A stretch of 30,712 bases of DNA, the filler included, from an uncultured virus (IMG/VR IMGVR_UViG_2049941000_000697) (lineage: Duplodnaviria > Heunggongvirae > Uroviricota > Caudoviricetes). It is 14 parts of one record of this genome, joined end to end, with 100 filler letters (N's around TTAATTAATTAA, not from the genome) between each part and the next. Parts side by side here need not be neighbours in the genome. Positions count along the whole stretch, not along the records: positions 23,894 to 28,198 come from IMGVR_UViG_2049941000_000697; 13 more parts are not named here. One strand, given 5' to 3'. A program made the position numbers and the translations under genes. Every line of letters begins with the position of its first letter. Position 1 is the first letter of the stretch. Shown one piece after another: positions 1 to 30,712 of the stretch. Under the pieces are notes generated by a model, which was given only the letters and a program-made list of their open reading frames with translations, did not search any database and was not told the origin of the DNA.

Positions 1-78
1 CCTGGCCGCGAGCGGCCGCGTCGCCACCTTCAGTTTGTCCGGCGCCGCCGAAACGGCGTCGATCGAAAAATCCGTCAT
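1..78 (-). CDS. N-terminus of hypothetical protein (MTDFSIDAVSAAPDKLKVATRPLAAR...), runs off the window start
   Basis: ATG at 78 preceded by AAGGAGAGCA ribosome-binding site (81-90); frame open to position 1; not in the ORF track. Confidence 0.55.
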   Translation of the reverse strand, partial: MTDFSIDAVSAAPDKLKVATRPLAAR

Positions 79-102
79 GCTGCTCTCCTTGGTTTTTGGG
101 TG

Positions 103-468
103 TTATCTGCTCCTGGCCGCCAGCGCGTCCAGCCGTGCCTTCACTTCCGGATGATCGGTATAATACGCCGCGCGGACACCATCGAGGATCTCATACCAGG
201 AATTGCCGACCTCCGCGTCGCGCGCCTCCTCCAGCATCACGGCGAGATCCCGGACCCGCAGCGCGAGATCCCGGTGATCGTACATCAGATGATCGACGGC
301 GGCACGGAGCTGCCCCGTCATCACGTCGCGGTTATCGTCCGTGTAGGTGAATTCGTTGAAGAGCGCCCACGCCTTGACAATGTGTTTGCGGGCGCAGGTG
401 GTGCACTGGTCGAAGGGAGCCGTCTTTATGACGGCCACGCCGCGCTTGCCGTGACAGGAACATGCCAT
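103..468 (-). CDS. Hypothetical phage protein with N-terminal CxC and CxxCxxKH motifs
   Basis: Complete 121-aa ORF; start overlaps the stop of the upstream ORF (TAATG at 468). Confidence 0.75.
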   Translation of the reverse strand: MACSCHGKRGVAVIKTAPFDQCTTCARKHIVKAWALFNEFTYTDDNRDVMTGQLRAAVDHLMYDHRDLALRVRDLAVMLEEARDAEVGNSWYEILDGVRAAYYTDHPEVKARLDALAARSR

Positions 469-782
469 TACTCGAACTCCTCGGTAATATCACTGTAATC
501 GTACACGAACGGCGTGTCCACTTCTGTAGTCAAATCCGTGTTGCTGATAATAACCCCTTGGTCATACTCCACAATTTCCGTTGACCACGGGTCTGGGTGT
601 CCATAAGTGTATGCGTGAGAGCCGACAGAACCGGTTGATACTACTTCACCAGCTTCTGAATAAACATCAAGGGTTGCGCCCCTCTTTGTTATAACCGTAT
701 CGCCGGAAAAAGAAATAAACGCTCTATTATTGGCGGTTGCCACAAATCGTACCGGGTATGGTACGTTATAATGTTCAAATGC
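468..782 (-). CDS. C-terminal part of an AT-rich hypothetical protein (probable tail-distal gene)
   Basis: Frame stays open upstream of the track's GTG (AFEHYNVPYPVRFVATANN...) up to the linker; visibly lower GC than flanking genes. Confidence 0.65.
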   Translation of the reverse strand, partial: AFEHYNVPYPVRFVATANNRAFISFSGDTVITKRGATLDVYSEAGEVVSTGSVGSHAYTYGHPDPWSTEIVEYDQGVIISNTDLTTEVDTPFVYDYSDITEEFE

Positions 783-783
783 C

Positions 784-883
784 NNNNNNNNNNNNNNNNN
801 NNNNNNNNNNNNNNNNNNNNNNNNNNNTTAATTAATTAANNNNNNNNNNNNNNNNNNNNNNNNNNNNNNNNNNNNNNNNNNNN
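784..883. other. Artificial contig-joining linker (44 N + TTAATTAATTAA + 44 N); 13 copies
   Basis: Same 100-nt block, with stops in all six frames, at 784, 2953, 5534, 8886, 12294, 15984, 18596, 20551, 21273, 23088, 23794, 28199 and 29951. Confidence 0.98.
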
Positions 884-1144
884 AGCGTTCCGCCGCCGAG
901 ACTGCCGCGGGCGTCAAAAATTTTTTCAGCGAAAGCAATCCTCTCGGCACCTGTCATCTTCGCCATGGCTTTCGCCACATCGACGAGGATGTCCTGCATC
1001 TTCCGCAGCTCCTTGTTAGCGTCGAGCACTTCCACGCCGAAGCCACGGAGGAAGGTCTGCACCTTCGGATCGGCCATCCGCTTGAAAGATTTTCCGAGCG
1101 CGGTGCCGGCGAGGCTGCCGCGAATGCCCATATTAGCCAGCACG
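884..1144 (-). CDS. Tail tape measure protein, TP901-type core fragment
   Basis: LANMGIRGSLAGTALGKSFKRMA...GVEVLDANKELRKMQDILVDVAKAMAKMTGAERIAFAEKIF is a typical tape measure core. Confidence 0.85.
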
Positions 1145-1154
1145 NNNNNNNNNN

Positions 1155-1555
1155 TCCGGCCACCTCGGCCTTCTTCTGCTGCTCCGCTTCCGTCGCGGCG
1201 ATCCGGTCCTGCGATGTAGATCCGGCGCCGGTGATCGCGCCGACGTCGCCGCCGCGAAGCGCTTTCAGCCGATCGTACATGCCCTGCAGCTTCTTTCTTT
1301 CGTCTGCCATCTGCTTCTTGATCGGCGCGTCGTGCTTGGCTACGGAATCGATGCCGAAAAGCGTCGTGTATTCATCCGTCTCCGTGTCTTTTCCGAGCAA
1401 GTCGGCGCTGAAAAAATGACGCGCGCCGCCGGCCAGGCTGTCGCCGAGTTTGAGAATGAGCTGCTTCTGTTTCTCGATCTCTTCGCCGAGTTCCTGCAGT
1501 GCCTTTTCCCGCATAGCCTGATTCAATTTCTCTTGAGCCTGCGCCATCATCGTGA
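1155..1555 (-). CDS. Tail tape measure protein, internal coiled-coil fragment
   Basis: MMAQAQEKLNQAMREKALQELGEEIEKQKQ... helical, Ala/Glu/Lys-rich; same scaffold as the other tape measure pieces. Confidence 0.65.
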
Positions 1556-1565
1556 NNNNNNNNNN

Positions 1566-1715
1566 GACCGCCTGGACGGCGTTCAGCGCCGCGGCGTCGC
1601 TGTCGGTGTCGTGGACAAGATAATAGATCGTCGCCGACGACTGCGCCGGATTCTGCGTGTCCTTGTTGTAATCGATCGGATCCCATGCCTGCTCGACCGA
1701 AAGTTCGTTCGCCAT
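1566..1715 (-). CDS. N-terminus of the tail protein following the tape measure gene (probably continues at 29950-29389)
   Basis: ATG at 1715 with GGAGAG RBS immediately after the tape measure stop; MANELSVEQAWDPIDY... Confidence 0.65.
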
Positions 1716-1727
1716 CGCTCATCTCTC

Positions 1728-1919
1728 CTATAAAATGGCCCATCCCTGGCTGTATTTCGATACCAGATCCTTCAGGTATTTTTCGCTCTTTTCGGTCGCC
1801 TTGGCCGTTCGCTCGGCCGCCACGTCGCGATCCGACTTCCGGCCGAACATCTGCATCAGCCCCTGGGCGTCGAACCCGGATACCGTTTTTACCTGCGCCT
1901 GCGCCGCCGCCATGCCGTC
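1728..1919 (-). CDS. Tail tape measure protein, C-terminal fragment
   Basis: ...VSGFDAQGLMQMFG...AERTAKATEKSEKYLKDL...* resembles tape measure C-termini of PVC prophages (recalled). Confidence 0.7.
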   Translation of the reverse strand, partial: DGMAAAQAQVKTVSGFDAQGLMQMFGRKSDRDVAAERTAKATEKSEKYLKDLVSKYSQGWAIL

Positions 1920-2133
1920 NNNNNNNNNNNNNNNNNNNNNNNNNNNNNNNNNNNNNNNNNNNNNNNNNNNNNNNNNNNNNNNNNNNNNNNNNNNNNNNNN
2001 NNNNNNNNNNNNNNNNNNNNNNNNNNNNNNNNNNNNNNNNNNNNNNNNNNNNNNNNNNNNNNNNNNNNNNNNNNNNNNNNNNNNNNNNNNNNNNNNNNNN
2101 NNNNNNNNNNNNNNNNNNNNNNNNNNNNNNNNN

Positions 2134-2352
2134 CATCTGATCGTCGAAGTCGGCGAAGATCTTCGTCGCGCCGATGAAACCGGCGCCGATCAGCGGCGCC
2201 ATCAGCGTCAGCTGCGAAGACATCGCGGACACGCCGGCGCGGAAACGCTGCAGCCGCGTCTGCGCCTTCGTCAGCCCGTTTTTCAGTTCCGCGTCATTCA
2301 GGGTCAGCTTGACGAAAGCCATCCCGGCCATGACGGCATTCGCGCTTGCCAT
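2134..2352 (-). CDS. Tail tape measure protein, N-terminal fragment
   Basis: MASANAVMAGMAFVKLTLND...ATKIFADFDDQM; AAAGGAGAG RBS upstream. Confidence 0.85.
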
Positions 2353-2387
2353 AGTCTCTCCTTTGTTGTAAATGGTCCTGCTCTCGC

Positions 2388-2403
2388 GTAGATATATACG
2401 CCG
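2388..2403 (-). promoter_or_regulatory. Putative late-promoter motif CGGCGTATATATCTAC upstream of the tape measure gene
   Basis: Exact 16-bp match to 17339-17354; lies 35 nt upstream of the tape measure ATG. Confidence 0.55.
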
Positions 2404-2451
2404 TGACGCCGCGACGTCATGGCGCCGCCGCCCTTGCAGAANNNNNNNNNN

Positions 2452-2952
2452 TTCAGCACCACCGCTATGCCCGTCGCGGCCCCCACGTAAGCGAGCGCGG
2501 TGCCGAGCATCTTGGAGTTCTTGATGACTTCCGTCAGGACGTTCGCGAAGGCGCTTGCCTTCTCTACCGCCGGCAAAAAGGTCTTGGCCAGCGTCTCGCC
2601 GAATGCGATCGAGATCCCCTCCGCGGCGCTGGCCAGCCGGCGCAGCGATCCGCNNNNNNNNNNGCCGAATCGACTGCGATTCCCAGATCGCCGTAAACGT
2701 TCTGCAGGGTTTCGGCCAGCGAGGCCGCCTCCCGCATCTGGTCGTCGTTGATCTTCCCCTGACGCGCCAGCTCCTGCAGCTGCTGCAGCCGCTTGAAATC
2801 GTCCTGGTGCTGNNNNNNNNNNGCCGCAGCCGCCTTGGCCGCTTCCGCCTCCCGGGCGAAACCTTCTTCCGAGAGCTCGACAGCCTTCCGGCAGGCGTAG
2901 ATGCCGGCGGCCAGTGCGATCAGCGCCACCGTCACCGGGTTCGCCGCGAGCC
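2452..2952 (-). CDS. Tail tape measure protein, three internal fragments including hydrophobic segments
   Basis: SAAEGISIAFGETLAKTFLP..., LAANPVTVALIALAAGIY..., KRLQQLQELARQGKINDDQMREAASLAETLQNVYGDLGI; split by 10-N gaps. Confidence 0.8.
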
Positions 2953-3052
2953 NNNNNNNNNNNNNNNNNNNNNNNNNNNNNNNNNNNNNNNNNNNNTTAA
3001 TTAATTAANNNNNNNNNNNNNNNNNNNNNNNNNNNNNNNNNNNNNNNNNNNN

Positions 3053-3372
3053 AGGGTCGGCACGGTCACGCCGGCGTAGAGCTGCGCCATCTCGCCGAGG
3101 AAGGTGCCGTCGATGACGCCCTGGATGTCGTCGGTCGTCACGTCGCGCCAGGGCGCGGGTTCCTCGGGCACGTCGAGATCGGGATCGTCCTCCGGATCCG
3201 GGAACGTCGCCGCGGGCGCGGGATGGCGTGCCGCCGCGGCGATGAGATCCACCGTGTTCGCGATCACCGGAGGAAGCTGCGCGCGCCACTCCGGATCGCG
3301 AAGTTCGCGGAGATCGTGCCAGTTTTTGCCCTTGCAGCCGTTGTGATGGCAGGTGAAGCCGATCGCGCCGTT
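3053..3372 (-). CDS. Primase/DUF3987 helicase, internal fragment (Zn-binding CHHxxC and linker)
   Basis: NGAIGFTCHHNGCKGKNWHDLRELRDP followed by an acidic Pro-rich linker. Confidence 0.65.
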
Positions 3373-3544
3373 NNNNNNNNNNNNNNNNNNNNNNNNNNNN
3401 NNNNNNNNNNNNNNNNNNNNNNNNNNNNNNNNNNNNNNNNNNNNNNNNNNNNNNNNNNNNNNNNNNNNNNNNNNNNNNNNNNNNNNNNNNNNNNNNNNNN
3501 NNNNNNNNNNNNNNNNNNNNNNNNNNNNNNNNNNNNNNNNNNNN

Positions 3545-3645
3545 CGTTCGGCGGCGAGCAGCGTGCGGTACATGCCCTCGCCGTCGGGCGGGATGGTGTG
3601 CGCCTCGTCGATCAGAATCAGATCGAAGGCGCCGAGATCCCGCAC
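3545..3645 (-). CDS. SF2 helicase motif II fragment (misplaced piece of the 8859 helicase)
   Basis: FDLILIDEAHTIPPDGEGMYRTLL supplies the DEAH box missing from 7321-8859. Confidence 0.8.
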
Positions 3646-3678
3646 CCTTCCTCGGGCACGTAGATCGGNNNNNNNNNN

Positions 3679-3977
3679 CGACGATCGTCATGAAGTACCG
3701 GTGCCCGTAAGCCACGGCGAAGATCCCGCTGCGGGATAGGATCGAGGTCTTGCCGGTGCCGCGCGGCGCCGATTCCGCCTGAAATCCGCCCTTGAGGATC
3801 CCCCGCTGGATCTCCTTGATGATCTCGATGTGATCCTGGCTCCAAGCGAGCAGAAACGTGTGCGGGAAATAGGTTTCGAGGAACAGCTGCAGGTTCCGCC
3901 GGCAGCGCTCCCGGCGCTGCGGATCCTTCACCTTCGGGATCGGACCGATGTCGCGCCCGGAGAGGCTCGCCCCGGCC
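3679..3977 (-). CDS. Terminase large subunit (GpA-like), N-terminal ATPase fragment
   Basis: GRDIGPIPKVKDPQRRERC...ETYFPHTFLLAWSQDH...APRGTGKT Walker A. Confidence 0.8.
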
Positions 3978-3987
3978 NNNNNNNNNN

Positions 3988-4109
3988 GTCAGCGCCCCTT
4001 CCGCCGCCTGCAGCGCCTCTTCCTCGACCTCCCGGGGCATCTTCTCCCCGCCCTTCCGGGGCTTCCCGGAGATCTCCTCCGTGGCCTTTTTGCGATTTTT
4101 CGGATCCAT
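3988..4109 (-). CDS. N-terminus of a packaging-region protein (terminase N-terminus or small subunit)
   Basis: ATG at 4109 with GGAGG upstream; Lys-rich MDPKNRKKATEEISGKPRKGG; adjacent to the terminase fragment across a 10-N gap. Confidence 0.4.
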
Positions 4110-4170
4110 CGTCACCGCCTCCGGCCCCCGGAGAAAGAAAGTGTGTTCAATTTCGGTATANNNNNNNNNN

Positions 4171-4604
4171 CCGCCCCGCCTTCCGGCCCGATCGACGTCC
4201 GGTTTCCGGCCCGATTCCGCGCCCGTGGCTGCGGCTTGACGTGCCGACGTGGAGACGGCGGCCTTGATCCCGATCTGGGCCGCTATGGGCCGCATGGCGC
4301 GGCGCACGAGGGCAATGATTTCCTCCTTCGATCGTCCGAGTTTCCTTGCCACGGTCCCGGCTGGGATCCCCTGCAGCACGATCTGCCGGCAGACGGTGCC
4401 GATCGGAGCCGGCAGCGCCTCGATGAATTCTGCGATGTCGCAGCCGGTGCTGCCACGGTCGTCGATCAGGGCCATCTCCTGTTCCGGCGACAGCTCGACG
4501 GTGTTGATGCGGACGATCCGCTTCAGGCGGTACATGCGCCGCAGCAGGTCGCGCTTGCCGTAATGCAGCAGCATGTTGATGAATGTCTTGGCGCGAGGAT
4601 GTCC
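4171..4604 (-). CDS. Sigma70/ECF-like RNA polymerase sigma factor (region 2 end and region 4 HTH), partial
   Basis: AKTFINMLLHYGKRDLLRR (region 2-like) and FIEALPAPIGTVCRQIVLQGIPAGTVARKLGRSKEEIIALVRRA (region 4-like). Confidence 0.6.
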
Positions 4605-4614
4605 NNNNNNNNNN

Positions 4615-5533
4615 GCTGCAGCGCTGTGGTGCCGGTGTGATGCGAATTCTGCGAGATCGTGCGGATGCTGACGCCATGTCCCCGATCGTTGTGCCGAATG
4701 ATCGAAACGATCTTCCGCATGATCCGTTCCTGGATCCGCGCGGCCTCGGTCTGATCCTCGATCTGGATCAGCATCTCCTCCGCCTGCCGGAAAAACCACT
4801 GCACCATCTTCTCGGCGCCCTCCCAGTGCTTCGATTCGAGCAGCACGGCGTCGCCCTGCGATCGCACGGTGTAGTCGAGCGAGAGCATCACGGCGAGCCG
4901 CGGCATGTACTCGTTGACGAGCCGGCGCCAGACCGGGTGCAGGTTGTCCGGCGCATGGGCGCGGAAGATCTCCGAGAGCCGTCGTCCGTATCCTTCCGGG
5001 ACTTCCACGACGCCGTGCTTCTTCTCGAAGGCGGGAAGGATCGCGGCGAATTTCTGCAGCGTCTTCGTGAAGTCGCTGCAGGCCGGATCGCCGAAAAATT
5101 CCGGCATCCTGGCGTAGATGAAGCGCCCCATGAATCCGGAGGAGATGTCCTGTTCGCGCACCACGGCCTCGAACACCTTCGGCTGGATGTTGGCGATGAT
5201 GTTCGGGTAGCAGTAATCGCAGGCGCTGCTGCCCTTCTTCCCGCTCCGGCTGGAGAAGTTGTGGCGGAAATACCCCTTGCCGAAGGCTTCGGTGAGGAAG
5301 GCCGTCGCCTTGTGCTGCCAGTGTTTCTCGTCGAGCCAGTTCGAGAATTCGCTGATCGAGATCAGCCCGTTCGGATACTCCTTCAGCGCCTCGGCGATGC
5401 CCTCGGCGGATCCGCACGTCCCCATGTTCCAGCCCTTGGCGGTGGTGACGGTGTCGAGGAGGTTGCCGATGTCTTTTCCGGATGCGCTGTTCGCGGCCAG
5501 CAGCGCGTACACGTTACAGACCTGCCCGCCCGC
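4615..5533 (-). CDS. DUF3987/YfjI-type phage replicative helicase domain of a primase-helicase, partial
   Basis: NVYALLAANSASGKD (Walker A variant), GSAEGI, LISISEF (Walker B variant), NIQPKVF and SSGFMGRFIY motifs; C-terminal winged-helix-like segment. Confidence 0.75.
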
Positions 5534-5633
5534 NNNNNNNNNNNNNNNNNNNNNNNNNNNNNNNNNNNNNNNNNNNNTTAATTAATTAANNNNNNNNNNN
5601 NNNNNNNNNNNNNNNNNNNNNNNNNNNNNNNNN

Positions 5634-5705
5634 GGCCGCCTCGGCGAACCAGCGGCAGAGCTTCCTGAAGGCCCGGTCGCGGGCAGCCTTTTCTTTTTGG
5701 GTCAT
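5634..5705 (-). CDS. N-terminus of a protein (MTQKEKAARDRAFRKLCRWFAEAA), possibly the start of the sigma-like factor
   Basis: ATG at 5705 with AGGAGAGCA RBS; frame open into the linker; assignment to the sigma factor is inference. Confidence 0.45.
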
Positions 5706-5732
5706 TATGCTCTCCTATTGGGTGACGAACCG

Positions 5733-6029
5733 TCACCATTCGATTTGTTTCAAAATCCCCGCGGCGCGATCGAGAAACTGGTCGATCTCGATCTCGCCGA
5801 CTTTACGGAAAAGAGGGGCGAAAAGATCCTGGATCTTCTGCCGGTTTTTCATGCCCGAGAAATCGACATCGATGTGTGTGACGAACCGGCATTTGTGCAC
5901 CTCGAAATGAAGGACGTGTTTTTTCATCAGAGAATAGTAGAAGTTCCAATGCCACAAAAAATTCTCCGAATCCAATTCGATTTGGATGTCGAATCCCGTC
6001 ATCGAGATCTCTTTCAGCGGATTGTTCAT
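5733..6029 (-). CDS. Hypothetical protein
   Basis: ATG at 6029 overlaps the upstream stop (ATGA); MNNPLKEISMTGFDIQIELDSENFLWHW... Confidence 0.65.
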   Translation of the reverse strand: MNNPLKEISMTGFDIQIELDSENFLWHWNFYYSLMKKHVLHFEVHKCRFVTHIDVDFSGMKNRQKIQDLFAPLFRKVGEIEIDQFLDRAAGILKQIEW

Positions 6030-6211
6030 TTCTCCGCCCCCGCTTTCAGCCAGTCGAGCCAGCACCGGGGGCATTTCTGATGTGCCGGGCACGGCTTCTC
6101 CTCATAGGAAGGCGGGCAAGAATCGGGATTGAAAAAATGCACCAGTTCCTTGGCGTCCATCTCCCGCACGCGGTCGAGGTTCGTCCGTCTTTCGGTGTTT
6201 TCGGTATTCAT
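6026..6211 (-). CDS. Small Cys-rich phage protein (TNLDRVREMDAKEL...CPRCWLDWL)
   Basis: Complete 61-aa ORF, GGAGG RBS, ATGA coupling on both sides. Confidence 0.7.
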   Translation of the reverse strand: MNTENTERRTNLDRVREMDAKELVHFFNPDSCPPSYEEKPCPAHQKCPRCWLDWLKAGAEK

Positions 6212-6486
6212 AGTGCCTCCATATCCTCCATCAGGGCGTTCACGGTCCGGATCGCGGTCACGGCCACGTGGATCGCCTCGAGCCGCGCGCGTTCGCGCCA
6301 GCCGTCGGCGCGGTCGTTGACCTCCTTGGCGAATTCGCCGAGCTCCTCCATCATCACGGCGGCCATCTCCGATTCGTTCAGCGGGAAGTTCGGGTGCTTG
6401 ATGAGGGCCTTGTCGAATTCCTCCCGCAGCAGCGGAAGGGCCTCCAGCAGCTTCGGGGTGTCGATCATGGGGTGGTTGTCGTTCAT
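6208..6486 (-). CDS. MazG-like nucleotide pyrophosphohydrolase
   Basis: VMMEELGEFAKEVND...RLEAIHVAVTAIR matches the EExGE...E pattern of MazG-like proteins; ATG at 6486 coupled to the upstream stop. Confidence 0.6.
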   Translation of the reverse strand: MNDNHPMIDTPKLLEALPLLREEFDKALIKHPNFPLNESEMAAVMMEELGEFAKEVNDRADGWRERARLEAIHVAVTAIRTVNALMEDMEAL

Positions 6487-6542
6487 GGGCGGGCCTCCTC
6501 GTCGAGCCAGGCGCGCCAGCACTCCCCGCAGGCGCCGGCGGA
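6483..6542 (-). CDS. C-terminus of a small Cys-rich protein (ACGECWRAWLDEEARP*)
   Basis: Same CxxCWxxWL motif as 6026-6211; stop overlaps the MazG-like start. Confidence 0.5.
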   Translation of the reverse strand, partial: SAGACGECWRAWLDEEARP

Positions 6543-6552
6543 NNNNNNNNNN

Positions 6553-6995
6553 GCGACGACCGCGACGATGCTCACTTCGCGCAGGGTCGAGTGTTTGACG
6601 TGGTAAAACGGGCCTTCCACTTCTTGGCCGTTCACTTCGCGCTTGCCCTGAACCAGTTCGCAGTCCTTCACATCGGCTCCGATACTGAGCTGCCAGTCGG
6701 CTTCGGCCTTGCTCTGCGCGACGATGTTTTTCGCGTCCTCGTTCTCCGAGACGATCTCGCCCGTGATCTCCAGTGCGTTGCCCTTGACGCTGGCGGAGAT
6801 CATTCCCACGCGGGCATCGGTCTTGTTCTCATGATTGGTGAGCAGCGGCACGGTACCCGGGATATCCATCCCGGCGAGATCCACGACCACCGGATGCTTC
6901 CAGCCGGGGAGAGTCATCTTCTCGCCGCTGTAGGCGATCCCGGCGACCTTGGGTCTGCCGCCTCCCGCCGCTTCGATCAAAGTGAATTCACTCAA
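6553..6995 (-). CDS. Prohead protease domain, second divergent copy (probably from another phage), partial
   Basis: TTG at 6995 with AAGGAG RBS; GIAYSG...PVVVDLAG...PLLTNH...WQLSIGA...LREVSIVAV. Confidence 0.8.
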
Positions 6996-7123
6996 GTTTT
7001 CACTCCTTCGGTTATAAACCGTCATCCGGTTCGGTTGGTGTTTCTGCCGGTCATTTTTCCTGCTTTTGTCGGTTCTGTCGGACATTTTCTTGCTCTCCTT
7101 GGGGTGTTTTCTTGGGGTGTTTG

Positions 7124-7175
7124 TCAAAACGGGATGGCGCCTTCCGCCACCTCGCGATCGTAGGCGGCCCGGTCG
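7124..7175 (-). CDS. C-terminus of the SF2 helicase (...AYDREVAEGAIPF*)
   Basis: Acidic tail ending in IPF; followed by AAGGAGAGCA RBS and a new ATG (MSDRTDKSRK). Confidence 0.55.
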
Positions 7176-7185
7176 NNNNNNNNNN

Positions 7186-7310
7186 GGGTGTAGCTCGCGG
7201 TGCTGGCGTCGAGCGCGCGGATCTCGAAGACGTCGCCGGGGCGGAAGATCTTCTTCAGCGCCTCGGCGGCGATGTCTTTCCGGAAGTGTTCGTCGCCCAT
7301 GATGTCAGCT
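7186..7310 (-). CDS. Primase N-terminal fragment
   Basis: IAAEALKKIFRPGDVFEIRALDA resembles N-termini of phage primase-helicase fusions (recalled); not helicase sequence. Confidence 0.55.
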
Positions 7311-7320
7311 NNNNNNNNNN

Positions 7321-8859
7321 ATTTGTGCACCCCCAGATCCTGCGGGCTGTTGCCGGGCGGGTCTTCCTCCTCCCGGTAGGCGTCCTCGATGGCGCGGCGC
7401 TCCTCCATGTCGGCGATCCGCGCGGCGATCTCCTCGTCGGGCACGGTGCCGGCGGGCGGTTCCGCCTCGTCGAAGACATACTTGGTGATCGTCGGCCACT
7501 CGGAGCCGGCGAGCTTCTTCACGACGATCTTCTTCGGCTCCTTCAGCTTCCCGGCGTCGGCGTACACGAGGCACTCCTCCACGGTCGCGGGAAGATCGAG
7601 GCCGGTGCGCTCGCGCCACCACTTCTCGGATTTCTTCCGGGCGTAGCCGGTGTGCTCCGGGCAGATCCAGTCGGAGACCGATTCCGCGTAGCCGAGCATA
7701 TACTCCACGCGGAGCGTCGGCGGCCGGNNNNNNNNNNCGAATTCTTCTTGACGTGCTTCGAGTACCATACCCGCTGCACGTCGAATTCCGCCGCGCCGCC
7801 CTGGCCGGAGAGGATCCCGGCGCTGTCGGCCTTGGTGCCGTGGTGCAGCGTCCCCTCCTCGCGTGGCAGCACCGCGCCGCAGTCGGGGCACTGCCNNNNN
7901 NNNNNNNNNNNNNNNNNNNNNNNNNNNNNNNNNNNNNNNNNNNNNNNNNNNNNNNNNNNNNNNNNNNNNNNNNNNNNNNNNNNNNNNNNNNNNNNNNNNN
8001 NNNNNNNNNNNNNNNNNNNNNNNNNNNNNNNNNNNNNNNNNNNNNNNNNNNNNNNNNNGAGCACAGGCCTCTCGACGTCGATGTCCACGAGAGCGAGCTC
8101 CGTCAGATCCTTCTTGACGATGTCGAGGCGGCAGCCCGGGGTGAGACCGTCGAGGATCTTCGTGTACTCGTCCGCGGAGATCATCTGCCAGTCGGCTTCN
8201 NNNNNNNNNCGGTCGAGCTTCGGCGTGTCGCCGAGCACGATCCCGCATTCCTCGCCGGCGAGCTGTTCGATCCGCGCCTTGATGTGCTCCGCATGGGGCA
8301 CGCTGGCGGCGAAGATCAGCACCTTTTTCCGGTCGCGGGTCAGCTGCACGATCTCGGTGCAGGCGGCGGAAACGAGATACTCGTTGTCCATCTTCCCCGC
8401 CACCTCCTCGGCGATGAATTCGCCGGCGCGGATGTGCAGGTCGGAAAGATCGGCCTTCGTCTTGCCGTTCTTGCTCCGGAGCGGCGAGAGATACCGGCGG
8501 ACGATGAGTTCCCGCACGCCGACCTCGTAGCAGATCTCGTTCAGCAGATTGTCGCGCCGGCAGATCAGCCCGCCGCGGAGNNNNNNNNNNTTCAGCCCCG
8601 CGGAATACAGGCCCACGGCGAGATCCGGACACAGCGCGGCGATCTTCGCCGCGTTCTGCTCCAGGAGTTCGCGCACGTGGGCGAGGATCAGGCAGCGCCC
8701 GCCCCACTGCTGCACCGCGTCGGAGACGATCCGGGCGATCACGATCGACTTTCCGGCTCCGGTCGGCAGCACCACGCACGGATTCGTGTCGGGCTTCGTC
8801 CGGAGGTGATCGTACACCGCATTGACGGCCTCCTGCTGGTAATAGCGCAGATCGTACAT
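7321..8859 (-). CDS. SF2 DEAD/DEAH-box helicase (RadD/YejH-like) with C-terminal Zn ribbon, gapped
   Basis: LRYYQQEAV Q-motif, LPTGAGKS Walker A, ILAHVRELLEQN motif Ia, VLIFAASVPHAEHI motif IV, QCPDCG, SDWICPEHTGYARKK; 8059-8199 is probably a foreign misplaced contig. Confidence 0.9.
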
Positions 8860-8985
8860 GGCGGATCTCCTATGCCACCGCGCCGNNNNNNNNNNNNNNN
8901 NNNNNNNNNNNNNNNNNNNNNNNNNNNNNTTAATTAATTAANNNNNNNNNNNNNNNNNNNNNNNNNNNNNNNNNNNNNNNNNNNN

Positions 8986-9380
8986 CGGCAGCGCTTCTTG
9001 TTGCGGAAGACGAATTCGCCACTGTCCTTCCGGGCGCCGAGCGCATTGATGAAAAGGTCTGATTTCTCCTCCCGGCTCATCTGCAGCACCTGGATCGTCT
9101 CGCTGGTGTCGGTGCGGCGGATCGTCTTGATGCCGTCTTCGGGCGTGTTGTAGAGAATCTCGCATTCGACCTCGCGTTCCTCGTAGCCGCGGGCCAGCGT
9201 CTGGGCGATGCAGTTGATCTCCGCCTGCGCGGCATCGATCTCGCTTTTCAGCTGGCTCATCGCCCGATTCTTGCGGTCTTCGAGCCGGGCCAGCTCCTGG
9301 TTCTGGTGGGCGAGCTGCATGCCGTAGCGCTGCAGCTCCTCCGGGGTGAGTTTGCACTCGAGAAGTTTGGTGATTTTCAT
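8986..9380 (-). CDS. Hypothetical phage early protein (coiled coil, GYEEREVEC), 3' truncated
   Basis: ATG at 9380 with GGAGAGCA RBS; MKITKLLECKLTPEELQRYG... Confidence 0.7.
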
Positions 9381-9400
9381 GTTGCTCTCCATGTTTGGGT

Positions 9401-9892
9401 TTACATGTCTTTGGCGTAGGCGTCCATGGCGTCTTCGAGCGCGGCGAAAAGTTCGTCCGCAATGTTCATCGGGAATTCCTGTTGCGATCGCTCGTGCTGA
9501 TCGCCACGGTCTGAGGTGCGGCGCACCTTGTGGCAGGTCACGGTCTTTCGGCCGTTCATGGGGGTGTTGTATTCCACGAAATACTGCTGCATCACGGCAT
9601 CCGGATCGCGGGCGAAATCGTCGCGGTTGCGACCGTCGATCATCGCCTCGCAGAGCCGGAGCTGCTGCTGTTCGCGGGCGGTTTCCGCCTCCGGGTGACG
9701 TGCGAAGTATTCCTTTTCCACTTCCCGCAGCAACATCCGCGCGCGGTTGTTGAGTTCTGCAAGGGCTCGTGTCCGTTCGCCGTCGGCGGTGCGGGTCACG
9801 GCATCCAAGAAGGCGCAGAGCGCCTCCATATGGCGCTGCGTTTTCCGGAGCGCCGCGTCGGTCATCGTGGCGATGCGGGGATCCATCGTCAC
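9401..9892 (-). CDS. Hypothetical protein
   Basis: GTG at 9892 (or ATG at 9886) coupled to the upstream stop, AGGAGG RBS; complete ORF. Confidence 0.65.
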   Translation of the reverse strand: MTMDPRIATMTDAALRKTQRHMEALCAFLDAVTRTADGERTRALAELNNRARMLLREVEKEYFARHPEAETAREQQQLRLCEAMIDGRNRDDFARDPDAVMQQYFVEYNTPMNGRKTVTCHKVRRTSDRGDQHERSQQEFPMNIADELFAALEDAMDAYAKDM

Positions 9893-10215
9893 GCCTCCTG
9901 TGCCGGCGCGGGTTTCGGGAGCTTGAAACCGGCGTTGAAAACCGATTTTTTGATCCCGCAGTTCCTGCACGCCTCCTCGTCGAGGTGGTGCGGGCAGTGG
10001 TCGAGGCAACTCTTGGCGATCGCGCCGAGCAGGATCGCAATCGCGCCCTTGTTCTCGATCGGCGTCTCCTTCTTCCCGCCGACGGCGTCGGAAACGAGCT
10101 GCTTCTCCAGTTCGTCGATCCGGGAATCCTTGCCCTTGAGATCGTTCTTCAGGGCCTCGATCTGTTTCCTGGCCTCCGCCAGCTTCTCTTGCAGTTGTTC
10201 TTTCGTCAGAGCCAT
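9889..10215 (-). CDS. Hypothetical protein with coiled coil and CxxxC...CxxC cluster
   Basis: 108-aa ORF with AAGGAGG RBS; KSCLDHCPHHLDEEACRNCG. Confidence 0.7.
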   Translation of the reverse strand: MALTKEQLQEKLAEARKQIEALKNDLKGKDSRIDELEKQLVSDAVGGKKETPIENKGAIAILLGAIAKSCLDHCPHHLDEEACRNCGIKKSVFNAGFKLPKPAPAQEA

Positions 10216-10276
10216 GTTTCCTCCTTTGTTTTGCGGGGCGCTTTCCGCCCCGGGTTGGATTGGATCAGCTTCTTCG

Positions 10277-10437
10277 TCACCTCAAAAGGCAATCGACGAT
10301 CGCCACCATGAAGACGGCGGCGACGCAGGCTGCGACGAACCATTCCAGCTTGCTTTCGGCGCGGCTCTCGCGGTCGTACCGGGCCCGCTGTTCCTGGCGG
10401 TTCCGCGCCATCTTCTCGCGGATCTGCTGCCGATTCA
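10277..10437 (-). CDS. C-terminus of a small membrane protein
   Basis: ...ESKLEWFVAACVAAVFMVAIVDCLLR* hydrophobic helix. Confidence 0.5.
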
Positions 10438-10447
10438 NNNNNNNNNN

Positions 10448-10929
10448 GCCGCTGCGCGCCCACGGAGGAGCCGCGGAGGCCGCAGGAGCCGCCTTAACGC
10501 TCGCCCCGGGGGTCGATGCCCCGCCGAGGCTTCCCGCGGTCTGACGGGGCCGGAAACGCTTGATCTCGTTCCGCTCGTCGTCGGTGTTGCGGTCGGTGCG
10601 GATCGCCACCTGGATCGAGAGCGGGATCATGTGGATCTCCGAGGTGTCGGCGGGGCCGCNNNNNNNNNNGCCTGCTCGTTGACGTTCTCGAGATTGAAGT
10701 TCTTGTAGATCTGCCGGCCCTTGAATTCGCCCTCGATGATCTCGAAGGTCATCGGGAGATAGCGGCCCTTCCCGCTGCGGGAGGTCACGAGGCCGTCCTC
10801 GCAGGTGCGCTCGTCGGAGGGGTCGCCGCCCGAGCTGGTGATGATCGCCTGATAGATCCCCGCGGGGATGAGTTCGGTGACGCTGTGGACTTGCGAATAA
10901 TCGATCTTGCTGCTTCCGAATCCTGCCAT
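10448..10929 (-). CDS. DUF669-family phage SSB-like protein, gapped
   Basis: IPAGIYQAIIT...SGKGRYLPMTFEIIEGEFKGRQIYKNFNLEN...RNEIKRF...APPWAR; follows the AAA_24 gene as expected. Confidence 0.8.
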
Positions 10930-10943
10930 GATGTTTTCTCTCC

Positions 10944-11304
10944 TTATTTGGTGGGTTGGGTTTCGGTTTCGGGTTTGGTTTCGTAGGTCGCCTGCCATGC
11001 GGCGATGAAGGCGTTCCAGTCGAGCGGGAGCTCCTGCGGCATCCCCTCGAAACGACGTTTCGCGATCTGGGGGCCGTCGATGCCGCCGCCGTCGGTGATG
11101 ATGATGCGTTCGCCGCCGTCGCGGCCGATGGCTTCGGTGCGGACGTCCTTCTTGTTGAAGCCGGCGTCCTCGGCGGTCTTTCGCACGCGCCGCGTGGCAA
11201 AAAAGACGCCGTCGGTCGATTCGACCAGGATGTCCATCGCCTTCTTGTAGAGCCGGGGCTGGAACTGGTCGTACTGGCCGATGNNNNNNNNNNAGAATGG
11301 ACAT
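10944..11304 (-). CDS. AAA_24/Sak4-like ATPase: start (MSIL, 11304) and C-terminal fragment
   Basis: YDQFQPRLYKKAMDILVESTDGVFFA...GGERII...AKRRF...ELPLDW; the Walker A/B piece is at 12057-12293. Confidence 0.8.
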
Positions 11305-11330
11305 TTTGCTCTCCTTTGGTTGATGTCCGA

Positions 11331-12003
11331 TTACGGTTTCAGGGTGAATATCTGCTTGCGTTCGTAGCCGGTCGGCCAGATGCCGGTGCGGCGGCATTCC
11401 GCGAGGCGCCGCAGCGCGGCGTCGTTGAGACGTTCGGCGATGTCGAGTTCGGCGGAGGGGATCAGCCAGTACCCGGCCACGTGGAAATCCGTCTTGTCCA
11501 CGGCGATCATGTGCACCGGGAAGGTCTGGCCGCAGCGTTCCTGCAGCACGCGCCGGTAGAAGGCCATGTTGAAGGCGTAGCCGAAATTCCGCATGTCGTA
11601 CTCGAAAAAGCGGATGTCGCGGCACGTCTTGAGATCCACGATCCCGACGTCCGGATGAAAATAATCCATCCTGATCTGACAGTCGAGGCCGCCCACCTGG
11701 GCGCGGACGACGCCTTCGGCGACGCCGCCGGGCAGCAGCAGCTTCCGGGAGATCTCCGGATGCTGCATGACGCTCTTCCGCATCGCGTCCATCTCGGCGA
11801 ATTCCGCGGTCGTCNNNNNNNNNNGCGCGCCCGAAGGCGAATTCCGCCCGGTCGGGCTCCTGGTACAGCCCGGAGATGGTCGCGTAGTATTTGTAGGGCA
11901 TCTCGACGAATTTCGCCAGCAGGTGGCTCGAGATGTATTCCCCGCTCTTGCTCTTGCCGTGATACACGTCTTCCGGCTCGTGTGCGATCCCGTAGAGGTT
12001 CAT
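11331..12003 (-). CDS. PD-(D/E)XK exonuclease, RecE/exonuclease VIII-like (DUF3799), gapped
   Basis: EDVYH...YISSHLL...FGR...AEGVVRA...CQIRMDYF...IVDLKTC...YAFNMAFYR...WPTGY. Confidence 0.85.
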
Positions 12004-12056
12004 GCTTCGATCCCTCCGCATTCGACCAGGTGCTTGGCGTAGGCGTNNNNNNNNNN

Positions 12057-12293
12057 CCATACTGCTCGCAGATGTAGCGGAAAAGCATCCGTTCCGCCGC
12101 GGAGATGCTGTCGATCGCCAGCGTCTGGAAATCGTGCGCCTCGTCGCGGATCGCCACGAGTTTCTCCTTGAATTCGCCGTAGGTCTTCGAGATCGGGAAT
12201 TTCGCGCAGTCGATCTCGTTCAGGCCGTCTTCGGTCGGAATGAAGATCGTCCCCGGCGCCTTGGCGGCGAAGGGCGATTTGCCGACGCCTTCC
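12057..12293 (-). CDS. AAA_24/Sak4-like ATPase, N-terminal P-loop fragment (misplaced)
   Basis: EGVGKSPFAAKAPGTIFIPTEDGLNEIDCAKFP...FQTLAIDSISAAERM. Confidence 0.85.
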
Positions 12294-12393
12294 NNNNNNN
12301 NNNNNNNNNNNNNNNNNNNNNNNNNNNNNNNNNNNNNTTAATTAATTAANNNNNNNNNNNNNNNNNNNNNNNNNNNNNNNNNNNNNNNNNNNN

Positions 12394-12755
12394 CGGGGGG
12401 TGTTCGTGCCGTTTTCCCAGCCGCAGACGGTGGATTCGGCCACGCCGACCGCCTTTGCCAGCTGCAGCATCGTCAGCCCCGCGTTCGTCCGCCGCAGGTA
12501 CAGCGCCGCGCGGTCGAAGGTAGCCGGGTCGGGCACCGCCTTCGCCGGGGCGTCCCCGTAGCTCGCGATCTCGCTCTCCGGACACCGCAGGATCGCCGCC
12601 AGCTTCGGGATCTTGTCGGGACGCGGCTTCAGATACTGGTGCTTCGCCCATTTTTGGGCGGTCTGCTTGGTCACGCCGCAGGCCGCGGCAATGTCGTCGA
12701 ACGTCAGCCCGCGCGCTTCGCGGATGCGCCGGAAATTCTCTTTGTGGAAGATCAT
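12394..12755 (-). CDS. XRE-family regulator 3 with two tandem HTH domains, 3' truncated
   Basis: IREARGLTFDDIAAACGVTKQTAQKW and LRRTNAGLTMLQLAKAVGVAESTVCGWENGTNTP. Confidence 0.85.
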
Positions 12756-12756
12756 G

Positions 12757-12952
12757 TCATGCCTCCCTTCCGGCGATCATCTCGAATTTCAGCGCCAGCT
12801 GACGCAACAGCTTGGCCATTTCGCGCAGCTCCTGCGGCGACACGTCGTTCTGCCGTCCGTCGCCATAGGTGGCGATCTCGTTTTCCGCGCATCCGAGCAC
12901 GGCGGCCAGTCGCGGGATGCGGCGGGGGCTGGGTTGGAATCGCGGCATCGTC
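12757..12952 (-). CDS. XRE-family regulator 2, C-terminal fragment
   Basis: QPSPRRIPRLAAVLGCAENEIATYGD is paralogous to KPRPDKIPKLAAILRCPESEIASYGD; stop abuts the XRE3 start. Confidence 0.75.
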
Positions 12953-12962
12953 NNNNNNNNNN

Positions 12963-13389
12963 GCACGATGTTATCGGCCGCCTTCTGCGCCTGCCGCATG
13001 CTGCGAATCGGCAAAATGTAGTAGAAAACTTTCTTCGCCCGCTTCCCCTCCTGCGGGATCGATCTCTTTTTCAGGTCGCGAAACATCCAGTGATTCGCAT
13101 TCGCCGACCTCGAGGCCGCGATCTTGGCCCGGGAATACTTCTTCGCCCCTTGCGAGGCCGCCACCTGATTCATCAGGCCGCTTTCGGATCCGGCCATATA
13201 GAGCGGGCCGACGCCCTCCAGCATCAGCCAGGCGGCGACGTCCGCCTTGCTCCTCATGCCGCCCTTCGGCATGCGATGGACCTGATACCATCTCGGATCG
13301 GGAGACGTGCCCGCCATGCCGCCGAATTCCAGCGTCCGGGGGACGTCTTTGCCGTAAAACATCGTCTCTTTCTGCGGGCCGACGTAGGC
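12963..13389 (-). CDS. Middle fragment of the HK97 gp10-like neck/tail protein (misplaced)
   Basis: AYVGPQ...YGKDVPRTLEFGG fits between ...SIRFAVDEPAL (17536) and RPFMGP (16544). Confidence 0.55.
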
Positions 13390-13399
13390 NNNNNNNNNN

Positions 13400-13845
13400 G
13401 TGCCCTCCACGCGGTAGTCGCCGACGCGGTAGTGATCGAATTTCCAGCCGCCATCGTAGCAGAGGCTCTTCTTGATCCGGAAGCACGTCGTCTCGCGGTT
13501 CTTCGTGACGCATCCGAAGCCGAAGACGGCGCGGAAATAGAAGTTGTCGCCGTCATGCAGCGCGGCGAGCATCGAGGCCGTCTCGAGCGCTCCCTTGGTG
13601 TGCATCATGCACGCCTCGCAGAGCATCCGAGTGCCGGCATGGTACGCCCGGCGCCCCTCCTCGCCGCACATGGCGCAGCACCCGGTGCGGGCCTCTCCGG
13701 CCCCGGCGATCTCCGCCTCCGGATCCGGATCGGCGTCCTCCGCCGCAGCGTCGGCCTTCGGCGCCTCCGGAGCGCCCTTCGTCTCGGCGTAGCGGTAGAG
13801 ATCGAACCATTCCTTCTGTTTGTCGTGTTCATCGATGGCATAGAC
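13400..13845 (-). CDS. Internal fragment of a hypothetical protein with Zn finger (CCAMCG...LCEAC)
   Basis: One frame open across the whole contig: VYAIDEHDKQKEWFDLYRY...CCAMCGEEG...MLCEACMM. Confidence 0.55.
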
Positions 13846-13899
13846 NNNNNNNNNNCGGTCTGGTGCGGATCTCGACCTCGAAGGTGATCTCCGGCGTTT

Positions 13900-14241
13900 T
13901 CATTTCCGCCCCCCCCGAATGGCGTACCGGGCGCCGCGGCGGCCGGTGCCCTGACTCACGATCTCCACGATCCCTTCGCGGATCAGCTGTTCCATGATCG
14001 CTTCCCGGTTCTTGGCGCCGGGGATCGTGTGGCCGGCGTTCTGGCTGATNNNNNNNNNNNNNNNNNNNNNNNNNNNNNNNNNNNNNNNNNNNNNNNNNNN
14101 NNNNNNNNNNNNNNNNNNNNNNNNNNNNNTCCGCAGGATGGCGAGGATGCGCGATTCCGCCTTGCTCCACAGGTTGTCGGTCAATTTTTTGAGTTCGCCT
14201 TCCGAGAAGTCGCACTCCACGCGGACGATGATTTTGCTCAT
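13900..14241 (-). CDS. Small winged-helix-like protein, gapped
   Basis: ATG at 14241 with AAGGAGAGCA RBS; KAESRILAILR [gap] ISQNAGHTIPGAKNREAIMEQLIREGIVEIVSQGTGRRGARYAI. Confidence 0.55.
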   Translation of the reverse strand: MSKIIVRVECDFSEGELKKLTDNLWSKAESRILAILRXXXXXXXXXXXXXXXXXXXXXXXXXXXISQNAGHTIPGAKNREAIMEQLIREGIVEIVSQGTGRRGARYAIRGGRK

Positions 14242-14276
14242 GTTGCTCTCCTTTTTGTTTGGGGGTTGCCGCGTTG

Positions 14277-14362
14277 TTACGGTTGAAGTTCGGCCAGCGC
14301 CTCGGCGATGCGCGCCAGTTTTGCGCTCAGCGTCCGCAGGTCGTCGGCGGCCCCGCGCAGCA
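14277..14362 (-). CDS. C-terminal helix of an upstream gene, probably XRE regulator 3
   Basis: LRGAADDLRTLSAKLARIAEALAELQP* resembles the helical tail of XRE2 (LREMAKLLRQLALKFEMIA). Confidence 0.45.
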
Positions 14363-14915
14363 NNNNNNNNNNNNNNNNNNNNNNNNNNNNNNNNNNNNNN
14401 NNNNNNNNNNNNNNNNNNNNNNNNNNNNNNNNNNNNNNNNNNNNNNNNNNNNNNNNNNNNNNNNNNNNNNNNNNNNNNNNNNNNNNNNNNNNNNNNNNNN
14501 NNNNNNNNNNNNNNNNNNNNNNNNNNNNNNNNNNNNNNNNNNNNNNNNNNNNNNNNNNNNNNNNNNNNNNNNNNNNNNNNNNNNNNNNNNNNNNNNNNNN
14601 NNNNNNNNNNNNNNNNNNNNNNNNNNNNNNNNNNNNNNNNNNNNNNNNNNNNNNNNNNNNNNNNNNNNNNNNNNNNNNNNNNNNNNNNNNNNNNNNNNNN
14701 NNNNNNNNNNNNNNNNNNNNNNNNNNNNNNNNNNNNNNNNNNNNNNNNNNNNNNNNNNNNNNNNNNNNNNNNNNNNNNNNNNNNNNNNNNNNNNNNNNNN
14801 NNNNNNNNNNNNNNNNNNNNNNNNNNNNNNNNNNNNNNNNNNNNNNNNNNNNNNNNNNNNNNNNNNNNNNNNNNNNNNNNNNNNNNNNNNNNNNNNNNNN
14901 NNNNNNNNNNNNNNN

Positions 14916-15052
14916 GCGCGCGGCGACGGTTTCCCGTCCCGCTCCCAGCGACTGACCATGCTTTGCGAAACATGACATGCGGCGGCGATCTTGTCGTGTG
15001 ACAGCCCCTTCGCCTCGCGAAGCTGTCGGAACACATCTTTCCGAAAGATCAT
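14916..15052 (-). CDS. XRE-family regulator 1, N-terminal HTH
   Basis: MIFRKDVFRQLREAKGLSHDKIAAACHVSQSMVSRWERDGKPSPR; ATGA-coupled to the RHH gene. Confidence 0.85.
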
Positions 15053-15219
15053 TTCTCCTGCCCCTTCTCGTCACTGTGGCAAGTTTGGGCAAGATTTTCG
15101 GCAAAAAAATGATTCATGATCTTCCGGATCACGGCGGCCCGATTGCTGTGGCCGTCCTTCGCTGCCAGCTTATCCAGCAGCGGCCCCCACTCGTCGGGGA
15201 TGTCGAAACTGGTCTTCAT
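15049..15219 (-). CDS. Ribbon-helix-helix (CopG/Arc-like) regulator in the cro position
   Basis: MKTSFDIPDEWGPLLDKLAAKDGHSNRAAVIRKIMNHFF; AAGGAGAGCA RBS; first gene after the early promoter. Confidence 0.75.
   Translation of the reverse strand: MKTSFDIPDEWGPLLDKLAAKDGHSNRAAVIRKIMNHFFAENLAQTCHSDEKGQEK
15077..15093 (+). promoter_or_regulatory. Candidate operator TGGCAAGTTTGGGCAAG inside the 3' end of the RHH gene
   Basis: 15/17 identical, in inverted orientation, to the early-promoter spacer (15278-15294). Confidence 0.45.
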
Positions 15220-15271
15220 GTGCTCTCCTTTTTTGTGGTTGTCTTCGGGCACTTCACCGTGCCACGTCTCA

Positions 15272-15300
15272 ACTATACTTGCCCAATCCTGCCATGTCAA
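15272..15300 (-). promoter_or_regulatory. Sigma70 early (lytic) promoter TTGACA-N17-TATAGT
   Basis: Perfect -35 at 15300-15295, 17-nt spacer, -10 TATAGT at 15277-15272, followed by an AT-rich upstream tract; about 50 nt before the RHH ATG. Confidence 0.85.
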
Positions 15301-15390
15301 GCCCGCAAAATAATATTTTTGGAATTTTTTTATCATTTTGGGAGATTTTTTGCCCCTCGGCATTATATTATGGAAAGAAANNNNNNNNNN

Positions 15391-15628
15391 ACCTTCATCC
15401 TCCGGAAAACATCCGCATCGTAGATCGGATCGAATTCAACAGAGAGCACAAGGCCGTCGCCGAGGACCTGCCGATCAATGCCGTCGGCGATCGCCTCCGT
15501 CAGCAGCAGCAGCGCGGGGATTTCGCTCTTGTCTCCGCACTTCTGCAGCACGGCCACGTTGATCTTGACGATCTTGTCGGGATCGCCACGAGTAGCCGCC
15601 CCCTCGTTGCTACGGATGTACGCCTGCG
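15391..15628 (-). CDS. Tail completion/terminator-like protein, middle fragment (misplaced)
   Basis: QAYIRSNEGAATRG...INVAVLQKC...TEAIAD...FDPIYDADVFRRMK fits between 17388-17525 and 17763-17801. Confidence 0.6.
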
Positions 15629-15671
15629 NNNNNNNNNNNNNNNNNNNNNNNNNNNNNNNNNNNNNNNNNNN

Positions 15672-15771
15672 TGACGGTAGCGCTTCCCACGCCGCACGCC
15701 TTCGCCATGGCGCGCATCGAAAGCCCTTTTTGCTCCCGAAGCTCCCGGAATCGGTCTTTGTGGAAAATCAT
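15672..15771 (-). CDS. XRE-family regulator 2, N-terminal HTH
   Basis: MIFHKDRFRELREQKGLSMRAMAKACGVGSATV with AAGGAGAGCA RBS; not in the ORF track. Confidence 0.8.
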
Positions 15772-15797
15772 CTTTTTTGCTCTCCTTGGGGTGTGAT

Positions 15798-15983
15798 TTA
15801 CGGGATCGGGTGATCATGGGCGGCGAGAAATCGACGGATCGTGTCCAGTGCGCGGATCAATTCCATCGCCACGGCATCGAGATCGACCGGTATCGGGTGC
15901 GCGTCCGTGGCGGCATAATATGCCAGCTCGTCTTCCCGGCAACCCAGCGCCGCCGCGATCAGCGGGATCTTGTCCGCGCGCGG
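15798..15983 (-). CDS. XRE-family regulator 1, C-terminal fragment
   Basis: PRADKIPLIAAALGCREDELAYYA...*; starts with CCGCGCGC, overlapping the end of the 14916-15052 piece. Confidence 0.75.
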   Translation of the reverse strand, partial: PRADKIPLIAAALGCREDELAYYAATDAHPIPVDLDAVAMELIRALDTIRRFLAAHDHPIP

Positions 15984-16083
15984 NNNNNNNNNNNNNNNNN
16001 NNNNNNNNNNNNNNNNNNNNNNNNNNNTTAATTAATTAANNNNNNNNNNNNNNNNNNNNNNNNNNNNNNNNNNNNNNNNNNNN

Positions 16084-16446
16084 GGACACGCTGATTGCTT
16101 CTTCCAGCGGTTGTTCGATGCTGCAGTTCGTCAGCGTCCAGTCCGCATCCAGCCCATTCCCGTCGCCATCGGTGACGAAAAAGGCCATTGCGGAGCCGTT
16201 CAGGAAGTTCGACATGACGGCCGCGCACAGCGTCTCCGACGGGTCGTAGTTCATGCCGAATTCAAGCGAACCTTCCTTCAGCGTCGCCTTCTTGACACGC
16301 CAGCCCTGCGCCGCGCGCGTGGTGATGTCGGCACTGCCGGCCTCCAGAGACAGGGTGACGTCTTTCACGTTCTTCGCTTCCGAGGACCCCTGCGTCCCGG
16401 CCACACCGTAGAGCAGTTTTGCTTCGAGACCGATTTTGATTGCCAT
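16084..16446 (-). CDS. Major tail tube protein, N-terminal part
   Basis: MAIKIGLEAKLLYG...NVKDVTLSLEAGSADITTRAAQGWR...TLKEGSLEFGMNYD...GLDADW...EQPLEEAISVS; AGGAGG RBS. Confidence 0.85.
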
Positions 16447-16467
16447 TTCTTTCCTCCTGTTGTTGAG

Positions 16468-16544
16468 TTAACGTATGGTGTTGGCGAGATACTGCGCCAG
16501 TTGATTGCGAGATTCTTTCATGCTCGGCCCCATAAAGGGCCGCG
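16468..16544 (-). CDS. HK97 gp10-like protein, C-terminus
   Basis: RPFMGPSMKESRNQLAQYLANTIR* directly upstream of the tail tube gene. Confidence 0.7.
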
Positions 16545-16554
16545 NNNNNNNNNN

Positions 16555-17115
16555 TGCTGCCCGGGCCGCATGATGTGCGCGTACTGGATCACCTGGCTTG
16601 CGGGGACCAGCACGGAATCGTCGGTGAGAAAGCCGATTCCCAGCGACCCGGGATGCACCTTCCAGAAGCGGAAAGCATCCGGATTGCCGTATTCGTCATA
16701 GAGGATGCCGTCGAATTCCTTGATTGCGCCGCTCTCGTAGTATTCCGCATATTCCGATACGATGCGGCTGCCGACCTGCTCCGCCTCGAAAAGGCAGACA
16801 TCGATCTTGGCCGGGCCGATAAGTTTCGGATTCCGCACGATCCGGAGAAAAACCTCGCCGTCGCGGGCCTTCGCGATCCGGGCCAGCCGCAGCTTGTCGG
16901 TCAGACCGATCTGCTCCGCCCACTGACGGAACCGCATTTCGCGGCCCTGCAGCGCGCTCCGGATCGCGTCNNNNNNNNNNCCGCACGGAGGCGGAGATCG
17001 CCGCATCAGCGCTCAAACCGTCTGCGAGCTTCCAGTGCCGCATCGCCTCCGGGCTGCGGCTCGCGGCATCGAAGGCGCCCCGCACCGCGTAATGTACCGT
17101 CGGCCGCTTCTTCAT
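16555..17115 (-). CDS. Portal protein, lambda family, N-terminal fragments
   Basis: FDAA...RHWKLADGLSADAA...; ARDGEVFLR...FEAEQV...DGILYDEYGNPDAF...HPG...RPGQ. Confidence 0.85.
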
Positions 17116-17312
17116 TTCTCCGGCCCCTGCGTCGAGATCCTGACCCCACGGATCGCGCCCCACGGATTGCGCCCGGCCCGCTTCTTGGAAATGTGTTTAT
17201 CCGCGGCGATTAAATCCTGCAGCGAATGCTGCGTTACTTTTTCGCCGTCGTTTTCGTAGCTCTTCGGTAGCTTCGCGGTCTCGGCGATCTGATTTGCAAG
17301 TTCTTCTGCCAT
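17112..17312 (-). CDS. Small head-completion (gpW-position) protein upstream of the portal
   Basis: MAEELANQIAETAKLPKSYENDGEKVTQHSLQDLIAADKHI...; ATGA-coupled to the portal gene. Confidence 0.7.
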   Translation of the reverse strand: MAEELANQIAETAKLPKSYENDGEKVTQHSLQDLIAADKHISKKRAGRNPWGAIRGVRISTQGPEK

Positions 17313-17338
17313 GTTTTTCCTCGATGATGATTCGTTCG

Positions 17339-17354
17339 GTAGATATATACGCCG
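17339..17354 (-). promoter_or_regulatory. Putative late-promoter motif CGGCGTATATATCTAC upstream of the head operon
   Basis: Exact 16-bp match to 2388-2403; 26 nt upstream of the ATG at 17312. Confidence 0.55.
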
Positions 17355-17387
17355 ACACAAAAAATCCCGCCCGAATCNNNNNNNNNN

Positions 17388-17525
17388 GACAACCTGCAGC
17401 GTCCGCACCTGATCCAGCTCGTAGGTCGGGACCAGGTCGAAAGAGATCGCGCTCGGCGCGCCTTCGATGGTGCCGATCTTGTCGGCAATCGCCTGACCGA
17501 TCCCGATCACGGTCGCGGTCGCGGG
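17388..17525 (-). CDS. Tail completion/terminator-like protein, N-terminal part (starts MSSDTATATV at 18325)
   Basis: ATATVIGIGQAIADKIG...LVPTYELDQVRTLQVV; 19-nt overlap with 18294-18312; its C-terminus IAVCTATVKVLS* is at 17763-17801. Confidence 0.6.
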
Positions 17526-17535
17526 NNNNNNNNNN

Positions 17536-17766
17536 CAGCGCAGGCTCATCGACGGCGAACCGAATGGAATGCCGGAAGCTGTGCTTCCCTTTGGTGTGCT
17601 GGAACGGAGGCGCGCCCGCGGCCGAGGTCTTGTGCTTCCGGAACCGGATCTTGTCTCTCGCACGCCTCATCAGGAGGCCCGCCGCCTTGTAGAGGGTGTC
17701 GATCTCGGCCTTCTTGGCGGCCATGAGGAGCTTGGAGCCGTCGAATTTGGTGATGCAGGAGATCAC
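17536..17766 (-). CDS. HK97 gp10-like neck/tail protein, N-terminal part
   Basis: GTG coupled to the upstream stop; LYKAAGLLMRRARDKIRFRKHKTSAAGAPPFQHT...RHSIRFAVD. Confidence 0.65.
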
Positions 17767-17811
17767 GAGAGCACCTTCACCGTAGCCGTGCAGACGGCGA
17801 TNNNNNNNNNN

Positions 17812-18128
17812 CGGGAAAAATTTTCCAGTTCATCCAGCAGGGCGATCGTCGCCGCCTCGATCGTGTCGCCGTCGAACCGGGCGGCGAAATCCTCCTGCGT
17901 CAGGCCGCGCTTCTCGGCCTGCTCCTCGCAGAGCACGTAGATGATGTTGAACAGGAGGATCGAATCTTCGGAGATCCTCTCCAGCAGCGGCTTCTCGCCC
18001 TGCCTGGTCGGCTGCATGCTGACGGCGTCCTCGATCCGGATCTGCAGCCTCGACTGCAGTCGCATGGCGCTCCCGATATTCAGATCGAGATCCCAGGCGT
18101 CGCCGTTTCTGTCGGTAAATGAATGCAC
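17812..18128 (-). CDS. Tail assembly chaperone (gpG position), N-terminal part
   Basis: MHSFTDRNGDAWDLDLNIG...LLERISEDSILLFNIIYVLC...DFAARFDGDTIEAATIALLDELENF; AAGGAGAGCA RBS; follows the tail tube end. Confidence 0.7.
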
Positions 18129-18142
18129 GTTGCTCTCCTTTC

Positions 18143-18182
18143 AAAAAAAACGCGCCGTCCGGCCCCTCTATCCGGGCGGCGC
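18143..18182 (-). terminator. Intrinsic terminator between tail tube and tail chaperone genes
   Basis: GCGCCGCCCGG-ATAGAGGGG-CCGGACGGCGC stem (one mismatch) followed by GTTTTTTTT. Confidence 0.7.
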
Positions 18183-18207
18183 AGTCGTTGGTGCCTGGTG
18201 GTCGTTA

Positions 18208-18283
18208 TTACTGGGCGGCGCTCCCGCCGCTGGCGTTGACCCAGCTCGGCGCGCGCCCGCTGCTGCCGCCGATGTTGGTATGC
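18208..18283 (-). CDS. Major tail tube protein, C-terminus (TNIGGSSGRAPSWVNASGGSAAQ**)
   Basis: APSWV ending with double TAA, directly upstream of the terminator and chaperone. Confidence 0.6.
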
Positions 18284-18314
18284 NNNNNNNNNNATCACGG
18301 TCGCGGTCGCGGTG

Positions 18315-18593
18315 TCACTGCTCATTTTGTGATCCCCTTAAGCTGTCGGACATGTATTTCGCATGAATCCGAATCTGTGAATGTGTCAGGCGCGTATGCC
18401 AGCGCCAGCATGGCTCTCCATTTGGTGCGGAAACGGAATACGTTTTTCCGTCAAAGAGAATTTCGTCCCCGACTTCCGGCGTCACGTTCAGATCGGCGGT
18501 GCGAAAAATAAAGTCTCGCTGCTCGGTCCGAACGGTAACGCCGAAGCGGTCTTCCGCTCTGAAAAGGGTGCTGCCGAGTTTCGCCGGGACGTT
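18315..18593 (-). CDS. Head-tail joining protein (gpFII-like position), 5' truncated
   Basis: VPAKLGSTLFRAEDRFG...RDFIFRTADL..TPEVGDEI...YSVSAPNGEPCWRW...IRIHAK; absent from the ORF track because the start is in the gap. Confidence 0.7.
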   Translation of the reverse strand, partial: NVPAKLGSTLFRAEDRFGVTVRTEQRDFIFRTADLNVTPEVGDEILFDGKTYSVSAPNGEPCWRWHTRLTHSQIRIHAKYMSDSLRGSQNEQ

Positions 18594-18695
18594 CTNNNNN
18601 NNNNNNNNNNNNNNNNNNNNNNNNNNNNNNNNNNNNNNNTTAATTAATTAANNNNNNNNNNNNNNNNNNNNNNNNNNNNNNNNNNNNNNNNNNNN

Positions 18696-18980
18696 CTTGG
18701 CGGCCTTGCCCGCCCACATTTTGACGTGTGGGGTCGGATCCTCCTGCGTGCTGGTCGAAGCGGAGAGGTAGGCGGCCCAGCCGTTCTCCCACGCCACGAC
18801 CGTCTTGTTCTTGGTCGATTCGGTCACATCTTTCACCAGGCTCTCGCTGGTGTAGGTCTTCCGGATGAGGTTCCCCTCCGCATCGTACTCGCGGATGATG
18901 CTTTCGGTGGCGGTGCAGCCGGTCAGCACCAGCAGCAGCGCCGACAGCGCGACCGCGGTGGGGCAGAGCTTATACCACGC
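18696..18980 (-). CDS. Predicted lipoprotein, internal fragment
   Basis: AVALSALLLVLTGC lipobox followed by TATESIIREYDAEGNLIRKT... Confidence 0.6.
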
Positions 18981-18990
18981 NNNNNNNNNN

Positions 18991-19579
18991 GATCGTCGTC
19001 CGCGGGAGGCGGAGGCGGAACGTCATCGGTTGGGATCCCCAGTTGCTTCATCAGTTTCAGCTCCCGCGCGCGCTGGCGCAGCACCAGTTCGTAATCTCTG
19101 CCGTCGCGCGCGCATTCGTCGGCCAGCGTCGTCGTCATGTTGGCCAGCCGGGTCGCCTGCGCGCTCGCCTCCTTGACCGGATCGACGTGCTCGAAACCAT
19201 CCCACATCCAGGTGTGCAGGATCACCTGCTCGTCGCGATAGTCGCTCGGGTAGGCGATCCGGTCGAAGCCCTCGAATTCGCGCAAAAGCCGGTCCAGGAT
19301 CGTCTGCTCGATACGCCGGCGCTCGCCGTAGATCTTGCGGTGATATACCTGGTGATCGAGGCGGCCCGAAGCGTAATTCGATTTGCTGCAGTCGCCCTTC
19401 GCGATCGCGAACGGCATCGNNNNNNNNNNNNNNNNNNNNNNNNNNNNNNNNNNNNNNNNNNNNNNNNNNNNNNGCGGGCGCGCCGCCTCCGAGATCTTCG
19501 CATCGACGAATTCGACGAATTTGTCGGTCGGATGCTCCGATTTCATCTGATCGGCCGACCAGCCCTCCGGCAGCGCCAG
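18991..19579 (-). CDS. Portal protein, lambda family, C-terminal fragments
   Basis: LPEGW..QMKSEHP; GDCSKSNYASGRLD; WMWDGFEHVDPVKEASAQ...TTTLADEC..DGRDYELVLRQRARE. Confidence 0.9.
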
Positions 19580-20241
19580 NNNNNNNNNNNNNNNNNNNNN
19601 NNNNNNNNNNNNNNNNNNNNNNNNNNNNNNNNNNNNNNNNNNNNNNNNNNNNNNNNNNNNNNNNNNNNNNNNNNNNNNNNNNNNNNNNNNNNNNNNNNNN
19701 NNNNNNNNNNNNNNNNNNNNNNNNNNNNNNNNNNNNNNNNNNNNNNNNNNNNNNNNNNNNNNNNNNNNNNNNNNNNNNNNNNNNNNNNNNNNNNNNNNNN
19801 NNNNNNNNNNNNNNNNNNNNNNNNNNNNNNNNNNNNNNNNNNNNNNNNNNNNNNNNNNNNNNNNNNNNNNNNNNNNNNNNNNNNNNNNNNNNNNNNNNNN
19901 NNNNNNNNNNNNNNNNNNNNNNNNNNNNNNNNNNNNNNNNNNNNNNNNNNNNNNNNNNNNNNNNNNNNNNNNNNNNNNNNNNNNNNNNNNNNNNNNNNNN
20001 NNNNNNNNNNNNNNNNNNNNNNNNNNNNNNNNNNNNNNNNNNNNNNNNNNNNNNNNNNNNNNNNNNNNNNNNNNNNNNNNNNNNNNNNNNNNNNNNNNNN
20101 NNNNNNNNNNNNNNNNNNNNNNNNNNNNNNNNNNNNNNNNNNNNNNNNNNNNNNNNNNNNNNNNNNNNNNNNNNNNNNNNNNNNNNNNNNNNNNNNNNNN
20201 NNNNNNNNNNNNNNNNNNNNNNNNNNNNNNNNNNNNNNNNN

Positions 20242-20296
20242 CCTCTCCGATTTGACGAAATTCAGCTTCGAGAATTTCTCTTTCGTACTTATTCAT
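20242..20296 (-). CDS. N-terminus of a protein (MNKYEREILEAEFRQIGE), possibly of the 18696-18980 lipoprotein
   Basis: ATG at 20296 with GGAGG RBS, overlapping the upstream gene end. Confidence 0.45.
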
Positions 20297-20377
20297 TGCT
20301 GGCCTCCATGATCTCTTTCACGCGCTCGATTCCCTGCGGGATCGCGGCCTTGATGTCAGCGGCATTCTCCATTTTGT
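20289..20377 (-). CDS. C-terminus of a small protein (KMENAADIKAAIPQGIERVKEIMEASNE*), possibly of the 25457 lipoprotein
   Basis: Open frame from the gap to the stop at 20289; assignment is inference. Confidence 0.4.
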
Positions 20378-20387
20378 NNNNNNNNNN

Positions 20388-20550
20388 CGATGATTTCTTC
20401 AAGCTGTTTTTGATCTCTTCCTCGATCTCCTGCTCGATCATTTGCAGGAATTCCGGCTTGGCGATCAGCTCCGTCAGTTTCTGGGTCGCCCGCTCGGAGA
20501 TCTTGTCGCCCGCTTCGCGAAGCTGCTGCATGACCTTCCTCTGCGCGGGC
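20388..20550 (-). CDS. Tail assembly chaperone, probable C-terminal part
   Basis: RAQRKVMQQLREAGDKISERATQKLTELIAKPEF... fits after ...ELENFS of 17812-18128. Confidence 0.5.
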
Positions 20551-20650
20551 NNNNNNNNNNNNNNNNNNNNNNNNNNNNNNNNNNNNNNNNNNNNTTAATT
20601 AATTAANNNNNNNNNNNNNNNNNNNNNNNNNNNNNNNNNNNNNNNNNNNN

Positions 20651-20911
20651 GGTGCTGCGGAATCCGCTGTACGCCGGCGAGATCCACTACGCGGGGAAGG
20701 TCTATCCCGCGGAGCATCCGGCGATCGTGGACCGGGAGTTGTGGGAGGAGGTGCAGCGGCGGCTCGCGGAGGGGAAGCGCCAGAGTTACGCGCGGCACGG
20801 GGTGCCGCAGCACGATTACCTGCTGTCCGGGCTGGTGCGCTGCCACTGCGGCCACCAGATGACGGGCTACTCGGTGCCGGGGCGGAACGGCAGCAGATTC
20901 TTCTACCACAA
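20651..20911 (+). CDS. Large serine integrase (recombinase and Zn-ribbon domains), internal fragment
   Basis: VLRNPLYAGEIHY...HPAIVDRELWEEVQRRL...YLLSGLVRCHCGHQM. Confidence 0.9.
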
Positions 20912-20922
20912 NNNNNNNNNNC

Positions 20923-20951
20923 AAAAAAATCGAGGGCTGCTGCCCTCGATT
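20923..20951 (-). terminator. Intrinsic terminator after the gpT-position gene
   Basis: AATCGAGGGC-AGCA-GCCCTCGATT perfect stem followed by a T run, 3 nt after the stop at 20955. Confidence 0.8.
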
Positions 20952-20954
20952 CCG

Positions 20955-21272
20955 TCAGAGCTTGCCAGAAGCCATCTCCGCCATGGTCGGCATCCTTTGA
21001 TCAACGAACACCTGTTTTAATACCCTCATACTCGCGTTCTTGTCCAGTTGGATCTTCGGCACAGCTGCGACCTGGGTGCGGAACGGATTCAGTTTGACGA
21101 CGTCCACGGCGCGGGACCGGCGCGGATCCCGGTGCATATTGATCACTGCGGCGCAGATCGCCGCGGTGTGATCCCACGCCGTCACCTGGTGCGCGTTGTT
21201 CATCCGTAGCAGCTGGCGCAGCGTGAAGGGGCGCGGATCTATTCGGAGGAATCCGGCGAGCTCGTCGGTGGT
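20955..21272 (-). CDS. Pre-tape-measure chaperone (gpT position), 5' truncated
   Basis: ELAGFLRIDPRPFTLRQLLRM...AWDHTAAICAAVINMHRDPRRSRA...LNPF; frame open to the linker. Confidence 0.65.
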   Translation of the reverse strand, partial: TTDELAGFLRIDPRPFTLRQLLRMNNAHQVTAWDHTAAICAAVINMHRDPRRSRAVDVVKLNPFRTQVAAVPKIQLDKNASMRVLKQVFVDQRMPTMAEMASGKL

Positions 21273-21372
21273 NNNNNNNNNNNNNNNNNNNNNNNNNNNN
21301 NNNNNNNNNNNNNNNNTTAATTAATTAANNNNNNNNNNNNNNNNNNNNNNNNNNNNNNNNNNNNNNNNNNNN

Positions 21373-21520
21373 GACCTGCGCGGGATCGCCGAACAGATAC
21401 CAGCCCGTGCTGCTGCCGGCATTGCCGCCGCAGCCGATCTGCAGATACGGGCTGGAAACCACTTCCAGGCCGTACTTGGACAGAACGTTGAAGGCCGGGG
21501 AGACGGTGCTGCCGCCGACC
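21373..21520 (-). CDS. Major capsid protein, internal fragment (misplaced)
   Basis: EVVSSPYL...SSTGWYLFGDPAQV; 19-nt overlap with 21757-21775. Confidence 0.8.
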
Positions 21521-21549
21521 NNNNNNNNNNGGACTGGTGTTAATGTTCT

Positions 21550-21574
21550 GCCGGGGAGCTCCCCGCTCCCCGAC
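21550..21574 (-). other. GC-rich hairpin just after the capsid stop (no U tract)
   Basis: GTCGGGGAGC-GGGGA-GCTCCCCGGC, 10-bp stem with one G-U pair. Confidence 0.4.
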
Positions 21575-21591
21575 CGGTTGACATCACAACA

Positions 21592-22870
21592 TCAGGCGAC
21601 GACGCCGGTGTTGTAGGTCATGCCCTGATAGCTCTGCTCGCGAACGCCGAGATCGTACACGACGCGGAAGGCGATGCCGAGCGTGTTGAAATCGACGGCG
21701 CCCTGTTCCACGACCGGCACGCGGCGACCCTGGAGATAACCGATCTCGAAGGGATCGACCTGCGCGGGATCGCCGNNNNNNNNNNCGGGGAGAGCACCAG
21801 CTCGTTCGCCAGCGAATCGAGGCAGCTCGGAACGAACAGATACTTCGGCAGCACGTTGATCGGCTGGCCGTCGCTATCCTTCGCGAGCAGGAACTTGGAT
21901 CGGGCGGCCTTCAGAGCGGCGAGCGAAAGCGCGCCTTCGGTGCCGGTGGTGTAGTTCCCGTGCGCGGCGCTGAAGAGCGCGTTGCCGTCGGTGAAGGTCG
22001 GGTTGGAGAGCAGCCGGGCGTGGAAGAGCTGATCGATCTTCCGCGCGGCGCGCTGGCCCATGCCTTCCGGAATCGCCAGAAAGGCGCCCAGGTCGTCATT
22101 GTAGATCATCTGGCGGGTCAGCGTGAAAACCTTGCCATAGGTGGCGAGCTGGTTCACGGCCTTGTCTTCGGTCAGGCTGCCATGTTTGATCTCGNNNNNN
22201 NNNNGTCGGCCAGATCGCCGGCGCGGCAAAGCTTGGTCGCAATGGCCGGGGCCGCGTTGAAGGCCTGCAGCAATTTCTTGTTGGCCACGTTGCCGAGGAT
22301 CCCCGGCAGAGAGACGGTCGAAAAGGCCGCCTTGATCGTGTCATTGCCGAAGGTCGGGGAGACGCTCATGCCCTCCGCCTTGGCACAGAAGCGCAGCAGC
22401 TCCTTCAGCGTGATGCCGCGGAGCTTGTCCGCCGCCTCGACCACCTGCTCGGTGTAGCTGGCCATGATGGTATTTTCGCTGATCCCCTGGCTGAAACACA
22501 GCGCGGCTTCCAGCACCTTCGCATTGACTTCCGGCTCCGAGGCGACCATGACGTTGACGCCATGGGCGGCGACCTTCGCGGTGTGGGCCTTCAGCGCGGC
22601 GACGATTTTGGTCGTCTCCTGCACGGTGTAGCCGGCGTTGATCGCGTCGTTCGCGAAGCTGGCGTAATCGGTGCCGCAGGCCGCGATGATGCCGGCGCGG
22701 CGCTCGTTCTCCGCCTGCTGGCGCGCCTCGAGCTGCTGGGCGACGATCGCAGCGATCTTGTCCTCGTTGAGCGGCGCTGGAGCCGGCGCGGGCTGGGCTG
22801 CCGCGACTTTCACGGCGGCGGATTCGTTGGTCGCCTTGGTTTCCGGGTCGGTGGGTTTCTTTTCGCTCAT
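21592..22870 (-). CDS. Scaffold plus major capsid protein (Mu gpT-like/HK97 fold), gapped
   Basis: AAFSTVSLPGILGNVANKKLL, EIKHGSL, TYGKVFTLTRQMIYNDDLGAF, GQPINVLPKYLFVP, FEIGYLQGRRVP...DFNTLGIAFRVVYDLGV; ATG at 22870 with GAGGAGG RBS. Confidence 0.9.
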
Positions 22871-22897
22871 GTTGTCCTCCTCTTTGTNNNNNNNNNN

Positions 22898-23063
22898 TCT
22901 GTCTTCGATGTTCGTCAAAATGGCGCGCCGGCTGCAGGTCGAGGAGCTGCCGATCGACGCCCTGGAGAATTTCCGCTTCGGGCTGATCCGGGCGCTGATC
23001 AAAACGGACATGGCGGCGGCGGAAAAGGAGAAGGCGCTGCGGATCGTGGAGAATTTCTCGTGA
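22898..23063 (+). CDS. C-terminus of a + strand gene coupled to the integrase start (probable repressor)
   Basis: LQVEELPIDALENFRFGLIRALIKTDMAAAEKEKALRIVENFS*; stop overlaps the GTG at 23060. Confidence 0.5.
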
Positions 23064-23087
23064 ACGGCAAAAACTATCTGCTCTATG
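23060..23087 (+). CDS. Probable N-terminus of the serine integrase (MNGKNYLLY...)
   Basis: GTGA overlap; short beta-strand ending in Tyr, as precedes the YxRxS catalytic motif; same strand as 20651-20911. Confidence 0.5.
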
Positions 23088-23187
23088 NNNNNNNNNNNNN
23101 NNNNNNNNNNNNNNNNNNNNNNNNNNNNNNNTTAATTAATTAANNNNNNNNNNNNNNNNNNNNNNNNNNNNNNNNNNNNNNNNNNNN

Positions 23188-23417
23188 CTGCCCTGCACGT
23201 AACCGCTGGTCGCGTTCCAATACGCTGCATCGCCGACGTTGAAGGTAGCCGCGGTGCCCTTAACGATTTCGTAGACACCATCGGTGGCAATGGCGCCGAC
23301 CGTGTTGGCCGGGATGTCGGTTTTGGCGACGCCCACAAGTTCCCCGTTGATCACGACGTCGCCGGCCGCAATGCCGTCGGAACCGGCGGCGATGTTGATA
23401 GCCTTGCCATCCTGCAC
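23188..23417 (-). CDS. DUF2190-family capsid decoration/cement protein, partial
   Basis: VQDGKAINI...IAAGDVVINGELVGVAKTDIPANTVGAIATDGVYEIVK...FNVGDAAYWN. Confidence 0.85.
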
Positions 23418-23427
23418 NNNNNNNNNN

Positions 23428-23793
23428 ATCGATCACCAGCTTGTGCGAAGACCACCACTGCGAGACCGGCCCGCCGGAATAGGCGACGCCGGAGACGTCG
23501 GCCAGATCCTTCCGGCTCCGATCCTCTCCAGCAGCGGNNNNNNNNNNCGGATCCGCGCCCACGGCACAGATCGAGACTTCGCGCAGCATCGACTTCTTGA
23601 CATGCAGGAACGGGCCTTTGAATGTGCGCCCGTTGATCTCTCTTTCGTCGTCCGACTGCACCTCTTCGAGCGCCTCGATCTCGGCGCCGACGGAAAGCTG
23701 CCAGTCGTATTTCTTGCCGGCCTCGACGACCATCTTCCCGCGTTCGCTGGCGGTATCCACGCCGCCGGAGATCCGAAGCTCGTTGCCGGTGTT
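23428..23793 (-). CDS. Prohead protease domain, two fragments in swapped order
   Basis: VSGVAYSGGPVSQWW...LVID (23428-23537) and WQLSVGAE...INGRTFKGPFLHVKKSMLREVSICAVGADP (23548-23793). Confidence 0.8.
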
Positions 23794-23893
23794 NNNNNNN
23801 NNNNNNNNNNNNNNNNNNNNNNNNNNNNNNNNNNNNNTTAATTAATTAANNNNNNNNNNNNNNNNNNNNNNNNNNNNNNNNNNNNNNNNNNNN

Positions 23894-24641
23894 AGCCGCC
23901 GCTGGAAACGACCATGCTGCCGCCAGCGGAAACCGTAGTGTTCGATGCGGTCGCGCCGTTGCTGACGAACATACTGCCGTTCACGGTGGCATCGGTAACG
24001 TTCGCGCCATCAAAGAGCGTAATACGCGCTCCGGCACTTACCGTTAACACAGTCATACTGGCAAGACTGACCGCCATNNNNNNNNNNGAGGCAAGGTTGC
24101 TGGCGATGCCACCGGACAGCACTCGCATGAAGCCGCCGCTGAAAATGACGGTATCGCTTGCGATGCCGCCGCTTGATGCCCGAAAAATCGCGCCGCTGGA
24201 AACAGTTACGGCAGAGGCGATGCCACCGTTTAGGACATTCCCTTCTGTTCCATAAAGCGTCCTTTTTGAGAGGCTATGCGATACAACAAGACCATTTTTT
24301 GCCGACCCGCTGGATACGAAAAGATAGAAAGCGGAGGTTTCTCCCTCGNNNNNNNNNNGTTCCGCGCTCAACGGAAAGAGTGCCGCTGTCAACGGTCGGG
24401 GCAACCGCAACACCGCCGACATAGACCTGTAACTGCCCGTTCGCGTGGGCGAGGTTCGTGTTGCTGGCGATGCCGCCGCCCGAAACGGAAACATACCCGC
24501 CCGAAACCACGGTCTGCCCGGTGGCAACGCCGCGATTGTACACGGTAACATGGTTTGCGACCTCGCCGACCCCAATCGTGCCGCCCGTGTAGGTCATAGC
24601 CGAGGTGACGAGGATACCAGCAGAATCAACGATAACACCAC
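23894..24641 (-). CDS. AIDA-repeat beta-helix protein, three internal fragments
   Basis: NGGIASAVTVSSGAIFRASSGGIASDTVIFSGGFMRVLSGGIAS; VSNGATASNTTVSAGGSMVVSSGG; TVVSGGYVSVSGGGIASNT. Confidence 0.8.
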
Positions 24642-24779
24642 NNNNNNNNNNNNNNNNNNNNNNNNNNNNNNNNNNNNNNNNNNNNNNNNNNNNNNNNNNN
24701 NNNNNNNNNNNNNNNNNNNNNNNNNNNNNNNNNNNNNNNNNNNNNNNNNNNNNNNNNNNNNNNNNNNNNNNNNNNNNNN

Positions 24780-25271
24780 TTGATCACGCGATACGGCGTC
24801 CCGAATTCGTTGGTCGGGTTCGTGAATCCGGAGATCAACACCACCGGCACGCGACAGCACCAGGCCAGCCAGGAGAGCCCGCTCGAAAGCCCGATGAAAA
24901 AATCCGCGTCCTTGATGAGATCGATCCGCTCCTGCAGCGGAAGGTCGCCGGTGAAGTTCTCCGCGCCGTAAGGCAGATAATTCCAGACCGGCGAGCAGCC
25001 GTGCTCCGGTTCGCGATCGATACACAGCACCCGATACCCATTCCGCAACAGAAAATCCACTACTTCGCGCCAACCGTGGGGATTGTTCCAGTATTTCGGC
25101 TGGCTACTGGCGTGGGCGCCGATGCAGACGTACTTCTCCCGGATCCGGCGCGGCGCCGAAAGATCGACCAGGGGCGCCTCATCCGCGAGATCCGCGCCCG
25201 TCAGACCGAGGATGTGCCCCGCCGTCTTGTGCAGGCCGATGAACCGGTAGTCGTAGGGCTGATTGTCCTCG
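24780..25271 (-). CDS. Autotransporter strand-loop-strand O-heptosyltransferase (TibC/Aah family, GT9-like), internal fragment
   Basis: QPYDYRFIGLHKTAGHILG...SAPRRIREKYVCIG...QPKYWNNPHGW...GYRVLCIDRE...VWNYLPYGAENFTGDLPLQERIDL...FFIGLSSGLSWLAW...PVVLISGFT.P.NEF.TPYRV matches recalled TibC/Aah motifs throughout; frame extends well upstream of the track's start. Confidence 0.9.
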
Positions 25272-25281
25272 NNNNNNNNNN

Positions 25282-25457
25282 TGTCCGTCGTTCTCGATGA
25301 GTTCGACGATCTTCTCCCGGATCTCGGCCCTGGTCTCGGTGGTGATGCAGCCCGTGGTGGCGTACATCATGGTCATGGCAAAAACGATCAGCAGCAGCAC
25401 GACGACGACTGCACCGATGGCTTCCCCGTGATTTTTGACGATACTCCAGATCTTCAC
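25282..25457 (-). CDS. Membrane or lipoprotein, N-terminal part
   Basis: GTG coupled to the upstream stop; hydrophobic AIGAVVVVLLLIVFAMTMMYA followed by TTGC. Confidence 0.6.
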
Positions 25458-25777
25458 TTCTTGTCTCCTTCCTTTTGATGGAACGGGCAGCGCTCGATGT
25501 GCTCCCCGATGGCGGCCTTGATCTCCCGCTGGATGTCCTCTTTGTCCCAGAGTTTCCCCTCCAGCCGGGCGATGTCAACCTTAATGGATTCCAGCGCCGC
25601 CCGGATGGTGTTCAGTTCTTCCGGCAGCGTGCCGAGTTTCAGCGTGATCACCCATTTCCCCACGGTGATGATAAAGCCGAAAGCGATGATCCCCAGAAGT
25701 ATCAGCGTTACGACCTGAACCGGGGTTATTCCTTGCGCCACTTCGACGATGGTTTCCGGTGTGACTTGCGGATTCAT
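25454..25777 (-). CDS. Single-TM coiled-coil protein (holin-like position)
   Basis: VVTLILLGIIAFGFIITVGKWVI TM segment, then coiled coil and HIERCP; coupled to DUF1353. Confidence 0.6.
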   Translation of the reverse strand: MNPQVTPETIVEVAQGITPVQVVTLILLGIIAFGFIITVGKWVITLKLGTLPEELNTIRAALESIKVDIARLEGKLWDKEDIQREIKAAIGEHIERCPFHQKEGDKK

Positions 25778-26163
25778 CACTCCCCACTCTCCACGGCGAT
25801 CAAGCTGGCGTTCGATTGCCATACCACCCAGCCGCCGATCCTGACACCGAGATAGGCCTTGAGCGCATGATAGACCGAAAGTCCGTCCTCGATGAGAAAA
25901 CAGATGAACATCAGATCGGCCTCGGCCCGGGTCCAGCCATCAGGCTGGGTGCGGTAGATCCAGTCGTGCGCCACGGCGGCGCGGACGGCGCGCGGGTCGA
26001 GCGGCGGGCAGACCGTGCTCCAGAAGAGGCGCGGGACGGAGGCACCGTCAGATTCAAAACCGCGTGGGATGAAAAAGGTCTTCCCCCGAAACGTGATCTG
26101 CGTGGCGGTCAGCGTGGTCAGCACGTTGCCGCGCGCGTCCTCCAGGTGGATATCGATCTTCAT
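25777..26163 (-). CDS. DUF1353 domain protein
   Basis: FIPRGFESDGASVPRLFW...RAAVAHDWIY...TRAEADLMF...AYLGVRIGGW. Confidence 0.9.
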   Translation of the reverse strand: MKIDIHLEDARGNVLTTLTATQITFRGKTFFIPRGFESDGASVPRLFWSTVCPPLDPRAVRAAVAHDWIYRTQPDGWTRAEADLMFICFLIEDGLSVYHALKAYLGVRIGGWVVWQSNASLIAVESGE

Positions 26164-26582
26164 TCAGCCGCCTCCACTCCCCGCCAGCATTCGTACCACC
26201 ATTTCGGCTGGTCGAGTCCGATTTTTCTGCCGAGATACACGCAGAGGTCATTCGCCGCCGACCACGCTTGCGCGAATTGCATCCCCTCCAGCGTACCCCA
26301 AACGGAGGCTTTGCGGAGTTTTTCCATCTCATCGAAGCCGCCGTGGAATTTATCGTCCCCGATAGCCGCGCCGATTTGCTGGCAGACCGCCCGGAACTGC
26401 TGACACGCCGCTTCAAATTCGGCGCGTCTGTGGTCGTAGTCATCATCCCGCCACATGGTAAACCCGTTTTCGGTTCGCCATTCTTCACTCACCCACGGGT
26501 TGAATTTCCAGCCTTCGCTCTCGCCATCGGTGATTTTGATAGCGTCCGGTGCTTTTTCGCCTTTGCTGTTATACCACGACAT
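26160..26582 (-). CDS. Hypothetical protein downstream of the AIDA-repeat gene (fibre-chaperone position)
   Basis: Complete 140-aa ORF with AAGGAGG RBS. Confidence 0.7.
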   Translation of the reverse strand: MSWYNSKGEKAPDAIKITDGESEGWKFNPWVSEEWRTENGFTMWRDDDYDHRRAEFEAACQQFRAVCQQIGAAIGDDKFHGGFDEMEKLRKASVWGTLEGMQFAQAWSAANDLCVYLGRKIGLDQPKWWYECWRGVEAAE

Positions 26583-26594
26583 TTTGACCTCCTT

Positions 26595-27908
26595 TTAGCC
26601 CAGCGGCGGGGACACCGTACCGCCGTCAAGCANNNNNNNNNNCATTGTTCACGTTTTCGGCATAGCCGCCGCTGGAGATGAGCATCACGCCATTGGGTTT
26701 TACCTCCACGGTCGAGGCATTTCCCCATATAACCGCCGACCCACCGCTCTCAACGGTAGTGATGTCTGCCACGCCGCCGCTGGAAACTTGCAGAACGCCG
26801 CCGCTGGATACGGTGGTGGTGCTCATCATCACGCCGCCNNNNNNNNNNNNNNNNNNNNNNNNNNNNNNNNNNNNNNNNNNNNNNNNNNNNNNNNNNNNNN
26901 NNNNNNNNNNNNNNNNNNNNNNNNNNNNNNNNNNNNNNNNNNNNNNNNNNNNNNNNNNNNNNNNNNNNNNNNNNNNNNNNNNNNNNNNNNNNNNNNNNNN
27001 NNNNNNNNNNNNNNNNNNNNNNNNNNNNNNNNNNNNNNNNNNNNTCCGCGTAGCCGCCGCCAACGACTTGCATGATGCCGCCATTCATAGGAGAAGTGAC
27101 GCCGCTCGCAACACCTCCATTGGAAACGTACATTGAACCGCCGCTGGAAACAACGCCGCCATTCGCCACGCCCCTGCTGGAAACATGGAACCTCGCTCCG
27201 CTTGACACAATAGCCGCGTTCGCAACCCCGCCGCTCGACACCGTGACCGTGCCGCCCGAAGTCAACACCGCAGAGGTCGCAACGCCGCCGCTGGAAACAG
27301 TCAGTATACCGCCGACACCAACACCGTTGATTTCGCTCTCCGTTACGGTGACAACGCCCGACTGGGTAATCGTCCCGCCCGAAATGATGGCGTTGCTGGT
27401 GGCATTCACANNNNNNNNNNATAACACCACGGGTGGCATCGAAAGTCTTGGACACCTCCGCAAGAAGCACCCTCGCGTCAGAAGACCAAGTGAAGTGAAC
27501 AAGGTATCCTGTGTCAGCCTCGTCCATCGCAGGGGGCATGTTCTCGCTGGAATACGACTGCGGATACCAGTCCACAGCCGCCCACCAAATCGGGTGATGG
27601 TCTCCCAAAAGAGCCAACTGCCGGACGGTCGCGCCTTGGAAAACCAATAGGTCAAAGGAGTAGTCCTCAAGCGAATCCACCGCGCCGATGCGAACGGTCA
27701 TGTCGTTCTCCAAATTGAGAACATAGAGATAGCCATTCTCGCCCAAAAAATCACCCGTGACGGTAACGTGTTTCTCGCCGTACCGAGACTCCCATTCAGA
27801 GCCATTGTAAGCCACGGTCGTCCCGGGCTGGGTCGCGGTGGGGAGCCCTCCTCCGCCGGATTCGCCTTCACGAAATTCGTCAAGATATTTGTCATAAATC
27901 GGTTTCAT
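26595..27908 (-). CDS. AIDA-repeat beta-helix protein (putative tail fibre/adhesin): N-terminus, repeat fragments and C-terminus, gapped
   Basis: ATG at 27908 with GAGGAGG RBS (MKPIYDKYLDEFREGESGGGGLP...); 19-aa periodic VSSGG repeats at 27045-27410 and 26643-26838; ends LDGGTVSPPLG* at 26595; continuity across gaps is inferred. Confidence 0.7.
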
Positions 27909-27918
27909 GGCAGCCTCC

Positions 27919-28140
27919 TCAATCCGCGACTTCGACGGTTCTGGTTTCATTTTTGGTCAGATCGTATTCGATGGTCGCTCGATTTGCCCATGCGCCGTAC
28001 CCCCAGAAGATCGTGGAGACGGTCCCCTCGGTCGTGATTTTGTGGATCGGCTGCGCCGCCTTTTCGGCATGATCGAAGGCGATATAGGTCACTGTTTCGC
28101 TCGCTTCATCAATCAGGTGAGAATGTTTTTTCCCCGACAT
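27919..28140 (-). CDS. Small hypothetical tail-region protein (GAWANRATIEY)
   Basis: 73-aa ORF directly upstream of the AIDA-repeat gene; frame is also open upstream to the linker, so the start is uncertain. Confidence 0.65.
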   Translation of the reverse strand: MSGKKHSHLIDEASETVTYIAFDHAEKAAQPIHKITTEGTVSTIFWGYGAWANRATIEYDLTKNETRTVEVAD

Positions 28141-28298
28141 GCTATTGAATCGTTCGGGGTTCAGGTCGTTCCGGTTGCCGAAGCAGTCGATGATTACGNN
28201 NNNNNNNNNNNNNNNNNNNNNNNNNNNNNNNNNNNNNNNNNNTTAATTAATTAANNNNNNNNNNNNNNNNNNNNNNNNNNNNNNNNNNNNNNNNNNNN

Positions 28299-28445
28299 CC
28301 TTTTATAAAGACAATGCGCCCCGCTATACAATTCAATATCAATCCGATAACGATGTTTGCAAGGACACGAGTCGGAAAGTGCAAATATTTCATTATTGCA
28401 CTTAATTATCTCTCCCTTGCTATTCAGCCATAAAGAATTAGCCAC
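28299..28445 (-). CDS. N-terminus of an AT-rich hypothetical protein (MANSLWLNSKGEIIKC...SCPCK)
   Basis: GTG overlapping the end of the upstream tail gene; abrupt drop in GC. Confidence 0.6.
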
Positions 28446-29386
28446 TGCACGTACCTGCTTTGATAAACACCGCCATCGGCGGCGTGAAACTTTCGATGCT
28501 GACGACCGCGGTGCCGCCGCTGACCGTCACATAGCCGAGCGGAAAGTCCGCGTCGGTGATCGCGACGGATGTGCCGCCGGTGATGGGTATGACGGCGTAC
28601 TCAAAATTCCCCCAGCCGGTGCTGTCATTGAACGGCGCGCGGAGCATGACATATCCGCTCTGCGATACGCTGACCGTTCCGGCTTCGACCTGTACGACGT
28701 CGCCGTTTCGCGAGGCGAAACCAGANNNNNNNNNNNNNNNNNNNNNNNNNNNNNNNNNNNNNNNNNNNNNNNNNGGCGACGGACAGCGTGAACGGAGAAA
28801 CCGTGCCGCCGGAAAAAAAAATTTTGAACGGCGCATGACTGGCGGTCTCCGCAGCTGGAGCCGCGGATCCCAGCTGCAAAACGCACCACTGCGCGCCGCT
28901 GGTGCCGCCGCGCCAGAGTATCTTCGCCTCGCTCGATTCGCACGACTCCAGTGCGCCGGTAGTGCTGCCGAAGACCGGCCGCGCACACCAATGCGATTCG
29001 CTTGAAATCGTCACAACCGCCGGCACCACGCCGATAACCCGCGCTTGCGCCAGCTCGCCCGGCTCCGCCGGCTCCATCAGGATCGCCCACGGTTTCCCTG
29101 TGTCGCCCGCCACCGTGGTGGTGAAGGTCGGCGTCTCCCAGGGCCAGGTGTCGCAGTTGGTCGGCGTCAGCACCGGCTCCGAAAGCTCCACCGCGGCAAA
29201 GGCGTCCAGCGCCGTCGTTCCGGCCTTGATCCGGATCACGCCGTCGCGCCGGGCGGCGGGAAAGTTCTTGGCGACAGCCTCGCTGAACCGCTGCATCTGC
29301 ACCCAGTTGACGGCGTCGCGAATCTCGTTCATGTTCGCGGCGGTGACCACCTCGCGAATGTTCATTCCAGGCTTGAACTGTTGCAT
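28438..29386 (-). CDS. Tail-distal structural protein, gapped
   Basis: MQQFKPG...AANMNEIRDAV...KPWAILMEP..PGELAQARVIGVVPA...GALES....AKILW...WCVLQLG; second gene after the tape measure. Confidence 0.65.
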
Positions 29387-29388
29387 GG

Positions 29389-29950
29389 TCAGATCCCCAG
29401 CACGCTCGCGAAATTCGCGTCACTATACACCTGTTCGACATATACGGCCACGGGGGTGCGAACGATGATTTTTTTGTCACCATTGGTCTGCTCCTGCTCC
29501 TTGTAGCGAAACCAGGCGAGATCCCACCCGCGCTTGTTGTAGTAATTCGATCCAAATGGGATATTGGTCTGATTCGGCTGCACGGCGAATTGGAACGTGA
29601 TCTGCCATTTGTCGCCGCTTCCGGTGCCGGAGCGGCTGCCGCCGCCGCNNNNNNNNNNAGCCGCGAAACTCCCGGTCGTTGATCGTCCCAACCGCCATCG
29701 CCACGGTGCGCCGCCAGGAGTCGGTGACTGTAGAGGGGCTGAGAAAATGCGTTTCCGCGATCGTGCATACGGGGCAGGTGATGTCCACGCCCTCGCCGTC
29801 GTTGATCCCGACGCTGTTCGGCGCCGACGACGGCAGCTTGGTGATCTGCGCGAAACTTTTGACGATGTGCCGCGTGCCGGCGGAAACGTCGAAGCTGTAC
29901 TGCGCCTCCGGCTCGCCGCCGCCGCCGCCGCCGGCTTGCGTAAAAACCCA
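29389..29950 (-). CDS. Tail protein following the tape measure gene, middle and C-terminal fragments
   Basis: EAQYSFDVSAGTRHI...EGVDITCP...ETHF...GTINDREFRG; WQITFQFAVQPNQT...KRGWDLAWFRY...PVAVYVEQVY...LGI*. Confidence 0.7.
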
Positions 29951-30050
29951 NNNNNNNNNNNNNNNNNNNNNNNNNNNNNNNNNNNNNNNNNNNNTTAATT
30001 AATTAANNNNNNNNNNNNNNNNNNNNNNNNNNNNNNNNNNNNNNNNNNNN

Positions 30051-30512
30051 GCGGAAAAACGACTTCCAGAAATTCGTGTCGTAGAGGATGTACCGGATGG
30101 ATCTCTTTCTTCGGACGTTCGGGATCATCCAGTTGAAGCCGATCTTGTCGCCCTGGTTGCGCCGGTACTCGGTGAACGGTCGCTGCGCCGCCGTGATGCC
30201 CTGCCCCTTGCTCGGAAGCAGGATCGCGGCGAACTGCGATTCGCGGCAGAACTGGAAAACGGCGTCGGTCGATCGGCCCCAGCCGCTATCGATGTAGGCG
30301 CGTTCGATGTGGAGTTCCGCGCCGTCCTCTCGCCGCCATGCGCGCGCCAGCAGGTCGCCGCAGAGATCGCGCAGCGCGGCGTAGATCGCGCCCTCGAGGC
30401 CGTGCCCCGGGTACATGCCGGAATAGGTCGGGCTGGCGTTCTTCAGCGTGAAGTTCCGGCGCTTCTGATCCGGGAAAGCCCCGTAGTCGATGATCCAGCC
30501 GGTGAAATCGTC
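30051..30512 (-). CDS. Terminase large subunit (GpA-like), C-terminal nuclease fragment
   Basis: DFTGWIIDYGAFPDQ...LEGAIYAAL...IERAYIDSGWGRSTDAVFQFCRES...LPSKG...YDTNFWKSF. Confidence 0.85.
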
Positions 30513-30553
30513 AGATCGGAAGAGCGTCGTGTAGGGAAAGAGTGTAGATCTCG
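30513..30553 (+). other. Illumina TruSeq adapter read-through (artefact)
   Basis: AGATCGGAAGAGCGTCGTGTAGGGAAAGAGTGTAGATCTCG is the standard adapter sequence. Confidence 0.98.
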
Positions 30554-30563
30554 NNNNNNNNNN

Positions 30564-30712
30564 TCCTGCCCGATCTGGGTCTATTCGCCGACCATCGGAA
30601 GAGGCTTCATCGAAAAGATCCGCGCGTGGAAATCGGAGGGCTATGTCGCCCTGACGTTCCCGGAATGGATCGCCGCGATCACGGATCCGGGCGACGCCTG
30701 GAATTTCCTCGC
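30564..30712 (+). CDS. Fragment of an unknown protein (SCPIWVYSPTIGRGFIEKIRAWKSEGYVALTFPEW...)
   Basis: Open + frame with GC-rich third positions across the whole fragment; no recognisable motif. Confidence 0.35.

Follow-up and report, generated by a model that had tools for sequence, protein, structure and literature searches.

The window, the whole 30,712-nucleotide stretch analysed here, consists of 14 scaffolds of a fragmentary phage genome from a cattle gut sample, separated by spacers of the form N44-TTAATTAATTAA-N44. Scaffold 12 (window 23894-28198) carries part of a heptosyltransferase gene and the pieces of a fibre gene rich in adhesin repeats. Other scaffolds hold fragments of tape-measure, portal, capsid, terminase and head-tail joining genes, and a serine-recombinase fragment is also present. 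The features of scaffold 12 are given here in their true order:

24780..25271, minus strand: TibC/Aah-family O-heptosyltransferase fragment of 163 aa (TIGR04414, PF01075, alignment to TibC 4RB4)
27919..28198, minus strand: small ORF (up92) of about 95 aa between transferase and fibre, its first 2-3 codons beyond the scaffold end
27421..27908, minus strand: fibre residues 1-162, N-terminal beta-sandwich, ATG at 27908 (translation, predicted fold)
24359..24641, minus strand: fibre residues ~161-253, misplaced; its true place is the '10 N' gap 27411-27420
27045..27410, minus strand: fibre residues ~265-385, the clearest 19-residue repeats (xVSSGGVAxxxxxxSGGxx); Logan record 3, 2836-3201
24088..24348, minus strand: fibre rod piece, misplaced in the scaffold (TIGR04415 37.7 bits; record 3, 3250-3510)
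26643..26838, minus strand: fibre rod piece (TIGR04415 37.1 bits; record 3, 3705-3890)
23894..24077, minus strand: fibre rod piece, misplaced in the scaffold (TIGR04415 40.8 bits, PF16168 30.4 bits; record 3, 3899-4082)
26595..26632, minus strand: last 11 codons of the fibre and its TAA stop (26597-26595), from translation
26160..26582, minus strand: 140-aa ORF directly 3' of the fibre, with an AGGAGG site in front
25777..26163, minus strand: DUF1353 protein, 128 aa (PF07087 60.2 bits; phrog_1158)
25454..25822, minus strand: protein with one TM segment and a charged helical tail, putatively holin-like or spanin-like (hydropathy)
25282..25457, minus strand: small protein with one TM segment and a TTGC lipobox-like motif, running into a gap (hydropathy 2.85)

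The small contigs of scaffold 12 are wrongly ordered. Gene order was taken from a separate 14.3-kb assembly of what is probably the source sample, the sample being the same and the assembly alone independent. All eight pieces are present in this Logan contig (X2-3; 14,305 bp, uniform depth of 22.6), which places the TibC fragment 237 nt 5' of window position 28198, ahead of both the small ORF and the fibre gene; the join 28198 to 24780 is also found in a second Logan contig, X1-2 (2,274 bp). The true order is TibC, about 20 nt, small ORF, 10 nt, 705-residue fibre, 140-aa ORF, DUF1353 gene and two membrane protein genes. The layout that the earlier note had read from the window is thus an assembly artefact: the transferase lies upstream of the repeat gene, not downstream of the lysis-like genes, and the two or scattered repeat proteins are pieces of a single gene. 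Its proposal that enzyme and repeats belong to the phage, for which a linkage and synteny test had been set beforehand, is borne out, since the two genes lie two genes apart on one 14.3-kb contig of even depth and the same pair occurs among the tail-fibre genes of two related IMG/VR phages. Depth is doubled at 24902-25045, because other TibC genes of the sample pile up there.

The fibre gene maps from its start at 27908 (record 3, position 2045) to its stop at 4162, giving 2118 nt and 705 codons in frame. The misplaced piece at 24359..24641 corresponds to record 3 positions 2533-2805, directly after 2532; it is 100% identical to residues 161-253 of protein P0001, which run straight on from the N-domain, and 92-96% identical to P0002 and P0003. 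Five fragments of a 19-aa repeat had been described. Four of them exceed the TIGR04415 cut-off of 30 bits, led by 27045..27410 (57.9 bits; PF16168 32.1 bits), where the identity between residues 19 apart reaches 0.373, compared with a mean of 0.136 for lags 5-44 (27047-27409), but the fifth, at 24361-24639, gives only a weak AIDA-I match. At the level of sequence, the fragments are confirmed as AIDA/TIGR04415 19-residue repeats, and the rod pieces contain 15 SGG motifs. The protein stops right after the last repeat, with a C-end similar to those of P0002, P0003 and P0008 and no autotransporter barrel domain there; its N-terminal region has no signal peptide and no TM segment (maximum hydropathy 1.02).

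The AF2 model of the N-domain (core pLDDT ~90) is closest in fold to spike, tailspike and baseplate proteins of phages, at Z 6.0-7.1, a range that the tool itself terms common, and with Foldseek E of at least 0.014. The beta-sandwich core aligns over 88-97 residues (Z 6.1-7.1) with residues 79-180 of CBA120 TSP4 (7RFV/7REJ), the attachment domain of a branched tailspike, and with related spike and baseplate domains, yet sequence identity is just 7-14%; we take this weak resemblance to tailspike anchor domains as a lead rather than as membership. The N-domain (fibN) has 15 relatives among 1.84 billion representatives, and it also forms the C-end of other phage-like proteins whose genes adjoin a p140 homologue. 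For the rod, the AF2 model of P0002, a full-length ortholog 88% identical to the fibre, reaches a pLDDT of ~90, and this model shows its predicted fold class: the eight top-ranking PDB entries (E 1e-12 to 4e-11) comprise only structures of Ag43 or 'TibC-catalyzed hyper-glycosylated TibA', and the next has an E of 2e-3. These Ag43 (4KH3, 7KO9, 7KOH, 7KOB) and glycosylated TibA55-350 (4Q1Q) structures, the sole rod matches at E <= 4e-11, share 20-26% identity with it. They are, however, exported passengers anchored by a barrel, whereas the phage rod would be held by an N-terminal phage domain, if anchored at all.

The transferase fragment (24782-25270, minus strand) reaches 245.3 bits with TIGR04414 (cut-off 200; profile positions 163-322 of 374) and 39.3 bits with PF01075, and aligns to TibC (4RB4) residues 176-333 with an E of 8.5e-60. 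Its membership of the TibC/Aah heptosyltransferase family is confirmed, and all motifs quoted in the earlier note occur in its translation. In TibC numbering, the ADP-heptose contacts K230, R286 and W305 are conserved, T226 and P300 are each replaced by Ser, and the thumb residue F265 is Pro; the roles of the donor-contact residues in TibC have been described (PMC4358343). The first ~175 and last ~70 residues fall in gaps, and with them the N-terminal barrel, the catalytic Asp110 and the four iron-binding Cys of the iron finger. In the related phage L001, a full-length homologue, 80% identical, reaches 526 bits; D110 and Cys339/342/358/370 are all present in it.

The small ORF up92, the 140-aa ORF and both single-TM proteins have no family match in Pfam, NCBIfam or PHROGs. 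The nearest ESM Atlas clusters of up92 are viral hypothetical proteins, and it shares 34% identity with the ORF downstream of TibC in L001 (10742-11011). The N-terminal 43 aa of the 140-aa ORF show 46% identity to an ORF that adjoins a fibN-type gene in L090, a Victivallales MAG. The DUF1353 gene named at the outset is upheld by the PF07087 score and by the match of its product to phrog_1158 'tail assembly chaperone' (E 5.6e-21), two genes downstream of the fibre. As for the 'holin-like' and 'lipoprotein' genes, one hydrophobic segment each was found (hydropathy 2.70 at residues 37-55 for 25454..25822), but family assignments were not.

The related phages are L001, a 20-kb contig, and L002, a 68-kb provirus rated 100% complete. 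L001 encodes an AIDA protein, TibC and the up92 homologue in this order, with an upstream 760-aa ORF that is probably the tape measure, although it has no family match. Other ORFs of the tail region also precede them, and two of these match scaffold 13 of the window. L002 encodes an AIDA protein, TibC (75% identical to the window enzyme) and a collagen-like tail fibre, and its capsid shares 59% identity with a capsid fragment on a different scaffold of the window. Their AIDA-repeat proteins (730 and 688 aa) are barrel-less like that of the window, with which these phages have tail genes and capsid in common, but lie upstream of the enzyme and are devoid of the 162-aa N-domain, whereas the window fibre lies downstream and has it. 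The co-occurrence holds for L001 and L002, but no AIDA-repeat gene adjoins the TibC-like gene in five further viral loci whose neighbours were inspected (L003, L004, L006, L008 and L009), so that the enzyme family is not tied to an AIDA substrate in phages.

The host is probably a gut Victivallales (Lentisphaerota) bacterium. Victivallales/Lentisphaeria chromosomes carry TibC followed by a giant AIDA-repeat protein, which is the next gene in 24 of 79 host TibC loci by BLAST; a 19-residue period lies downstream in 23 of the 65 with enough downstream DNA, and PF16168 is present in all eight neighbour proteins examined. These proteins span 600 to over 3,200 aa and bear Ig, FN3, FG-GAP, RHS or RTX modules. 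The suggestion that the phage captured an enzyme-plus-target pair fits this arrangement, and the chromosomal pair, with the same repeat family in the neighbour gene and enzymes 68-75% identical to that of the window, is its probable source. In a quick tree, from which one row (L007) was left out owing to an internal stop, the window enzyme groups with L001 (SH-aLRT 86, under the 95 mark), phage copies sit on long branches and host copies are very alike among themselves. Regarding the heptose donor, an RfaE-domain-I kinase is found in three of three Victivallales genomes at 248-342 bits (cut-off 345), and the complete provirus L002 has no such kinase; candidate GmhA matches in the host genomes score 65-111 bits, below the cut-off of 209.

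With a TibC relative encoded just upstream of a fibre made of the same adhesin repeats, this phage is likely to put a sugar coat on the tail fibre that it encodes. We give moderate credence, somewhat above even, to the full reading, in which an active phage enzyme would heptosylate the fibre in the cytoplasm, the fibre would be part of the virion and the sugar would serve it there. The cassette appears to belong to the late operon of a tailed, probably temperate phage. The N-terminal beta-sandwich would probably fix the fibre to the tail, followed by a rod, a single-chain beta-helix of AIDA/TibA-type 19-residue repeats, and by a short C-end. Having neither signal peptide nor barrel, the protein should stay in the cytoplasm, where virions are built. 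There the enzyme would draw on host ADP-heptose and attach heptose to serines in the xSGG turns of the rod, as TibC and Aah act on TibA and AIDA-I prior to export. The particle would then bear a sugar-coated rod, and the coat may stabilise it, shape adsorption, or both. A point against this reading is that most host genomes have their own TibC, so that a phage copy is not obviously needed.

The phage transferase might instead act mainly on the giant AIDA-repeat surface proteins of the host, altering the surface and blocking superinfection in parallel to phage O-antigen glycosyltransferases, the phage fibre merely resembling the host proteins. The chromosomal pairing favours such conversion or receptor masking, and so does lysogeny, which is likely given the serine-recombinase fragment and the provirus state of L002. 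We consider it a live but unlikely alternative: the gene lies in an apparent late structural operon, ~20 nt ahead of the small ORF, which the fibre gene follows, the transferase of L001 and L002 sits between fibre genes, and the host has an enzyme of its own. Quite unlikely, too, is that the AIDA-repeat protein acts outside the virion, as an adhesin or aggregation factor, with or without sugar, that remains in the cytoplasm or is freed by lysis. The weak fold support of the N-domain (Z 6-7) and a predicted rod of the self-associating adhesin type would agree with this, but the protein lacks the signal peptide and barrel needed for export, its gene lies between tail-region genes and the DUF1353 and lysis-like genes, its N-domain recurs in phage-like proteins encoded next to a p140 homologue, and the AIDA proteins of L001 and L002 adjoin fibre genes with shared N-termini.

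We find it improbable that the transferase gene is a remnant, inactive or put to another use, with the fibre unglycosylated or modified by the host enzyme alone. The gapped catalytic Asp and iron finger, the T226S and F265P substitutions and the long branches leave room for it; against it, 163 residues without a stop still score above the cut-off for the full-length family, L001 and L002 have full-length genes (526-539 bits), and the position beside an AIDA-repeat protein is kept in three phages. Largely refuted, and hardly credible by now, is a misscaffolding of host transferase and repeat contigs with phage genes. The scaffold is demonstrably misordered, its apparent order of TibC then repeats mimics the host operon, and depth doubles within the enzyme gene. 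However, TibC, small ORF, fibre, DUF1353 and membrane protein genes share one evenly covered contig, the small ORF behind TibC is shared with L001, the 10 kb around each of the 79 host TibC loci are free of phage genes of the window, L001 and L002, and the enzyme is closer to L001 than to any host copy (at most 75%).

Phage-encoded glycosyltransferases reportedly modify the phage's own structural proteins in mycobacteriophages, a system said to involve other enzyme families, sugars and substrates, in phages of actinobacteria; to our knowledge, neither a BAHT enzyme nor an AIDA-type rod takes part in it. The true sequence relatives of the phage enzyme are the BAHT enzymes (TIGR04414; 4RAP/4RB4) of the pairs TibC-TibA (ETEC) and Aah-AIDA-I (DAEC), whose substrates have the same 19-residue repeat with xSGG turns as the phage fibre; the mapped acceptor residue of TibA, Ser-313, is the serine within NSGG. 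Aah has Ser at residue 300, as does the phage enzyme, and accepts both heptose epimers (PMC4358343). As in BAHT loci (eLife paper), the gene for the enzyme precedes that for the substrate. Unlike TibA and AIDA-I, the phage substrate lacks signal peptide and beta-barrel and has a putatively phage-type N-terminal domain, and unlike TibC-TibA the cassette includes a small ORF between the genes and belongs to a phage late operon, not to a bacterial adhesin operon. A literature search found no paper on a phage-encoded TibC-type enzyme with an AIDA-repeat fibre, and no phage is known to us to heptosylate its own tail fibre.

The minus-strand stretch at window 24780-25271 (163 aa), which the earlier note had assigned to the TibC/Aah family of O-heptosyltransferases (BAHT), does belong there. 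At 24782-25270 (-) it scores 245.3 bits against the Aah/TibC equivalog profile TIGR04414 (cut-off 200), passing the family cut-off despite covering only profile positions 163-322 of 374, and it aligns to residues 176-333 of the solved TibC with an E-value of 8.5e-60. The ADP-heptose contacts given in the TibC structure paper are Thr226, Lys230, Arg286 and Trp305 (PMC4358343): K230, R286 and W305 are identical in the fragment and T226 is replaced by Ser, with the hydroxyl retained. Residue 300 is Ser as in Aah, where TibC has Pro; according to the same paper, Ser at this position enables Aah to use both heptose epimers (PMC4358343). The thumb region, a beta-hairpin that makes dodecamer contacts through Phe265/Val266 of TibC (same paper, PMC4358343), is aligned gap-free, with V266 kept and F265 changed to Pro. 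The catalytic base Asp110 and the iron finger Cys339/342/358/370, as that paper names them (PMC4358343), fall outside: the position of Asp110 precedes the fragment and is lost in a gap of the window, across which the Logan contig described below runs on, and the fragment ends at TibC residue 333, before the four cysteines. Also outside is the region of the N-terminal beta-barrel PF21129 (TibC_1st), a domain present in two phage relatives from IMG/VR, L001 (a 20-kb contig) and L002 (a 68-kb provirus). The L001 enzyme, 80% identical to the fragment, can be aligned over TibC residues 9-386 (E 5e-124), with Asp110 and the four iron-finger Cys all conserved, and the full-length homologues reach 526 bits (L001) and 539 bits (L002) with TIGR04414. 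A quick tree that excludes L007, a viral locus with an internal stop, places the window fragment with L001, at an SH-aLRT support of 86 (under the 95 mark), and separate from a tight cluster of 68 host copies. Four of 50,697 GenBank phage records matched the fragment, at 30-44% identity.

The 30.7-kb window is a pseudomolecule of 14 scaffolds joined by spacers and broken further by N runs, so that the adjacency of neighbouring scaffolds carries no information. The enzyme/repeat region is scaffold 12 (23894-28198), in eight contig pieces. We placed onto it the Logan contigs of sequencing runs containing the TibC fragment. Runs X1 and X2 probably come from the source sample, and represent an independent assembly, not an independent sample. 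One X2 contig (14,305 bp, depth 22.6) carries all eight pieces.

Features of the window, and order of the scaffold 12 pieces on the X2 contig (window coordinates)
784-883, 2953-3052 and 11 further places: spacers, N44-TTAATTAATTAA-N44
27919-28198 (-): small ORF between transferase and fibre
27908 (-): ATG of the fibre, an AIDA-repeat protein
26160-26582 (-): 140-aa ORF after the fibre
X2 contig, 1: TibC fragment, then 237 nt
X2 contig, 2: 28198-27421, small ORF and fibre N-terminal domain
X2 contig, 3: 24631-24359, then 30 nt
X2 contig, 4: 27410-27045, then 48 nt
X2 contig, 5: 24348-24088, then 194 nt
X2 contig, 6: 26828-26643, then 8 nt
X2 contig, 7: 24077-23894, then 42 nt
X2 contig, 8: 26632-25282, after which the contig runs on for almost 9 kb

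In X1, a 2,274-bp contig has the same join from TibC to 28198 and a 12-kb contig the same order of fibre pieces. Read in this order, the fibre gene extends in frame from the ATG at 27908 to the stop at 26597-26595 (2,118 nt, 705 codons). Contig order and open frame together indicate a single repeat protein with the transferase upstream of it, where separate repeat fragments in window order had been described; the window layout of scaffold 12 is an artefact. Judged from L001, the remainder of the transferase gene takes up about 207 of the 237 nt; about 20 nt then separate it from the small ORF, whose end lies 10 nt before the fibre ATG. TibC, small ORF and fibre thus share one contig, and the linkage on which the earlier note depended stands, in a corrected scaffold order. 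Of the neighbours named there, the DUF1353 gene has matches to its family profiles; the holin-like and lipoprotein genes retain one hydrophobic segment each and have no family match.

A search with the fibre N-terminal domain (162 residues, from 27908) found three proteins: P0001, which is 100% identical and comes from another assembly, and the full-length orthologs P0002 (639 aa, 88% identity in this domain) and P0003 (947 aa, 86%). P0001 passes from the N-terminal domain directly into window piece 24639-24361 and then into 27409-27047. We also considered a second repeat protein 3' of TibC, the host-like order; this is ruled out by the continuity of P0001 and the Logan contig order. Runs X5 and X6, from other studies, contain no more than short pieces of TibC and a single 185-nt piece of DUF1353, and so provide no independent evidence of linkage. 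At window 24902-25045 the summed contig depth rises two- to threefold, to 40.6 and 69.1 from about 18 and 23 outside this stretch, and position 24925 has a T>C variant; we attribute the rise to other TibC genes of the sample, probably host copies, piling up on the most conserved part.

AIDA-type 19-residue repeats, the other half of the proposed pair, are borne out in the fibre: four of the five window pieces score 37-58 bits with the repeat profile TIGR04415 (cut-off 30), autocorrelation has a clear peak at lag 19, and the rod pieces contain 15 SGG motifs. The acceptor in TibA has been mapped to the Ser of the NSGG turn. P0002 and P0003 score 84.8 and 82.4 bits with the same profile. The model of P0002 is a confident all-beta rod (pLDDT about 90), whose best eight PDB matches comprise only Ag43 and the 'TibC-catalyzed hyper-glycosylated TibA' fragment (E 1e-12 to 4e-11), the ninth falling to 2e-3. 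Judged on this ortholog and not on the gapped window protein, the rod would be a single-chain right-handed beta-helix like that of TibA and Ag43. No autotransporter signal peptide is apparent by hydropathy: the N-terminus is acidic (MKPIYDKYLDEFREGE...) and the maximum 19-residue hydropathy in the N-terminal domain is 1.02. The protein ends 11 residues past the last repeat piece, and Pfam finds no C-terminal barrel family in the window pieces, P0002, P0003 or the AIDA proteins of L001 and L002. With its acidic, non-hydrophobic start and its end after the last repeat, the fibre is therefore devoid of either part that defines a type Va autotransporter. P0002 had no match among the 50,697 GenBank phage records (low-complexity filter on), and an alignment search for AIDA-rod fibres returned the L001 and L002 contigs again and nothing further.

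The N-terminal domain (residues 1-162) has 15 relatives among 1.84 billion representatives, standing alone, at the C-end of other proteins or ahead of AIDA rods; in a Victivallales MAG it lies beside a relative of the 140-aa ORF. Neither it nor the 140-aa ORF has relatives in IMG/VR. The presence of the N-terminal domain in two of 251 genomes of the Victivallales order (26-30% identity) indicates that prophages of exactly this type are rare among species representatives. In an AlphaFold2 model (11-sequence alignment) the core of the domain is a confidently modelled beta-sandwich (pLDDT about 90). Its six best structural matches by VIA (Z 6.0-7.1; next 4.3) comprise five spike, tailspike or baseplate proteins of phages, among them the N-terminal attachment region of CBA120 TSP4. 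Foldseek points in the same direction (E 0.014 or worse), and the ESM Atlas gives T4_gp9_10_N as its lead (score 0.89) and otherwise viral hypothetical clusters, the only kind of match obtained there for the small ORF. These models provide a lead, not proof, that the domain attaches the fibre to the tail in a known manner. In P0005, a protein of 6,060 aa, the domain is matched in 23 separate stretches, showing that this beta-sandwich can also form a long tandem array.

Other window scaffolds encode fragments of a minor-tail/tape-measure protein, a lambda-type portal, a head-tail joining protein, a gpT-like capsid and a gpA terminase, as well as of a serine recombinase, DUF3799 and a helicase, with Pfam matches in 9 of the 150 longest window ORFs. 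From these phage genes we take the record (about 60% G+C) to be a phage genome or bin in fragments. A large serine recombinase fragment (20652-20909, +) and a Cro/CI-type HTH protein fragment (12396-12776, -) suggest that the phage is temperate.

Enzyme relatives occur in ten IMG/VR loci, and two of these, L001 (80%) and L002 (75%), have tail-region genes in common with other window scaffolds. In L001 a 760-aa ORF with no family match, probably the tape measure, is followed by five further ORFs (two matching window scaffold 13), a 730-aa AIDA-repeat protein, full-length TibC and a homologue of the window small ORF. L002, classed as a provirus and rated 100% complete, has a capsid 59% identical to the window capsid fragment, and its order is a 688-aa AIDA-repeat protein, TibC and a collagen-like tail fibre (phrog tail-fibre families, E 1e-64). 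Both relatives thus hold TibC beside an AIDA-repeat protein, the co-occurrence in tail modules that the note had proposed to look for. The X2 order and this synteny place the pair in the tail-fibre block; in L001 and L002 it comes after a long ORF, probably the tape measure, and between fibre genes. The arrangement differs: the window fibre is downstream of the enzyme and has a tailspike-like N-terminal domain, whereas the AIDA protein of L001 and L002 is upstream. At five other viral loci (L003, L004, L006, L008 and L009) the TibC-like gene has no AIDA-repeat neighbour.

Further genes at these loci deserve mention. The 479/482-aa proteins encoded before the AIDA protein (L002:5896-7341, L001:5698-7134) share their first 210-250 residues, at 28-32% identity, with the collagen-like fibre (L002:10650-12548), as would be expected of alternative fibres plugging into one tail site. 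The ORF after the small-ORF homologue (L001:11018-11251) has at its start a motif (M..K.D..LG..RE.D..LP) that recalls the N-termini of P0003 and the window fibre, and is cut by the contig end after 78 codons; L001 may hold a second fibre, of the window type. On 255-329-kb IMG/VR contigs (L003:2906-7396, identical in L005) the TibC-like gene adjoins a DUF7487 protein and a 1,497-aa SNF2 helicase with intein and LAGLIDADG interruptions. On a 5.5-kb viral contig a Mom-family protein (PF25680; L004:467-1174) lies directly upstream of the TibC-like gene. A sugar island on a 79-kb viral contig (L009:2123-10403) encodes an FkbM methyltransferase-GT4 fusion (908 aa), a methyltransferase and GT9/TibC-like fusion (904 aa), a GT2 and a UDP-galactopyranose mutase.

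A host search with one genome per species gave 157 stretches that code for relatives of the TibC fragment. The best 79 of these loci, 68-75% identical, are all from Lentisphaeria/Victivallales MAGs or unlabelled gut MAGs, and none has phage genes of the window, L001 or L002 within 10 kb. By BLAST the gene after host TibC encodes a giant AIDA-repeat protein in 24 of the 79; where at least 1.5 kb is available downstream (65 loci), the next ORF has at least 400 aa in 35 and a 19-residue period in 23. All eight downstream proteins examined combine PF16168 with Ig, FN3, FG-GAP, RHS or RTX modules, and none of the eight has an autotransporter barrel. Given such frequent neighbours, chromosomes of the probable host clade commonly carry the enzyme-rod pair, which is the likely source of the phage pair. 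At three Victivallales chromosomal loci (L082:10691-20485, L087:10691-20476 and L080:10716-17807) the gene directly after TibC encodes a giant protein (2,364 to over 3,265 aa) with AIDA repeats and Ig-like, FN3, CarboxypepD_reg, SdrD_B, RHS and DUF6531 modules, again without a barrel; as BAHT targets, these giants would be unlike those described in E. coli. An RfaE-domain-I heptose kinase is present in three of three Victivallales genomes at 248-342 bits (cut-off 345), and GmhA matches are likewise below cut-off. No RfaE-domain-I kinase was found in the complete related provirus, which makes the host the expected supplier of the donor.

Aah and TibC act on their substrates before these are exported, while they are still in the cytoplasm. 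Phage fibres fold and assemble in that compartment, where this enzyme and ADP-heptose are located. On the simplest reading, the phage enzyme would add heptose to serines in the rod of the phage's own fibre at a late stage of infection, and the particle would carry a sugar-coated beta-helix. We regard this reading as probable. In AIDA-I and TibA the sugar is required for stability and adhesion; on the phage fibre it may stabilise the rod, influence adsorption, or both. The enzyme might instead act on the host's own AIDA-repeat surface proteins, as lysogenic conversion: the phage appears temperate and such proteins abound in the clade, and the phage has a rod of its own beside the enzyme, in the tail-fibre block. 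We regard this as unlikely. Unlikely, too, is a non-virion role of the rod protein. An inactive enzyme, with Asp110 and the iron finger outside the fragment and both kept in L001, seems quite improbable. That the pairing itself is an assembly artefact is very improbable: the gap-ridden layout was indeed wrong, but the independent contig and the synteny largely exclude it.

Heptosylation of the phage's own rod could also serve host recognition. Cells bearing AIDA-I, TibA or Ag43 stick to each other by homotypic, glycan-dependent rod-to-rod association, and a heptose-coated copy of the host adhesin rod might act as a receptor-binding fibre that docks on the giant, heptosylated AIDA-repeat surface proteins of the host as its receptor, its own BAHT enzyme giving the fibre a matching sugar pattern. 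Such adhesin mimicry is a long shot; if true, it would represent the first protein-O-heptosylated virion and a new mode of host recognition.

To our knowledge, the sole role known for BAHT enzymes is to glycosylate autotransporter adhesins of proteobacterial pathogens, and a full-text literature search (subscription journals not covered) found no paper on a phage-encoded one. Virion glycosylation by phage enzymes is reportedly known in mycobacteriophages, from work of Freeman in 2023. What the window contributes is the physical linkage of TibC and fibre, the corrected scaffold order and the picture of the host operons; it is also a reminder that, where repeat genes lie in scaffolds full of gaps, the internal gene order is not to be trusted. 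Among the Victivallales, a gut clade of the PVC group, the enzyme-rod pair is common, attached to giant non-autotransporter surface proteins. In the phage, a true BAHT family member lies in a late operon beside a barrel-less, signal-less copy of the substrate rod, which looks like a BAHT system that has passed into a phage and been directed at a virion-type substrate without a barrel. If the fibre is heptosylated, it would be the first heptose-modified virion protein, the first non-autotransporter BAHT substrate and an example of virion glycosylation outside actinophages, and the two genes would offer a simple system to probe what hyper-heptosylation of a beta-helix rod does for stability, protease resistance and adsorption.
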